A stretch of 64,000 nucleotides of DNA from a virus (IMGVR_UViG_3300032893_000010:32001-96000); one strand, 5' to 3'; positions 1 through 64,000 are shown, counted from the first letter of the stretch. Translations and numbers: made by a program. Notes: generated from the letters alone by a model not told the origin.

Positions 1-1
1 C

Positions 2-1483
2 ACGGCGCTGGTTCCTCCTACTACGATAGATTACACATCTAAGGACTGGCTTGGGTTCGTCACATCGATGCTGAATTACGCTAAGGTGGCTTTTCCTGAA
101 TGGGATACTTCATCTCAGGGTGATTTCGGTGTGATGCTTGTAGAGCTGTTCGCTTACATGGGAGATATACTTTCGTTCTACGGGGACAGGCTGACTCAGG
201 AAGCTTATCTTCCTACGGCGACACAAAGACTATCCATACTGAACATCGCACAGCTACTAGGATACATTCCTACGAATGGTTCTCCTGCTACTGGAACGGT
301 AACTCTTCAGACTATAAATCCCGGTCCAGCGATAGTTGTCCCTGCTGGCACGCAGTTAACTACCAGCTTTGTCACATCGATAGATCAGCCTGTCATATAT
401 CAGACGAACACATCAGTTACCGTACCTCAGAATGGAGGGACTATAACTGTAGGTGTAACGCAGGGGCAGACATTCTCCATGCAAACTCTGGGAATATCTG
501 ATGGTACGGCAGGACAGGTCTTCCAGTTGCCTCAGGCTGATGTGGAAGATGGCACTGTGTCAGTGTACATATCATCCGCATCAGGAAATATCTTGTGGAA
601 TCCAGTTCAGTTTCTTGTTGACAGCGGTCCTGGTGACCTGGTATACTCCTTGTCGGTTGACCAGAACCAGATGACGAACATAACATTCGGGGATAATATA
701 AATGGAGCAATACCAGGTATCGGACTTATCATTTATGCTACTTACACCATCGGGGTTGGTTCAGCAGGTAATCAGCCAGCCGGATCAGTTGGCACGTTTG
801 TTACACCCATTACCGGAGTTTACGTACCATTTCAGTCAGCAGGAAGTACCTTATTCCAGTCAACAGCAATGACAGGAGGCTCTGATCCTGAAACTAATGA
901 CCAGATCAGGGCTAACGCACCGCAGTCGTATCAGGTGCAGCAGAGAGCTGTGTCAACATCAGACTTCGCAGCTTTAGCGCTTAACGTTCCCGGTGTCCTG
1001 ATGACTAATGCTGTCGCTAACCACTCAACATCAGTGACGTTGTACGCTTTAGGACCTAACTACCTGGCAGCGGATTCAGGAATACAGGCAGACATACAAA
1101 CGTACTTCTCAGATAAGATACTTGCTGGTACGTCTCTTACTATAGGCTCCCCTGGATTGATAGCTGTAGACATAGGAGCTAACGGAAACGGGATCACTCT
1201 TCAGGTTGCTGATAATTATAATCAGGGAGTCGTCGTAGCAAATGTGACTACGGCCCTTCAGGCTACATTGTCTCCTCCTAATTCCCAGTTCGGAATGCTG
1301 CTGCAAGTATCCGCGATTTACTCAGCTATCATGTCTGTTCCTGGCGTTGTCTATACTATAGTTAACATAATGACCAGGGAAGATGTGACCCAGGCTAATA
1401 CTAATCCTATCCAGTTCCGACAGTCTGAGATTCCAGTGTCCGGTAACGTGTGGATCAATGCCTCCGGGGGCATCCTAACATGA
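2..1483 (+). CDS. Baseplate J-like protein (5' partial)
   Basis: Frame is open from position 2 (TALVPPTTIDYTSKDW...); IDYTSKD / SQGDFGVMLVELFAY N-terminus, FGDNINGAIP and GGSDPET..QIR..AP...RAVS..DF motifs typical of baseplate J/gp47 wedge proteins. Confidence 0.9.
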   Translation, partial: TALVPPTTIDYTSKDWLGFVTSMLNYAKVAFPEWDTSSQGDFGVMLVELFAYMGDILSFYGDRLTQEAYLPTATQRLSILNIAQLLGYIPTNGSPATGTVTLQTINPGPAIVVPAGTQLTTSFVTSIDQPVIYQTNTSVTVPQNGGTITVGVTQGQTFSMQTLGISDGTAGQVFQLPQADVEDGTVSVYISSASGNILWNPVQFLVDSGPGDLVYSLSVDQNQMTNITFGDNINGAIPGIGLIIYATYTIGVGSAGNQPAGSVGTFVTPITGVYVPFQSAGSTLFQSTAMTGGSDPETNDQIRANAPQSYQVQQRAVSTSDFAALALNVPGVLMTNAVANHSTSVTLYALGPNYLAADSGIQADIQTYFSDKILAGTSLTIGSPGLIAVDIGANGNGITLQVADNYNQGVVVANVTTALQATLSPPNSQFGMLLQVSAIYSAIMSVPGVVYTIVNIMTREDVTQANTNPIQFRQSEIPVSGNVWINASGGILT

Positions 1484-1860
1484 CTCAGGTCTTAGAAAGA
1501 TTTAGGTCGGCGGTTTTTGGATTAGGCAAAGTTTACGGGCCATACTGTAGCGACGGAAGAGTGAATGGTATTTACAACTGGAGCGCTCGCTCTTTTCATG
1601 ACTGTCAGGCAGTTATCGGCATGATAGGAACATTCTTAGACGACATTAAAAGAAAGCAGATAGAAGATGTGCTCCTGGTCGCTAAATTTAATCCCCCCAA
1701 AAATGGACCTAGATGTAAAAACGGACATTACTATAAGGACGTTGGACGACGCTCTGATGGCAAGTGTGCTCAGTGCGCTAGAGACTTTGATAACAAGAGG
1801 TATGAAAGGGGTCGCATGATTAACGGCATGTTGGTGCAGAAGGTAGGAGAAGTTCAATGA
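1480..1860 (+). pseudogene. N-terminally deleted LAGLIDADG homing endonuclease with C-terminal Zn finger
   Basis: VLERF..AVFGLGKVYGPY...YNW...QAVI..I...L...KRKQI resembles the second half of single-motif LAGLIDADG proteins; CKNGH...DGKCAQC tail; no LAGLIDADG motif; ATGA overlaps at both ends. Confidence 0.6.
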
Positions 1861-2633
1861 CCTTAAGTAATGTACAAGCTGTTTACCCTGACGGTATATT
1901 CCCTTGGGTTGACAGGGTTGACGAGCAGGATATAGTATTCGCTGAGGATGTTAATCCTTTAGCGGCAGAGATAGAATCTATCGAGCAGACCATAGGTACT
2001 ACTCCTCAGATAGAGCCTAATCCTCCTCAAGGTGGCACGCCCATAACATACTCATCGATATCATCTCGTATATCAGCAGCTATGGATAATTCTAATCTTC
2101 CTGTCGTATCCCTGGGCAATTCGTCATTCACCTGCCCTAATAACACGGTGGGAAACCTGCTGCCTTATTTCAGGAGATTCGATCCATTCAATTGCTATAA
2201 CGGATCTGATGTTACAGTACCGGCATCTGGGTGGTGGATAGTAACATCAACTCAGACCTGGGATTGGTGGTCAGACGGGTATTCTTGCCATCGCCTGTGT
2301 CTTAACGGCATAGGAGGAATCATACATGAGCAGTTCATTGACTGGGAATTCTCAGGCAATCTTGTTCCTAACAATCCTCAGTTCGGCGTGGTTGACGGGC
2401 AGATCGTACCTGTTCCTACTGGTTCAAGACTTCCTAACGTATTCCCCAGGTACTGGGAATTCGGCAAGAGGCCAAGGCAGACTACAACTACATGGCAGGG
2501 TCTTCTCAATGCGGGTGACAGGCTTTCTTCCACTGCGGAGAATGGCACATCTAATGCTTCTCATTCTATTTCCAATATGAGTTTCAAGGCCATCATGATA
2601 AAGACTGTGACCGGAAGTTTCACTAGTGGTTAG
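1857..2633 (+). CDS. Virion/tail structural protein
   Basis: Inside tail operon; A.YP...W.DRVD..D.V.AEDVN.L..EI..IE..IGT.P N-terminus seen in tail-associated proteins. Confidence 0.6.
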   Translation: MTLSNVQAVYPDGIFPWVDRVDEQDIVFAEDVNPLAAEIESIEQTIGTTPQIEPNPPQGGTPITYSSISSRISAAMDNSNLPVVSLGNSSFTCPNNTVGNLLPYFRRFDPFNCYNGSDVTVPASGWWIVTSTQTWDWWSDGYSCHRLCLNGIGGIIHEQFIDWEFSGNLVPNNPQFGVVDGQIVPVPTGSRLPNVFPRYWEFGKRPRQTTTTWQGLLNAGDRLSSTAENGTSNASHSISNMSFKAIMIKTVTGSFTSG

Positions 2634-2644
2634 GGTGAATTAAA

Positions 2645-4699
2645 ATTTCAGTTTATGGTATTACCTTATACGGAACGGAAGTATACGGGTACTGGATTCC
2701 TCCCATCTACAGGGTTGATCCTTTTGTTGCCACGCCCTCTTCTTATTCTCAGATAACTGTCACATGGAACAAGCCTGCCGGTACTATCCAGGGATTCAGG
2801 CTGATAAAGAACATGTACGGCGCTCCTGTGGATCAGGATGACGGTGACATACTTATAGACAACACCAGCGGTTACCCTGGTTCTAGCTATGTGGATAACA
2901 ACATAGTCCCTGGCAAGTATCATTACTACGGTTTCTATGTTCTTGTCAACTCATCTATAGATGAGTGGGTCAGGGCTGGCCTCACCGGCTGCCTTATGAT
3001 CAATGATTACAGTTCGTCAGGAATGATGCAAGACCTGATCCCGGGTTTCTATGTCACCAACATACTGGGAACTAACGAGCTGGTGAAAGATCCTGTAGGT
3101 AATACTTTCCTGTCTAAGTTCATGAATGTGTGCGGCTGGGGATTTGATTATCTTAGAACTCAGTACGATACATATAAGAACGTGAACAACCCATGGGAAG
3201 TTCCTCTTAACGACCTGTATACTATGGCCGGTCAGTTCGGTATCAATATCAATCCTGAGATACATCCTTACACTCTCAGGAAAGCGATCTATTACAACGC
3301 TACAGTGAATCAGCTTCGGGGGACTGTGGCAGGAATATCCGCAGAGCTGTCAGCTCTGACAGGATGGAACGCTAACATAACTACCGGACCTAACATGATG
3401 CTGAGCAACGACCAGTCGTATTTCGCTAATCCGTCTTATCCGTCTTGGTCAGCTAACATCACTTACAACACAGGGGAAAGAGTATCCTACGGGAACTATT
3501 TCTATCAGTGCATTTCATCTTCCAACAAAGGTAATGCGCCGTCAGGATCAAACTCTAATAACACCTGGTGGGAAGTCTTGCTCAGCGTAAGTGACAATAC
3601 GGTGCTGCTGAATTCTAGTACAGGCTGGCCGGACACATGGGAAATCCTGTACCCTCTGATATCTAACGGTCAGCCAGCATCTAACAGCCTTTATGAATCC
3701 ATAGGAACATCCGATCCCCTGTCAGTATCTGATTTCTCTTTCAACTCCCTCACCGGGCAGAACCTTCACGGTTCTTCTACTGACGTGTACTTAAGGTCAG
3801 TTGCCAGGACTACTGCTGACATGGCAACTGTGACGACTAGTTTCGCTCCTGATAAATATCAGGCGGCGGCGGACGGGATACCGATACCGTTCATAGGATT
3901 CAATCAGGTATGGAATCCATCTGAGGAATACTCCCCGCAGGATATAGTCACGTACAATAATCAGCCTTTCCTGGCTCTCAGGGCATCTAAGAATTCTGTT
4001 CCCCCGTATGCATCGCCAGGTTCTGCTACGCAGGACTGGGTTCCGTTGAGTTTCGATCAGCGCTTCAGGGTATGTGTGTCTTCGTACATAACGAGTTCAT
4101 CATCTGTGGCCGTGTATCCTTTCGCTGAGTGGTATGATGCTGGTGGTAATTTCATAACCAGGATAATATCAAGGAACCCTGTGGGAGGGTCAGTCGGGAT
4201 ACCTAATCAGCTAGCTTACGACTCTTTTACTGTGGGTTCTGGTACTGCGCTATCATCAAGAACTACTAATGACGGAGGAAATACATGGACTCAGAACACG
4301 GGAAGCTTTTCGGTGTCCCCGTTCGGGACAGGATGTGCTTACCCGACAACTACCGGGCAGAGAAGCATCTCTACTGTGACCACTGGGAATGCCAATGCTC
4401 AGGCAGGTCTTACATTCGTTACTTCCCCTCAGTCGGGCCAGTCAACAGGTCTGATCCTGCGGTATACAGATAATAACAATTACCTGAGAGCTGACATGAC
4501 TAAGCTCAAGCAGTGCTCTGCTGGGGTGCTGACTACATTAGGTACTTATTCACAGGCAGCAGTCGTGGGGGACAGGCTGCTGGTCAAGCTTAGCGGATCT
4601 ACCATAACTGTGTACGTAAACAACGTCCAGGTGCTCCAGGTGACATCTTCTTTCAATTCATCTAGCAGCACATTCGGAATCATAAATGAGAATACATAA
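2645..4699 (+). CDS. Baseplate wedge/tail protein with two CBM5/12-like modules
   Basis: Frame open from 2639, probable ATT start at 2645; RKAIYYNA..NQLRGT..GI...L.ALTGW tail-protein-I-like segment; WSANITYNTGERVSYGNYFYQC and WNPSEEYSPQDIVTYNNQPFLA repeats. Confidence 0.7.
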   Translation: MSVYGITLYGTEVYGYWIPPIYRVDPFVATPSSYSQITVTWNKPAGTIQGFRLIKNMYGAPVDQDDGDILIDNTSGYPGSSYVDNNIVPGKYHYYGFYVLVNSSIDEWVRAGLTGCLMINDYSSSGMMQDLIPGFYVTNILGTNELVKDPVGNTFLSKFMNVCGWGFDYLRTQYDTYKNVNNPWEVPLNDLYTMAGQFGININPEIHPYTLRKAIYYNATVNQLRGTVAGISAELSALTGWNANITTGPNMMLSNDQSYFANPSYPSWSANITYNTGERVSYGNYFYQCISSSNKGNAPSGSNSNNTWWEVLLSVSDNTVLLNSSTGWPDTWEILYPLISNGQPASNSLYESIGTSDPLSVSDFSFNSLTGQNLHGSSTDVYLRSVARTTADMATVTTSFAPDKYQAAADGIPIPFIGFNQVWNPSEEYSPQDIVTYNNQPFLALRASKNSVPPYASPGSATQDWVPLSFDQRFRVCVSSYITSSSSVAVYPFAEWYDAGGNFITRIISRNPVGGSVGIPNQLAYDSFTVGSGTALSSRTTNDGGNTWTQNTGSFSVSPFGTGCAYPTTTGQRSISTVTTGNANAQAGLTFVTSPQSGQSTGLILRYTDNNNYLRADMTKLKQCSAGVLTTLGTYSQAAVVGDRLLVKLSGSTITVYVNNVQVLQVTSSFNSSSSTFGIINENT

Positions 4700-4910
4700 T
4701 GCCCTATAAAGATCCTGTGTTCAGGCAGAAGTATGTTAATGAGTATAAAAGAAAGCAGACCATGATCATTCATGTTGTTCAGGAAAGAAGAGTTGTGGTA
4801 AGTGCATCAGAGGATTACTTTGCGGGAAGTGTAACATGGCGTTAGGTTTGATGAATGATGATCCTAGCATATTGTTAGACGCAATATGCTACTTAGGGTT
4901 ACGGGGATAA
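4699..4910 (+). pseudogene. Endonuclease VII-type homing endonuclease remnant (internal deletion and frameshift)
   Basis: MPYKDPVFRQKY from 4699; in another frame 4758-4910 reads DHDHSCCSGKKSCGKCIRGLLCGKCNMALGLMNDDPSILLDAICYL with no start codon. Confidence 0.85.
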
Positions 4911-4913
4911 TAC

Positions 4914-6650
4914 ATGCCGTATACGAGCAACTACTGTAGAAATCCGTCATGCCAGCTAGGCTTACAGGATTATACGACCCTTCTGAATGCTGAAGTACAA
5001 CTAGATAATACTTCTATTCTTTACGGAACCTATTCAGCATTCATCAGGTGCCCTGGTGAGCAGGCAGGTGAGGGATGCATTCTCCCGGGCGGTATAATCC
5101 CAGGGCATTCTGTGTGTTCTGCTTCTGTGTACGTAAAAGGAACTGGATCGGTAGTCATCTATGTTGCTGTCAATCCTGGGGGTACTATAATCGCCTCGAA
5201 ACCAGTCTCACTTACGGGTAACTGGCAGAGGATAGTCTTCAGCGGCATAACATGTACTCCAGGGCAGACTTTATACCTGATAGTATCTACTGCTATAGGT
5301 GAAGAGTGCGGGATATGGGTATCAGGTATCCAGATAGAGGATTCGTCGCCTTGCCATCCTTATTGTGACGGAGATCAGGACGGCTGCGAATGGCTAGAAG
5401 GATTCTGGGGCGGAATGTCTCAGTGCCTCTACGAAAATTCCCTGGTCCTGGTATCTAATGCCCTTGCCACGTCTAACATAGTAAGCATATTGCAAAAGGG
5501 ACTGAGGGTATACATATATCCTGAGGAAGATAACCCAGTCACCTATTCAGATCTGGTGTACGTGTCCGGTCCCGGTCCTGTGGGAGCAATAAAAGATTTT
5601 GCTGTGGCCCAGTTGACCGACCCTGATCCTGCGCAGACTTATACTTCGTGGAATACCGCGGGATCATCAACATCTACAGGAGGATCATACACGCGAGAGT
5701 GGGCTTGCTTCTATCCTCCTGTTGACTATCTTGTGTCTGGAGGGAATGTGCTGTATTCGAGAGCTGCTTACATGGCGACTGGTTTTTATTTCGCATCGGT
5801 TCCTAACAGCGGAACCGTGAATCTTGCCAGGGTGCAGACTGAAGTCCTGCCTTTGTCAACTGGCTATTCTCAGCCTGCGCCGTCTGCTTATGATACTCCC
5901 AGGGCGATTCATTCTATCGTGAGACCAGACAGGCTGAATTACTGCACGAATCCTAGTATTGAAGCGGATACTACCGGATGGTCTGGTCTGGGATCGGGTT
6001 CAGTATCACAGGATGGAACTGTTTCTGTCGGTCAGATAATAGAATACGATGATAACATCCTGACTGCCGGGACTAAGAGCCTTAAGGTCACGGTTAACGC
6101 TAACGGAGATGGCGCGCAGATATCAATCCCGGACCTGATAACAGGATACACGTACATAGCATCAGCCTATGTGCAGTCTGGTCCTGGCATGGCGAATATA
6201 GTTATGTCCATAGCCAACGGGACTACTTCTGTGCTGGCATCGGGAGGTACAGGTTACGGTACGGGGACTTACGATGCTGGTCCATACGGAGGAATAAGTC
6301 CTTCTTCAGACCTGGCTACGTCAAAGTGGTTCAGGATCTACTGTTCCTTCACTGCCACATCGGATACTCATGTGCTTCAGGTAACATCCTCATCAGCAGC
6401 AGACATATCATACCCTTCTCATATATGGATCGATGCTGTCCTGGTGGAGGATGGCGAGCTTCTGCAATTCTATTTCGATGGATCATTCGGGAATAATTAT
6501 TCCTGGGAATCCACGTCAGGAAAGTCAAGGTCTTACTATTATGATCAGAGGCAGGTAAAAGAAAATGCTTTCCTTAATGTACTTGAAGGACATGTTCCCC
6601 TGGGCATAAACTACAATTCACCTCAGTATTCTGTCCCTCCGATAGAATAA
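4914..6650 (+). CDS. Minor tail protein with carbohydrate-binding-like domains
   Basis: Two NYCxNPS repeats followed by YCDGD/YFDGS motifs and W.RI..sF jelly-roll-like segments; last gene of tail operon. Confidence 0.7.
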   Translation: MPYTSNYCRNPSCQLGLQDYTTLLNAEVQLDNTSILYGTYSAFIRCPGEQAGEGCILPGGIIPGHSVCSASVYVKGTGSVVIYVAVNPGGTIIASKPVSLTGNWQRIVFSGITCTPGQTLYLIVSTAIGEECGIWVSGIQIEDSSPCHPYCDGDQDGCEWLEGFWGGMSQCLYENSLVLVSNALATSNIVSILQKGLRVYIYPEEDNPVTYSDLVYVSGPGPVGAIKDFAVAQLTDPDPAQTYTSWNTAGSSTSTGGSYTREWACFYPPVDYLVSGGNVLYSRAAYMATGFYFASVPNSGTVNLARVQTEVLPLSTGYSQPAPSAYDTPRAIHSIVRPDRLNYCTNPSIEADTTGWSGLGSGSVSQDGTVSVGQIIEYDDNILTAGTKSLKVTVNANGDGAQISIPDLITGYTYIASAYVQSGPGMANIVMSIANGTTSVLASGGTGYGTGTYDAGPYGGISPSSDLATSKWFRIYCSFTATSDTHVLQVTSSSAADISYPSHIWIDAVLVEDGELLQFYFDGSFGNNYSWESTSGKSRSYYYDQRQVKENAFLNVLEGHVPLGINYNSPQYSVPPIE

Positions 6651-6665
6651 TTTATCCTGAACCTA

Positions 6666-6695
6666 TTGACACAGCCGACCCTTCTGTGTTACCAT
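6666..6695 (+). promoter_or_regulatory. SigA/HrdB-type promoter
   Basis: TTGACA-N18-TACCAT with extended -10 TG. Confidence 0.7.
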
Positions 6696-6727
6696 GATAG
6701 CCGGGCCGATATCGGCCCGGCTATCAT
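6694..6727. repeat. Perfect 34-bp palindrome (terminator and/or operator)
   Basis: ATGATAGCCGGGCCGAT|ATCGGCCCGGCTATCAT followed by a T run. Confidence 0.9.
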
Positions 6728-6741
6728 TTTTCGGAGGGTAC

Positions 6742-7356
6742 ATGATTATATGCATTACATCCACTGGTAAAGTACAGAAGCAGTTGATATACGATCTGAT
6801 AGAAGATGCTTTCATGCCTTATGCAGGCAAGGAGCTGACATTGGATGATGAAGAAAGAGATCTGGTCTGCCAGATTCAGGCAGCGGAGGTTCCCGTCTAT
6901 GACCTGGCCCGCGCCTTGTCTCCTGTGATGCCTCTAGAACGCGCTGAGAGCCACGCAGAGGCACTCCCGGACCCTTCCGAGGGTGATCCTGTGCTTGAGG
7001 AGTCCGAAGCCGTAGAATTGATCTCAGAGTGTCTGCTCGGGGAGGACTTCATCAGGGCCGAGTGGATAAGATATTTTGATAAGCTTTCGCTGGCAGAACT
7101 TAAAGGAATAGAGGAAGAGTTGCATAACGCCATAAAAGTAAGAGAAACATTCACTGAATACAGGAATGGCACCAGGTTCGCAGAAAAAGGTCCAGACTAT
7201 ACGGATAAGGGAAGTGTCCCTGAGGGAATAGACAGGACGATAAAATATTACAAGTCTCCTGCGGGCAAGATGAGAAAAGCCGGTCCCAGATCTAAGCCGA
7301 GGCCGAAAGAAGAAGTTGTTTACCTGACTCCTGAAGAAGAATCAGCACTGGAATAA
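6742..7356 (+). CDS. Hypothetical protein
   Basis: GGAGGG RBS before ATG 6742; first gene after promoter. Confidence 0.75.
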   Translation: MIICITSTGKVQKQLIYDLIEDAFMPYAGKELTLDDEERDLVCQIQAAEVPVYDLARALSPVMPLERAESHAEALPDPSEGDPVLEESEAVELISECLLGEDFIRAEWIRYFDKLSLAELKGIEEELHNAIKVRETFTEYRNGTRFAEKGPDYTDKGSVPEGIDRTIKYYKSPAGKMRKAGPRSKPRPKEEVVYLTPEEESALE

Positions 7357-7463
7357 TGGATACTTATATTCATCCTGAGAAATGCAGGTGCAGATGCGAT
7401 CCCTGTAGGGCTAGAATTCATTGCAGCAACAGGAAAAACGGATGCCTGGTTCCCGGCTGCTGA
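7356..7463 (+). CDS. Cys/His-rich microprotein, family copy A (35 aa)
   Basis: TAATG overlap with upstream gene; MDTYIHPEKCRCRCDPCRARIHCSNRKNGCLVPGC. Confidence 0.7.
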   Translation: MDTYIHPEKCRCRCDPCRARIHCSNRKNGCLVPGC

Positions 7464-7594
7464 TCACGGCAAAAATCGTATGCTACAGGGATCATTGTCA
7501 TTGCAATTGCGGTGCATGCTCACCTAAGACGGCATACCAGAACAGGGTACACTGCTGGAATCATAATTCTGATTGTCATAAAGGATGCTACTGA
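7442..7594 (+). CDS. Cys/His-rich microprotein, family copy B (50 aa)
   Basis: ...CHCNCGACSPKTAYQNRVHCWNHNSDCHKGCY; same Cys spacing as copy A. Confidence 0.65.
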   Translation: MPGSRLLITAKIVCYRDHCHCNCGACSPKTAYQNRVHCWNHNSDCHKGCY

Positions 7595-7807
7595 AAAATA
7601 AGAAGCACTGTAGCAGGATCAAGTCAACTGGACTACAGTGCTCCAAGAGGCAGGAGGGGGACCTCTTAACACAATGATATCACAAGGAGAATATAGTGAG
7701 CTGCATAGAGAACGAGATGGGTACGTGCATAAGATCTATCTTTCACCTGGGTAAATGCGAAGGGCAGGAATGCGTTCTGGAAGACTCATCGAATAGGGAG
7801 GAACTAG

Positions 7808-8254
7808 ATGAAGTACGGAGACTTGTCAAATAAGACTGCTCCGAGGGTTTACGTGGTATTCGAAGGACTGGTAGCTTCAGTACCGGACGATAATCTTCAG
7901 GAGTATTCTGACATGATCACGGCCAGGAAAGTTGACTGGTTCAAGGCTATCAAATGCTACCAGTTGAATGACATGGTTTGCGCTAAGTTAATCTGGCTTA
8001 GCTTTCATAGAGATGTTAATTTCACTGTGGTATCGTGGCTCCCTAAGGAAGCATCTTACGGTATCGATGTCTTCTTGCAGAAGAACGGCATACCTGCGGG
8101 GCTTATCATGTCAACACCCTATGAGATATCAATGGAACTTGTGAGAAGACCTGATGTAGTGGCGATATTAGATCCTGATCCATGGCATGTCCTTACTTTC
8201 GGGTCGAAGGCTAAGACTGCTTTTAACGCTGAAGACATAGGAGGAATATTTTGA
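7808..8254 (+). CDS. Hypothetical protein, degenerate HAD-like fold
   Basis: GDLSN..PRVYVVFEGLV N-terminus; resembles 31697-32200. Confidence 0.55.
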   Translation: MKYGDLSNKTAPRVYVVFEGLVASVPDDNLQEYSDMITARKVDWFKAIKCYQLNDMVCAKLIWLSFHRDVNFTVVSWLPKEASYGIDVFLQKNGIPAGLIMSTPYEISMELVRRPDVVAILDPDPWHVLTFGSKAKTAFNAEDIGGIF

Positions 8255-8481
8255 TCTACCTGAAGCCCTCATATTCCATATTGCAAATAGACATGTATCC
8301 AGGATGCTGTGATGAAGATTGCGATGAACAGCATGATCAGGAGGATGATGTCGCCAGCGGTTTCTGGTTAACGTGTTATCTGCACGGAGAGATTGAATGG
8401 TTCGATGTTGAATCAGATATTCCGTGGGAAGAACTAGAAGAATCTGCTGACGAGCACATGCTATCGTTTCTTTATTCTTAG
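8251..8481 (+). CDS. Hypothetical acidic protein
   Basis: ORF track; C..HG motif. Confidence 0.55.
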   Translation: MIYLKPSYSILQIDMYPGCCDEDCDEQHDQEDDVASGFWLTCYLHGEIEWFDVESDIPWEELEESADEHMLSFLYS

Positions 8482-8489
8482 GAGGAACT

Positions 8490-8684
8490 ATGAACTGGCT
8501 AGCTATCAATGACATAAATCATTTCGAGTTGACTACTGATGAACTAGGAGCTTTATATACTCATTGCCCAGATCACGGTGTATTCCGTGTAATAACAGGA
8601 GGAAGACCTATTAAGCTGAGAGAAATATTCAAGGCTATTGCTGAGCATACTGATGAAAGGCATAAGGATGGGCAGGGAATCTAA
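8490..8684 (+). CDS. Hypothetical protein
   Basis: AGGAGG RBS; CPDHG motif. Confidence 0.6.
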   Translation: MNWLAINDINHFELTTDELGALYTHCPDHGVFRVITGGRPIKLREIFKAIAEHTDERHKDGQGI

Positions 8685-9273
8685 GCTTCGTAATCCAAGG
8701 CCGGAATCAAGAACTGAGTATTCTAACGGGGACAGGAAACTGTATGACAGGGACAAGATGCCAGATGGGTTAGATTCTGACATCTGGTCCCTTACCCTGC
8801 TGTTCGAGCAGCTAGCGGAGAAAGATGGCTATTCGGTTCCTGCCAGGCCGATTGTCTACACTGAGCTTTACAACCGCGTCTCAAAGGACCCTGATCTATC
8901 CCAGTTACTACGCTCTGATGACGCTCAATATACGCGCACGCGCGTTACCACCGTATATGATGGTACGCCGTATCTCCTGGTGGAGAAGATGATACATCTG
9001 TACTGGGATATGAGTAATGGTTTTGATTACTACCATAGTATAAATAACTTCTGTAGTATAGAAGTTTTCAACTACCTTAAAGACTATGTAACAGAGACTA
9101 TGAAAAGAGAGAAACTTCATAACACAGGCAGGAGGGAGGAAATAAGGCTGGGCAGTATCAAACCATCTCACAGGACTGAAGAGGAAAGAATCCTGTACCA
9201 TCTCATGAACGACCCCAGGACAGAAGAAGAGTCGAGGAAGAAAATTGAATACTGGCAGAGAGATCATACATAG
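8668..9273 (+). CDS. Hypothetical protein
   Basis: Long ORF overlapping the helicase start. Confidence 0.65.
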   Translation: MGRESKLRNPRPESRTEYSNGDRKLYDRDKMPDGLDSDIWSLTLLFEQLAEKDGYSVPARPIVYTELYNRVSKDPDLSQLLRSDDAQYTRTRVTTVYDGTPYLLVEKMIHLYWDMSNGFDYYHSINNFCSIEVFNYLKDYVTETMKREKLHNTGRREEIRLGSIKPSHRTEEERILYHLMNDPRTEEESRKKIEYWQRDHT

Positions 9274-10486
9274 CATACTCAGCGGTGGTGACATCAGGGT
9301 AGTATTAGACGCGGGACTTAACAGATCCTGGCTGGAGGGAGAGAATACTGGTTCCAGCGTAATATTCTCAGGGATAGATAAGCAGGCTTACAAATGGCTG
9401 CTGAATCATTATGCAAGACATAGGAACATACCAGCTCTGGGAACATTCAGGCAGCATTTCCCTGAGGAATCTTATAAATTCTCTGGTACTGTGATACCTG
9501 TAGGGGAACTTACAGAGCTGGCAGAGGAAAAGGTAGCATCTTTCCTTGTAGCGGATGTGATCGGCAGGGCAATAGATCTTCATGATAAAGGAAACATGAG
9601 AGAAGCTGCTTCCCTGCTGGGAATAGAAAGAAACATAAAGTACAGGAAGACAAGAGCTGACGACCTCGGCTCAGCTTCTTTTGACATAGAGGCTTTTCTC
9701 AGTAAAGAACTTGAGATGGGAATACCTCTGGGCATACCTGACATAGATGAGGAGTTCTATGGTTTCCAGCCTGGGATGCTGATAACTTTACTGGGAAGGC
9801 AGAAATCAGGAAAATCCTGGACTACTATCAACTCAGCCTTGCATGCCTGGGCTCAGGGGTATACGGTACTTGTATTCTCGGTTGAGATGGATACTACTAT
9901 GTTTCACCAGAGAGTGATGTGCCTGGGGGCTAAGGTTTCTCCTTCCCGGATGAGAAGAGGAAGACTATCCGCAGAGGAGAAGGAAAGAGTCAGGATATTT
10001 CATTCAGATCTTGTTCAGGAAGAGGGAACTTTCCTTATCTCTAAAAGAAAAACTGGTATCACTGTCGATGAGATAAAAGAGGAGGTTGCTCTTTATAATC
10101 CTAACATCGTGTATATTGACGGGTTTTCTTTCATGAGGGACACTGTGTCGGGAAGGACTACTTCTGACTGGCAGGCTAATGAGAACGTTGCTTATGCCCT
10201 GAAGGAATTCGCCATGGAAGAAGAGATAGTAGTATTCGTTAATACCCAGGTCCAGGAAAAGCAGTACAGTTCCAAGCACGGCATCGAGGCTAAGACTATT
10301 GCTTCCGGCACTGGTCTTCTCAAGGCTTCTGATCTTGTCCTGGGCCAGGATAAAGACGGAAACGACATGACTATAAGCACGGTGTATTCTAGATATGAAT
10401 GGCCGGAGACTGTTGTCGTTGATGTTGACTGGGACACCATGAATATGGTAACTGTCAAAGCTAAACTAGAAGAGGAAGGTATATGA
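9245..10486 (+). CDS. dnaB: DnaB-like replicative helicase
   Basis: Walker A GRQKSGKS, VLVFSVEM, IVYIDG, LKEFAMEEEIVV, SDLVLG. Confidence 0.92.
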   Translation: MNTGREIIHSILSGGDIRVVLDAGLNRSWLEGENTGSSVIFSGIDKQAYKWLLNHYARHRNIPALGTFRQHFPEESYKFSGTVIPVGELTELAEEKVASFLVADVIGRAIDLHDKGNMREAASLLGIERNIKYRKTRADDLGSASFDIEAFLSKELEMGIPLGIPDIDEEFYGFQPGMLITLLGRQKSGKSWTTINSALHAWAQGYTVLVFSVEMDTTMFHQRVMCLGAKVSPSRMRRGRLSAEEKERVRIFHSDLVQEEGTFLISKRKTGITVDEIKEEVALYNPNIVYIDGFSFMRDTVSGRTTSDWQANENVAYALKEFAMEEEIVVFVNTQVQEKQYSSKHGIEAKTIASGTGLLKASDLVLGQDKDGNDMTISTVYSRYEWPETVVVDVDWDTMNMVTVKAKLEEEGI

Positions 10487-10585
10487 TGTTCAGGTTCGTG
10501 AAGAAGATAATAGCAATGGAGATAGCTGAGTTAATCTGCATGACCCAGCAGTATACTCAGGCGATGAGCGAAGAGGATAAGAAAG

Positions 10586-11551
10586 ATGTCAAGTTCGGGT
10601 TCGCGCTACCAGACAGGAGCATCATCGATTGAGTCACTGCTCGGAGAACTGGGAATAAAATATGACATCTCAGGTGACGAAGCTTATTCCAGTTGCCCTT
10701 TTCATTATCCTGACAGGCATGCTAGCTGGTATGTTAACATCAGATCCGGTTTGCATCATTGTTTCAGTTGTGGCGCTAAGGGTAATCTCGCTCATCTTGT
10801 TTCCTTCGTCAAGAATATCTCGTATCCTGAAGCGGTAATATACGTTAACGAGATAATAGGATGGGCAAGGGCAGATAGGTGGAGGGAGGATTATGAGAGC
10901 AGTAGTTATGCACCGCCTGCATACAGGATATCTGAGACGGATCTGGCAATGTTTGACTCCCCGCCTGTGGATTACATGGAACAAAGAGATCTCAGAGAAG
11001 AATACGTAAAGCTGTTTGGCGTTAAATGGAACACGGAAAATAAATCGTGGATACTTCCTATAAGAGACCCGTATACTTTCGATCTATGGGGATGGCAGGA
11101 GAAATTGGCTGATGGACGAGGATTCAGTAATAATCCAAGAGGTATTAAAAAATCCAAGACGTTGTTTGGCATTGACGTTGCTACAGATGGCGGCACCATT
11201 ATCCTGGTCGAGTCGCCACTTGACGCAGTGCGTGTGTCTTCTTTCGGAAGAGGAACTGGATTGGCTTGCTCGGGCCTACAGGTCAGCGATATCCAGCTCT
11301 CCTTTGTATTCGAACGCTCAGAACGAGTTGTACTGGCGCTTGATAACGATACTCCAGGAATACGAGATACAGCTAGAATATGCTCAGAGTATAAAGGACG
11401 CCCTCTGTGGATATACGACTATGGAATGAGCAAAGCTAAAGATCCTGGAGAGCAGACAGATGAGGAAATAATATGGAGCTTGGATAATATGAGATCAGGA
11501 TTGAGATGTCTAGCAGAACATGAAAAGAAACTTAAAAATCTACAGAGATAA
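10586..11551 (+). CDS. dnaG: DNA primase
   Basis: CPFH...HCFSCG zinc finger; Toprim VESPLDA, LALDND..G, KDPGE. Confidence 0.92.
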   Translation: MSSSGSRYQTGASSIESLLGELGIKYDISGDEAYSSCPFHYPDRHASWYVNIRSGLHHCFSCGAKGNLAHLVSFVKNISYPEAVIYVNEIIGWARADRWREDYESSSYAPPAYRISETDLAMFDSPPVDYMEQRDLREEYVKLFGVKWNTENKSWILPIRDPYTFDLWGWQEKLADGRGFSNNPRGIKKSKTLFGIDVATDGGTIILVESPLDAVRVSSFGRGTGLACSGLQVSDIQLSFVFERSERVVLALDNDTPGIRDTARICSEYKGRPLWIYDYGMSKAKDPGEQTDEEIIWSLDNMRSGLRCLAEHEKKLKNLQR

Positions 11552-11701
11552 CAATGACTGGTGGGTAGGATGGTACAGAGGGCCGAATCATCACTATGTT
11601 ATATTGATACCCACGATAGTAATAAGATGGGAGAAGACCTTATCTAATGATAAGGTCTTGGCTCAAAGAAATGCGTTGGTGAAAAAATGAGGAATAATTA
11701 A

Positions 11702-12409
11702 TTGCGCTACGTGGGAGGAAAGAGCAAGTTAGCTAAGAGAATTGCATCAGATATCCTAGCTCGCACTGACAAAAGAGATGTACTGATAGAGCCTTTCGTC
11801 GGCGGCGGGGCTGTCCTGGCAGAACTAGCACCAGCTTTCGATTGCGTATATGCTTCTGATATTCATGAGGATCTTATGCTCATGTGGAATAAGTTCTGGC
11901 ACTATAACTGGGAACCTGATAACTACTGCTCAGAACAGGAGTACCAGAGACTGAGATATGAGAAGCCGTCAGCCTTGAGAAGGCTGGTAGGATTCGGGCA
12001 GTCTTTCGGAGGTAAATGGTGGGGAGGTTATGCCAGGGGAAAGAAACCCAACGGTGAAGAAAGAAATTACCTTGACGAAACCATAAGAAATATAAAGAAT
12101 ATAATCAGCAAGCTCCCTGAGAATTCTCACTTTACTATCTCCTCATACAAAGACTGGAACCCGGTAGCAGGAGACGTTATCTACTGTGATCCTCCTTACG
12201 CCAGTACTCAAGGATATGGAGGCACTGATAGTTTCGATTCTCAAGAGTTCTGGAAAGTCATGGACGAGTGGAAGCAATTAGGTGCTGATGTATTCGTATC
12301 AGAATATAATGCTCCTGACAGCTGGAAAGAGATAGCATCTTATCCTCATAGGATGGAACTGTCTCTGATACAGGATAGGAGACAGACAACAGAAAGATTG
12401 TGGCATTAG
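11702..12409 (+). CDS. Dam-like N6-adenine DNA methyltransferase
   Basis: YVGGKSKLA, EPFVGGGAV (motif I), YCDPPY (motif IV), VFVSEY. Confidence 0.9.
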   Translation: MRYVGGKSKLAKRIASDILARTDKRDVLIEPFVGGGAVLAELAPAFDCVYASDIHEDLMLMWNKFWHYNWEPDNYCSEQEYQRLRYEKPSALRRLVGFGQSFGGKWWGGYARGKKPNGEERNYLDETIRNIKNIISKLPENSHFTISSYKDWNPVAGDVIYCDPPYASTQGYGGTDSFDSQEFWKVMDEWKQLGADVFVSEYNAPDSWKEIASYPHRMELSLIQDRRQTTERLWH

Positions 12410-15093
12410 TGTTTAACGGTAAGCTGCATCCATATCAGGAGGAAGTAGTAAAGAGATTCCTGGAACGCAAGAGCTTATTACTAGCCTATGGTTGCGGGAC
12501 AGGAAAGGCCCAGAGTATCAGTGAGCCTGTCCTAACTCCGAATGGATGGAAAGAAATAGGAAAACTTCAAGTTGGAGACTATGTAATAGGGAAGGGCGGT
12601 AAACCGACTGAGGTAACGGGGGTCTTCCCGCAGACGGATAGATCAATCTATAAAATAACTATGAATGACGGGTCATATACTTTTGCTACGAAAGATCACC
12701 TGTGGTCCGTACGGCGTAGAGCTAAAGACAACTGGCATGTGAAGACCACCCAGGAATTGCTAGACTCAGGTTTGAGCATTCAAAGAAAAAGTCATGATGT
12801 CAGGACTAACGGACGAGCTTCTGACGCTCCGGGTTGTAAATATCAGATACCAGTGGTAGATGCTGTAGCATTCGGGTATAGCAAGCTTCCAGTTGACCCG
12901 TATTTGCTGGGAGCTATTTTGGGAGACGGGTGCGTCACAGCATCTAATCCTACTATTACTTTTTCTACGGCTGACTCTGAAATGATAAGTAATATGGAAG
13001 TTCTGCTTCCTGATGGAGTTTCTATCAAGAAAGGTGACGGATACAATTACAGGTTAGTCTCTACAAGAGGAAAGCCTAATCTACTGCTTGATGCTGTAAG
13101 AAGTTTAGGAATTTACGGTACAGATTCAAGCACAAAGTTCATTCCAGAAAACTACTTAATGGCTTGCACACCTGACAGGATTGCTCTGTTGCAAGGTTTA
13201 ATGGATACTGACGGTACTGTAGACAAAAGACAACCTTCATCAATATCTTTTTGTACGGTAAGTGAGGCTCTTAAAGACGGGGTAGTCGAGTTAGTTCAGT
13301 CTTTGGGTGGTACAGCCAGGGTTACTTCTAAAATTCCTGTCCTTAAATATAAAGGCGAGTATAAAAAAGGAAAGCTGGCATATATGGTGAGCATACGACT
13401 TCCTAGCGCAGTTCAGCCGTTTAGGTTAACTAGGAAAGAAGCTCCGTATACGCCAGTAAATAACCTAACTCGTTACATAAAAACCATAGAATATAGCCAC
13501 GAAGAAGATTCTGTTTGCATATCAGTAGCAGCAGAAGACAACCTATACGTAACCAGGAACTATATTGTCACGCACAACACAGTAATGTCTATTGCCATTG
13601 CAGAGGAACTTCTAGCATCTGGTGAAGTAGATCAGGTGCTAGTTCTCTGTCCTGCTTCACTCAAATATCAGTGGCGCGATAAGATAAAACAGTTCACGGA
13701 CAGTTCAGTTATGGTAGTAGACGGTCCTAAGCGCATAAGGACAGGACAGTACGCATCTCAACGGGGAGAAATACCAGCTTGTGAGTATCTGATAGGCTCA
13801 TACGACGGTGTTATCTATGATCACGAGGACATGTCAGCAGTGAATCCAGGCATGGTCATAGCTGATGAAGTGTCAGCTATCAAGTCTTTCAAGGCTCAGG
13901 GATCCAAGAGAGTAAAGAAACTGTTCGGTAAGACACCTTACCGTCTTGGCCTTACAGCTACTCCTATAGAGAACAAGCCAGAAGAATTATATTCCATCAT
14001 GCAATGGATAGACCCCACAGTATTAGGAAGGTACGATTTATTTGAGCGAGCATACATCACGAGAAATTCAAAAGGATGGGTCGTGGAGTATAAAAACCTT
14101 GACGTTCTACGGGAGCGGATGGGAGATGCACTTAGCAGGAAAACAAGACATGATCCTGAGGTACGACCATACCTTCCAGACGTTGATGAAGCTACCTGGG
14201 AAGTTCACATTGATTCTATTCCGTTGGGGAAAGCGTATGAGAAGATATGCCAGGATATGCTGTCACATATTGAAGAGAATGCATATAAATATGACAGTGA
14301 CATAAACCTGATGAACATGGTTCCTGGTTTCGATGATTCAACACCAGATGGTGAGCTTATGTCCATGCACATGTGCGCTGAGATGCTGCTTAATCATCCT
14401 GAACTTGTCATATGGTCAGCTAATATGTACGAGGGCGATTCTCCTGAAGGCTCTGCCTATGCTAAGCACCTGAAAGATTCAGGTCTCCTGTACAGCATTC
14501 ATAACAGTCCTAAGATGGATCTGCTACTGGAAGAGCTGGATCTGCTACTGGCCGATCCTGATAGTAAGGTGATAATAGTCTCCAGGTATAAGTACATGCT
14601 TGACATTATCAGCATGCATCTCAAGGGAGAGTATAAGCACGTGAAATTCACGGGAGACATGACAGCGACACAGAAGAACATAGCAGTTGGCTTGTTCAGC
14701 CAGCCTGAGTACAGGATTTTCCTGACATCACATGCAGGCGGCTACGGTCTTGACTTGTACATGGCTGACTACCTGATTAACTATGACATTCCATGGTCGG
14801 CGGGAACTAAAGACCAGATTAACTCAAGACATGTAAGAGCATCGTCAGGCTTCGATAAGGTGTATGTACGTAATCTGGTAACTAAAGATACTGTGGAGGA
14901 GAGGAAGTACAGGGTGCTGGAAAGAAAAGGACAGATAATATCATCTGTGATGGATGGTGCTGATATAACGACAGTCGATGTCGGATCGGATTATCTCAGG
15001 ACGCACCTGGAGAAAGTTCTAGGAAAACCCTTGACAGACCGGGCCGCCCGTGCTAAACTGGGTAGCAGTCAATTTACTGAGGAGGCGTCATGA
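12400..15093 (+). CDS. SNF2-family helicase containing an intein
   Basis: LHPYQ, GTGK/T Walker A split by intein, VLCPASLKYQW, IADEVSAIKS, LTATPIENKPEELYS, GGYGLDL. Confidence 0.9.
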   Translation: MALVFNGKLHPYQEEVVKRFLERKSLLLAYGCGTGKAQSISEPVLTPNGWKEIGKLQVGDYVIGKGGKPTEVTGVFPQTDRSIYKITMNDGSYTFATKDHLWSVRRRAKDNWHVKTTQELLDSGLSIQRKSHDVRTNGRASDAPGCKYQIPVVDAVAFGYSKLPVDPYLLGAILGDGCVTASNPTITFSTADSEMISNMEVLLPDGVSIKKGDGYNYRLVSTRGKPNLLLDAVRSLGIYGTDSSTKFIPENYLMACTPDRIALLQGLMDTDGTVDKRQPSSISFCTVSEALKDGVVELVQSLGGTARVTSKIPVLKYKGEYKKGKLAYMVSIRLPSAVQPFRLTRKEAPYTPVNNLTRYIKTIEYSHEEDSVCISVAAEDNLYVTRNYIVTHNTVMSIAIAEELLASGEVDQVLVLCPASLKYQWRDKIKQFTDSSVMVVDGPKRIRTGQYASQRGEIPACEYLIGSYDGVIYDHEDMSAVNPGMVIADEVSAIKSFKAQGSKRVKKLFGKTPYRLGLTATPIENKPEELYSIMQWIDPTVLGRYDLFERAYITRNSKGWVVEYKNLDVLRERMGDALSRKTRHDPEVRPYLPDVDEATWEVHIDSIPLGKAYEKICQDMLSHIEENAYKYDSDINLMNMVPGFDDSTPDGELMSMHMCAEMLLNHPELVIWSANMYEGDSPEGSAYAKHLKDSGLLYSIHNSPKMDLLLEELDLLLADPDSKVIIVSRYKYMLDIISMHLKGEYKHVKFTGDMTATQKNIAVGLFSQPEYRIFLTSHAGGYGLDLYMADYLINYDIPWSAGTKDQINSRHVRASSGFDKVYVRNLVTKDTVEERKYRVLERKGQIISSVMDGADITTVDVGSDYLRTHLEKVLGKPLTDRAARAKLGSSQFTEEAS
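12508..13578 (+). mobile_element. Class 3 intein (357 aa) with LAGLIDADG endonuclease
   Basis: Starts Ala (AQSISEPVLTPNGW); block B TKDHLW, block F VCISV, block G VTHN/T (W-C-T triad); LLGAILGDG and LLQGLMDTDG motifs. Confidence 0.92.
15031..15059 (+). promoter_or_regulatory. SigA/HrdB-type promoter
   Basis: TTGACA-N17-TAAACT with extended -10 TG. Confidence 0.75.
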
Positions 15094-15224
15094 AAACCAC
15101 GGTCCCGGCGAAGTGCCCCAAGTGCAAGAGCACTCACATTTATGAGGTAGCAAAAGATGAAAATACCTATACTGTAGTGTGGGCTTGCTATGACTGCGGT
15201 CATATATGGAGGATAAGCACATGA
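15090..15224 (+). CDS. Zinc-ribbon microprotein (44 aa)
   Basis: GAGGAGG RBS; CPKC...KDE..TVVWACYDCGHIW. Confidence 0.75.
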   Translation: MKTTVPAKCPKCKSTHIYEVAKDENTYTVVWACYDCGHIWRIST

Positions 15225-15370
15225 TGCCGGTAATGAGATGTCCTAGGTGCAACGAGTGGTGCAGTACAGCCAATCAGTTCCTTTTCAGGACAAGAGAAGA
15301 CGAGAAGAATGACAGGCCGGGCGTCATGTACAATGACTGCAAGTATTGCGGGCATCAATGGCCAGCATAG
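15221..15370 (+). CDS. Zinc-ribbon microprotein (49 aa)
   Basis: GGAGG RBS, ATGA overlap; CPRC...RTREDE...MYNDCKYCGHQW. Confidence 0.75.
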   Translation: MMPVMRCPRCNEWCSTANQFLFRTREDEKNDRPGVMYNDCKYCGHQWPA

Positions 15371-15786
15371 AAGAACATGAGAGATGGGCTTTATCCTATC
15401 TTCTCGTGACTCATGACGAGAATCATATCAAGGAGAAGAGATCTGAGCTTAGGAGTAATCTTCATGACCACATCCTGGAGCACGGAGAAGAAGACGAAGA
15501 CGGCAATCTTATAGTCTATTTCGATGAGCCTAAGACTGTGGATGGGGAGACCTGGTTCAAGGGCCTGATGCTCCAGCGCAGGGTTTCAGAGTATGTGGAT
15601 GAGGATAAGGTCTGGGAGCTGGTGAGGAAACACGATCTCGGGGATATGTGCCTGAAAACTGTTGAGGTTCTGGACCTGGACATGTTCTATGCTGCCAACC
15701 AGCAAGGCTTGATCTCAGATGAAGAACTGGATTCTGTATTGACACAGGAGAAATCGTGGGCGCTCGTGAAGATAAAGGCTCTGTAG
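15358..15786 (+). CDS. Hypothetical protein
   Basis: GEEDEDGNL..., QRRVS..DED, G.ISDEELD..L....SWAL; typical of replication-region genes. Confidence 0.75.
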   Translation: MASIEEHERWALSYLLVTHDENHIKEKRSELRSNLHDHILEHGEEDEDGNLIVYFDEPKTVDGETWFKGLMLQRRVSEYVDEDKVWELVRKHDLGDMCLKTVEVLDLDMFYAANQQGLISDEELDSVLTQEKSWALVKIKAL

Positions 15787-15902
15787 CGCATGAGCTGAAG
15801 ATGTGCTCCTGTGATTGCAAGGAATGTGACGCAGGCAAGGCGATAAATAACAAGTGGTATCACTGCCTTAAGCATGAGAACGGATGTCATCGGATATGCT
15901 AG
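15756..15902 (+). CDS. Cys/His-rich microprotein, family copy C
   Basis: AGGAG RBS before GTG 15756 (alt ATG 15801); CSCDCKECDAGKAINNKWYHCLKHENGCHRIC. Confidence 0.7.
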   Translation: MGAREDKGSVAHELKMCSCDCKECDAGKAINNKWYHCLKHENGCHRIC

Positions 15903-16033
15903 GGTGGGGAAGCAAGAAGCCTGAGCACGAAAATTATGACATAAGCCTTTGCCGGTGCTTGTGCAGGAGGTGCGATTCAGTAGTGGCTTTTGATCATTGC
16001 CAGAACACGCGAAAAGGATGTCATATGGGATGA
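15896..16033 (+). CDS. Cys/His-rich microprotein, family copy D (45 aa)
   Basis: Overlaps stop of copy C; CRCLCRRCDSVVAFDHCQNTRKGCHMG. Confidence 0.7.
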   Translation: MLGWGSKKPEHENYDISLCRCLCRRCDSVVAFDHCQNTRKGCHMG

Positions 16034-16140
16034 ATTTCCTGAAGAATAAGAAATGTGATTGCCTTTGCTTTGAGTGCTGTAGTTTCATTCATTGCGGAAG
16101 ACATAAGAAAGGTTGTCATAAGGATTGCGACCATGACTGA
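16030..16140 (+). CDS. Cys/His-rich microprotein, family copy E (36 aa)
   Basis: ATGA overlap with copy D; MNFLKNKKCDCLCFECCSFIHCGRHKKGCHKDCDHD; overlaps ATG 16133. Confidence 0.7.
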   Translation: MNFLKNKKCDCLCFECCSFIHCGRHKKGCHKDCDHD

Positions 16141-16552
16141 GTTCTATCCAGGCAGCAGTAAGAGAAGAAGGAACTATGAAGACCAGGCTGGGAAAGCTGA
16201 AGACGAGAATTCTCTTGAGGATTTTGATCTGGGCAAATCAAAGACGTATCTCCTGAACAACCAAAGAGTAGAGTTGTATCCTTTAGGTTCCCTGGCTGCC
16301 GCTCTTAACAGGGCTCCGGTTACTATAAGGAAACTGGAGAAAGAAGGAATAATCCCTAAGGCCACGATGATACTTCCCTCTCATGACGAAAGAGGAACCA
16401 GAAGGCTTTACACCAGGGAGCAGATTGCGGGACTCAGGAAGGCTGCCGAGGAAGAGGGAGTGTTGTGTCCTAGTCCTAATGGTAAATGGAGAGCTATTGA
16501 AGAAACTAATTTCAGGGAGAAAGCTCTCTCAGTATTCAAGGAGAACAAGTGA
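16133..16552 (+). CDS. MerR-like HTH DNA-binding protein
   Basis: YPLGSLAAALNRAPVTIRKLEKEGIIP...RRLYTREQI; true start probably 16133, not 16055. Confidence 0.8.
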   Translation: MTEFYPGSSKRRRNYEDQAGKAEDENSLEDFDLGKSKTYLLNNQRVELYPLGSLAAALNRAPVTIRKLEKEGIIPKATMILPSHDERGTRRLYTREQIAGLRKAAEEEGVLCPSPNGKWRAIEETNFREKALSVFKENK

Positions 16553-16667
16553 CAGATTGCAGCAAAGACGGTCATGTTTTTCCTGGTTACCCTGACCGGG
16601 TAACCATGTCAGAAGAGTATTACGATTGCATGAGAGATGATTGTGATTACGTGGACAGAAGAATAAA

Positions 16668-16907
16668 GTGATCATAAAAAGAACAAGAGCTTATACTGTG
16701 AACATGGGTAACTATGAGTCCTTCAGGACTGAGGCTACCGTTGAAGTTGACACAGACCAGTTAGCGATAGAAGAAGGAACATCTCCTGCTGACGCAGGAT
16801 TCGAATACGCAGATGAGCTGCTGACGAAAGCACTAGCTAAAGATCTTAAAGAAGCCGCAGAAGTTACGAATATCAAAGACTCATTCGTATTAACTATGGA
16901 GTTGTAA
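16668..16907 (+). CDS. Hypothetical protein
   Basis: VNMGNYES motif common in phage replication regions. Confidence 0.75.
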   Translation: MIIKRTRAYTVNMGNYESFRTEATVEVDTDQLAIEEGTSPADAGFEYADELLTKALAKDLKEAAEVTNIKDSFVLTMEL

Positions 16908-16908
16908 C

Positions 16909-17619
16909 ATGGCGATAGAGAGAAAAAGAGCGCAGACACCAGATACGTCAGGATTAAGCGAGTTCGCACCTAGAGAAAGAGTAACTAAAGAAGTGCAAGA
17001 ATCACATGATTTCATCAAGCCTGGATGGGCAGTGGGCAAGAATCGCTATTCTAATTCAGGCGAGAAAGCAGACTATTTCAGCATCAAGAAGTTCGAGGAA
17101 GAGATAATCATCAAGTTCTTGGATGATGTGTCCTTCGCTCCGGTTTTCCAGCATTGGGTATTGATGGAGGGAGGGAAGAGAAGACCTTTCACTTGCATAG
17201 TAAAGGAATGTCCTCTTTGCGAGAGAGGAGACACGCCTAAGAGCTGTGACTATATCAATCTCGTAGAGCTGTCAGCTAAGTCACCGGATGACGAGAAGTA
17301 TCCAGAGCCTGTTCTCAAGCTGTGGTCTGCCTCACCTTCACCTGCTGCCGCTATCAAGCAGAGGGCAGAAAACAAGAGAAGCTCCCCTATCAACAGGAAG
17401 GGATTGTACTTTGCGGCATTCAAGGTTAACGGCAAGAATGACATCCCGGAGTATCATCTTGATCCTGTGAGGGAAGACGAGCTTGATGACTATGCCGTGC
17501 AGCCTCTGACCGATGAGCAACTAGCCAAGTTCAACTCTGAGAAGTATGATAAATCCGTAGTTAAGGTGCACACTAAGTCAGAGCTGGAAGAGATTGCAGA
17601 AAAGTATCTAGAGGATTAA
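16909..17619 (+). CDS. ssDNA-binding protein (gp32-like)
   Basis: IIKFLDD...FQHWV...FTC...CPLCE Zn site; upstream of polymerase. Confidence 0.7.
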   Translation: MAIERKRAQTPDTSGLSEFAPRERVTKEVQESHDFIKPGWAVGKNRYSNSGEKADYFSIKKFEEEIIIKFLDDVSFAPVFQHWVLMEGGKRRPFTCIVKECPLCERGDTPKSCDYINLVELSAKSPDDEKYPEPVLKLWSASPSPAAAIKQRAENKRSSPINRKGLYFAAFKVNGKNDIPEYHLDPVREDELDDYAVQPLTDEQLAKFNSEKYDKSVVKVHTKSELEEIAEKYLED

Positions 17620-17632
17620 ATGGAGGATTTGA

Positions 17633-17839
17633 ATGCGCAAGTCTAAGATTGAAACGCACCAGTATGACCTGAATTACGCAGATCTTGTTAAGCTGCTGGA
17701 CCTAAAGCAGAATCAGACTGTGGTTGACATAACAGTGTCAGGAGGACTGAGCAAGACATCGGGACCCTGGGCAGTAAAGTTCAGGGTGCAGACTACTGAG
17801 TCTGAGACGCTGGAAATTCCGTCGTATACTGAAAAGTAA
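17633..17839 (+). CDS. Hypothetical protein
   Basis: GGAGG RBS, ORF track. Confidence 0.7.
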   Translation: MRKSKIETHQYDLNYADLVKLLDLKQNQTVVDITVSGGLSKTSGPWAVKFRVQTTESETLEIPSYTEK

Positions 17840-18144
17840 TGGCTAGTGACTACCATAGCAGGTTAAGAGCAGAAGTTCTGGATCATTACGGCAGGTCGTG
17901 TGCTTGCTGTGGCGAGACAGAACTTCTGTTTCTCTGCATCGATCATAAGAATAATAACGGATATGCTCATAGGAAAGAGCTGAAAAGCAGGTCATCTGCT
18001 ACTTTATACAGATGGCTGATAAAAGAGGGATTCCCTGAGGATTTCCAGACCTTATGCTATAACTGCAATCACGGCAAGAAACTGAACGGAGGTGGGTGTC
18101 CTCATGTTACCTCAAGGAATAGTAACCTCAGAGTCGCAGCTTAG
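17839..18144 (+). CDS. HNH endonuclease
   Basis: YG..CACCGE....LCIDH..NNG..HR...FQTLCYNCN. Confidence 0.85.
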   Translation: MASDYHSRLRAEVLDHYGRSCACCGETELLFLCIDHKNNNGYAHRKELKSRSSATLYRWLIKEGFPEDFQTLCYNCNHGKKLNGGGCPHVTSRNSNLRVAA

Positions 18145-20050
18145 GAAAGTAGCTGACCATTTCCTGACCAGGCCAGAGTTCTACTTTGACATCGAGACTA
18201 CTACAGAGTACAGATTGCAGCCTCAGGTCGCTCCTGTGACATGGATTTCCATCGCTACTGAGGGTTGCGCTGTCTCTATCCCGATGGGACATGAGAGAGG
18301 GGAGTTCTCTCATGAAGAGAAAATTCTCGCACAGTATAAGACAGGTAAGAATGCAGGAAAAACATATAATAAGACCGTCAAGAGATATCTGGAAGCCCCG
18401 CCGCAATTGGATGCGGGAACTGTATTTCAGATCCTTAAGCCCCTGTTTGCATCAGAAACCATAAGAAAAGGCGCTCACGATGCAGTATTTGATATCGTGG
18501 GCGTTTCTAAGTTTCTGGGGTTTGTTCCTCCTCCTCCTTATGATGACTCTAAGATAGGCTACTGGCTGCTGGATGAGAATGACATATATGGTGCTCATCT
18601 TAAGCAGATGATTGAGAACCGTTACAGTTTTGTCTACGATACAGAGAATATAGGTAAATGCGTAGAGTCTCATCCATTCAGTCTCGTGGGATATTATTCC
18701 TACTGTGACTCCAAAATGGGCCGTCTTTGCCTTAAAGATATTGTCAGGAGAATAGATGAGCAGGGTTTGCGTCCTATCTATGATCTGGAGATGCAAGTTC
18801 TCAATGTAGTGATAGGCATGAGACTATCAGGAGTAAGGATAGATGAAGAAAGACTTCACGAGTTCAGGAAAGAGCTTATAAATGAACTGACTAAATCTGA
18901 AGCTGAAGTATATGTATCAGCGGGTCATAAATTCAACATAAATTCTAACAAGGACAAGCAGCAAGTTCTTTACGTAGAGCAGAAACTGAAGCCATGGAAA
19001 CTGACTAGAGGCGGGCTTGAGAAGGAAAGACAAGGCTTGCCTCTTGCTATTGCTGACTACTCAGTGGATGCTGACGTACTGGACTCTTATCCAGACAATC
19101 CAGTGGCAGTAGCACTCAAGGGTTACTCTAAGATAAGCAAGATCCTGTCAACGTACGTGGATGCCTGGATCGGTGATGATGAGAATCCTTCTCTTATTAT
19201 CGACGGGCATATCCATGCTGGTTTCCAGCAGTACGGAACAGTAACGGGAAGGTTCTCGTGTCGTGCTCCTAATCTCCAGAATCCTCCTAGACCGCATACC
19301 TGGCTGGGCAAGGGCATAAGATCCTGTATCGTGCCAGAACCAGGAGGGAAGCAAGTAGTAGCTGACTATTCTCAGATTGAGCTTGTGATACTTGCTCACT
19401 ATATCGGTGAGGGAGCACTGTACGAGGGATTTCTTGAGGGAATTGACCCGCATACCTTGACAGCAGCTATGGTGCTTGATAAACTTGTAGAAGAAGTTAC
19501 AAAGGTGGAGCGTCAGGATCTAGGCAAGACTCTTGGATTCGCTGTAGTTTACGGTGCTGGCCTTAAGAAGGTCGGCGCGATGAGCAAGCTGGGATATGAC
19601 GGAGCTAAGAGAATCCTGCGTAAGCATGAGAGAATGTTCCCTGAGATCCATTCTTTCAAGCAGTATGTCATAGACCTGGCGAGGTCACGCAAACCCGTTC
19701 CTTACATTACTACCTTGCTAGGGAGGAAGAGGAGAATTCCTGAGCTGAATTCTCGTAATGAGAAAATCAGGATGGGAGCAGAGAGACAGTGTTTTAATTC
19801 CCTTATCCAGGGCGGTGCAGGAGATCTCCTTAAGCTGGCGATGGTAAGACTTGACGGACTACTGCCGTCTGGGGCTTCCATCGTAATGACAGTACACGAT
19901 GAGCTTGTGGTTTCATGCTCAGAAGATCTTGCCGAGGAGGTTGCAGCTTGCATGATAGAGGCGATGACAGGACCAGATATACAGAGGCTGGTGAAAGTCC
20001 CGTTGAAGGTTGACCTTCATATAGTAGACAGATGGGATGAGGCAAAATGA
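18104..20050 (+). CDS. polA: Family A DNA polymerase with 3'-5' exonuclease
   Basis: FDIET (ExoI), TVTGRFS..PNLQN, ADYSQIE (A), KTLGFAVVYG (B), IQGGAGD, VHDE (C). Confidence 0.97.
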   Translation: MLPQGIVTSESQLRKVADHFLTRPEFYFDIETTTEYRLQPQVAPVTWISIATEGCAVSIPMGHERGEFSHEEKILAQYKTGKNAGKTYNKTVKRYLEAPPQLDAGTVFQILKPLFASETIRKGAHDAVFDIVGVSKFLGFVPPPPYDDSKIGYWLLDENDIYGAHLKQMIENRYSFVYDTENIGKCVESHPFSLVGYYSYCDSKMGRLCLKDIVRRIDEQGLRPIYDLEMQVLNVVIGMRLSGVRIDEERLHEFRKELINELTKSEAEVYVSAGHKFNINSNKDKQQVLYVEQKLKPWKLTRGGLEKERQGLPLAIADYSVDADVLDSYPDNPVAVALKGYSKISKILSTYVDAWIGDDENPSLIIDGHIHAGFQQYGTVTGRFSCRAPNLQNPPRPHTWLGKGIRSCIVPEPGGKQVVADYSQIELVILAHYIGEGALYEGFLEGIDPHTLTAAMVLDKLVEEVTKVERQDLGKTLGFAVVYGAGLKKVGAMSKLGYDGAKRILRKHERMFPEIHSFKQYVIDLARSRKPVPYITTLLGRKRRIPELNSRNEKIRMGAERQCFNSLIQGGAGDLLKLAMVRLDGLLPSGASIVMTVHDELVVSCSEDLAEEVAACMIEAMTGPDIQRLVKVPLKVDLHIVDRWDEAK

Positions 20051-20225
20051 GATCATGGAAAACAGAAGTGTGGATCAGTACTTAAGTGGGTAAAGAGGAT
20101 AATAAAGACAAAAAGGATCTATGCGAAGAGTGCGGTATTAACCCTGTAGAAGAAGAATCTAACTTCTGTACAGCGTGTCTTGCTGCGAAGATAATAAATA
20201 AAAGAAGGAACGGGCACAAGAAGTA

Positions 20226-20357
20226 ATGAGCACGAATCCGTATGAGTGCCCAGAATGCGGTTCTAATGAAACGTATAAAAAAGAAAGAGATAAGCGTGTC
20301 TGTACTAAGTGCGGTACTGTGTTTACCTTCACAGGCAGCCCGGACAGGAATTACTGA
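20226..20357 (+). CDS. Zinc-ribbon microprotein (43 aa)
   Basis: TAATG and TGATG overlaps; CPECGS...VCTKCGTVF. Confidence 0.7.
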   Translation: MSTNPYECPECGSNETYKKERDKRVCTKCGTVFTFTGSPDRNY

Positions 20358-20686
20358 TGATCATGACAGATAAGATAAATGAGGTTTACTGGGAAAGAAA
20401 TCAGCTAGTAGCAGTATTGTCCAAATTATTTCCTTCTCATTTATCACGTCATCCTGACGACGACAAGGACTGGGAAGATGATTGGAGAACTATAGTATGT
20501 ATCCATACCCCAGTTGGCCAGGCTACGTGGCATGTTCACGATGATGAGAAGAATGATTTCTCTCATCTAGAGGAAAAATCAAACGACTGGGATGGTCATT
20601 CTACAGAGGAAAAATACAAGAGACTGAGTATGCTTCCTTATAATAGCGTCAGAAAGGGATTTCATGCCGGACTTCTGGGCACGTAA
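20357..20686 (+). CDS. WDGH-motif phage protein
   Basis: Y.ERNQLVA.L, PVGQATWH, WDGHSTEEKY.RL. Confidence 0.75.
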   Translation: MIMTDKINEVYWERNQLVAVLSKLFPSHLSRHPDDDKDWEDDWRTIVCIHTPVGQATWHVHDDEKNDFSHLEEKSNDWDGHSTEEKYKRLSMLPYNSVRKGFHAGLLGT

Positions 20687-21116
20687 GAAACAGGAGTTAC
20701 AAAAAGAGGGAAAACTTCCTGTCCCCAGGCCGTCTGTAATGGCTTCTGACGGTCCCTGGTGGCAAGACCCTAGGGAGACTACCAGACAGGCCCCGAAAGA
20801 GCCTCAGGGACCGTCTCAGGGCCGTGCGCAGGCACCTAGGCCGGGAGAGTACGGTCAGGTTTCATGTCCTCACTGCCGCTCTGGGAATTACAGTAAGCCT
20901 AGTCCGTCAACAGCATCTAGATGTTTTGAGTGCGGTTATGTTGACGGAAGGCAGCTTAATGAGCCTAATCTTCCTGGTATAGCTGTGACAGATGCTCCTT
21001 CGGTGAAGACAAGGCAGCTATCGTCACAAGGTCATTTCGGGAGATCAGCAGCGGAGATCGCAGAAAATAACGCTGTGCTGGAACAGTCAGCACAGGGAAG
21101 GGCTAAACTTGGCTAG
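20664..21116 (+). CDS. Hypothetical Zn-finger protein
   Basis: FWARK N-terminus, CPHCRSGNY...RCFECGY. Confidence 0.75.
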   Translation: MPDFWARKKQELQKEGKLPVPRPSVMASDGPWWQDPRETTRQAPKEPQGPSQGRAQAPRPGEYGQVSCPHCRSGNYSKPSPSTASRCFECGYVDGRQLNEPNLPGIAVTDAPSVKTRQLSSQGHFGRSAAEIAENNAVLEQSAQGRAKLG

Positions 21117-21181
21117 TAATCCTGCGGTATGGGCTATTGCAGAAGTATTAAAAGAAATAAGAGACGAACTAAAGAAGATCA

Positions 21182-22246
21182 ATGAATCAGTTCATAAACA
21201 AGACAAATAGGCAATTCGGCGTAGGGACTGCTATTAAAGCAGCGGAAATAAAACCGCCTCCTAGACTTACATCAGGATCGCTGTCTTTAGATGTCATCTT
21301 AGGAGGCGGCTGGCCAGCGAACGGGCAGTGGGTGGAAGTGAGAGGCAAGGAATCTGCCGGTAAGACTGCCATCGCATACAAGACTATAGCAGCGAACCAG
21401 AAAAATCCTGATTTCAATGCTTTGTGGATAGCGGCAGAGCCTTATGATGTGGACCAGGCACATGCTCTAGGTGTTGATAATTCAAGAGTGACGGTCATAG
21501 CGACTCAGAAGATGGAGTTCGCTTTCGAGATGGCCGTAGATGCTGCATCGTCTCAGGAGTTCGATGTGATAGTAATCGATTCTTATCCTGCTCTCGTACC
21601 AGATGAGGAAGCTGATAAGGCCATGGATGAGTTCACTACAGCTACTGGCGCTCGTAATTTCAATAAGTTCATACGTAAGGCTGGACTCGCGTCCAGGAGA
21701 GCTGCTGACGGAACTGACAGGCCATTGACAGGAATAATAATCAACCAGTACAGGGATAAGATAGGAGGATTCGCCAGGTATGGTGTTCCTCAGACTACTC
21801 CTGGAGGGCACGGCAAGGATTATTTCTACTATACGATTGTAAAGGTAGCAAGAGATGACTGGATCATGGAGAAAAGATCTGGTAATCCAGATCCCGTTGC
21901 CGTGGGCCAGACGATTAAGCTTACTACTGAGAAGAACAAGGCAAATGCGCCCAGGCAGACCATTTCTCTTGATTTCTATTTCAGGGAAGCACCTGTCCTC
22001 GGTTTTCACAGGGGAGATTATGACACAGCGAAAGACTTCTTCACTATGGGAGTTCTATTTGGTGTCATCAGGAAATCAGGAGTATGGTACTACTATCAGG
22101 AAGAGAAGTGGCAGGGCAAGGAAAAGGCCCTCGAAGCTTTAAGACAAGACAAGACATTACAAGAAGACATGGCGGCTGATGTTCTTAGCGCAGCCACCAG
22201 ACCAGAATTGGCTGATCAGCTAATAGTGACAACTGAAGAGGATTAA
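21182..22246 (+). CDS. recA: RecA-like recombinase
   Basis: SGSLSLDVILGGGWP, GKESAGKT, VIVIDS, IINQYRDKIG, TTPGG. Confidence 0.95.
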   Translation: MNQFINKTNRQFGVGTAIKAAEIKPPPRLTSGSLSLDVILGGGWPANGQWVEVRGKESAGKTAIAYKTIAANQKNPDFNALWIAAEPYDVDQAHALGVDNSRVTVIATQKMEFAFEMAVDAASSQEFDVIVIDSYPALVPDEEADKAMDEFTTATGARNFNKFIRKAGLASRRAADGTDRPLTGIIINQYRDKIGGFARYGVPQTTPGGHGKDYFYYTIVKVARDDWIMEKRSGNPDPVAVGQTIKLTTEKNKANAPRQTISLDFYFREAPVLGFHRGDYDTAKDFFTMGVLFGVIRKSGVWYYYQEEKWQGKEKALEALRQDKTLQEDMAADVLSAATRPELADQLIVTTEED

Positions 22247-22488
22247 TGGAATCAACAGCTTTAGGTCTGCCCTTATTGATAGATTCGGGTACGGGTACGG
22301 AATTTTCTCCCATATCTACCTTTGTAGTATCTAAGGGAATGGACACTGAGGGAAATATAGTTTACGCTTTGGCGTTTAGTGAGGGAATGGATATAATAGA
22401 TGCCCTGGCTCTGGTGCAGTATGCATTGCTCGATGTAAATGAGAGAGTGAAGAGACTTGTTACGTCAGGATCACAAGAGACGGAGTAA
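22246..22488 (+). CDS. Hypothetical protein
   Basis: TAATG coupling to recA. Confidence 0.65.
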   Translation: MESTALGLPLLIDSGTGTEFSPISTFVVSKGMDTEGNIVYALAFSEGMDIIDALALVQYALLDVNERVKRLVTSGSQETE

Positions 22489-22807
22489 ACTCCAGGAGGC
22501 AAGAACAGCAAAGGATTTCAGAGGCAGGGTAACTCCTGCCTCTGGCTCCCAGTGGCATAGCAAGGGTGACGTGAAAACAAAAAACTGGCTTATAGAATGC
22601 AAGACGACCACTAAGCAATCTTATTCATTGAAGGTCCAGACTTGGCATAAGATATGGAAAGAGGCAATGTCAGAGGGTAGAGATCCTCTTATGGTTATAG
22701 ACTTTGCTGAGGATGATACATCTTTAGTGGTAATCGATAAAGAAGATTTTCTTGCAATTCTCTCTCAGCCTATATACAGAGAGCTGAACAAGGAAATTGG
22801 TACTTAG
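22457..22807 (+). CDS. PD-(D/E)XK nuclease, Holliday junction resolvase-like
   Basis: QE.R.A, SGSQWHSKGDV, LIECKTT. Confidence 0.8.
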   Translation: MLRQDHKRRSKLQEARTAKDFRGRVTPASGSQWHSKGDVKTKNWLIECKTTTKQSYSLKVQTWHKIWKEAMSEGRDPLMVIDFAEDDTSLVVIDKEDFLAILSQPIYRELNKEIGT

Positions 22808-23180
22808 ACTGAGGAAAGCTGCCCCAGGCCAGTGGGATGATGCCAAGTGCAGGATCATAAGGGTAACTGAGGATTATGATCCTTTCTTCGAGGATGAGCA
22901 CATGGATGATGCCCTGGATTTCTGTAACGGCCTTCATGATGATACGGTATGCCCGATAAGGCACAAATGCCTTCTGTTCGCCCTCTCTAATAATGAGAAG
23001 TTCGGTGTGTGGGGAGGCATGAGTGAGCTTGGAAGGAAAGCTATCAGGAAGAAAATGCCTGCTAGGGGAGGAAAACCTAATTATGACTGGCAGTGGATGA
23101 ATGAGGAAACTGCGTTGTCAGGTCTTGATGCTGACAGATTGAGAAGAGAGCTAGATGAGGAAAAGAACTACCAAGACTGA
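22797..23180 (+). CDS. whiB: WhiB-family transcription factor
   Basis: W.DAKC, DPFF, C...CPIRHKCLLFAL..NE.FGVWGGMSE. Confidence 0.9.
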   Translation: MVLRLRKAAPGQWDDAKCRIIRVTEDYDPFFEDEHMDDALDFCNGLHDDTVCPIRHKCLLFALSNNEKFGVWGGMSELGRKAIRKKMPARGGKPNYDWQWMNEETALSGLDADRLRRELDEEKNYQD

Positions 23181-24168
23181 CGGTAGGAGAAGAGTTACAA
23201 AGACTGATGGCCGGTTAGCTGATTATTCGTCTCTGAGAACTGCTACGGGGATAGTAATCCCTGAAGTGCGGAGAGTACTACTGGACAGGGCAAGAAGAGA
23301 CGATGAGATAACCAGGCACAGGAACAACATCATATATCCTTCTGAGATGGCTAAGAATGACTGGTGCCCGAGAGCTACATATCACAGGATGACATCTGGT
23401 CACATGCCAGCTTCTAAATCATCGTTCACTTTAGAGAACGTGTTCAGTGAAGGTAACAGGATTCACGATAAATGGCAGTCGTGGATGGCTGAGACTGGAA
23501 AGCTCTGGGGCGACTGGAGATGCTCCAGATGCTCTGAGTATGTATCGAATAGCGTTAAGCCTGGATCGTACTTCTCTGGTTCCTGCGTAGGAACAGGATG
23601 GGTGAAACTAGAAACTATAGGTGGCACTTCATACGGGGTTTCTAAAGATCTGACTACTGATTTTTCTCATGACTGGAGATACAGGGAAGTTACGCTGAAG
23701 TCAGCATCTCTTCCGGTATCAGGCCACGCTGATGGTGCTCTCACGGAATATAATATTCTGGTTGAGCTTAAATCTCTCGGCGCTGGAGGTTTGAGGTTTG
23801 AAGCTCCTAATATGATAAAGCAGCACACCCATGAGTCAAAGACCACATCTAAAAGCATACTCGACATTGACGGGCTCTGGAAAGATTTCCATCGTCCGCT
23901 GTCCGGCCATATCCGCCAGGGAAATATTTACTTGTGGATGTGCCAGGAGAACAGACTGCCCTTTGACAGGATCTCATTCGTGTACGAATTCAAGGCTAAC
24001 CAGCAGGCGAAAGAGTTTGTGGTTCCGTACTCATATAGCATTGTCGAGCCTTTACTGGAAACTGCTGAGAATATCGTAGACTGCATAGCTAAGGGAACAC
24101 CGCCTGACTGCTATTCGGGTAAGGGTGGCTGCTCTCAGTGCAGAGCATTCGAGAAAAAGGAGGAATGA
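23155..24168 (+). CDS. Cas4-like PD-(D/E)XK exonuclease
   Basis: PSEM...CPR, G..IH, GHADG, VELKS, H.RQ..IY, C-terminal C..C..C. Confidence 0.8.
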   Translation: MRKRTTKTDGRRRVTKTDGRLADYSSLRTATGIVIPEVRRVLLDRARRDDEITRHRNNIIYPSEMAKNDWCPRATYHRMTSGHMPASKSSFTLENVFSEGNRIHDKWQSWMAETGKLWGDWRCSRCSEYVSNSVKPGSYFSGSCVGTGWVKLETIGGTSYGVSKDLTTDFSHDWRYREVTLKSASLPVSGHADGALTEYNILVELKSLGAGGLRFEAPNMIKQHTHESKTTSKSILDIDGLWKDFHRPLSGHIRQGNIYLWMCQENRLPFDRISFVYEFKANQQAKEFVVPYSYSIVEPLLETAENIVDCIAKGTPPDCYSGKGGCSQCRAFEKKEE

Positions 24169-24473
24169 TGCCTTGCATCAGATGCGACGGGCTTGAAAAA
24201 GAAGTAGAGACCGGGTTCTTTGATGAAGTTCTCTGTACTTTCTGTGGTCAGCATCATCTGAAGTCCACGAATCATTCTGGTCCTTGGAAAGTCTACGTTG
24301 TAACAGATTGTGATTGCAGGAATGCTCTTGCTGACGTAAAAACTGATAAATACAGAAGCAACATAGCAGGTATCACTCATGAATACAGATGCATGAAATG
24401 CATGACAAGATATGTATGGTCAGGTTTCACAGGCTGGGAACTTTCTCTTGAGCACATCATGGAAATGCTATGA
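24165..24473 (+). CDS. Hypothetical Cys-rich protein
   Basis: AGGAGG RBS; several CxxC pairs. Confidence 0.6.
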   Translation: MMPCIRCDGLEKEVETGFFDEVLCTFCGQHHLKSTNHSGPWKVYVVTDCDCRNALADVKTDKYRSNIAGITHEYRCMKCMTRYVWSGFTGWELSLEHIMEML

Positions 24474-24832
24474 GTAAATCAAAAGCTAAGGGAACTGCTG
24501 CTGAGACTGCTATTGTCAATTACCTGAACGAGAGAAAATGGGAAGTAAAACGCAGACCACCTCAGGGAGCTAATGATAAAGGTGACATAGACTGCGGAAA
24601 CTATCCTTTCATCTTGGAAGTCAAGAACTGCAAGCAGATGAAGCTGAGTGAATGGGTAGATGAAGCTGAGGTAGAAGCTGGCAGGGCAGCAGTTGACTAT
24701 CCATGGCTAGACAACCCTCCAGCGGGCATTGTAGTACATAAAAGAGTCAGGAGAGGCCAGCCTAAAGACTGGTATGTGACCATGAGCGTTGATTCTTTCG
24801 TAAGGCTTGTAGAGGCTTGCTGGAAAGAATAA
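24470..24832 (+). CDS. Holliday junction resolvase (Hjc-like)
   Basis: KAKGTAAE..IV.YL, DKGDI, ILEVKN. Confidence 0.85.
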   Translation: MSKSKAKGTAAETAIVNYLNERKWEVKRRPPQGANDKGDIDCGNYPFILEVKNCKQMKLSEWVDEAEVEAGRAAVDYPWLDNPPAGIVVHKRVRRGQPKDWYVTMSVDSFVRLVEACWKE

Positions 24833-24878
24833 TCCGGTATACTGATAAGGTAAATATATCAGTAAACAGGAGTATCAA

Positions 24879-25145
24879 ATGGAAGAAACGCTATTAAAGG
24901 TCAAGGGCTCAAGCTCAGCACCTTCTCTAGCCAGCGTAATAGCACACGGAGTATACGAGAACAAGAAGCTGTGTCTTCGTGCCATAGGAGCATCAGCAGT
25001 TAATCAGGCAATGAAAGCAGTTGCCATAGCTCAATCATATGTTGGAGCTAAGGGAATGAGATTGCTTGTCATACCTGGTTTCACTGATGTTGAAATGGAT
25101 GACGCTACTGTCACAGCTCTTGTATTCAGGATAAGAACGGAATAG
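24879..25145 (+). CDS. spoVS: SpoVS-family (Alba-fold) protein
   Basis: LKV..SS....LA..IA, RAIGASAVNQA.KAVAIA, IPGF.D. Confidence 0.9.
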   Translation: MEETLLKVKGSSSAPSLASVIAHGVYENKKLCLRAIGASAVNQAMKAVAIAQSYVGAKGMRLLVIPGFTDVEMDDATVTALVFRIRTE

Positions 25146-25146
25146 C

Positions 25147-25956
25147 ATGTCACGTTCAGGAGAATTTGCGGCAGGTGCTAACTCAGGGCCTACAGAGCCT
25201 GCATCGTTACAGCAACGGGCGGCAAGGTTCAACGAGCAGATACCTGGGAAGTTCAAGCCTAATGGCATCAATCAGCAGATAATGCCGTCAGCTGACGGCA
25301 TGTCATCTAAGGATGCGCAGAGACAGACTCCGAGTGGCATGCTTCCCGATTTCCTGAATGGTTCATCTCGGAGTACAGTTAATAAGCTTGTGCCTTCATA
25401 CGGCATGAACCTGGCAATATAGGAGTAAAAAATGAGTTCGGAATTCCCCGCAGTTGGTGATGCAGTCCTGAAGTATGTAGGCGGCGGCAGGACATCTAAG
25501 CCTAGAGGCAAGATGGCAGCTAAGAATACAATGGGCAGAGGATCTTCACCAACGGGAACAACAGGTAAGAGACCTGGATATAAGATTCAGGAAGCAAACG
25601 GTCCCAGATGCTATGTGTCGGCTACTCTTTATAGGCCGAATGCAGCAGAAGCATCAGCACAGCAGCGTAATGTGAGAATAGTTCCCTCTGCCACTGGTTA
25701 TGGTGATTTCTGGAAGAAGCGTCAGTTTGGATCAGTGTATTAAATGAAGCATCAGGAAGATCCAGATTACGATGTACAGTTAGGTCGTTCGGGATCATTT
25801 AAAATGTCCGCTGACGCATGGGGTCACTATAGCAGACTTCATTCTGCTATCCGCACTCCAGGTTCTAAGTCTCAAGCATCTAGAGCTATAGTTGGACAGG
25901 AAACATCAAGAGGCGGACTATCTATGAGAGGGCATAGTCGCAGAGGGTTAAATTAG
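25147..25956 (+). CDS. Three small basic hypothetical proteins (25147-25422, 25432-25743, 25744-25956)
   Basis: ORF track; tightly packed, G/S/R/K-rich. Confidence 0.65.
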
Positions 25957-26492
25957 TGTCTGCCTCAGTTTTAAGTTCACAGTTCACATCTAAAAAAGCT
26001 GTAGGAGCAAAGACTGCAAAAGTCTTCAAGAAGAATCCTCCTAAGACTATAGCTGATGCTGTTTATGACCAGTTGACTGAAGATTATCCTAAAGATGCGC
26101 TTAACTGGGTTCATGACATAAAATGGAAAGGCCCAATGGAGGTTCCCTCTACTAAGATTGACATGGCTGACAGGGATAGCTGGAAAGCATCTCATGAGCC
26201 AGAAGTAGTTGATCAATGGAAAAAGAGAATATCCTCTGCTGAGAAAAAAGGCGAACACGTAAAGCCAGTGGTTTTGATTCAGCGAAAAGGTAAGAAGATA
26301 TTTCCTACAGACGGACACCATAGAACTTTAGCCTACTATGAAGAGAACAAGCCAGTGTATGCATGGGTAGGTATGCCAACTAGGACTAAAGGGCCATGGC
26401 TGTCACTTCATGACAAGCAATTCAAGAAAGAATCAGGGCCGCGAAAAGGCGGAAATCCAGGACTTTATCATTACGGAAGAGAACCTAGATGA
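25956..26492 (+). CDS. ParB/sulfiredoxin-like domain protein
   Basis: KPVVLI...DGHHRTLAY. Confidence 0.75.
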   Translation: MSASVLSSQFTSKKAVGAKTAKVFKKNPPKTIADAVYDQLTEDYPKDALNWVHDIKWKGPMEVPSTKIDMADRDSWKASHEPEVVDQWKKRISSAEKKGEHVKPVVLIQRKGKKIFPTDGHHRTLAYYEENKPVYAWVGMPTRTKGPWLSLHDKQFKKESGPRKGGNPGLYHYGREPR

Positions 26493-26719
26493 ATTCACAA
26501 TTAGGAAGATTAAGTCATTTTCATGAGGCTGCCACAGCTCATATGTCTAAGCACAGGTCTCAGGGTCCTCCAGGATCTATGGTTTATAATCCTACAAAAC
26601 CTAAAACTGGTGCTCCTGGGAAGCATGCAAGAAACTATGGTGATGCTCAGGTAAGGACTTATGCTGGCCCTGGAAAGCATTCCGCTGGTTATACGGGTAA
26701 GAGAAGAAACCTGAGCTGA
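26489..26719 (+). CDS. Small basic protein with GKH motifs
   Basis: PGKHAR, PGKHSA, YTGKRR. Confidence 0.65.
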   Translation: MNSQLGRLSHFHEAATAHMSKHRSQGPPGSMVYNPTKPKTGAPGKHARNYGDAQVRTYAGPGKHSAGYTGKRRNLS

Positions 26720-26827
26720 TGTCTCTTTATGATGTGCTGGCCACTCTTATAATAACTGCGGGAGTGGTATTGTCCGTGGCTATCATAGTGTACGGCTGCG
26801 TTTACTACAACCTGAAAGCTAGGGGAA

Positions 26828-27400
26828 ATGGCTAATACTAGCAATTGGTGGGTTCCGTCTCAGCCTTATAATGGTTCTCCAGGCCAGGCTACATATGGTG
26901 GCGGTGGCTCATATAAGTCTGACGTAATACAGTACAGGTCTAATCTAGATGCTGCTAGAGCTGGTCACGGTCAGGTTCCTTTTGCTCAGTATCCTGATGG
27001 TTATCTCGGTTCGCTGTCTCAGGACAGGCGTCAGGATAAGCTCTTAGATGCTGTTCAGAAACAGCTTAACAAGAAGTCATATCAGCGCGGTGTTCATAAA
27101 GGCGAGAAGATTGACAGGTCAGACTATTTCTGGCCAGCAGATTTCAAACCTGACAGGGGGCTTGCCAGGGAAGCCAGGACAGCAGTATTCAACGGGAATA
27201 CCATATCAGTACAGAGGTTTACTCCAAGGGGAAATCCAGTCGAAAGACTGGCTCATCTAGGAAAAACAGCAGGATTGACGCCTCCAGAACAGGAAAACCT
27301 GTATAAGCAGTATGGTGTGAGCATTGCTAAGAATCCTGTGGTTATCTCTGATCCTGACGCTAAAGCCAGGATGCAGAAGATGAGACCGTCATGGGTTTGA
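26828..27400 (+). CDS. Hypothetical protein (possible virion protein)
   Basis: YPDGYLG, RRQDKLLD, YQRGVHKGEKID..Y.WP. Confidence 0.7.
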   Translation: MANTSNWWVPSQPYNGSPGQATYGGGGSYKSDVIQYRSNLDAARAGHGQVPFAQYPDGYLGSLSQDRRQDKLLDAVQKQLNKKSYQRGVHKGEKIDRSDYFWPADFKPDRGLAREARTAVFNGNTISVQRFTPRGNPVERLAHLGKTAGLTPPEQENLYKQYGVSIAKNPVVISDPDAKARMQKMRPSWV

Positions 27401-27444
27401 CGGTAGAATAGAAGAGTAAATATGCTATTCAGAGAGGTTTTAAC

Positions 27445-28805
27445 ATGTCAAGATCACAAGAGTTCAATCTTGGGACTTTCAATGCTGGTCATGCTATGCG
27501 TGATTATCACTATCAGGCCATGTCTGGAATACATGCTGACATCTCTCAAAGCCACAGAGACAGAGCGAGGCCATACAGATCAGGTAATCCCAAAGGAAAT
27601 GAACATCTAGCGAAAGCAAAGGCTAGTGAAAAGCAATCTCTAAAATCCGGCAGGAAAAGAGATAAGATAAATGCCAAGTCTCGTAAGATAAAGCCAGCAA
27701 TAATGGAATCACTTCCAAGACCAACTCATCGTAATCTTGCCAATGAAAGTTAAGGTAACACAATGTCAGCAGCACATAAAAGAGTAGCCAGGGCTCTTAA
27801 GAAGGGTGCGAATCCTATTGCAGGTTTCGGCGCCGTTTCCAGGAGAGCATTAGCTACAAGAAACGGTCCTAAGGCATCTGAGAAGGATCATCTGAGTCCA
27901 GATCTTTTCGGAAAGCACCATGCCTCATCGTACCAGAGTGCACGTAAGAACAATTACGGGTCTATGAGCGATCCATCTACTGGCCGTCATTCGCTGAATA
28001 ACGGACAGGTAGGGAGAAGAGGATCATATTCCAGGGAAAAAGATGTGGCAGGCGCTTACAAGGATATGGTGGGCAGCGGATACACAGGAAAACACCGTAA
28101 GCCAGGTGCGTAATGACTGTTCCCGATTTCAAGGTTGAAACCAGCCAGGTTATCAAGAAGTCACGTAAGCCAGGTGCCAGGTTCAACGTTTCTGGTAAAG
28201 GCCCGCTGCTTGTTGATTCTTTTTCTGATAAGTCTTCCGGGAAACCTAGATATAGTGTAAGCAGGCACGGAGATACTTTAGGGACTTCTGGGGCGGCATA
28301 CACACCTGAGCATCGTGGCACGCCTCAGACGAGATCAGCAAATGAAAGCACCCAGCCTAAGCAATTCGGAAAGCACAGAGCTTCTGCCGCCGCGAAACCA
28401 TCATATGATTCTTCCAGGGCTAGAGGTCGTCACGCTAAAGGGGCTCACGCTAAGGATTACAACTTTGATGAGGATATGAGTAAGTCCAGAGCGAATACTG
28501 AGTATTCGGGAGCCCACGCTGAGAGAACGCCGAAACCTGAGGGTAAGCACGGGAGGGCGTATAATGCCAGTGCTGAGATATCAAGACATCAGGCAGAGAA
28601 GAGATCTGGTAAGACTTATATCCCCAAGCATACAGCCGAAGGGCAGGCCCAGAGAGCTGAGATAGCAAAGCAGGCAGCAAGACAGGCTTCTATGGGCAAG
28701 CTTCATAAAGGTGTCCACTCATCAGTTCACAAATTTACTCACGTTATCCATGCAGTTCACGGAAAGCACTGGTCTGAGCACATGAGATTGCAGGAGCAGA
28801 AATGA
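27445..28805 (+). CDS. Three highly basic low-complexity proteins (27445-27753, 27763-28113, 28113-28805)
   Basis: K/R/H/S/G-rich; repeated G(K/R/A)H motifs. Confidence 0.7.
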
Positions 28806-29790
28806 CAGCATCACCATATCTGGGATCAGCTAGTTCTGGAATCAGTGATGCTAAAGTAAAAAGAGCTGGGTCATTGCCGGAAACAAGATATGGTTTCGAT
28901 GTTTATCCATGGTGGAATAACCTCAATGATAAAGTGGCTTATGAGAGGATGTTCGCTGAGGGTCTTCCGCAGAAGATGAGGATCGCTCAGGCTATGATCT
29001 CCCAGAATCCCTTAACACCCAATGATGAGATAAGACAGAATATGACTGTCCGTGGGACAACACCTAAGCAGGGATACCCTATCTCAGAGTTGACAATATC
29101 GCAAGTACTGAACCAGGAGTATCCTGGTCCTCAGGACAGAGTTAATACAACGTTGTGGAATGATTTCTCTGATTCTAACGGGGAGACTAATGCCACAGAA
29201 CGACCAGGAATATTCTTTTAAGGATTAGCTATGGCATATCCAGGACACAGATCATGCAACAGTGACATGCGCGCTGGCATGACAGATGGATCGTATAAGA
29301 AGGCCGCTCCTAACAGAGGCGGCGTGGTAGAATCTACTACGTTTGAGATAAGAAGGCAGATGTGCGGAATCTGGCATGGATTCAACGATACACCGATGAA
29401 GGTTCTTCCTGATGGAAGAACTGATCACCCTCCGTATTATGCAGATGTAGCATCAGAAGATGGAAGAGATAATTAATGAGCGTTATAACAGATTTAGAGC
29501 TAGAATTTGAAGCTTTATACGATAAAGCTAAGGTTGCAGTAGAAGAGGAGCTGGCCAGCCTTCACGTAGAGGCTCAGGCACTTGAGGCTAAGGTTAAGAC
29601 AGAACTTGTGCTGTTGCGTCAGAGAGCTGCTAACCTGGCATCTGATGCAGAAGTGGAAGCTGAGAAACTCGTTATCGAGGCCAAGCTGTTCCTTGACAAG
29701 GTAGTCAAGTGGATAGATGAAATCGAGGGAAAGCTTTCCACGAGAGTCAAGGATTACAATACGGGAGCGAAGTTCGAAGATGAAAGGTAA
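28802..29790 (+). CDS. Three hypothetical proteins (28802-29221, 29231-29476, 29476-29790 coiled-coil)
   Basis: ORF track, start/stop overlaps. Confidence 0.65.
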
Positions 29791-29989
29791 TCCGGTAAGA
29801 TTGGGTGTTACGATAGGAACAGTCGTTACCCTTATATCTTCAGTGTTCATGTTCATTTTTCACAAGCAGTTGCCATCAGAAGTAGTGGCATTCCTGCCAG
29901 CAATCGTAGCTTTCGTAGGTCACTATCTTGGCGTAAACTTTGCCATGACAAGAGCGGCAAAGCAGCTTATAGAAGAAGATGCTAACTAA
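29780..29989 (+). CDS. Two-TM membrane protein (holin-like)
   Basis: Two hydrophobic segments and a charged C-terminus. Confidence 0.5.
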   Translation: MKGNPVRLGVTIGTVVTLISSVFMFIFHKQLPSEVVAFLPAIVAFVGHYLGVNFAMTRAAKQLIEEDAN

Positions 29990-30130
29990 AGAAATAGTAG
30001 AAAAAGCATTAGAGGAATTGTGGAATCCTACTCCACCTTGGCCCGGCAGACCATGTAAACATGTGGTGCTTGGGCCATGTCCTTTATGTAACGAAGAATA
30101 TCGGGAAAATAAAAAATAAAGGAGCATTAA

Positions 30131-30355
30131 ATGACTAAAGAAGATTTAGATAACAGGTTCAAGTTTCATCCTGCTGTTACTGAGGAGAGAAAGACAGCTC
30201 ATGAGACTGTAAGGGAACTAGTAGGAGATTTAGCTTCAGAGCTTAATGATTACCTTCCTGAGGGCAGGGAGAAAGCACTAGTAATTACTAAGCTGGAAGA
30301 GGCAATGTTCTGGTCTAATGCAGCGATTGCAAGACAGGCTGATGAGAGAGTATAA
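30131..30355 (+). CDS. Acb2/Tad1-like helical hairpin protein (candidate anti-defence sponge)
   Basis: NRFKFHP...HETVR...LPEGREKALVITKLEEAMFWSNAAIAR. Confidence 0.7.
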   Translation: MTKEDLDNRFKFHPAVTEERKTAHETVRELVGDLASELNDYLPEGREKALVITKLEEAMFWSNAAIARQADERV

Positions 30356-30522
30356 AGAGATAGACATCGTTCTACCAGATGACATTAAGCAGCAAATAAG
30401 AGAGTGGCATGATTCTGATACAGTAGTAGGACTGTGCTGTAATGCTCACGGCGAAGGGCTTAATTGCTGTGTTGATTTCTTACTTGGTGATGCTAGCTGG
30501 AGGAAGGATTTCCTGAAGCAGG

Positions 30523-31038
30523 ATGGATAACAAGGTAAGGTTGCTGATCTGCACTGGCTGTGGTGCCATTGAGGAAATGCCTTCATACGAAGGTCCGTGG
30601 CAGCATGACACATGGCTCAATGAGAAACTTAAGAATCATATGCTGCCATCAGGTGAGAAAACTCACGGCGATGTTCACATAGGCCATGCCGAGCAGAATA
30701 AGTGGATTAACCACAGGGAATCCATAGTTGCCCAGGCAGCTAATGAGTTCACCATGCCAGGGCAAGGAGCAGGACTTGGACAATCATTCTATGACACAAA
30801 ATCAAATTTCTCAGTTGACGCACATAGATGCTGGAAAGATCACGGAAGAACATCAAACTGTGACGATTACAGATCAGATAAGAAACGACTATTACCTGAC
30901 ACAAGGCAGGAAAGAAGAGAACTTGGTATTGATCCGAAGCATAGGCCCAATATATTTCTATGCGACTTCTGCCCCTACAACTCAGTAGTAATGCAACGCC
31001 AGAGACGGGATAAGTTTGATTACGACTATACTACGTGA
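30523..31038 (+). CDS. Hypothetical Cys-rich protein
   Basis: RLLIC..C, DA..CW..H.R...CDDYRSDKKRL, LCDFCP. Confidence 0.75.
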   Translation: MDNKVRLLICTGCGAIEEMPSYEGPWQHDTWLNEKLKNHMLPSGEKTHGDVHIGHAEQNKWINHRESIVAQAANEFTMPGQGAGLGQSFYDTKSNFSVDAHRCWKDHGRTSNCDDYRSDKKRLLPDTRQERRELGIDPKHRPNIFLCDFCPYNSVVMQRQRRDKFDYDYTT

Positions 31039-31190
31039 TCCGAAGCAAATAGAAAAATATTTAGAAGAATCAAGGAAAAAGCGCATTGCTAGCGGTCAGT
31101 ACGAGCCAGAGCCATATTCAGATTGCAGATTTGAATATTGCAGTTACCCGCCAGGCAAGTGTCCTCATCCAGAATAAGGAGAATTAACAG

Positions 31191-31556
31191 ATGCCAGCAG
31201 TACTTTTAGGCGAGAAAGACGTTACAGAGAACCCTAAGCCAGGATCGGTTGAGTATGAATCGACTACGGTAGACCCTAAGTCACATACTCACAGGTCTGC
31301 TTTCATGATCTTAGTTGACAAGGATGGTAATTACATCCTGGAGACAAATATAAACGTTCCTGTGATACCGGAGAGGAGTCCGACAGGTTCAGAGATCAAA
31401 GGTGCCTTGTCAACTATCCTCATGGATATACAGACACAGGAAACAGCTATCTTGTCTGCTAATGCTGTAGTTGCAGGCATGGAGCAGAGAGCAAGGCAGG
31501 CGTTTGAGCAGCAGCAGAATCAGCAGATTCTACAGCAGATGAGAATGTCTAAGTAA
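31191..31556 (+). CDS. Hypothetical protein
   Basis: AGGAG RBS; Gln-rich C-terminus. Confidence 0.7.
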   Translation: MPAVLLGEKDVTENPKPGSVEYESTTVDPKSHTHRSAFMILVDKDGNYILETNINVPVIPERSPTGSEIKGALSTILMDIQTQETAILSANAVVAGMEQRARQAFEQQQNQQILQQMRMSK

Positions 31557-31696
31557 GTGTCGGACAAGAAAAAATCTGAAAAAACCGATAAAGATCAGGA
31601 TACTGCTAAAGAAGAAAATAAGGTAGTTACTGTTGGTCCTTACCCGCCAGAAGATTATCCTGAAAACTGGCCTTCTGAGAGAGATGGAAACTCTAA

Positions 31697-32200
31697 GTGG
31701 CGGTATCGTCGGTAGTCATTACCGTGGAAGGGGTATTGAAGAAGCATGTTGCTGACGCCCCTATCCCAGTCGGCATAGCTTTATATCACGGACTGGCTAA
31801 TACTTTCAATGTGCTGCTAGCTGCTGATATGGAAAAGAAAGAACTTGACAGATGGTGTGCTCTGGAGGGATTGAACAAGCACGCCGCAGTTGAGCATAAT
31901 GAGGGAATAATAAAGAGCTTTGATCCTGATTTCAGAAGGTTACAGCAGGTCAAGAATCTCAGGCAGCGAGGGTATAGCATAGATCTTGTTATAGAGCCGA
32001 ATCCTTCTATAGTGGTTAAGCTGCTGGAGCATGGTTTCAGTTGCATGACGTATACGCATGCAAGCTATTCCATGCCTCAGTGGCGCCCTGACTATCAGCA
32101 TAAGATCAGGCCGTGGGATGACATTCTGGACTACGAGATAAAAATGGCTGAGCTGAGGGCTATAGAAGAGATTTCCAAGGAGGACAAGGATAATCGATGA
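31697..32200 (+). CDS. Degenerate HAD-like protein
   Basis: VITVEGVL...PI..GIALY; coupled (ATGA) to the TGT-like gene. Confidence 0.55.
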   Translation: MAVSSVVITVEGVLKKHVADAPIPVGIALYHGLANTFNVLLAADMEKKELDRWCALEGLNKHAAVEHNEGIIKSFDPDFRRLQQVKNLRQRGYSIDLVIEPNPSIVVKLLEHGFSCMTYTHASYSMPQWRPDYQHKIRPWDDILDYEIKMAELRAIEEISKEDKDNR

Positions 32201-33657
32201 AGCTCTATTTCAGCGGGGCAGAGATACCAGCATGGAAGAAACTGCTGGAAAATCAGAAGATTCCGTGTGTGTCTCTGTCCTACCTTGGTCTTAGCAGGAG
32301 AACTAAGCAATCTCTCAAGGGAATGTTCTCTGCCCAGGAAGTATTCCTGGATTCTGGAGGATACAGCTATAACAAAGGAGAAGAGAAGTATGCTTTCGAG
32401 GATGCCCTTGAGTTTGCGGCACAATACATGGATTTCGTTAAAGAGAATATCGATTCCGTGTCTCTTGTATCTGAGTTTGATGCTGTTCAGCTTGGCGATG
32501 ACTTTATCCAGAAGTTCAGGGAAGATTTTTATTCTCGGCTACCACCTGAGAAGTTCATGCCAGTGTGGCATGAACGGGATGGAAGAGAAGCTCTGGAAGC
32601 GCTTTGCTCATCTTATTCCGTAGTAGGGGTAAGCCAGAATGATATTCACGGTAATCTGGATGATGTTCCTCTTCTTAATTCATTCTCAAGAAGATACGGG
32701 ACAAGACTTCATGGTGTTGGTATCACATCCATGAGGCTTATGGAGGCAGTAAAATGGGATTCGGTCTCTTCTACATCGTGGCTTACACCGTCTAAGTACG
32801 GAGATACTTTCGTATGGGATAAACGTAAGCTGCACAGATATCCTAGAGATTACAAGAATAAGAGGAAGCAGCACAGAAGCTTGTTCATGGACAACGGCTT
32901 TGACTATGAGAAGATAGAAAATGACGACTCACAGGAATTGTTAAGGTTATCTTTGTGGTCGTGGCAGAACTACGTCAACCATATTTCAGGAGTTACTACT
33001 CAAGTGAGGAACGAACCAGCGGAGTCTGAGGAAATGCTTTCAGGTGAAGTTGATATCCAGCAAGAATCAACAGGAAAAGAAGTTCTGGTATCTAGGGCTC
33101 ATCAGCCTATTCCTGTCATGTCTACTATGTGGAAAGAGGAGACGAATCTTGAAGATGACGCTGTAACTGCGATACCTCATCTCATAGTACGATCGGAATC
33201 TATGAGGGTGTGCGACAACTGTTTCATAAGAGATAAGTGTCCTGGAGCGCAGGAGAATTCAACTTGCCTTTATAACATCCCAGTAGAGGTGAAAACCAAG
33301 GATCAGCTAAGATCTTTGCATGATGCACTCATAGAAATACAATCTCAGAGGGTTCTTTTCATGAAAATGGCTGAAGATATGAGCGGAGGGTACGCAGATC
33401 CTAACCTATCGTCAGAAATTGACAGGCTTAACCGGATGATAAAGACTAAGATAGAGGGAGATAAGTCTACATTCGCAATGACTGTGACTGCATCGGAATC
33501 GTCATCAGGACCAGGGATATTTGATAAGATGTTCGGCCCAGCAGCAGGGGAGAAGCTTCGTCAGCTTGATACACCTCAAGATCCTGACTGTATTATCGCT
33601 GAGGTTCTTGACGAGAAAACTGATTATTCACCTGTCCCTCCAAGAAGAGGGGAGTAA
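32197..33657 (+). CDS. TGT/DpdA-like barrel fused to a Cys-rich C-terminal domain
   Basis: KLYFSG, FLDSGGYS, EFD, MPVWH, HGVGIT, DSVSSTSW; C-terminal CDNC...CP...C. Confidence 0.7.
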   Translation: MKLYFSGAEIPAWKKLLENQKIPCVSLSYLGLSRRTKQSLKGMFSAQEVFLDSGGYSYNKGEEKYAFEDALEFAAQYMDFVKENIDSVSLVSEFDAVQLGDDFIQKFREDFYSRLPPEKFMPVWHERDGREALEALCSSYSVVGVSQNDIHGNLDDVPLLNSFSRRYGTRLHGVGITSMRLMEAVKWDSVSSTSWLTPSKYGDTFVWDKRKLHRYPRDYKNKRKQHRSLFMDNGFDYEKIENDDSQELLRLSLWSWQNYVNHISGVTTQVRNEPAESEEMLSGEVDIQQESTGKEVLVSRAHQPIPVMSTMWKEETNLEDDAVTAIPHLIVRSESMRVCDNCFIRDKCPGAQENSTCLYNIPVEVKTKDQLRSLHDALIEIQSQRVLFMKMAEDMSGGYADPNLSSEIDRLNRMIKTKIEGDKSTFAMTVTASESSSGPGIFDKMFGPAAGEKLRQLDTPQDPDCIIAEVLDEKTDYSPVPPRRGE

Positions 33658-33668
33658 GTGGGCAGAGT

Positions 33669-33884
33669 ATGATTACAGGTGAAACTACTCTATCTAATTA
33701 TTCATCTTTTTACGAAGAATGGGATGAAGATGACGAATGGGAAGAGTGTACTTCTTGTTACGGAACTGGCATGGACAGAGATGAGATCTACGATTGTCCT
33801 GCCTGTTACGGTGAAGGGGAAGTAAGAATATACAGCTCAAGAATAACCCCGGAAATTTCTGTCCCTCAGCCCTTGACAACCTAG
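33669..33884 (+). CDS. DnaJ-type zinc-finger microprotein
   Basis: CTSCYGTG...CPACYGEG. Confidence 0.7.
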   Translation: MITGETTLSNYSSFYEEWDEDDEWEECTSCYGTGMDRDEIYDCPACYGEGEVRIYSSRITPEISVPQPLTT

Positions 33885-33901
33885 GTGGCGCGTGATAATC
33901 T
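33873..33901 (+). promoter_or_regulatory. SigA/HrdB-type promoter
   Basis: TTGACA-N17-TAATCT with extended -10 TG. Confidence 0.75.
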
Positions 33902-33907
33902 CCTTGC

Positions 33908-35510
33908 ATGACACAAGGAGGACAGATGGAACTGTCAGACATACCGCAGAAGATCATCGATGGGATTCTCGATTTTACTGATGAAAGGCCACAGTTTACC
34001 TCTGTGGCAGTAAGAACAGATGGTATCGGAGGATGGCATCTTCAGTACTGCAAATCTGTACACGGAGCAGAACAGATCACTGGCGGCCAGAATAATACTC
34101 TGGTAATCAATGTTACGGAGGAATCATGAGCGAAGAGATGTCAAACTCAAGATTCGGTCAGGTAATAGGTGGCGCAATAGCTATCATGACCACAGGTTTC
34201 CTGGGATTGCACTTCGGCCTGGGACTAGGATATAACAACGGTAACCAGCAAGACACGCAGCCTGATGCTTATCCAGCTAACATATGCGGCAATTCAGGTC
34301 CAGGATGGATTTACTTTCCTGATGTCGATGGAAGCCTGGTTGGCGGTCACCGTGTCAGGAATGTGGAATCATGCTCGGGAGAATATTACGCTTACGTTTT
34401 CCTGACTTCCAGTACTCCTGTTGTTCTCAGCGGAGAATACATGTTCTGCAAGACAAAGAACTGCAAGGGGAATTAGATGTCATTCGTAGTGACTCAGAAA
34501 ATGAAGGATGAGGCGAAGCAGGCTCTTCATCATCGTAAGTACCCTCTTCCTACTCACGTCCTGTTCTATCAGTATGAGGGACAAGACTGGGAATACGTGT
34601 TCTGCAAGAACTATACTCAGGCACAAGATGTCAGAGACAAGTCAGATCTTAACGCTGAGAATTCATCTATCATCAGCGTGTATACGCTCTAAGGAGGGTG
34701 TATAGTGAAACATTACCTGCAATTGACGTATGACGAGCATCGCTCATGCAAGACCATACGGCAGACTATTCAGGATGCCAGGAATGAGGCGGTAGAGTTT
34801 TTCATGCCTGACTATCCTGATAGTTCTCTTGAGCTGCAAGTCAGCGTCAGCAAGACCTGGACTATTGCTGACGGCAAAAGGATATCCAGGCAGATAGCTA
34901 ATGTATCAGTTACTTACGACACAGAGAAGGATGTTATAGGACGTGTTAAGACCGGCGGAAAGAGCATCCCAGTACCATCTTACTAGCTGCATGGTGTGCA
35001 GTAGCCCGAGGATAAAAGAGTTATCCTCGGGAAGGTTCAGGTGCAAGGATTGCGGAGCCGTATCTACAGTTTAGGGAGCGTAATGAAGAAACTAGCAGAA
35101 CTTCTCTTGTCGAAGATTGACAAGAGAAAATGGAAGAAGTTCAAGGGGATCTGATGAAACCAGATCCAGATCTCATGTAAGAAACAGGAGTTAACATGAA
35201 TACCAGTCGCGGCAGATACCTGGCTGAGTTGAGGAGGTCTAACGCGGCTGGTATCCATTCATCAGTACGTTGCAGGTCGTCTATTGAGGAAAATGCTATC
35301 AAGGAGGAAATAATGTCTTATCTTGACGAGGATTACTCTAACGTCACTTTTGCTGACTTCGGCATGGGCAGAGAGCCCACCGAGGACGAACTTGACGATA
35401 TCGAGGCTGAAGAGTATGAGCCTGATGACCCGACAAGTTATAATGATCCTGCTCTCATCTATGACGAAGAGGATCTTTATCCCTATGATAGTGAATACGA
35501 TCGTTACTGA
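33908..35510 (+). CDS. Small hypothetical genes (33908-34129, 34126-34476 membrane-anchored, 34477-34692, 34705-34986, 35196-35510 acidic)
   Basis: ORF track with RBSs/overlaps. Confidence 0.6.
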
Positions 35511-35560
35511 CGTATACTTGTAATAAGCTTCCGCATCGAGGTTGCTCGGAAAGGAAGCAA

Positions 35561-36217
35561 ATGATAAAACTGAAAACGATATTCCAGAGTATGGCAATAG
35601 TAGTATGTACAGTTCTTATGTGCGTTCCTGGCCCTGCTCATGCCGCTACTTTAGCGGCATTTGATGGTCCTGGGGTGTCAGTCAATATTGAATCGGTTTA
35701 TCCTGCATATGTGGTGAGGTCCGGTGATACATTGACTGGGATAGCACGTAAGTATGATCTTCCCTGGCAGGGAGTATGGTGCGCCAACTACAAGGTAATA
35801 GGATCTGATCCTGATATCTTGAGAATCGGTGAATTGCTGGTAATGAAATCGGCATCATGCTCAGCCTATCAGGGGTATGCGAATGCATCTAATACTATAG
35901 CAGCATCGGAATACAACACGACAGGCACACCACAGCATATAGCGTGGGTACTTCTGGCTAGTTACGGAGGGAACAGGCCGGTACAATATGCCTGTCTTAA
36001 CTATATAATCATGGCTGAGTCAAGCTGGAGAGTTGAAGCAGAAAACGCCTCTGGTGCTTACGGGATACCTCAGGCACTACCAGGGTATAAGATGGGGCCA
36101 GGGTGGGAATATTCTGCGTACGTTCAGCTTCACTGGATGGTAAAAGAGTACATACCTGCGGTTTACGGGACACCATGCCACGCATGGTCATTTCACCTAG
36201 CCCATGGGTATTACTGA
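35561..36217 (+). CDS. Secreted LysM + lytic transglycosylase protein
   Basis: Signal peptide (PAHA), LysM YVVRSGDTLTGIA...DPD.L.IGE.L, ESSW...A.N.SGAYGIPQALPG. Confidence 0.9.
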   Translation: MIKLKTIFQSMAIVVCTVLMCVPGPAHAATLAAFDGPGVSVNIESVYPAYVVRSGDTLTGIARKYDLPWQGVWCANYKVIGSDPDILRIGELLVMKSASCSAYQGYANASNTIAASEYNTTGTPQHIAWVLLASYGGNRPVQYACLNYIIMAESSWRVEAENASGAYGIPQALPGYKMGPGWEYSAYVQLHWMVKEYIPAVYGTPCHAWSFHLAHGYY

Positions 36218-36292
36218 TCCAGTAAGCCATTAATCCAAAGAGCAACCAAAGATGACTCACACCGCAGCATACATATTTGATGCTGGGAAGAT

Positions 36293-36328
36293 CACCCCCC
36301 AGGATAATCCTGGGGGGTGTTTGATTTT
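36293..36328 (+). terminator. Intrinsic terminator
   Basis: CACCCCCCAGGAT-A-ATCCTGGGGGGTG followed by TTTGATTTT. Confidence 0.75.
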
Positions 36329-36575
36329 AAGGAGAGATAATGTTAAAGAAGTTTGAGGTTGTGGTTTGCTTCGATGGCAGTACTATCGACACGCAAGATG
36401 ATATGTACTTTTTTTATAAGAATGCGAAGAGGGCAGCAGACAGGATAAACGGAAGTTACAGGGATCTTCCCTATCCCGTGGCACAGATCAGGAAAAACGG
36501 ACATTTCAGTCATCGCGGCGCAAAGAAGGCATAGGCCCCATCCTGCCCCGTGACTGATCTGTTACACCTCCCCTC

Positions 36576-36604
36576 TTGACAGGCCCCACCGGGCACGATA
36601 TCTT
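36576..36604 (+). promoter_or_regulatory. SigA/HrdB-type promoter
   Basis: TTGACA-N17-TATCTT. Confidence 0.65.
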
Positions 36605-36867
36605 ACCGTAGTCACGTTCGATTTAGCGGTTACATTCCCGCTTGTATCACGCTAACTTAATAATGGGAGGAAAAATGGGTATCAGAGTCAAGCCTTCATT
36701 CCATGGTTTTCCTGAGATTCCCGGAACCTATTCCGCTGTCATCGATGACAAAGAGGATCTCACTCAGGATGAAAACGGAATCTACAGGCTTCCTTATATT
36801 TACGATCCCTCTGGTAATAGCCCTTTTACCGTAAATGTAGGGATTTTCTCTTAGTCTCATAAGCTTC

Positions 36868-36914
36868 AATACGGGGATGGGGTTATTTTCTGCCTCATCC
36901 CCGTATTTATTTCT
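36868..36914 (+). terminator. Intrinsic terminator
   Basis: AATACGGGGATGGGG / CCTCATCCCCGTATT stem then T-rich tail. Confidence 0.7.
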
Positions 36915-36963
36915 CCTGACTTTTACTTGTTTCCGCAGGTCAGGGCATGCGAACAGGCGTTCG

Positions 36964-36979
36964 TGTGACGGGCGTCACA
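36964..36979. promoter_or_regulatory. CRP/GlxR-like site
   Basis: TGTGA-CGGGCG-TCACA, 11 bp upstream of TTGACA at 36991. Confidence 0.55.
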
Positions 36980-37072
36980 CTTAGGTCCGCTTGACATGGT
37001 GTGTCACGACGGGTTAACTGTGCGGGCCAGGAACATCACAACTTAATATGGCTCTCAAGGAAGGAGACAAAT

Positions 37073-37462
37073 ATGTCTTCTGTCATGGATCAGATAGGTG
37101 AACTACTAGATCAGTTCTATCTGGCCAAAAGCCGGACTAAGAACAGGTTCACTGACCGGGAGAGAAAGAACCTTCTCTCTAAACTGGAGCCCCTCATCAT
37201 CGAAGCAACATCAGCAGCGGAGATGGAAGAGGAGGAACAAGAGCCACAGTGGATAGCGGTGGACAAGGCAAGAGAAATGGAGATTCAGGGAGACACGCGA
37301 GATTCTGTAGTCTCAGCATGGGCAGAGTCCCTGGAGCTAGAGAAAGACAAGATCATCTCAACTCAGGTGGGAAATGCGTACTTCTACGCATACCCATCTA
37401 CGGACGAGCAAACAGATCTCTGGGTTGCTCGTATCGAGCACAGAGAAGAAATCGCAGCTTAA
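37073..37462 (+). CDS. Hypothetical protein
   Basis: AAGGAG RBS before ATG 37073; hairpin 37478-37503 downstream. Confidence 0.75.
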   Translation: MSSVMDQIGELLDQFYLAKSRTKNRFTDRERKNLLSKLEPLIIEATSAAEMEEEEQEPQWIAVDKAREMEIQGDTRDSVVSAWAESLELEKDKIISTQVGNAYFYAYPSTDEQTDLWVARIEHREEIAA

Positions 37463-37818
37463 GCAGAAGGATCGAATGATAAGGGGAGTCATCTCCCCTT
37501 ATCATCCTATGTCCCAGACCCTGACATAAGGAGATAGACGGCGGTGTTCCATCCACATCACTACACTAACAACGAAAACAGATACGGAATAATAAGTAAC
37601 GAGGACAAGTCTCGATGGTGTGTCTGGAGCATCAGCAACGACAACAAAGTCCTGACCTGGAATGATCCGTTCGAGCAGGCGTTTCATCTTACCGAACAAG
37701 AGCTTAACGTGGCTCTTGTGTGGATCACAGGTCAGCTTCTCAGAAGCCTAGTGTGAGCTTATATAAGATTCCCGCCCGTTTTGTCCGTTTCCCCGCGTTT
37801 CCGCAGGTAGATCGGGGG

Positions 37819-37847
37819 TTGACAGGCGGCCGGGGATCTTATATAGT
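37819..37847 (+). promoter_or_regulatory. SigA/HrdB-type promoter driving a long non-coding region
   Basis: TTGACA-N17-TATAGT. Confidence 0.75.
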
Positions 37848-38052
37848 TCTTCTCGTAGGCGGCGACGTCAATAAGTCCGCAGAAAAGAACTGAAAACTAA
37901 ACAAGGGAGATTAAAAATGCTCACTTTAAGTTAGTCAGAGAGTTCTTTCAAGAGCTAAACCTCTAGGGATTGACTGAAGACTAGAGTGAAAAAACTCAAA
38001 ACGGGCCAGGTATCGCAATCCTGCCTGGCCCACATGAAAAAGGATACAGAAT

Positions 38053-38168
38053 AAATCCTGAGTAAGGCGAAAAGGTTCGAATCCTTCTCACGCTGATCGA
38101 GACTGGAATGAGCTAGTTAACAGCTCTATCAAAGCGTATGGTGTAACAAGGGCATATGCTCAGGATTT
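38053..38168 (+). ncRNA. Circularly permuted tRNA mimic (YrlA/Y-RNA-like)
   Basis: 12-bp terminal stem enclosing T-arm AAGG-TTCGAAT-CCTT, closed acceptor-like stem ACGCT/AGCGT, then TG and D-arm GTGT-AACAAGG-GCAT. Confidence 0.65.
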
Positions 38169-38726
38169 CAAGCTTTCCCGTATCATTCATGTCAGGTAGC
38201 TTAATTCTTCAAGTACCGTGATGATCTCTATTACCTGGAGTCTGAGGGAAAGCCGGAATGGGCTCCAGGATGGCAGATGTACCTGTCTCAGGCATTCTGC
38301 TTTGGCATCGTCATGAGGTACAAGAATGATGATGATGATGATGATGTCCTGGAAGTAGGAAGCTATTTCATCTCATGAAAGACACTAGTACTCCAAAAAA
38401 ACGTTAGCTGTATCAAGTCTTACGCAAATGGATGAGCAAAAACTGACAGGATGACTATACTGTCTCTAACCATAGCCGCTGCTCCTGATCATACGTGACA
38501 GGAATGCTGCAACGGACAGTCAGTCATCAGTTCAGTAAGCTTCATCAGCCTCTCAGGTTAAGAAAAAGACGAGATACAGGGCTAGCAGGATTTAACATCC
38601 GTGGCTAGGTCAGCTAAAAGTGGGAAAGCCGTGAAAAGGTACTAGGATAAGGACCTACGGGATGATCGGCAAGCGGGATATGGGGTGAGGCCCGCATCAC
38701 TTACATTTAATTAACAGGAGGAAAAT

Positions 38727-40563
38727 ATGGCTGGTCGTAATGTCGAGAAGACTGTAACCCTCAGGTTTGTTGCACCGTTCAACTCGGGCACTCCTGATAG
38801 AATCGCTCTTAATGATGATAAGAATACTGTTCTGGCTCTGCTGTCTGCTATCGCTCTTGCTGACCTGGATCTGGTCAGCGTGGTCAGCGTGGTCAGCAGG
38901 GAGCTTACAGGAGAAGAATCCGACAAGGTAGATGCATACTGGGTTGCTGAAGTGAAAAAGGCGAAGTCCCAAAATCCGCATGATCCTTTTGAGGATATTC
39001 TCTATTCTATGCTCTGACTTTAACAGAAGATGAATAGTACCCTGACATTGGCCTATTGCCGGGGCATAGGCAATGTTAGAAGGCTGGGATGAGAAATGAT
39101 CCGTGAGTCGTCCTTCTAGTCAGGAGAACATCATTCATAATGAATGAAAAAGATAACTGGGATATCCAGCATGAGAGGTACAAAAGACAATCAGGTCCCT
39201 GGTATGGTTCAGTAGAACCAGCAACTATCATGGGAATGGAACATTTCATCTCTATGATGAGACGAAAAGAAGAGCCGCTGCATCCTGAATGGGCTTTTGC
39301 CGCATGGGTTTACAGTGAGGAAATGGCATTCATCAGGAGTATTACTCAAGGAGAATAATGAATTTCCTTATCAGGCTTATTATAGGACCAGTCCTGCTAG
39401 TGGTATTTACAGCATTCGGTGTTCTTATGACTATCTATGCTGGGCTCGGCTGGATGTTCACTGGTTCTGCCTACGTTAAAATAGTGTGGCCACGCTGGAA
39501 ATAACTTGAACTACAGGTCTTGACATCATCGAGATTACCGTGATAGGGTGTTCACATGACATCGAAAATCACTCACAAGGAGTCAGATAACGTCCATCCT
39601 CCGCTAGCTGTGGAAATAATCGCAACAAGTTACGGTTCATTCACCGTGCATGAGAAGTCATGTAACATCATAGACAGAGACTGGAACATGCATGGTGTCT
39701 GCCAGTATTCTATGGCTGGTGTAAGGTCAGTCCAGGAAATAGCAGAAGAGATGATAAATCAGGGTGAGGCAAGACAAGATGCCAGTAAGCTAATCAATAC
39801 TGGTCATAGTCTCCTGGGTATCACCATGAAGCGGGTTATCTGCCATACCTGCGCAAGACATCTAGAAGGAAGCGGTATAAAGTTGTCATGAGTGTTACAT
39901 CATATCAGGTCTATTCTGTCGATACAGAAGAAAACATCCACGCTGAGAGATGGACGAACGACATAAATATCGCTTTCGGAGCAGCTAGGGAAATCCTGGA
40001 CAAGGAAGATGTCTTCAAGGTAATCATAGAAAAGGACAAGTACTGATGAGAAGCCTGTACCACAAAGAACTAGAAGAACTAGTACGCTGGTTTCTTCATA
40101 ACATATCTCAGGAAACAAGAGGGAAGCTCATGGGTGAGCTACCAGTACATTACAAGCTTCTTTACCCTGATGTGGATACTGAAATTATCACACGCAAGGT
40201 AGAGGAAAGAATCAATCAGGTAGCGGCACAGCCAGATCCGATTCCAGTGGGCAGGTACTAATGTATGATGTAAAGAATCGTGAAGTGAATTACGAAACCT
40301 ACATCGTCTCTATGTTCATCAACCATACCAGTAGTAATCTGACTACGGTCAAGTTCATGGCGCGGGCGAAGTTCGGTGCTCTTAGTAATCCATGTGAGGA
40401 AGGCTTGGCGGCTTTCTGCACGTGGCTGAGGGAATTCGTGGAAGGTCATCTAGAGCCAGAATACAAGCCAGATTTCATATCCAGCCTGATCAATCACGCA
40501 ATCTCTAGCGTAGACTGGTATGAGCTGGCAAAGGAACTATACGAAGGGGCTAAGGAAAAGTAA
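38727..40563 (+). CDS. Small hypothetical early genes (38727-39017, 39140-39358, 39556-39891, 40046-40261, 40261-40563)
   Basis: ORF track with RBSs; 39556 appears leaderless. Confidence 0.6.
39520..39549 (+). promoter_or_regulatory. SigA/HrdB-type promoter, leaderless transcript
   Basis: TTGACA-N18-TAGGGT, then 6 nt, then ATG 39556. Confidence 0.7.
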
Positions 40564-40997
40564 TGTCTAAGACATTCACTAATGAAGATGGCAGATGGTA
40601 CGAGCAAGCGGCTAGGCATATCAGGAAGCGAGTACAATCCAAGTACTATATGGAAACCGGTATCGTAGACCTGAATGAAGGTCTGGAAGATTCTCCAGTT
40701 CAGATAACGGGAAACATTAGGATCAGGATCTTATGAAAGCGCACGTAAAACTCGTGAAAGCAGGAGATGCTTTCACTTCAGAAAGCCATGTTACAGACAT
40801 CTATAACATAGAGGCTAACACCATCTACTATCCCAAGCCAGGCTACCAAGTCTCTATGATCGAATTCAAGGAGAATTAAAATGAGTGTCTTGTGGTGGGC
40901 TCTCCCGATAGAATTCATAGTGGTAGGAATTCTCATCTGTATTTCTTTCATGTTCTGGGGAGGCTCACGGTCTGAGGATGAAGATCCAAGATAGGTA

Positions 40998-41027
40998 TTG
41001 ACACGTCTAGTCTTGGTGTGCTACCGT
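40998..41027 (+). promoter_or_regulatory. SigA/HrdB-type promoter
   Basis: TTGACA-N18-TACCGT with extended -10 TG. Confidence 0.7.
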
Positions 41028-41275
41028 GTGGGTAGTCAGGGTTCGATTCCCGCTAGGCGTACAAAGAGAGTAAAAAAGGAAGACACAGGAGAAATAAGAT
41101 GTGGCTTAACGCAGAAGAAGAAGAAGAAGAAGGAATCCCTATGGTTCGCCGCACATGCAAATGCGGTAGAGCATACTGGGTTATCGAAGAAGAAGATGAT
41201 GGCATGTGCAATGAGTGCTACTACGCCAATGAGCCGTGGTACTACCTGAATCTCCTGAAAGAAGGCTAGACAATC

Positions 41276-41965
41276 ATGGCCAGAGATTACGAAAGCATCG
41301 TAAAAGGTCTATTCGCCAAGGCTAACGCTGAAGGTGTAACTCCAGACGAAAAAGAAGCCCTGGAGACTAAGGCTTTTGAGCTTATGGCAAGATACGGTGT
41401 AAGTAGGGTAACTGAGGAAGATAAGAACAAGACAGCTACTCATTTCCCTGTATCCTTCTCAGGTCAGTGGACTACCAGGCAAGTGTCTTTGTTCAATCAG
41501 ATAGCAAGGCATTTCAACTGCACTGTCGTAGACGCCACTAACAGCAAGAAGCACGGTACATACTATGTCTTCGGATTCGAATCTGACATAGACAGCACTG
41601 CTTTCCTGTATTCTATCCTGGAAAATCAGATGTTCGCTGAACTAGCCTGGGTAAGCGTTCCTGAAGGTAAGAGCACTAAATCTTACAGGAATGCATGGCT
41701 GCTGGGATATACCTCTCGTATCAAGGAAAGACTAGATGAGACTAAGAGAACAGCAGAACAAGAATCTGCTCCTGGATATGCTCTAGCTCTCAGAGACAGG
41801 TCACTAGCAGTGAAAGATGAGATTGCCAAGATTATAGGCAAGACTCGCGGGACTAAGAGTACCTATCGTGGTCGTGATGCATTCACATCGGGAAGAGAGG
41901 CAGGAGATAGGGCACAATTCAACCTCAGAGATAGTGTAGGAGGAAGAAAAGAGCTAGGAAAGTAA
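41276..41965 (+). CDS. DUF2786-family protein
   Basis: VKGLFAKA....TPDEKEAL..KA.ELMARYGV; FGFESD; YRNAWLLGY..RI..RL; G.EAGDRA. Confidence 0.8.
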   Translation: MARDYESIVKGLFAKANAEGVTPDEKEALETKAFELMARYGVSRVTEEDKNKTATHFPVSFSGQWTTRQVSLFNQIARHFNCTVVDATNSKKHGTYYVFGFESDIDSTAFLYSILENQMFAELAWVSVPEGKSTKSYRNAWLLGYTSRIKERLDETKRTAEQESAPGYALALRDRSLAVKDEIAKIIGKTRGTKSTYRGRDAFTSGREAGDRAQFNLRDSVGGRKELGK

Positions 41966-42047
41966 ACTGCAAGAAAACACCTTGCTACTGGGAAGCAGAA
42001 CTAGCCGAGATCGTAGAAGATGAGTAAAAATTTCTGAACGCACCTCA

Positions 42048-42076
42048 TTGACAAGTGGCTCCCTGTCTGGTAGTGT
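42048..42076 (+). promoter_or_regulatory. SigA/HrdB-type promoter
   Basis: TTGACA-N17-TAGTGT with extended -10 TG. Confidence 0.75.
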
Positions 42077-42117
42077 CCTGAGTGTTAGGTCACAGACCCA
42101 AGCAGGGAGTCACCTTC

Positions 42118-43674
42118 ATGTCTACTACATATAAGCCAACACTAGAACAAATCGATATATGCAATGCATTTCAGGAGATGATGGAGTCCTTTGACAGGAC
42201 TAACCGTAAAGTAGTAATAAATGCCGGTGCCGGTACTGGCAAGACCAGTACTCTGGTCTTGCTGGCTGACATAGCTAAGAAGCTGGGCAAGAAGGGCCGT
42301 TTCATGGCCTTTAACAAAGCTATAGTAACAGCGGCATCGAAGAAGATGCCTGATAACGTGAAATGCTCTACATTTCACGCATACTTCTACGGCACTGTTG
42401 GTCAGTTCTACAAGCATCGCAGTGACAGGGTATCAGCAGACTTTACAGCTCGTCATCTGGGCATCAAAGATGATTTGGAGCTAAGTGACAAGAAGCTCAC
42501 TCCTGTAATGCAGGCGCGCATCCTGTACAGGGCTATCAATAAGTTCTCCATGTCAGATGACATGGAGATAAGCAGATTTCACATTCCATTCGTCAAAGGG
42601 GTGACGAATGAGGATATGGATCTCATCAGGGCTACTCTAAGTCCTTATCTTAAGCCTATGTGGCAGGACATAGCTTCTAAAGAGGGAGTTCTCAGGTTCA
42701 AGCCTGAGAACTATATCAAGATAGGCGCCCTGAGTAATCCTAAGATAGCGGCATCGTTCGTGATGATCGATGAAGCACAGGACACTTTCCCTGTGTTCCT
42801 GGGATGGCTTAAGAGGCAGCCTCATATAAGGCTAGTGGTCGTAGGCGACCGCGCGCAGGCCATTAATGAGTGGACCGGCGCAATCGATGCGATGGATAAA
42901 TTCGAATCCATCGACAGGGAAACAGGTCTGTCTAAGAACGACGTAACTTACCTGACTCTCAGTAAGTCATTCAGGTTCGGCCCAGAACTAGCCGACGAAG
43001 CCAACCGCTGGCTGTACCTTCATAATGAAGGTACGTTCATGCTAGAGGGTAATGAAAGCAAGTCTACGGTCGTCACAGATATAGATGATGGCGGTATCTA
43101 TGATGCCATCATCTGCCGGACGAATGCAGGAGTATTCGAATCGGCGATGAGTCTCGTGGAATCTGGTATCAAAGTCTCTATGAGTAAGAGAAACCAAGAT
43201 GAGCTGGAAGACATAGCTAAGGCTGCTCTTCAGCTTATGGCGGGGACCTCATGTGACTACGAAGCATTCCAGGCATTCGACAACTGGCATGAAGTTAAGG
43301 ATGCAGTAGAAAACGATCCTGGCTTCTCTGATCTGAAGACCCTGGTAAACATCATAGAGAAGTATGGCGCTAATGCCCTGCTGGATCTTTCCAGCAGGCT
43401 AGTTCCTTCAGATATGGCGCAGACTATGATAATAACAGCTCATACTTCAAAGGGCCTGGAGTTTAACAGGGTAAAAATCTGGAATGACTTCTTCGTCCCA
43501 GAGGACACGTCAGACGGTGAACCTGGAGAGATTCCTAAGAGTGAGGTAATGCTTCACTACGTAGCTATCACTAGGGCCAAGGAATATCTTTACCGTGGAT
43601 CTCTCGACATGATCGATCTCTACGTGAACTATGATGACGAAGAGTCAGACGACATGGAGGATGAAGATTCGTGA
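42118..43674 (+). CDS. UvrD/Rep-like superfamily 1 helicase
   Basis: PTLEQ, AGAGTGKTSTL, IDEAQD, VGDRAQAI, LSKSFRFG, TAHTSKGLEF, YVAITRAK. Confidence 0.93.
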   Translation: MSTTYKPTLEQIDICNAFQEMMESFDRTNRKVVINAGAGTGKTSTLVLLADIAKKLGKKGRFMAFNKAIVTAASKKMPDNVKCSTFHAYFYGTVGQFYKHRSDRVSADFTARHLGIKDDLELSDKKLTPVMQARILYRAINKFSMSDDMEISRFHIPFVKGVTNEDMDLIRATLSPYLKPMWQDIASKEGVLRFKPENYIKIGALSNPKIAASFVMIDEAQDTFPVFLGWLKRQPHIRLVVVGDRAQAINEWTGAIDAMDKFESIDRETGLSKNDVTYLTLSKSFRFGPELADEANRWLYLHNEGTFMLEGNESKSTVVTDIDDGGIYDAIICRTNAGVFESAMSLVESGIKVSMSKRNQDELEDIAKAALQLMAGTSCDYEAFQAFDNWHEVKDAVENDPGFSDLKTLVNIIEKYGANALLDLSSRLVPSDMAQTMIITAHTSKGLEFNRVKIWNDFFVPEDTSDGEPGEIPKSEVMLHYVAITRAKEYLYRGSLDMIDLYVNYDDEESDDMEDEDS

Positions 43675-43755
43675 TCTACAAATAGTAACAACTCCCTTGG
43701 CACAGTCTGTATGGATGTAGCCGCAAAGGCAGTCAAGGGAGCGGAGGTAAAGATA

Positions 43756-43971
43756 ATGTATTCTTACCGCGGCGGCCAGCCATTCACAGAAGAACAGAGG
43801 CTAATCAGTAAGAACTCTAGTGATAGAACAAAGAAAGCGCTATCAGCTAAAGGATACAGAGAGCCATGGAATAAAGGAATGACTGGCCTGAAATACAGTT
43901 GTACTATCTGTAGAGAGCCAGGACACTACCAGCAATGCTGCCCGACACTAGTTACAGTGAGGGTTATCTGA
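43756..43971 (+). CDS. NUMOD3-like + CCHC zinc-knuckle microprotein
   Basis: GGAGGT RBS; FTEEQRLIS, PWNKG, CTICREPGHYQQCCP. Confidence 0.55.
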   Translation: MYSYRGGQPFTEEQRLISKNSSDRTKKALSAKGYREPWNKGMTGLKYSCTICREPGHYQQCCPTLVTVRVI

Positions 43972-44787
43972 TATGCAAGATGAAAGAGATATGAATGTTG
44001 TAGGCATAGCTTTCGCTGTAGCATCGCTGGCTACGATAGAGGCCACTACATGGTGGGAGATGGTACTAGGATTTCTTATCATGATATGGTGCATAGGATA
44101 TTCATTGTACAGATCTAAGAAGGACAAATGACTAGATGGAAAGCTGAGGTCTCGTATCAAGACCAGTACGGGAAGATAATAGTTGAAACTAAGGAGTATG
44201 AAACAGGTAAGAAGCCTAGCAGTTCCGTAGTGATAAGTGACCTGGTGCCTAGAGGATGTGAAACTGTATCAATTAGCATAGTTAAATCTAAGTGAGGAAC
44301 TGAACGAGTATTTCACGAAATTTCAAACGAGGAAAATACGAAAAACCAAATGAAGTCCTGGGGAATCACGACGCAGGTAATAGTGACGTTCAATGTAGTG
44401 AACATACAACACGCATACATAGTGATGTGTGAACTTCAGGAACTTCTGGAAGACAATGAATACTATGAGGATGCGATGATGTCTGTAACAGACAGACATC
44501 ATGATCATGATGAAGGCAGATGTCCGGTATGCCTCTGTCCGCAGTCACAACATACATACCGGGCACTAAATAAGACATATTGCCTGTACCATCAGAAAAT
44601 ATGTGAAACTTTGACAAACACTGACAAAACATCATAAACTCTGTCATAGCTACATGAAACAGGCAAGCAGGACATAGGCTGCGTCTTGCTCGCAACCATG
44701 GGACGTTGGTCCCTAGGCTCATGAGCTAGACTCACGTGTGAGTCTGCGCAGGTCAAAGCACAAATCAGGGATTTTTCAAGATCTGAG

Positions 44788-44816
44788 TTGACAACCATGC
44801 TGGTGCCTGGTTAACT
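44788..44816 (+). promoter_or_regulatory. Promoter (TTGACA-N17-TTAACT variant, as at 36991)
   Basis: Both 36991 and 44788 read TTGACA...GGTTAACTGT; a further TTGACA-N18-TAAACT lies at 44611. Confidence 0.6.
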
Positions 44817-44884
44817 GTAGCTATCGCAAGGACGACGGGAACAAGATCCCGTGACAGACGATTCCGAAAACGGAGGTAATCAAA

Positions 44885-45445
44885 ATGACTGCTACCATCA
44901 CGCGGTCCCGTAGGTCTGATGCCCACACCCCGGTGACTCCTGCGGAGACTCCTGCCGATCGTGCGCCTAGGGTTACGCCTAGCCAGCCTCAGGCCACCGA
45001 CACACCGACTCAGGGTAACCTGGGGAATATGATGTTCTCGGTAGTGACGAGCGAAGTCATCGAACCCAAGCGCGGTCTCGGTCGCGCAAAGGTAGACATC
45101 CCTGTTCATATCAAGAACGCTTTTCAGCACATGTTCCTGACGAACCCGTCCGGTGGCTCAGACAAGATGGAGGTTGTTCGCGCCACGATGACCAACAGCG
45201 ATATCAACCGCTATCTGAAGATGGGTGGCCTCAAGAAGCTTACGGAAACTCTGCCGTACCCTGATCGCAAGTATGTCAAGTCCAGTGTCGTCACGATTCC
45301 TGGCTCCCCCAATCCTCAGAGCGTGGCTAAGGAGGACGCAGGCAAGCCGGTTAACATTCAGTGGGTCGTTTACCGGCTGTCTGAGGACCAGCTAGCTGAG
45401 CGCGAAGGACGCAGGGCCGAACGGCAGGCCAATCGCACTAGCTAA
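44885..45445 (+). CDS. Hypothetical protein, GC-rich codon usage
   Basis: GGAGGT RBS; codons visibly more G/C-ending than neighbouring genes. Confidence 0.8.
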   Translation: MTATITRSRRSDAHTPVTPAETPADRAPRVTPSQPQATDTPTQGNLGNMMFSVVTSEVIEPKRGLGRAKVDIPVHIKNAFQHMFLTNPSGGSDKMEVVRATMTNSDINRYLKMGGLKKLTETLPYPDRKYVKSSVVTIPGSPNPQSVAKEDAGKPVNIQWVVYRLSEDQLAEREGRRAERQANRTS

Positions 45446-45591
45446 CCTCACACAGCACCAAGTTAGGGGCCGACCTTCCAGTCGGCCCCTAAAGCCGTTT
45501 CTAGGGCAATTCCCGGACGAAGTTTGAAACGAACATCTCACAAGCTGAAAACTAGGCGTAAACCTGCTCAAATCAGACATAACACGCAGAT

Positions 45592-45628
45592 AGGTCTGAC
45601 CTGGCCGACTGTCGGCCAGGTCAGACCT
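45592..45628. repeat. 37-bp palindrome
   Basis: AGGTCTGACCTGGCCGAC-T-GTCGGCCAGGTCAGACCT. Confidence 0.9.
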
Positions 45629-46179
45629 GTTTATGCAGGTCAGAGCACGCATGGTCATATACGGCCCTGAGATCAACGCTAAGGCACTCTACATAGCTCT
45701 TAGCTGTGATGACCTTAACCCGTACCTGCGGCATCCCAGGGACACGTACAGAGCCATACAGGACCAATGCAGGCCAGCGCCGCCACCTTGGGAGGCAGGC
45801 CAGGAACACCACGACCTGGCTTTATATACAAGAGATAACAATATCTTCTGATTTACTTCTTTTTTCTTGACATGGTGTGCCAGTACAAGAGATATTGAGC
45901 ATGCTACATAAAAATTACATCGATTCGTTCCCGTACTAGTTCAAAACGGACAGAACGGGCGATATGGGCGAATCTGAGCACGGACCTTGACATGTTAACA
46001 GCGGACGGGCCATATGGTGACACGCATAGCCATATGCGCCTAGATGTACGTACATACATCGTTAATGCTACGATTGAGGACATTTTGCCCATTGTCGGGG
46101 TGATGCCAGTAGGTAGGTCCCCACTGGCATTGCTCACATTGGACAAAACAGCCAAACCGGACAAGATAGGACAAATCAT

Positions 46180-48402
46180 ATGAGATGGAATTTTATTATC
46201 AATAACATGATATTCCGCTCAGATGACAAGGAAGAATGCCGAACGGTAATGAGCATAGCAAGAGAGAATAATCTGCACATTAAGATCATCTCTTCTGAAG
46301 AGGCACAGAAGTTGCTTAAAATGGGCTATCCGGCTCTTTAGTACGTATTTAGTCGTATTGACACTCATTACTGACAATACGGCCATGCACGTGCTAAACC
46401 GGACAAAAGGGGTTAATCATGACGGACTCGACATCTGGCGTTATCCCTGACGAGAACACGCCAGCCGGCACCAAACTACGCAATATCCACACAGAGATAA
46501 TCGGAAGTCTCACAAGCTACCACAAAGGTTCAAATCCGGCATATGACTCAGTTGGGTGGGATGCCTTCGGAAAGGAATCTTTCGGTCATCCTGCCTCTTT
46601 CCGCATTTATGACCCAGCTTACTACGATGACGACAAGTAGGCACTAGTCGTCAGTTTTAGGGTCATACTGGACAATCAGGCCAGTGTGGCTCAATTCTGG
46701 CGAATAGGACATAACAACGCAGGAGAGGACAAACCTTGACAAACTGGATTATCACGGCCAAACTGCCTGAGGATGGCAAAAACGCCCAGCCATTCACGAT
46801 GTACGTAGAAGCGGACAATCTGGTCAAAGCCGCACAAAAGGCACAAAGCTACTGCAAGCGTGCCAACTTCGACATTCTCAGTCTTTCGAGGATAGACGGG
46901 GACATCCCGGCCAAAGCCGATAACATAACTCGTAAGTAGGCAAGAGAGGACAAAACAGACAATGACTAGCATACGGCATGAAGACATGATGAACTTGCCG
47001 GAAATACGAGATAATGTGAAATTCACCACAAACATGTCCACATCGGGCAGTGGCGTGTATCTCGCGTTTTATCAGTCAAAAACCGACACAGATGGCAACG
47101 AGGTAAGTTCGTCGCATATCATGCTATTTCCGGAACAACTGGACAAAATCATGGAATGGCTACCTAAAGCCTACGAAAGGGCCAAGAAGAGCGATAGTTT
47201 CATAAAGGCAGTCAAGGCAGGACATCTAACCTGATAGCTCGTATTTGCTGGTATATGGTCATATAGCGGGCTAGATACCAGCATTTATGTACATATCAGT
47301 ATAGATGTGTGCAAACCGGGCAAACAAGGAGGAAACATCATGTCTCTGACAGACCTTCGCAAAATGTCCACTACTGCTCTTCTGGCCATAATCTACCAGG
47401 AAGAGCACACGGGTATCGTCGTCTACTCAGGCGATGCCGAAGATATCGTCCGGTCCCGTTTCAGCTCATTCAAGTCAGCTAGGGGTTAGTCGCCATACAG
47501 CACGTGTCAGGTCATATCACTGCTCATTACCAGTGATATGGCCTAATCCGTACTAGATGCGGCAGATCAAGGCAAAAGGGACATAATATGACTTCTGGAG
47601 GCACGGCAGTCATCTCGGGCATAGAGTACGATATCTGCCATACGTGCGGTTACCCTAAGAAAGTGACCGATAAGGACGATATACACATCGGTCACGTGGC
47701 AGACGGGTATCTCCTCCTGCCCTACTTCAGATAGCCCGTAACAAGATCAAGTATCCCGCCCAACCGACTACACCAACCTGACCCCCAACTTGGCTTTGCG
47801 TGGCCCTGAGGGCCACGCAAAGCCAACTGTGTTCCGATGCCCCCTCCGGGGCCAGCCAGGGAAACGGACATAACATGACAAAACAGGAAACAACAGGCAT
47901 GCTGGTGCTTCTGGGCATAGACGAGTACGTAGCAGCATGCATGGTAATATGCGCGCGCAATGAGGGTAAGTACATAGCAAAAGTCCTGAATAACGGCAAT
48001 TACCGGACATACACGATACATCACGGCATGATCGGCAATATCACCCATACTTACTCAATCGAGATAAGTTAGGACTAATCACCCCTGGTGCGGCCTAAAC
48101 TACTCATCTAGGTCGTATGATCACGAAAAGGACATATCATGCTAGTGTGCCCTAAGAAAGGCAAGTGCCCCATCTGCGGCCAAGAACACAACAAGTCAGA
48201 TAATAACACAAACTAGACATCTCGGGTCATATCAGTACGTACAAGACAAGAAAGGGTAAACAGCATGGAATGCACTCATTGCGGGCATACGCACATAAAT
48301 CCCGCAGAAGGCACAATCGACATAAACAAGTGCTTCATGCTCATACAAGACGAGGGAGAACAATTCCCTCGTCCCTGCCCATGTCAGGATTTTGACCACT
48401 AA
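46180..48402 (+). CDS. Array of nine small genes (46180-46341, 46419-46640, 46736-46939, 46962-47234, 47340-47489, 47588-47734, 47875-48072, 48139-48216, 48265-48402)
   Basis: Each preceded by a purine-rich RBS-like sequence; most separated by hairpins. Confidence 0.6.
47790..47826. repeat. 37-bp palindrome
   Basis: TTGGCTTTGCGTGGCCCT-G-AGGGCCACGCAAAGCCAA. Confidence 0.9.
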
Positions 48403-48476
48403 ACTGAATAAATCGGGTCATACTGAGACAATCAATACCAAAGCGCTCAGTGTGGCTCAATCTATCCAGTTCAAGT

Positions 48477-48666
48477 AGTCAGTACTCATAAGGAGACAAT
48501 AGCCTAATTCGCATCAAACAGGCAGTTAGTAGTCAAAAGGTAAAACTGGACTAATTCCTCTCATAACGTGAGCTAGTACTCATAAGCAATGAAACAGCCT
48601 AATTCCCTCTCAAACCAGTAGTTAGTACTCATAAGCGATAAACAGGCTAATTCCTGGTCAGAACCT
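48477..48666. repeat. Four imperfect ~48-bp tandem repeats
   Basis: Units start 48477, 48524, 48571, 48620; AGYYAGTASTCAWAAG...CTAATTC. Confidence 0.85.
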
Positions 48667-48941
48667 ACCAAAAGATATCAAATCATCACAATCAGTATCA
48701 AAGTACTTGAAAACAGGAGAAATAATGACAAATCGTAATGAATCAGACACTAAGAACAATATATCTGAGACCCCCATCATTAAGTCAAAACGGATAAAAC
48801 GGACAGGGCCAGGAAAATATTGTGTATATTCAGGTTTATATCTGTGACAGTATCATTGCTTACTGTATTTTCCTGACCCTTTTCATCTTATCCTGATTAC
48901 AGTTTACCGGGTATCCGGTTACAGATGTATGAACTTTCTTG

Positions 48942-50755
48942 TTATAGCTGCCTTTCTGCGTTTACCCTGCTGGATACCGTGGTCATGATTATCCTGTTAC
49001 CGTCTGATTCCAGGCTTTCTATCCACTGGTTTTCCAGTCCTAGTAGTTGCATCAGGTCTTTATGCGAGATGATATGCGTATACCTCATTGTTGTCTTTAT
49101 TACTGGCATCTCAGTAGTCGCCACTCCTTGTTTTTGATCACTCTCTGTATATAAAAATAGGTGAAAACAGGTCGAAGTACAGCCTTTTCACCTATATGAA
49201 TGAACGATTTTCGTGACTTAGAGTGATTTTATCTCCCTTTTCGCCTCTTCCCGGTGCAGTAAGGGGCACCGCAGTCTTCACTGCATATGCAGCTTCCTCT
49301 TACGGGGTTCTTCCATCTGCATGACGGGGCAGTTGTTGTTCACGATATATCACTCCCATCCGGAGAACATGGTTACCATGACCAGGTATATTATGTATCC
49401 CAGCAGTCCGGCACCTGCGAGGGCGGCTATTATCTCATATAGCATTCATCCTCCTGCTTATGCTCCTGTTCTCTGCATCGCACCACTTGTTATGTGCCTT
49501 GATAGTACATGGGGTCACCAGGTACTTGGCTTCGGGGAACAGGTAGTGATTCCAGTATCTTATGTGCTTAAGGTAGTTTTTCCTTGCTTTCCTTCTGCTC
49601 ACTGTATTCCTCTGAGTCTCTTGCGTCTCTTTTCATGATTTTCCGTCCATGAGAGATGGAGATCACCGACAAGATCACAATTCTCGTGCCACATATCGTT
49701 TTCGCCAGGTTTGAGATACATCAGTTTAATTAAACCTGATTCAAGGTGACTGCTTAGGATTTCTATCTCAGGGTTAGTCAGAACAGTCAGCCACGGATAT
49801 TCGTCGTTTCCCATCATTCTCCCCGCATCATGGTTATGTCAATCCTGTATTCCTCGAATCCGTCAGGATCGTTCTGTATTAGCTGGTACTTAGCTCCTGG
49901 TTCGTCTTTTTCCATCATGGCAGCGAAAGAGCTGTTATCTACTTCTATGATGAGTTTCATCTACGCTCCCTATCTGCGCTTTCACTCTCATGTTGCCGTG
50001 TCTGTCCATGTGATGTCTCAGGTTTCTCATCTCATGGTCCTTATCAGTATCAGTACGGCGAGTACGACGAAGAACGCCGCATTCCCGCACCACAGGATGA
50101 GAAACTGGACCAGGATCTGATGGGATATTGCAGCATTGGTCACCATCTACCAGAACACCTGTCCCCTTACAAGATCACACCATCCCGCGTGCATCCCAGG
50201 ATGGTTACTGTTCCTGTCGCAGATCACTGTCTCTTCCTTGTCCTGTATCTCGAATGTCTTCTTATTCCCGCATAATGCCATCAGTACACCACCCATGCGT
50301 CTATGATGTCTTCTCGCTTGTCAAGCTCTGACACTTTCAGCAGGGCTTCATCCATGCTGCTGAACGTATCAGGCCAGTACTTATATTCACCATCATCGGT
50401 CTGGTATCCTACCGTGAAGCTTGACCTGGCCATGTTTTTCCTCCTAGGAAAGGGATTTGGCCAATGATGCAAAAGCGGTCGCTGCCATGGACCAGAACAC
50501 CCATAGCATGGGCGTGTTAGTCCCGTAACCCGTGAAGCACAGGCTTACGACTGCTGTTATGGTCGCTAGCACGAATATCACTGCGGCAGCGACATGCCTG
50601 CGCATCCTGTGAAGTGCCCAGTTAAGTACTGAAGAAGCTACGTAAACCTCTGCCGCTTTCTCCAGTATCGAACTGTCTTCGTCCCTGGTGTAGGGGACGT
50701 GGTTATCTCCGATATCCATTGTTCCTCCCTTGGCTGGTTCCCCCCACGATACCAC
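48942..50755 (-). CDS. Small leftward hypothetical genes (48942-49124, 49599-49817, 50281-~50433, 50444-~50720 membrane)
   Basis: ORF track and minus-strand RBSs; leftward promoter TTGACA-N17-TATCGT at 50774-50746. Confidence 0.55.
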
Positions 50756-50787
50756 GGGAGAGAACCGATGTCAAGGGGTTTCCGTGA

Positions 50788-51177
50788 CTATTCTGAGAGG
50801 ATGCGACCATATTTTTCAGTGAGGAGAAGATCCTTCACAGTTAGCCTTTTACCGGCAGGATGCCTTTCCATGGCTTTTGCCCTGTTAAATTCTTCCCACT
50901 CTTCCCTTGTCCTGTAATTGACGGCTTCTTTCGCTTTCTTATCATTTACCTCGATGATCCTGCGAGTTTTAGCGCCGAGAGATTCAACAAGGTTTTCCAG
51001 TGCCCTCTTTGATGCAAGTAGCCTTCCTAGTTCAGGATCATTGATATCATCAGGCATCCTCGATGAAGAACCGCTGCCATAGAGGGTGAACTCTTCAGAT
51101 TCATAGCGGACCTTGGCAACTGTCCTGGTTCCGTCAGACAGGGTTTCAACATGAATTTCAATAGGATGGTAGCTCAT
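50788..51177 (-). CDS. DUF1876 (Rv2632c-like) protein
   Basis: TVAKV...GSGSSSRMPDD..DPELG.LLA..RAL..L. Confidence 0.7.
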   Translation of the reverse strand: MSYHPIEIHVETLSDGTRTVAKVRYESEEFTLYGSGSSSRMPDDINDPELGRLLASKRALENLVESLGAKTRRIIEVNDKKAKEAVNYRTREEWEEFNRAKAMERHPAGKRLTVKDLLLTEKYGRILSE

Positions 51178-51189
51178 TTTATTTCTCCT

Positions 51190-52645
51190 TTATGCTTCTA
51201 CCAGCATAGCGTTAAACGGGTCTTCTGGCTTCCTTGGCCGGATGTGGTAGAAGACGCTTACGACATTTCCTGTCTTCTCATCCTTGTCTGCTTGCTTCAC
51301 TACGATCCACTTCTCCCCGAAATCAGCCATATCATCAGGGAACATGGACAGCCATACATCAACGAAAGCCTGTACTTGTACTTGTACTTTCTCAGCACCG
51401 AACTGAGCGTGCGGCATCTAGCCTCCTTTCGGGTGAATCCCTTTTCTCAGGTAAAGACGAGCGCCAGGATGAAACTGCCTGAACTGGTCTCTTGTCAGCA
51501 ACCTGAGAGTCTTGTCAAGATACCGGACCATCCTGACTCCCATATAGGATAAACCTATTTCTTCGTCATCTGTGGTCTGGATTATCTTGGCGAACCAGTG
51601 TATCCCGTTCTCGTCAATCCAGCAATCTTCCAGTTCTATGTCAGAGACCTTCATCTGCTTCTATCACATCCGCGATTTCAGGCAAGGATAGCGGACCTTC
51701 GCCAGTAAGACCTTCATCATTCAGGTAGGTAAGACGGAAAAGACCGTCCCTGTACCTGACTTCTGGATCATTCTGGCCTATCCCCGCGTAGGCCATGGCT
51801 GCCTCCGTGAGCACTGTCACCTGATAACCGTCTTCCAGGATGTCAGACTTAGCGCTAGGGTCTGCATAACCATATATCTCACTGTTATCAACCAGCACAG
51901 GCTGAGGCTGGCAACCAGCATCTGAGCATTGCTGGTTGAGCACGTCAAGACAGCACTGTCTTCCTTTGCTGTCTCTCAGTATCCCGTGACCCTGAACCAG
52001 GTCAGGGTTCCTCAGGTTCTCTATCCAGAGTTTCTTCACTTCAGGAATCATAGGCATTGTTTACCTCCTTACTTCAGGTTGTTACCTTTGCGGTATACGA
52101 GAACAGGGGTTTTTGTCTTGACTTCATCAAGATAATAAATATCATTGTTATCATCACGAGACATAGTTATCTTGGTGAAGTAGTATTCTTTTCCGTTTTT
52201 ATCCCTCCACACGTCTCCTCGCTGTGGCGGCCAATGCTCAGGATTCTCCTGTACTGGCCTGGTTACAGAATCGATAAGATACGCAAATCGCTCGTTCGGG
52301 AAACGAGCGAAATCGGAGTTCCAATCTCCGTTAGTGTCATAAAAACCTACGCTAACTCTTCTTACAACCTGGTCGACTATGACATCTCTGTAGATGCGAA
52401 CCTTATCTCCAGGCTTCAGGTCATGGAAACCAATAGTCTTTGAAACTTGAGTAGCAGTCTTTTCTTTCGTCTCATCAATCTTGGTAGTAACGAATCCTGG
52501 GAGACCATCAGGATTCGTGTCAAGACGGTAAGTCCTGTTATCCTTAGTCGTATATGTTCCGACCCACGGATTAACGGAGTATACTTCCACATCTCTTGTG
52601 ATCCGCAGCTTATCACCCTTCTTCAGTCGCCTTATATCAGTAACC

Positions 52646-52656
<11 letters not shown>
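51190..52656 (-). CDS. Leftward hypothetical genes (51190-51417, 51418-51654, 51641-52057, 52069-52656)
   Basis: ORF track, contiguous with RBSs; 52069 has two LK.GDK.RI.RDV repeats. Confidence 0.7.
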
Positions 52657-52871
<215 letters not shown>

Positions 52872-52910
52872 ATGCATACCTCCTGAGTCGCAAGCATGGA
52901 GTATACGTGC

Positions 52911-53005
52911 ATCATATACCCGCCGCCGCCCTGGTGTCAAGACCCTGGAGAGATTTAGATTTTTCCGTCGTCCCTCTTGACAGCCGGGCACCCCCATGGT
53001 AACGT
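52911..53005. promoter_or_regulatory. Back-to-back divergent promoters
   Basis: Minus TTGACA(52940)-N18-TATGAT; plus TTGACA(52977)-N17-TAACGT. Confidence 0.75.
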
Positions 53006-53186
53006 CTTACCACAGTGATACCGGCGGTTATATACGTCGTATATTCAGATATTGATATTCAGTTACTACGATATAACTACATGATAAGGAATAATAATGA
53101 GTAATAAGAAAGCAGGACCTGTTATCTTCGCAGTAATGCTGGTACTACTGCTAGTACTAACCTGCCTATTCAGTTAGGAAATAAAT

Positions 53187-53396
53187 ATGGTATTCGTACT
53201 TGAGTTCATACTAGCTCCTATACTATGGTTGTTCAAGAAGTTTCCTAAAGCTGCACTGGGAATACTGATGATAGTAGCTTTCGGTGGCACTGGCGGTATC
53301 TTGATGGTGCATGATATCGGGGCGAATATAGTAAGAGACGTGTGCATAGCTATCTCAGGTCATCCTGGCTGCATTCACATGCCTTTGAGGAAGTAG
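53187..53396 (+). CDS. Small membrane protein
   Basis: Two hydrophobic segments. Confidence 0.6.
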   Translation: MVFVLEFILAPILWLFKKFPKAALGILMIVAFGGTGGILMVHDIGANIVRDVCIAISGHPGCIHMPLRK

Positions 53397-53826
53397 GAGG
53401 AAACATGCCTTATTGCCGTGCTCATGCAGATCTCGTCACAGGAGGAGAACTGAATTGCCATCTTGATGAAGGTCATGAAACTCTCCTGGAGTTTCATTAC
53501 GATAAGATTGAGGATAAAGAGTGGAGAGAGGGAAGAGTTCCTGCTCCCGTTCCTTACACTCCTACTGGTCCAATACCTAAGATTAAGGTTGAGAAAACCT
53601 GGAAGCTTGCTGGTCAGGCAGATAAAGTCACTTTGTGAGGCGAATATGCTTAATCCGTTTAAGAAAAAGTGGGAAGTGTACGGATATACCGGAGCTGTAG
53701 CTAACAGCAAAGGGGAGGTTTACGGGAGGTTCAGGAGATATCAGAACGCCATTTCCTTTGCAAAGGAAATGAATGCTTTCAGTTCTGATTTCTTCGAGGG
53801 CAGGCATTTCATGGTAAGGAGGATAC

Positions 53827-54297
53827 ATGGTGCATAAAAGACCTGAAGCTTTCATCTGCGACATCGATGGCACTATCGCAGATCACGGAGATGAGGAAAG
53901 CGGTCTCATCAGAGGTCACTATGAGTATGACAAGGTGAAGTTCGACCGTCCGAAGCCTGAGGTTATCAGGGTCGTCAGGATTCTGTCGAAGGAACTTCAG
54001 CCTATCTTCGTATCAGGAAGGATGGATGAATCTGCTAATCCGGTGAGGATCGATACAGTTCACTGGATCAAGAGTAATGTGTGGCCGTACGACATCAATC
54101 CTCAGTGGCCTTTGTTCATGAGAGCTGACGGTGATTACAGAGCAGATTACGTGATAAAGGAAGAGATCTTCACTAAGCTGATTGAGCCTCGGTGGAATGT
54201 GAGGTTCGCTATTGATGACAGGCTTCAGGTATGCCGGATGTGGCATAGGATAGGAGTCCCTGTGTTCAGGGTGGGAGATCCTGATGCAGTCTTTTAA
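53827..54297 (+). CDS. Polynucleotide kinase-type HAD 3'-phosphatase domain
   Basis: DIDGT, VSGR, MRADGDYRAD..IKEEI, IDDRLQV..MW. Confidence 0.9.
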   Translation: MVHKRPEAFICDIDGTIADHGDEESGLIRGHYEYDKVKFDRPKPEVIRVVRILSKELQPIFVSGRMDESANPVRIDTVHWIKSNVWPYDINPQWPLFMRADGDYRADYVIKEEIFTKLIEPRWNVRFAIDDRLQVCRMWHRIGVPVFRVGDPDAVF

Positions 54298-54467
54298 GTC
54301 AGTTAAGTTATCTCTGCTTCAGGTCAGGTCTGACCTGAATGACATAATAGAGGAGCTGAGCAGTATAGACAAGTACGACCTGTCTGACGCAGAGATATAC
54401 GTATCTGATGCTGTTGACATGATAGAAATGGCACTTGACGTGCTTTAACCTGGCATAAGGAGGGAGA

Positions 54468-54872
54468 ATGAGGAAGCTGGGAGGGTGGCTCATGCTCATA
54501 TTCATAGGATACGGGTTCGCCCAGAATCCTGGAGCGTTCCACCAGCTCATGAGCAGTATGGGAAAAGCCGCTAAATCTCATGGCATATCAGAAGCATATG
54601 TGACGATCTCTTCTTTCCAGCAGTGTGTTATCTCCAGGGAATCTGGGGGTGACTCTACTGTGTGGAACAATCAGGGTTATCCCTATTGGGGCTTGTATCA
54701 GTTCGGTAAGCCTTTGTGGGTGGGTAATGGGGGTAACCCTGATGACTGGGGTAAATCATCTACGTCAGCAGCAGAGCAGACAAGGATATTCGATAACGTA
54801 ATGAGTCATTACGGAGGGTGCAAGAACTGGACTCCTTCTGATGGCTGTCCAGATCCTTCGAATGGATGCTAA
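54468..54872 (+). CDS. Rpf-like (resuscitation-promoting factor) transglycosylase
   Basis: N-terminal hydrophobic segment; CVISRESGG, GLYQF...W...GG, AEQ, W...C. Confidence 0.8.
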   Translation: MRKLGGWLMLIFIGYGFAQNPGAFHQLMSSMGKAAKSHGISEAYVTISSFQQCVISRESGGDSTVWNNQGYPYWGLYQFGKPLWVGNGGNPDDWGKSSTSAAEQTRIFDNVMSHYGGCKNWTPSDGCPDPSNGC

Positions 54873-54925
54873 GACTCCTATGCTATGCTAGTATCAGATT
54901 TCAAATGGCATAGCATAGGAGAAAC

Positions 54926-55732
54926 ATGACAGCAGAACACATTCAGTACATACCTGAGATCGTAATACCGGAGATGAGGCTAGGCCGTCATATTCACTTA
55001 GAAGCGAATAGGATGGCTGTTCCTCATGCTGGTCCGGCTCAGGCAGTAACAAGCAAGACATGGGCAAGAGATATCCCTATCTTAAACCAGGGCAATGTAG
55101 GCTCATGCACAGGTAATGCGATGGATGGAGCGCTGGGAACAACACCAGTATTCCAGACTTTGCCATCAAACCATCCTGCATTAGATGAAAACGAAGCACT
55201 TAACCTTTATTCAGCAGCGGAAGTTATCGACGGTGACGGTCCTTATCCTCCTAACGATAACGGTTCTACAGGTCCGTCAGTAGCTCAGGCGGCTCAGAAT
55301 GCCGGACTTATCAAGGGATATAACCATTACAAAGACTTAAATTCTACGTTACAGTCGCTGATGAACGGCCCAGTAATAATAGGAATGAACTGGTATTCAT
55401 CGTTTGATACACCTGCTGCGGATGGAACGGTTGCCATCACAGCAGATGCTTATGTAAGAGGCGGTCACGAGGTTCTTGCTCGTGTGGTTGATGTAACTAA
55501 CCAGATGATCGGTTTTGATAATTCGTGGGGAACAAGCTGGGGAGTTAACGGTTCTTTCAAGATGAGTTATGCGACTCTGACTCAGCTTCTCTCGGAAGGA
55601 GGAGATTGTACTTCTTTCATTCCTCTAGCAGCACCATCACCGACTCCTAATCCTCCGAAGCCTAAGCCAAAGCCTAATAAGCCATCGTGGTTCGATGAGT
55701 TCATCAAATGGATTGAATCGTTTTTCGCTTAA
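54926..55732 (+). CDS. Papain-like (C1) cysteine peptidase
   Basis: LNQGNVGSCTGNA, GGHEV, NSWGTSWGVNG; Pro-rich linker and amphipathic tail. Confidence 0.9.
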   Translation: MTAEHIQYIPEIVIPEMRLGRHIHLEANRMAVPHAGPAQAVTSKTWARDIPILNQGNVGSCTGNAMDGALGTTPVFQTLPSNHPALDENEALNLYSAAEVIDGDGPYPPNDNGSTGPSVAQAAQNAGLIKGYNHYKDLNSTLQSLMNGPVIIGMNWYSSFDTPAADGTVAITADAYVRGGHEVLARVVDVTNQMIGFDNSWGTSWGVNGSFKMSYATLTQLLSEGGDCTSFIPLAAPSPTPNPPKPKPKPNKPSWFDEFIKWIESFFA

Positions 55733-55852
55733 GATTATCAACTCAGTCAAGCCCTGGTATGAAAGCCAAGGCTTCACTTTTAAGGAGGGTATACATGAGT
55801 GTTATGGCAGAACCAGAACCGGTAAGTAAGACTTATACTTAAGGAGGAGTAA

Positions 55853-56689
55853 ATGAAGTTTCAGGCGAGTAATACAACAGCCATAAACCCCATTATGGCT
55901 AGAGAAATTCTCTCAAATGCTATTAGGAACAGACCAATCAAGAAGAAGAAGGTTGAGGAATTTCGTTCATTTATGGAAGGCAGGAAGTTCGGAACCTCTC
56001 TGCTCGTTTTCAATAGTTCGGATCAGCTAGTATCTGGTTTTCATAGGATGACTGCTTTGTCGGAACTTCCAGAGGATGTTTTCGTAAACTTTGCTATCGC
56101 TTATGACGATGATGACCTGGCTAGCATCAGGCAGAATTCCGGTTCTCCAGAAACAGCAAGAGAGCAGGCTAAGAGGAATGAGCTTCCATACGCAAACGAA
56201 AGGGCTGCGATTGCCAGAAAGCTCATCATCCTAGAACATAAGCTAGAGGGTAGGACTTATACCCCAGGCGCAGAGGAAATTTACACTGTAAGCCGTGATG
56301 AACCTTATATGGAAAGAGCTATTGAACATCTTAATGACTTCGATGGTCTTATTCCTTCACCTTCTATAGCATCTTATATAATTCTGGCAAGAGAGAACGA
56401 GGAAAAGACCGATCTTTTCTATTCTAGCTTGTCTACTGGTGCTGGTTTGGAGCTAGGTTCCCCAATTCTTGCAGTTAAAAACGGCCTGCCCGGAGTTAGG
56501 ACAAAGTTGCAAGGGACGTATAGGGACGCTCAATGCGGACAAATGATACTTAGGGGTTTCAGTGATTGGGTTTCTTCTAAGCAAGGACCAACCAGATATA
56601 ATGTTAAAGATGGTGTTTCCATTGCTGACGAAGTGAAGTTGCTGAGTAAGGTACTGAGTGTTCCGTGGACTAATATCTTAAGACCCTGA
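55853..56689 (+). CDS. Hypothetical protein with ParB-like N-terminus
   Basis: A.EIL...RNRPI...V..F...M, LVSGFHRM.A (cf. DGQHRL.A). Confidence 0.6.
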   Translation: MKFQASNTTAINPIMAREILSNAIRNRPIKKKKVEEFRSFMEGRKFGTSLLVFNSSDQLVSGFHRMTALSELPEDVFVNFAIAYDDDDLASIRQNSGSPETAREQAKRNELPYANERAAIARKLIILEHKLEGRTYTPGAEEIYTVSRDEPYMERAIEHLNDFDGLIPSPSIASYIILARENEEKTDLFYSSLSTGAGLELGSPILAVKNGLPGVRTKLQGTYRDAQCGQMILRGFSDWVSSKQGPTRYNVKDGVSIADEVKLLSKVLSVPWTNILRP

Positions 56690-56777
56690 TGTTATACTTA
56701 AGGAGGAAATATATGAGACATGAAAATTGCGGCTCTGGCTGCACGGATAATAAGTAAAAATTTCTGAATACAAGGTA

Positions 56778-56806
56778 TTGACTTTCCTTACCGGCTATGG
56801 TACTAT
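56778..56806 (+). promoter_or_regulatory. Promoter at the start of the tRNA region
   Basis: TTGACT-N17-TACTAT with extended -10 TG. Confidence 0.7.
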
Positions 56807-56947
56807 GTATCCTAGCCGGTTGGGAGAGAACACCGGCTTTAGCTCTAGAGAAAAACTCCAAGGTGGCGAGCGACAGGAAATATTGCAATATTTCCTGAGG
56901 TTGACCCTTAATCCGCTCTTGTGTCAAGGGAATGGGCACCAAAACAT

Positions 56948-57018
56948 TCTAGCGTCCGTTAACGGTAAACGAGCAGACTGTTAATCTGTCCCTCCTGGTT
57001 CGAATCCAGGTGCTAGAG
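56948..57018 (+). tRNA. tRNA-Asn(GTT)
   Basis: TCTAGCG/TGCTAGA acceptor; GCAGA-CTGTTAA-TCTGT; GTTCGAATCC. Confidence 0.85.
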
Positions 57019-57176
57019 CCCTGCCACGCCGGCTTCATATTAAGGAGGTAATATGATAAGTGATTATTTCATATTGGGAATATTTGCAGCATCAGTAGTT
57101 GTCTGGGTTGTAATATACATAATGAATAACAGGAATTCTCCCGGCCCTCCTCCCGAAGATAAGAGCGGTGGTTGGC

Positions 57177-57404
57177 GTGGTTAGATATGTGTATAAATGT
57201 ACTAACAAGCAATGCGATAATATAGAAGAGCGAGAATTCCCTATGGGAAAAGCGCCAGAAGAAGCGGATATCTGCCTTGACTGTGCCGCTGGTGCTCTGA
57301 TAAGAGCCTATGTTCCTGTAGCAGTTTCGTTCAAGGGCTCTGGTTTCTACAGGACAGACAATCCGAAGACGAAACATGTAAGTACTCAGATGGAAGTGAT
57401 ATAA
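57177..57404 (+). CDS. FmdB-family zinc-ribbon protein
   Basis: Y.YKC...C...E, C..C, FKGSGFY.TD. Confidence 0.85.
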   Translation: MVRYVYKCTNKQCDNIEEREFPMGKAPEEADICLDCAAGALIRAYVPVAVSFKGSGFYRTDNPKTKHVSTQMEVI

Positions 57405-57425
57405 GCTGTTCAACAGCTTATACGT

Positions 57426-57501
57426 GCCGCATTAACTCAGTCAGGCCAGAGTAGCGCTCTTGTAAAGCGAAAGTCGGTGGGTTCAAATCCCTCATGCGGC
57501 T
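57426..57501 (+). tRNA. tRNA-Thr(TGT)
   Basis: GCCGCAT/ATGCGGC; CGCT-CTTGTAA-AGCG; GTTCAAATCC. Confidence 0.85.
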
Positions 57502-57542
57502 CTGTTTCTAGTTTGCCATTAATTGAAATAAGGTGGAAGACC

Positions 57543-57743
57543 ATGGACTTATTGAAAAATAGGGATAACGAGGATAAGCCACGTCGGGGCGACCGTGGGT
57601 ACAAGAAACTGAAGGAAGCGGCTGCGAGGCAGAATGAGATCAGGGATAACTACCTTGAGGAGCTGAAAAGGAAGGCTGGTAATCCTTCAAGATACGGCAG
57701 GCTGACAAGAGCCGAGCTTAAATATCTTAAAGAGCATGAATAG
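57543..57743 (+). CDS. Hypothetical basic protein
   Basis: MDLLKNRD... from the internal ATG of the tracked ORF. Confidence 0.55.
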   Translation: MDLLKNRDNEDKPRRGDRGYKKLKEAAARQNEIRDNYLEELKRKAGNPSRYGRLTRAELKYLKEHE

Positions 57744-58085
57744 GAGTTCCTATGTCTAGTGCTAAAAGGGGTGATAAGCGTCCGTGCAGATCTGCTTATC
57801 ACAGTGAGGGAAGGCGAGCTGTGAACAAGGCTCGTCGTATTACAAGATGCAACGGGGAAGGATACCTGAATTGGTGGAGAAGCAAGGGATACGCCGAGAG
57901 GGCGTAGCTGAAACGATAGCTGCTTTCATATGCGTCTGCCTGATCGTGGCAGGGTTGCTTTACCTGATAACCCATAATATTTCTTATCCCACTTAGGACT
58001 GTCATGAGTATTTTCTCTTCCCCTCAGAGAAGGGGAGCAATGCGTATTCATCGTAATAAGAAACGCAGGGAGGCGGAATTAAGGA

Positions 58086-58280
58086 ATGCAAGGAAGCAGA
58101 AAAGAGCAGATAGCGCGCCAGAGAAGAGTTCACCGCAGGAAGCAGCAGAATAAGACAATCGCGCTTCTGATCCTGTCTATCCTGTTTATAGCAATTATCG
58201 TCTTTGGTTATCTTATCACCCATAACCTGAATTACGCCCCTCGCATTGTTTACGTCCCTCATTTTATTCACAAATACTAA
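58086..58280 (+). CDS. Single-TM membrane protein
   Basis: Basic N-terminus, TM, YLITHN; paralog at 57874-57996. Confidence 0.65.
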   Translation: MQGSRKEQIARQRRVHRRKQQNKTIALLILSILFIAIIVFGYLITHNLNYAPRIVYVPHFIHKY

Positions 58281-58290
58281 AAAGAAGCTA

Positions 58291-58320
58291 TTGACATGTG
58301 ACGACTTCGCCTGGTAGGAT
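58291..58320 (+). promoter_or_regulatory. SigA/HrdB-type promoter
   Basis: TTGACA-N18-TAGGAT with extended -10 TG. Confidence 0.75.
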
Positions 58321-58332
58321 CAGGAGGTGCTG

Positions 58333-58494
58333 ATGAGAAAGATCAAGATCATACTCGCCGGGCTTATTGCCGCAGTAGCTATCACTGCCTGTTCAGGTGG
58401 TTACAACGGGTATGTAGTCCACCATCACTATTATCATCGGATTGTGCATGTGGTTCACGTAACTCATGTGCATCTGCATATTCACAAGCGTTAG
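58333..58494 (+). CDS. His-rich lipoprotein (53 aa)
   Basis: AGGAGG RBS; MRKIKIILAGLIAAVAITA-C lipobox; HHHYYHRIVHVVHVTHVHLHIHKR. Confidence 0.75.
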   Translation: MRKIKIILAGLIAAVAITACSGGYNGYVVHHHYYHRIVHVVHVTHVHLHIHKR

Positions 58495-58505
58495 CTTGTG
58501 AATGG

Positions 58506-58578
58506 TGCCGTATAGCTCAACTGGCAGGGCACAAGTCTTTGGTACTTGCGATTCTAGGTTCGAATCCTAGTGCGGCAG
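58506..58578 (+). tRNA. tRNA-Gln(TTG)
   Basis: TGCCGTA/TGCGGCA; CAAGT-CTTTGGT-ACTTG; CTAGG-TTCGAAT-CCTAG. Confidence 0.88.
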
Positions 58579-58831
58579 CTCCGGTAAATTTAAGGAGGTC
58601 ATCATGACAGAGAAAATTATCAGCTTCTTGATATGTGCGGGTATACTTATCTTTATATGGCTCCTCTGCGGAGGATGGATTCCTGTTTACGGATGGGGAT
58701 GGAAAATGAGTGAAGAACAAGAGGAATATGTTACCTGTACTGTATGCAAAGGCACTACGTTCTCTCCCTATGAGAACGGGAAGAAGTGCACTGCCTGCGG
58801 GTGGACAGGAAAGGTAAAGCGTAAGTAGCAT

Positions 58832-58915
58832 TCCCGTATAGTGTAATTGGCAACACACCTGGCTCTGAACCAGGAGACGGTCACGCTTGTTTTAGTTCGA
58901 ATCTAGATGCGGGAG
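58832..58915 (+). tRNA. tRNA-Gln(CTG) with long variable region
   Basis: TCCCGTA/TGCGGGA; CCTGG-CTCTGAA-CCAGG; 16-nt variable region. Confidence 0.8.
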
Positions 58916-59132
58916 CAAAAGGAAGGATGACATGGATGTTAAAGGAGTCATCGTCCTGGCTAATCTTATGGCCAGGCACAGGGAACATCTCGCTATCACA
59001 GCGGAGAATGACCCTAATCCTCGGATTAGGTGGGCTACCGTAAAGGCCAGGGCTCTCCAGGCCAGCAGTTCAGTGCAGAATCCTGTTCCTACTCTCCTTA
59101 AAAACAGGCAGGAAATTTCTGAATAAGGGATC

Positions 59133-59161
59133 TTGACATTCGGGGGTCCCTGTGATATTCT
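59133..59161 (+). promoter_or_regulatory. SigA/HrdB-type promoter
   Basis: TTGACA-N17-TATTCT with extended -10 TG. Confidence 0.75.
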
Positions 59162-59189
59162 TATATCAGATCGGCAATCAAAAGTAAAT

Positions 59190-59328
59190 AGGGAGCTGGC
59201 CAGGGTTTCCGTAGTGAGTCGGGTCACTAAAGGATGGTTGGTGTGACGCAGCTAATATAATCTGCTTAGGGGAAGGGCAGTAGTACTAAGGGTCGGTCGA
59301 TGTTAAGGCGTCAGGTAGCTAGCTCCCT
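59190..59328 (+). ncRNA. Candidate structured ncRNA
   Basis: AGGGAGCTGGC/GCTAGCTCCCT terminal stem, internal hairpins, directly after promoter. Confidence 0.5.
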
Positions 59329-59343
59329 CTCAATTAAATAACA

Positions 59344-59424
59344 TACGGATAGAGCTTAAATCCAGCCGGGCTGGAGATGGATTCCAAACCCATTAGCAAT
59401 GCGTTCGACTCGTACTAGCCGTGC
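59344..59424 (+). tRNA. Atypical tRNA-Trp(CCA)
   Basis: TTCCAAA anticodon loop; TGCG-TTCGACT-CGTA; 6-bp D-stem and extra linker. Confidence 0.55.
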
Positions 59425-59567
59425 GATGATGTTGCGTAGGCACATCAGACTGCTGAACCATAGCTGTGAATATGGTAACTGCGAGAACAGTATAAACTAC
59501 AGGCATGATAAACGAGCCTTGACAGTTACCTATCTTGCCGTAGGTGGCCAGAAAAACTGTCAACTAT

Positions 59568-59641
59568 GGCGTTCGTGGCAGATAGGTAATGCAACGGTTT
59601 GTGGGACCGTGCAATGTGGGTTCGAATCCCATCGTTCGCCC
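59568..59641 (+). tRNA. tRNA-His(GTG)
   Basis: G-1 present; ACGGT-TTGTGGG-ACCGT; GTGGG-TTCGAAT-CCCAT. Confidence 0.85.
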
Positions 59642-59712
59642 CGGTGTGATCTTGTATGTTCTAACTGCCACGCAGAGAGAACATGGCAAAGACTACAGCA
59701 AAAGAAAAATGA
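59642..59712 (+). pseudogene. C-terminal scrap of an HNH endonuclease
   Basis: CDLVCSNCHAERTWQRLQQKK begins at the tRNA-His 3' end. Confidence 0.65.
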
Positions 59713-59715
59713 CAT

Positions 59716-59842
59716 GCTTATATGTGAGATAGCAACGGAACCAACAGAAAGCTGAAGTACAAGGCAATCTGGCCGGTCTATGGCACAGTTTCAGAGTATG
59801 GCCAAACTTGAGACACTGGTTCGAGTCCAGTTATAAGTGCTA
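59716..59842 (+). ncRNA. tRNA-like RNA with expanded anticodon arm
   Basis: GCTTATA/TATAAGT acceptor, ACTGG-TTCGAGT-CCAGT T-arm, ~125 nt. Confidence 0.55.
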
Positions 59843-60151
59843 AGGGTTGAATGGTTATCCCGAACAAGAGAATCAAATACTATAAACAGTCTCTTCGTCA
59901 AAAACCATCGTAAATTTAATTTACTTAGATCGGAGGTAGTCTTAATGGCCAAGTTCCACGCACGTCCATCTCTCCAGTATCGTTACGAACACTACGACCC
60001 ACGTTTCTAAGTTAGTTTCAAGTGCACCCATACTTCTTGGGTGCACCCATATTATCTCAGGGAAGGTGCTTGAGCCAGGGTTGGTGAGGGACTAAAGGGT
60101 CTTGAAGCGCATGAGGGCCGGATAGTTGTGTACTCTGAGATAATATTACAT

Positions 60152-60224
60152 GCGGCTATAGCTCAGTGGATAGAGCGATAGACTACGGATCTATAGGTCG
60201 GGAGTTCAAGTCTCTCTAGCTGCG
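60152..60224 (+). tRNA. tRNA-Arg(ACG)
   Basis: GCGGCTA/TAGCTGC; ATAGA-CTACGGA-TCTAT. Confidence 0.9.
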
Positions 60225-60325
60225 CGGGGAATGTTGGTCTTTATGGCGCATACGGTTTGGAAGCAACCCCATAAAAGCACAGTAAACCGTTCCACTGAGC
60301 CGGACAGTATATTCCGGTATTTTGC

Positions 60326-60399
60326 TGGCTCTTAATTCAGTCGGTTAGAATGCTTGCCTGATATGCAAGATGTCACAGGTTCAAATCCTGTAGAGCCAA
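60326..60399 (+). tRNA. tRNA-Ile(GAT)
   Basis: TGGCTCT/AGAGCCA; CTTGC-CTGATAT-GCAAG. Confidence 0.88.
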
Positions 60400-60435
60400 C
60401 GGAATCTGATTCCTTCCAGTTCATCGGAGGTAATT

Positions 60436-60876
60436 ATGTGTGAACATTTAGAGGCGAGAGTAATAGCGTGGGAAGTAATACAAGGACATAAATACCTCTA
60501 CATGTACTGCTACGCCTGTGATAAGGCATGGACAGAAACTGAACCAGTAGTGAGGAGGGAACACGAACCAGAGTAGGATGCAGGATGAAAAAGAATATTA
60601 GCTGGAGGAGAGAATGGCTGTGAATCCTGAATGCTGCCCCCATACTAATGCTCATGAAACAGGCAGGACTACGAAGAACGGCATGACAGTAATTTTCATG
60701 CATTGCGATACTTGCGGAAAGAACTTCAAAGAACAAGAATAATGTCTAAGTCATGTAACCACGCAGACAGAACGTATCAATGTTCTGTTGTTAACCCGAA
60801 AAAAAGTATTCGCACTACGTACTGGTATTGTAATGACTGCCACAAGTTCTTTACTGAAGAAGAAGACATGGATTAG
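60436..60876 (+). CDS. Three paralogous CxH...CxxC microproteins (60436-60576, 60614-60742, 60742-60876)
   Basis: GGAGG RBSs / TAATG overlap; CEH..CYACDKAWTE, CPH..CDTCGKNFKE, CNH..CNDCHKFFTE. Confidence 0.7.
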
Positions 60877-60949
60877 GCTCTGTTAGCTCAGAGGAAAGAG
60901 CACAAGTTTCCTAAACTTGGTGCCGCTGGTTCGAGTCCAGCACAGAGCG
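60877..60949 (+). tRNA. tRNA-Arg(CCT)
   Basis: GCTCTGT/ACAGAGC; CAAGT-TTCCTAA-ACTTG. Confidence 0.92.
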
Positions 60950-60954
60950 CGATC

Positions 60955-61256
60955 CCGCCTATTCATGAAAGCGCTGAAAGTACGAATAGGAAATGGAAGA
61001 TCGAAACCGTCTTGAGTCCTTGACGGTGCGGATCGAAAAGTCAGGCATGACTTATTGGACTTGACGTAAACTGGTATTAACCTAGGATAAAGCCAGAGTG
61101 TGTAAACATGCAAAATGCTCCGACTGGTGCAGGGTACAGTGTCCGAAATGCCATAGGCTAAGTGTGTCGGTCCAGTAAGGAGAAAAACCTCTGCAACAAT
61201 GGTGCTTATGTATTCGCGGACGATATACCGATGCCGAGATTCACAGAACACCATTT
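60955..61256 (+). ncRNA. Candidate ~300-nt structured RNA between two Arg tRNAs
   Basis: About seven consecutive stems, no RBS-supported ORF. Confidence 0.45.
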
Positions 61257-61258
61257 CA

Positions 61259-61330
61259 GCCTCTATAGTACAAGGGAGAGTGCAAGGGTCTTCTAAGCCC
61301 TTAATCCGGGTTCGAATCCTGGTGGAGGCG
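61259..61330 (+). tRNA. tRNA-Arg(TCT)
   Basis: GCCTCTA/TGGAGGC; AGGGT-CTTCTAA-GCCCT. Confidence 0.9.
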
Positions 61331-61342
61331 CAGCCTGGGTGA

Positions 61343-61524
61343 GTACGTTTAACTATCCCGGCAATTGGCCAACTGCGGAAGATAGTATGTAAAACCCTGT
61401 CAGTCATGGAAAGTAATGGTTCCTGTGCTATAGACTGACTGTGAAGCAGGACGCTGACAATAAGTGATAGGCTAACGAGTGACCATTACCTTATAAGGTT
61501 AGCTGGAATCCGCCTGCAACGTAC
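61343..61524 (+). ncRNA. Candidate kissing-loop ncRNA
   Basis: Five stems plus loop-loop GTAATGGT/ACCATTAC. Confidence 0.55.
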
Positions 61525-61656
61525 ACTTAATTTTCGGGAGGTAACATGAAATGGGAAGGTTGTACTAGAAGCACTACTGGTGGCCATTATTTTGTTAAGA
61601 TAAATGGTAACTGGGTTTGCAAATTGTGCGGAGAACCTAAATAATGCACATTTTTA

Positions 61657-61728
61657 GCTCCCGTAGCTCAATGGCAGAGCAGGAGACTTTTAATCTCTTG
61701 GTTCCGGGTTCAAGTCCTGGTGGGAGTA
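61657..61728 (+). tRNA. tRNA-Lys(TTT)
   Basis: GCTCCCG/TGGGAGT; GGAGA-CTTTTAA-TCTCT. Confidence 0.92.
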
Positions 61729-62195
61729 CGGCTACTATTTGCACGTAGCAACTGGGCCGCAGTTTTGCATGTTCTGAGGTGAATGAGACAAAACATGCAG
61801 AGGAGCTAATATGGATATAAAGCCTGTTCTTTACGATCTTACATGTACTCAGTGCGGAGTAAGGTTCAGTATGATGAGTCCTACGGGGCCTAGTAATATC
61901 TGCGATGAGTGCGCTGGTATACTGATGGAAGTGCTGTGGGGACCAGATTTCAGGTCTGTTAAGAACTAAGTAACATTCTGCGGAGGATGTATGCCTTTAA
62001 GAGAGGGACCGCCCTGTAATACCTGCAATGGTCCTACATTCATAAGCACTAACGCGAATAAGATTTCTACTACTTACTGTGCCGGATGCACTCGACTACC
62101 GGACAAATGTACTTGTAAATAAACTGTACTGGAGTAATTAACCAGGAAAGTAAGGTGCAGTAAGGTTCGATTCCTTGCAGGATTGCACCTTATGG

Positions 62196-62274
62196 TGGGC
62201 GGTATACCCTCTGTCTTATAAACAGTAGAAAGGTTAGTAGGTACACGTGGGTTCAAGCCCCACTCGCCCAACTA
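62196..62274 (+). tRNA. Atypical tRNA-Ile(TAT)-like RNA lacking a normal D-arm
   Basis: TGGGCGG/TCGCCCA; CTGT-CTTATAA-ACAG; GTGGG-TTCAAGC-CCCAC. Confidence 0.6.
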
Positions 62275-62288
62275 AGGAGTTTTGATAC

Positions 62289-62495
62289 ATGAAACAACCT
62301 GAAGAAGTCTATCTGGTGACACAGTATGACAGTAAGCCTGATTTCTATCATCCCGCTAAGTCAGTTAAGCTTATGAGCAGGAAAGCGATGCAGATGAAGA
62401 TTGCATCCTGGCCATCTGACAGGATGAGCTTTACTATATTGCGTGCTCATATAACTGACTGGGAAGATGTAACAGAAGAACTAATAGGAGGTTAA
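62289..62495 (+). CDS. Hypothetical protein
   Basis: AAGGAG RBS; W.DVT C-terminus. Confidence 0.65.
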   Translation: MKQPEEVYLVTQYDSKPDFYHPAKSVKLMSRKAMQMKIASWPSDRMSFTILRAHITDWEDVTEELIGG

Positions 62496-62636
62496 CATGA
62501 CATTTCATTATGGACACAGTTGGCTGATTTTCTCTGATATAATCTTAAATATCCCACCTCAAACATAAGACAGGTAATGATCTGCCTGTAGTGGTTAAAC
62601 TGTGAGTGGATGCGGGACCACTTAAAAACACTAAAT

Positions 62637-62709
62637 GGGGTTTTAGCTCAGTTGGTAGAGCGCTAGTTTTGCACACTAGAGGTGAAGAGTTCGATTCTCT
62701 TAAGCTCCA
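62637..62709 (+). tRNA. tRNA-Ala(TGC)
   Basis: GGGGTTT/AAGCTCC with G3-U70; CTAGT-TTTGCAC-ACTAG. Confidence 0.92.
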
Positions 62710-62774
62710 CAAGCAAGCTTGACATAGAGTAGTGCCTGTGTGCCCTTGCGAGTCAGATCACAACTGACACTTAA

Positions 62775-62850
62775 CGGAATATGGCCAAGTTTGGTTTAAG
62801 GCGCGTGCTTTGGGAGCACGAGAGCGAAGGTTCGAATCCTTCTATTCCGA
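62775..62850 (+). tRNA. tRNA-Pro(TGG)
   Basis: CGGAATA/TATTCCG; CGTGC-TTTGGGA-GCACG. Confidence 0.92.
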
Positions 62851-62890
62851 CGGTTCAAGTCTTGTACGGCAGAAACGAAACTATTGATAC

Positions 62891-63502
62891 ATGAGGAAAA
62901 TAATGAAGGTAAGAGTATTAGCCGCTTCTGCGGCACTGGCTGTGACATCATTTTTTGGTCTTGCTGTTTCCGGGCATACTCCGGTTGCTTCTGCTTCGCA
63001 GATTCAGATATGCGGGCAGGACGGTTCTGGTTATTGCATGAACGACTGGAACAACGGAGGTTCCGGTAATGATGTCAAGATGAATAACGGCGGCACAGGT
63101 AACGAGTATTTTGAGGTAGAGCCTATCGACAGGTGTAGTGGCTCAGATAACACTACTTCTACTTGTCCAGACAGCTACACAGGCCCGGCAGGTGATTATA
63201 CCGCGCAGATCGTTTATTTCGGGATCTCAGGTCATGTTTACTGCATAGGCACAGGAGGTCTTGGACAGGGAGTGCTGACTACATGTAATAATGTCGGTAC
63301 TGGAACTGGCGGCGGCACTGGGACGGTGATAACAGTCGGAGGAGCTAATCTTGACAAGTTCTATGACAGTTATGAATCCCGCACTAACGGGGCTCTGGAA
63401 TGCGTAGAGTCTGGTGGCAATGTCGGTGTTGACCTGGCGATGAACCAGCTAGCATCTAATGGGTGCACGGGCTGGGGATATACTCTTACTAACACCTGGT
63501 AA
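62891..63502 (+). CDS. Secreted Cys/Gly-rich protein (possible ricin-B-like lectin)
   Basis: Signal peptide ending ASA; ICGQDGSGYCMNDW; paired Cys. Confidence 0.7.
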   Translation: MRKIMKVRVLAASAALAVTSFFGLAVSGHTPVASASQIQICGQDGSGYCMNDWNNGGSGNDVKMNNGGTGNEYFEVEPIDRCSGSDNTTSTCPDSYTGPAGDYTAQIVYFGISGHVYCIGTGGLGQGVLTTCNNVGTGTGGGTGTVITVGGANLDKFYDSYESRTNGALECVESGGNVGVDLAMNQLASNGCTGWGYTLTNTW

Positions 63503-63536
63503 TACTGTAAGTATCATATAATTAAAGGAAATTCTC

Positions 63537-64000
63537 ATGAAATTCAAGGCTATACTGGTCGCGCTTACGATAGCAGCAGTATCGTGTTTTGGTGCGGTGT
63601 CATCGGCTTCTGCTTCTTCTCAGGAAATATGCGGTAACGGAGGCAGCGGATACTGCCTTAACGACTGGGGAGGAGCTGACCGGGCAGGCGATGCTGTAAA
63701 GATGGAGTATGGTAACGGGACTAATGAGAATTTCCTTGATTATGCTTTGCTGAAGATGTGCGGATCGGGTAAGGTAACATCAACATGTCCTAATCTCGGC
63801 TTGGCCCAGAATGAACTTAAAGGTTTCAATCTTGTCGAGATAGTATATGGACCTGGAGGATGCGTAGCTGACAATGGAAGCGGTTACGCTGATCTGGGTA
63901 CGTGTCCCGATCAGTACGGTAACGGTGGTTCTAACGGAACCATATACATAGCATATCCAGAGAGCCCAGGATATTGCATTTATTACAACAGGTACTGGAC
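63537..64000 (+). CDS. Secreted paralog of 62891-63502 (3' partial)
   Basis: MKFKAILVALTIAAVSCFGAVSSASASSQEICGNGGSGYCLNDWGG...VKM...TNENF. Confidence 0.75.
   Translation, partial: MKFKAILVALTIAAVSCFGAVSSASASSQEICGNGGSGYCLNDWGGADRAGDAVKMEYGNGTNENFLDYALLKMCGSGKVTSTCPNLGLAQNELKGFNLVEIVYGPGGCVADNGSGYADLGTCPDQYGNGGSNGTIYIAYPESPGYCIYYNRYW

What the first reader, a model, noticed from the sequence alone, without database searches (positions are those of the whole stretch)
7356..16140. Five-copy family of metallothionein-like microproteins below the ORF cutoff
Seen: five ORFs of 33-50 aa in two clusters (7356-7463, 7442-7594; 15756-15902, 15896-16033, 16030-16140) share C-x-C-x-C-x2-C-x(4-11)-H-C-x5-(G/D)-C, usually followed by H and a last C. 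The residues between the ligands are unrelated, and the genes are chained by start/stop overlaps. Both clusters sit a short way downstream of strong promoters (6666, 15031); the second feeds into a MerR-like gene. Known: proteins this small and Cys/His-dense are typical of bacterial metallothioneins (SmtA, MymT), but I do not recognise this spacing. Inference: an undescribed, diversifying multi-metal mini-domain, acting as a metal sink or as a scaffold for host/defence inhibitors.
Basis: partly seen in the sequence, partly recalled or inferred. Interest (0 to 1): 0.78.

Follow-up and report, generated by a model that had tools for sequence, protein, structure and literature searches.

The report
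Phage Cys/His-rich microprotein gene family
Five tiny overlapping genes in this uncultured 116-kb phage are real members of an undescribed family of about 45-residue, cysteine/histidine-rich, probably metal-binding proteins that so far turns up almost only in viral contigs, often in chained arrays; what they do is unknown.

Summary
C-x-C-x-C-x2-C occurs five times in the six frames of the window. All five lie in small + strand ORFs and continue into H-C...C(H)..C; shuffles give 0.12 and 0. The window is part of a 116,130-bp IMG/VR phage with nine clear copies at four loci.

The fuller signature is C-x5-C-x-C-x-C-x2-C-x(4-13)-H-C-x2-H-x2-G-C-H-x2-C (Cys8His3, median 46 aa). I found members in 26 further IMG/VR loci, often as chained arrays. 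None appeared in GenBank phages or in about 800 sampled actinobacterial and proteobacterial genomes.

Close orthologs elsewhere show purifying selection, also at non-ligand codons (pN/pS 0.26). No Pfam, PHROG or PDB family matches. That includes bacterial metallothionein, CXC and UBZ models. AlphaFold models were poor.

A syntenic relative (DnaB 51% identical) lacks both window clusters. So do 28 more loci holding the MerR-like neighbour. The genes are therefore accessory, with high turnover, and sit in replication-arm operons.

Best reading, about 45%: metal-stabilised mini-binders acting early on host or phage targets. A metallothionein-like sink is unlikely. This scan noted the same family before in a 166-kb phage (e1-5669293).

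The parts
7356..7463 (+). Microprotein B1, 35 aa. Reduced ligand set: it lacks the N-terminal C0 and the second and third His; the last Cys is shifted.
   Evidence: The ATG overlaps the TAA of the upstream 220-aa gene (TAATG). HMM E=2e-13.
7442..7594 (+). Microprotein B2, 50 aa (57 aa if the TTG at 7421 is used). It carries the full Cys8His3 ligand set.
   Evidence: AGGAAA lies 6 nt before the ATG. The start is 22 nt inside B1. Best HMM score in the genome (E=3e-21).
15756..15902 (+). Microprotein C1, 48 aa. It lacks only C0.
   Evidence: GTG start behind AGGAGA-aatc. It overlaps the end of the upstream 146-aa gene by 31 nt.
15884..16033 (+). Microprotein C2, 49 aa (45 aa from the ATG at 15896). 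Reduced form: no C0, no second His, no last Cys.
   Evidence: The start lies inside C1. The stop TGA overlaps the ATG at 16030 (ATGA).
16018..16140 (+). Microprotein C3, 40 aa (36 aa from the ATG at 16030). It lacks only C0.
   Evidence: The next gene's ATG at 16133 lies 8 nt inside it.
6694..7356 (+). Upstream 220-aa gene of unknown function; its stop is coupled to B1.
   Evidence: No Pfam or PHROG hit.
15346..15786 (+). Upstream 146-aa gene of unknown function; the left border of the variable slot that holds C1-C3.
   Evidence: Its homolog in relative G001 is 42% identical.
16133..16552 (+). Downstream 139-aa gene with a weak MerR-type HTH; the right border of the slot.
   Evidence: MerR_1 E=0.01, below the cut-off. 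Homologs in 29 viral loci have no family member nearby.
6666..6695 (+). Sigma-70-like promoter match, 690 nt upstream of B1.
   Evidence: TTGACA-18-TACCAT, 10/12 with TG. A consensus match only.
15031..15059 (+). Sigma-70-like promoter match, 725 nt upstream of C1, inside the 3' end of the SNF2 gene.
   Evidence: TTGACA-17-TAAACT, 10/12 with TG. A consensus match only.

Best explanation
The five ORFs are real, translated genes of a virus-enriched family of stand-alone microproteins (median 46 aa). The conserved signature is C0-x5-C1-x-C2-x-C3-x2-C4-x(4-13)-H-C5-x2-H-x2-G-C6-H-x2-C7.

Shown:
- The family exists, is multi-copy, and its members are chained by start/stop overlaps.
- Close orthologs are under purifying selection.
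- The genes are accessory and turn over fast between related phages.
- They sit in or at the end of DNA-replication transcription arms.

Inferred from established zinc-site chemistry:
- The eight Cys and three His hold two metal ions (reduced forms, such as two of the window's copies) to three metal ions (full form). The metal is most likely Zn(II).
- Those metals supply the whole fold of a protein too small to have a hydrophobic core.

Inferred, about 45%:
- The metal core is a rigid scaffold, and the variable residues between ligands form a binding surface.
- Each paralog then acts as a small stoichiometric binder or inhibitor of a different host target (or possibly phage target), expressed with early/middle genes. 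Host takeover or counter-defence are the most plausible uses.

My odds for the sub-claims: real coding genes 0.9, metal binding 0.75, binder/inhibitor role 0.45.
For: - Motif statistics: 5 observed against 0.12 (short motif) and 0 (full motif) in shuffles.
- Nine paralogs in the genome, all on the coding strand.
- The DNA pattern for HCxxHxxGCHxxC gave 47 viral loci where about 7 chance hits per 120 Gb were expected by my own estimate. Many loci hold 2-4 tandem hits.
- An HMM found 66 distinct members in G000 plus 26 viral loci, with arrays of 6-7 in L017, L031 and L050.
- A profile search of 1.84 billion proteins returned four small proteins with the same spacing.
- Ortholog pairs give pN/pS of 0.09-0.32. 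Restricted to non-Cys/His codons the pooled value is 0.26, p=4e-7. The spacer residues therefore matter.
- Over longer distances the family diverges faster than its neighbours. D2 orthologs are 46-49% identical. The adjacent HNH-like gene is 57-66% identical and the large terminase 75-85%.
- The syntenic relative G001 (DnaB 51%, SNF2 50%) lacks both window clusters. It carries an unrelated 88-aa acidic ORF in the exact slot of C1-C3.
- Arrays lie on the strand of, and downstream of, replication genes in two unrelated lineages: this window and L015/L042 behind a DNA polymerase.
- Loss of C0 goes with loss of the second His: 5 of the 6 members lacking that His also lack C0. This suggests a separable third metal site.
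- Net charge ranges from -4 to +10 across members, which argues against one shared nucleic-acid target.
Against: - There is no direct evidence of translation, metal binding or any target.
- The window's own five copies have no close ortholog, so the selection tests come from other lineages.
- Both AlphaFold2 models were poor (pLDDT 50.7 and 59.5) and had no fold match, so the scaffold idea has no structural support.
- SD-like motifs are only weakly enriched (16/58 against 17% in controls, p=0.03).
- Most outside members were ascertained with a pattern that forces the C-terminal ligands, which inflates their apparent conservation.
- This phage's nine copies are all net positive (+1 to +8), which would also fit nucleic-acid binding.
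- In several phages the arrays lie within 1 kb of the endolysin, so a lysis-related role is not excluded.
Confidence: 0.45

Rival explanations
1. Small zinc-finger regulators that bind nucleic acid, or the replication or transcription machinery of the phage itself. They would be analogous to the small phage zinc-finger activators Ogr/Delta or the Mu Com translational activator (named from my own knowledge, not tested here).
For: - The window copies sit inside the replication module, between DnaB, primase, SNF2 and an SSB-like gene, and next to an HTH gene.
- All nine copies in this phage are net basic, +1 to +8.
Against: - Family-wide charge runs from -4 to +10 with a median of +1.
- Nine diverged paralogs per genome, and presence/absence differences between syntenic relatives, are unusual for core regulators.
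- No match to any nucleic-acid-binding zinc-finger model at E<=10.
Confidence: 0.2
2. Metallothionein-like metal buffer or metallochaperone. The proteins would soak up or deliver Zn or Cu during infection, for example to zinc-dependent phage enzymes such as the endolysin.
For: - Cys plus His make up about a quarter of the residues, with C-x-C runs typical of thiolate clusters.
- Arrays lie within 1 kb of endolysin genes in two lineages.
Against: - PF02069 finds nothing at E<=10, and no member matches it.
- Non-ligand codons are under purifying selection, and fixed Gly/Asn/His positions imply a defined fold.
- In the lineage where the strand can be read, the arrays belong to the replication arm that converges on the endolysin, not to the lysis operon.
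- Nine different paralogs are not needed for bulk binding.
Confidence: 0.12
3. The ORFs are not translated. They would be chance frames, or the real gene would be the 133-aa antisense ORF at 15687-16088.
For: - All five are below usual gene-calling lengths.
- An antisense ORF of 133 aa overlaps cluster C.
- SD motifs are weak for some copies.
Against: - The motif count is far above shuffles.
- The ligand pattern is conserved in this frame across nine paralogs and more than 60 homologs.
- pN/pS is well below 1 in orthologs.
- The antisense ORFs have no Pfam match and lie against the uniform + strand polarity and GC/AT skew of the region.
Confidence: 0.03
4. Exported, disulfide-rich peptides (toxin-, bacteriocin- or RiPP-precursor-like) rather than cytoplasmic metal proteins.
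For: - The Cys framework is conserved while the loops are hypervariable, as in knottin- or conotoxin-type peptides.
- A few outside members have hydrophobic N-terminal extensions under the automated start choice.
Against: - The window copies and most members have no signal peptide or leader.
- No maturase or exporter gene was seen next to the arrays that were annotated.
- The three conserved His next to Cys point to metal ligation.
Confidence: 0.05

Closest known systems
The 'Cys8His3' phage microprotein arrays noted earlier in this scan (e1-5669293; 166-kb soil phage, IMGVR_UViG_3300036780_000209, here L009/G004)
   Same: Same signature, size and start/stop chaining. I reached that record independently with the DNA pattern, and my HMM finds nine copies in it.
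   Different: A different phage: GC 0.70 in L009 against 0.46 here, and no DnaB match. Here the copies are scattered over four loci. Four of the five window copies lack the N-terminal Cys, and two are a reduced form with about eight ligands.
Bacterial metallothioneins of the SmtA/BmtA type (Pfam Metallothio_Pro, PF02069)
   Same: Small, Cys/His-rich, with C-x-C runs. A metal-thiolate cluster would supply the fold.
   Different: No sequence match even at E<=10. The family is virus-enriched, multi-copy and chained. The spacer residues are under selection. There is no metal-homeostasis gene context.
Zn3Cys9 CXC / Tesmin-TSO1 domains (Pfam TCR, PF03638)
   Same: A run of closely spaced C-x-C motifs and about nine Cys, which in CXC and pre-SET domains hold a three-zinc cluster (my knowledge of those families). 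This is a possible model for the full 11-ligand form.
   Different: No HMM match at E<=10. CXC domains are parts of large eukaryotic chromatin proteins and lack the H-C...H...G-C-H half.
Small stand-alone zinc-scaffold binders such as Bacillus anti-TRAP, or the phage zinc-finger activators Ogr/Delta and Com
   Same: What it may work like: a protein of about 50 residues, held together by zinc, that acts by binding one macromolecular partner (from my own knowledge, not tested here).
   Different: Those use C4 knuckles (CxxC pairs) and are single-copy. No Pfam zinc-ribbon or zinc-finger model matches these ORFs, whereas the neighbouring 44-aa ORF at 15090 does match zinc-ribbon models.
UBZ4 / C2HC fingers (PF18439, PF13913), suggested for a 'Cys8His3' array in a Candidatus Buchananbacteria genome (e1-689087)
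   Same: The same Cys8His3 label, and a claimed presence in CPR bacteria and phages. Two Saccharibacteria-MAG contigs carry the C-terminal motif.
   Different: Neither Pfam model matches these ORFs. Only the seed genome among 301 sampled Patescibacteria scored. The MAG hits share only the C-terminal half. Identity with that family is not established.

Membership tests
Bacterial metallothionein (SmtA/BmtA, PF02069) | Match to the family profile | tested here: not met
   No Pfam hit at E<=10 for the five ORFs or at E<=1 for 62 members. A six-frame PF02069 scan of the whole phage gave 0 matches at E<=10.
Bacterial metallothionein (SmtA/BmtA, PF02069) | Small protein with a high Cys/His share and C-x-C motifs | tested here: met
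   35-50 aa, 6-8 Cys and 2-5 His per copy.
Bacterial metallothionein (SmtA/BmtA, PF02069) | Multi-metal thiolate cluster with measured stoichiometry and a role in metal homeostasis | not testable with these tools
   Needs ICP-MS or metal titration of purified protein. The gene context is phage replication, not metal regulation.
MymT-type copper metallothionein | Sequence relationship to MymT | not tested
CXC / Tesmin Zn3Cys9 domain (PF03638) | Match to the family profile | tested here: not met
   Six-frame scan of the phage gave 0 matches at E<=10.
UBZ4 / C2HC zinc fingers (PF18439, PF13913) | Match to the family profile over the microprotein genes | tested here: not met
   PF18439 gave only noise hits elsewhere (E=0.6 at genome position 52.2 kb). 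PF13913 gave none.
Classical zinc ribbon (two CxxC knuckles) | Match to zinc-ribbon profiles or CxxC...CxxC spacing | tested here: not met
   None for the five ORFs. The neighbouring ORF at 15090-15224 matches many zinc-ribbon models.
Phage Cys8His3 microprotein family (unnamed; this scan, e1-5669293) | Signature C-x-C-x-C-x2-C ... H-C-x2-H-x2-G-C-H-x2-C in a stand-alone ORF of about 35-65 aa that ends within a few residues of the last Cys | tested here: met
   All five window ORFs score E=2e-13 to 3e-21 against the seed profile, though that profile (A1) was built from these same five ORFs. They align with 57 outside members. Two of the five carry a reduced ligand set.
Phage Cys8His3 microprotein family (unnamed; this scan, e1-5669293) | Tandem genes chained by start/stop overlaps on viral contigs | tested here: met
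   Window clusters. Arrays of 4-7 copies in L009, L017, L031, L042 and L050.
Phage Cys8His3 microprotein family (unnamed; this scan, e1-5669293) | Restricted to viruses | tested here: inconclusive
   6 of 6 virus records tested have it. 0 of 401 Actinomycetota, 0 of 401 Pseudomonadota and 1 of 301 Patescibacteria (the seed MAG) have it. The 120 listed bacterial pattern hits are almost all off-frame chance. These are samples only, and MAG contigs may be phage.

The most novel reading that the evidence does not exclude
The family is a new metal-cluster fold. The full form would be a three-metal Cys8His3 core, and a reduced two-metal form has arisen in this phage. Phages would use it as a fast-evolving library of early-expressed mini-binders, each paralog neutralising a different host protein or defence system. 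It would be a natural 'zinc knottin' effector repertoire that gene callers and protein databases have largely missed.
Probability: 0.25. Interest if true: 0.8.

Novelty: new variant of a known kind. Interest (0 to 1): 0.62.

Why it matters
Genes below 60 codons are routinely dropped from phage annotation. Here a whole family, present in dozens of soil and wetland phage contigs and in up to nine copies per genome, is invisible to Pfam, PHROGs, PDB and GenBank phage records.

If the proteins are metal-scaffolded binders, they would add a new, very compact protein scaffold. They would also add a new class of candidate host-takeover or counter-defence effectors.

The variable slot seen here gives a concrete place to look for such effectors. 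It holds three microprotein genes in one phage and an acidic 88-aa ORF in its syntenic relative.

If they turn out to be simple metal buffers, that would be the first phage-borne metallothionein-type system.

Tried and rejected
Searches that found nothing:
- Pfam and PHROGs on the five ORFs and on 62 members gave nothing relevant.
- A PDB sequence profile gave nothing.
- The ESM Atlas gave no score above 0.78 and no named cluster.
- tblastn of three members against 50,697 GenBank phage records gave only chance Microviridae hits.
- megablast of 10 kb of the window found nothing.
- Four literature searches found no description.
- A word-indexed homolog search was insensitive for this family: one near-length hit. 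It found no fused longer forms, which is weak evidence.

Structure:
- Two AlphaFold2 runs with family alignments gave pLDDT 50.7 and 59.5. Foldseek against PDB returned nothing. I draw no fold conclusion.

Scans and trees:
Nearly all are off-frame His/Cys/Arg-rich chance frames.
- A maximum-likelihood tree of 23 members was unresolved (1 of 20 branches supported, saturated branches). I make no claim about where clusters B and C came from.
The DnaB query found no close relative.

Rejected readings:
- I rejected a lysis-cassette link as the main reading. In the lineage where strands differ, the arrays belong to the DNA-polymerase arm that converges on the endolysin.
- A recurrent ORF in L011, L014, L022, L047 and L054 that carries only the C-terminal motif was dropped as a doubtful member (4 non-synonymous and 0 synonymous differences).

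Tool problems:
I stopped that step and made the pairwise comparisons by locus reference instead.
Full report
WHAT IS THERE

The window is bases 32001-96000 of a 116,130-bp IMG/VR virus record that CheckV rates complete. GC content is about 46%, and the gene polarity and GC/AT skew are almost uniformly + strand.

The five ORFs are at the coordinates given:
- B1: 7356-7463
- B2: 7442-7594
- C1: 15756-15902
- C2: 15884 or 15896 to 16033
- C3: 16018 or 16030 to 16140

C.C.C..C occurs five times in all six frames of the window. Every occurrence is in one of these ORFs and runs on into H-C-x(4-7)-C. In 200 dinucleotide-preserving shuffles the short motif averaged 0.12 and the full motif never occurred. 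An alignment shows four Cys, His-Cys and a further Cys invariant, with the following His and the last Cys each present in four of five.

- TAATG junction with the upstream 220-aa gene.
- A 22-nt overlap of B2 with B1.
- A GTG start behind AGGAGA, inside the upstream 146-aa gene.
- ATGA between C2 and C3.
- An 8-nt overlap with the next gene.

There is no DNA-level repeat beyond the 12-nt (N/K)-G-C-H block and no Rfam match.

MORE COPIES IN THE SAME PHAGE

A profile of the five ORFs, and a regex scan of the laid genome, find four more clear copies outside the window:
- genome 18920-19078 and 19075-19200, an ATGA-coupled pair beside tail-fibre-like genes;
- genome 109915-110028 and 110421-110561.

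There is also a degenerate candidate at 103221-103331. The family therefore has nine to ten copies at four loci, not five.

THE FAMILY OUTSIDE THIS PHAGE

A profile of the nine copies, run against 1.84 billion representative proteins, returned only four hits at E<=1e-3. All four are 43-67 aa with the same spacing.

I then scanned IMG/VR for the back-translated C-terminal half, H-C-x2-H-x2-G-C-H-x2-C. By my own estimate about 7 chance hits per 120 Gb would be expected. The scan gave 47 loci, several with two to four hits about 130 nt apart.

An HMM search of all stop-to-stop frames of those loci gave 66 distinct members in G000 plus 26 loci. These include chained arrays of six or seven in L017, L031 and L050 and four to six in L009, L033 and L042.

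The consensus of 62 aligned members is C0-x5-C1-x-C2-x-C3-x2-C4-x(4-13)-H-C5-x2-H-x2-G-C6-H-x2-C7. Median length is 46 aa, with a median of 8 Cys and 4 His.

A caveat applies. The scan pattern forces the C-terminal ligands in the seeds, so their conservation is partly by ascertainment. Members found only by HMM in the same loci are free of this bias.

Nearly all are off-frame His/Cys/Arg-rich frames, not small ORFs with an N-terminal Cys cluster.

The profile search found:
- the family in all six virus records tested;
- 0 of 401 Actinomycetota;
- 0 of 401 Pseudomonadota;
- only the seed MAG among 301 Patescibacteria.

GenBank phages gave nothing by tblastn.

CODING EVIDENCE

Three informative ortholog pairs from other lineages give pN/pS of 0.32, 0.09 and 0.19. 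With Cys and His codons removed, the pooled ratio is 0.26, and the deficit of non-synonymous changes has p=4e-7. The residues between the ligands are therefore constrained in the short term.

Over longer distances the family drifts faster than its neighbours. The positional orthologs of copy D2 in L031 and L013 are 49% and 46% identical, and 11 of the identities are ligands. The adjacent HNH-like gene is 57% and 66% identical, and the large terminase 85% and 75%.

SD-like cores are only weakly enriched before the automatically chosen starts (28% against 17%, p=0.03). Several G000 copies nevertheless have good sites (AGGAGA, GGAGGA, GGGAGA), and the rest are overlap-coupled.

KNOWN FAMILIES

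- No Pfam or PHROG model matches the five ORFs or any of 62 members in a meaningful way.
- A PDB sequence profile search is empty.
- Six-frame scans of the phage with bacterial metallothionein (PF02069), CXC/Tesmin (PF03638), UBZ (PF18439) and C2HC (PF13913) give no hit on these genes, even at E<=10.
- The ESM Atlas offers nothing above 0.78.
- Literature searches found no description.
- Two AlphaFold2 runs with family alignments were poor (pLDDT 50.7 and 59.5), and Foldseek found no PDB match. The fold remains unknown.

COMPARATIVE CONTEXT

The window clusters lie inside the replication module:
- DnaB-like helicase, 9245-10486
- primase, 10586-11551
- Dam-type methyltransferase, 11702-12409
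- SNF2-type helicase, 12400-15093
- SSB-like gene, 16909-17619

A complete 115,610-bp relative, G001, is syntenic across this whole region: p578 48%, DnaB 51%, primase 49%, SNF2 50%, p146 42%, MerR-like 46% and SSB-like 43%. G001 has no family member there. In the exact slot of C1-C3, between the p146 and MerR-like homologs, it carries an unrelated, strongly acidic 88-aa ORF.

Twenty-nine viral loci that hold a homolog of the MerR-like gene have no member within 4 kb. That gene is itself only a sub-threshold MerR_1 match. So clusters B and C are specific to this lineage, and the link to the MerR-like gene is incidental.

By contrast, the locus at genome 110 kb is old. The order is D1, a 94-aa gene, D2, an HNH-like gene, an endolysin-like gene, and later the terminase. 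It is shared with L031 and L013 and, for D1, with G001.

In a second, unrelated lineage (L015, L017, L033, L042; GC about 0.53) the arrays lie within about 0.7 kb of an endolysin. However, they are on the opposite strand, co-oriented with and downstream of a DNA polymerase gene. In two lineages, then, the arrays belong to the replication (early/middle) arm.

LIGAND BOOKKEEPING

Thirty-five of 62 members carry all eleven ligand positions. Of the six that lack the second His, five also lack C0. This fits a separable third site, although the sample is small and not phylogenetically independent.

In the window:
- B2 is complete.
- C1 and C3 lack only C0.
- B1 and C2 are reduced to about eight ligands, enough for two tetrahedral sites.

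INTERPRETATION

Established: this is a real, selected, virus-enriched, accessory microprotein family with a fixed Cys/His framework.

Inferred from general metalloprotein chemistry: the framework binds two to three metal ions, most likely zinc, which hold the fold together.

The role is not shown. I favour a metal-scaffolded binder or inhibitor repertoire expressed with early/middle genes (about 45%), for these reasons:
- The spacers are constrained within orthologs yet differ sharply between paralogs.
- Copy number and location change quickly between related phages.
- The copies occupy variable slots.
- Charge varies widely across the family.

Rivals:
- Nucleic-acid-binding or machinery-binding regulators, about 20%. 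This phage's copies are all basic and sit among replication genes.
- A metallothionein-like buffer or chaperone, about 12%.
- Exported disulfide-rich peptides, about 5%.
- Non-genes, about 3%.

RELATION TO EARLIER NOTES OF THIS SCAN

The same family was reported before from a 166-kb soil phage (e1-5669293). I reached that record independently (L009/G004, nine copies) and agree with its description.

Another note (e1-689087) describes a 'Cys8His3' array in a CPR bacterium and likens its back half to UBZ4 fingers. Here the UBZ and C2HC models do not match, and Patescibacteria sampling was essentially negative. I cannot say whether that is the same family.

LIMITS

I stopped that step and used locus references instead.
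- The tree of members was unresolved.
- The host of this phage is unknown.

Noticed in passing
window 12400-15093: The SNF2-type helicase gene (897 aa) carries an insertion of about 357 residues, roughly residues 37-393. Its sequence looks like an intein with a homing-endonuclease domain. The homolog in the syntenic relative G001 is a contiguous 521-aa protein without the insertion.
   Followed up: partly
window 15090-15224 and 15206-15370: Two further overlapping microprotein genes (44 and 54 aa) are ordinary zinc ribbons (sub-threshold Zn_ribbon hits), unrelated to the family. tblastn found no counterpart in G001.
   Followed up: partly
L177 8356-8622 (- strand; relative G001): A strongly acidic 88-aa ORF occupies exactly the slot that holds C1-C3 in this phage, between the p146 and MerR-like homologs. 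It has no Pfam hit. Its composition recalls DNA-mimic anti-restriction proteins, but this was not tested.
   Followed up: partly
window 11702-12409: The Dam-type N6-adenine methyltransferase gene (PF02086) has no counterpart in the syntenic region of G001. It is another accessory difference in the same module.
   Followed up: partly
outside the window: G000 103221-103331: A possible degenerate tenth copy (36 aa, with C-x-C-x-C-x2-C...H-C...C only) lies behind a strong GGGAGG site, in the Ro60/Y-RNA region described by earlier notes. It did not reach the HMM threshold.
   Followed up: partly
outside the window: G000 110574-111724 (L008 1627-2774): A 158-aa His-rich HNH-like gene is conserved at 57-66% identity in L031 and L013. 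A PHROG HNH hit exists for the L031 copy only. It is followed by a 223-aa protein distantly related to the L031 endolysin-like gene (23% identity, E=6e-8).
   Followed up: partly
window 15687-16088 (- strand): A 133-aa antisense ORF spans cluster C. A gene caller might call it in place of the three microprotein genes. It has no Pfam hit and lies against the strand polarity of the region.
   Followed up: partly
L011 1226-1390; also L014, L022, L047, L054: A recurrent 54-aa frame carries the C-terminal H-C-x2-H-x2-G-C-H-x2-C motif but has no clear start and an atypical front half. Two copies differ by 4 non-synonymous and 0 synonymous changes. It may be an off-frame coincidence inside another conserved gene.
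   Followed up: no
L058 6498-6773 and L128/L207 (Saccharibacteria-type MAG contigs): Single ORFs of about 70-90 aa carry the C-terminal motif with an aberrant front half, on short contigs binned to CPR bacteria. They could be divergent members or phage contigs in MAG bins.
   Followed up: partly
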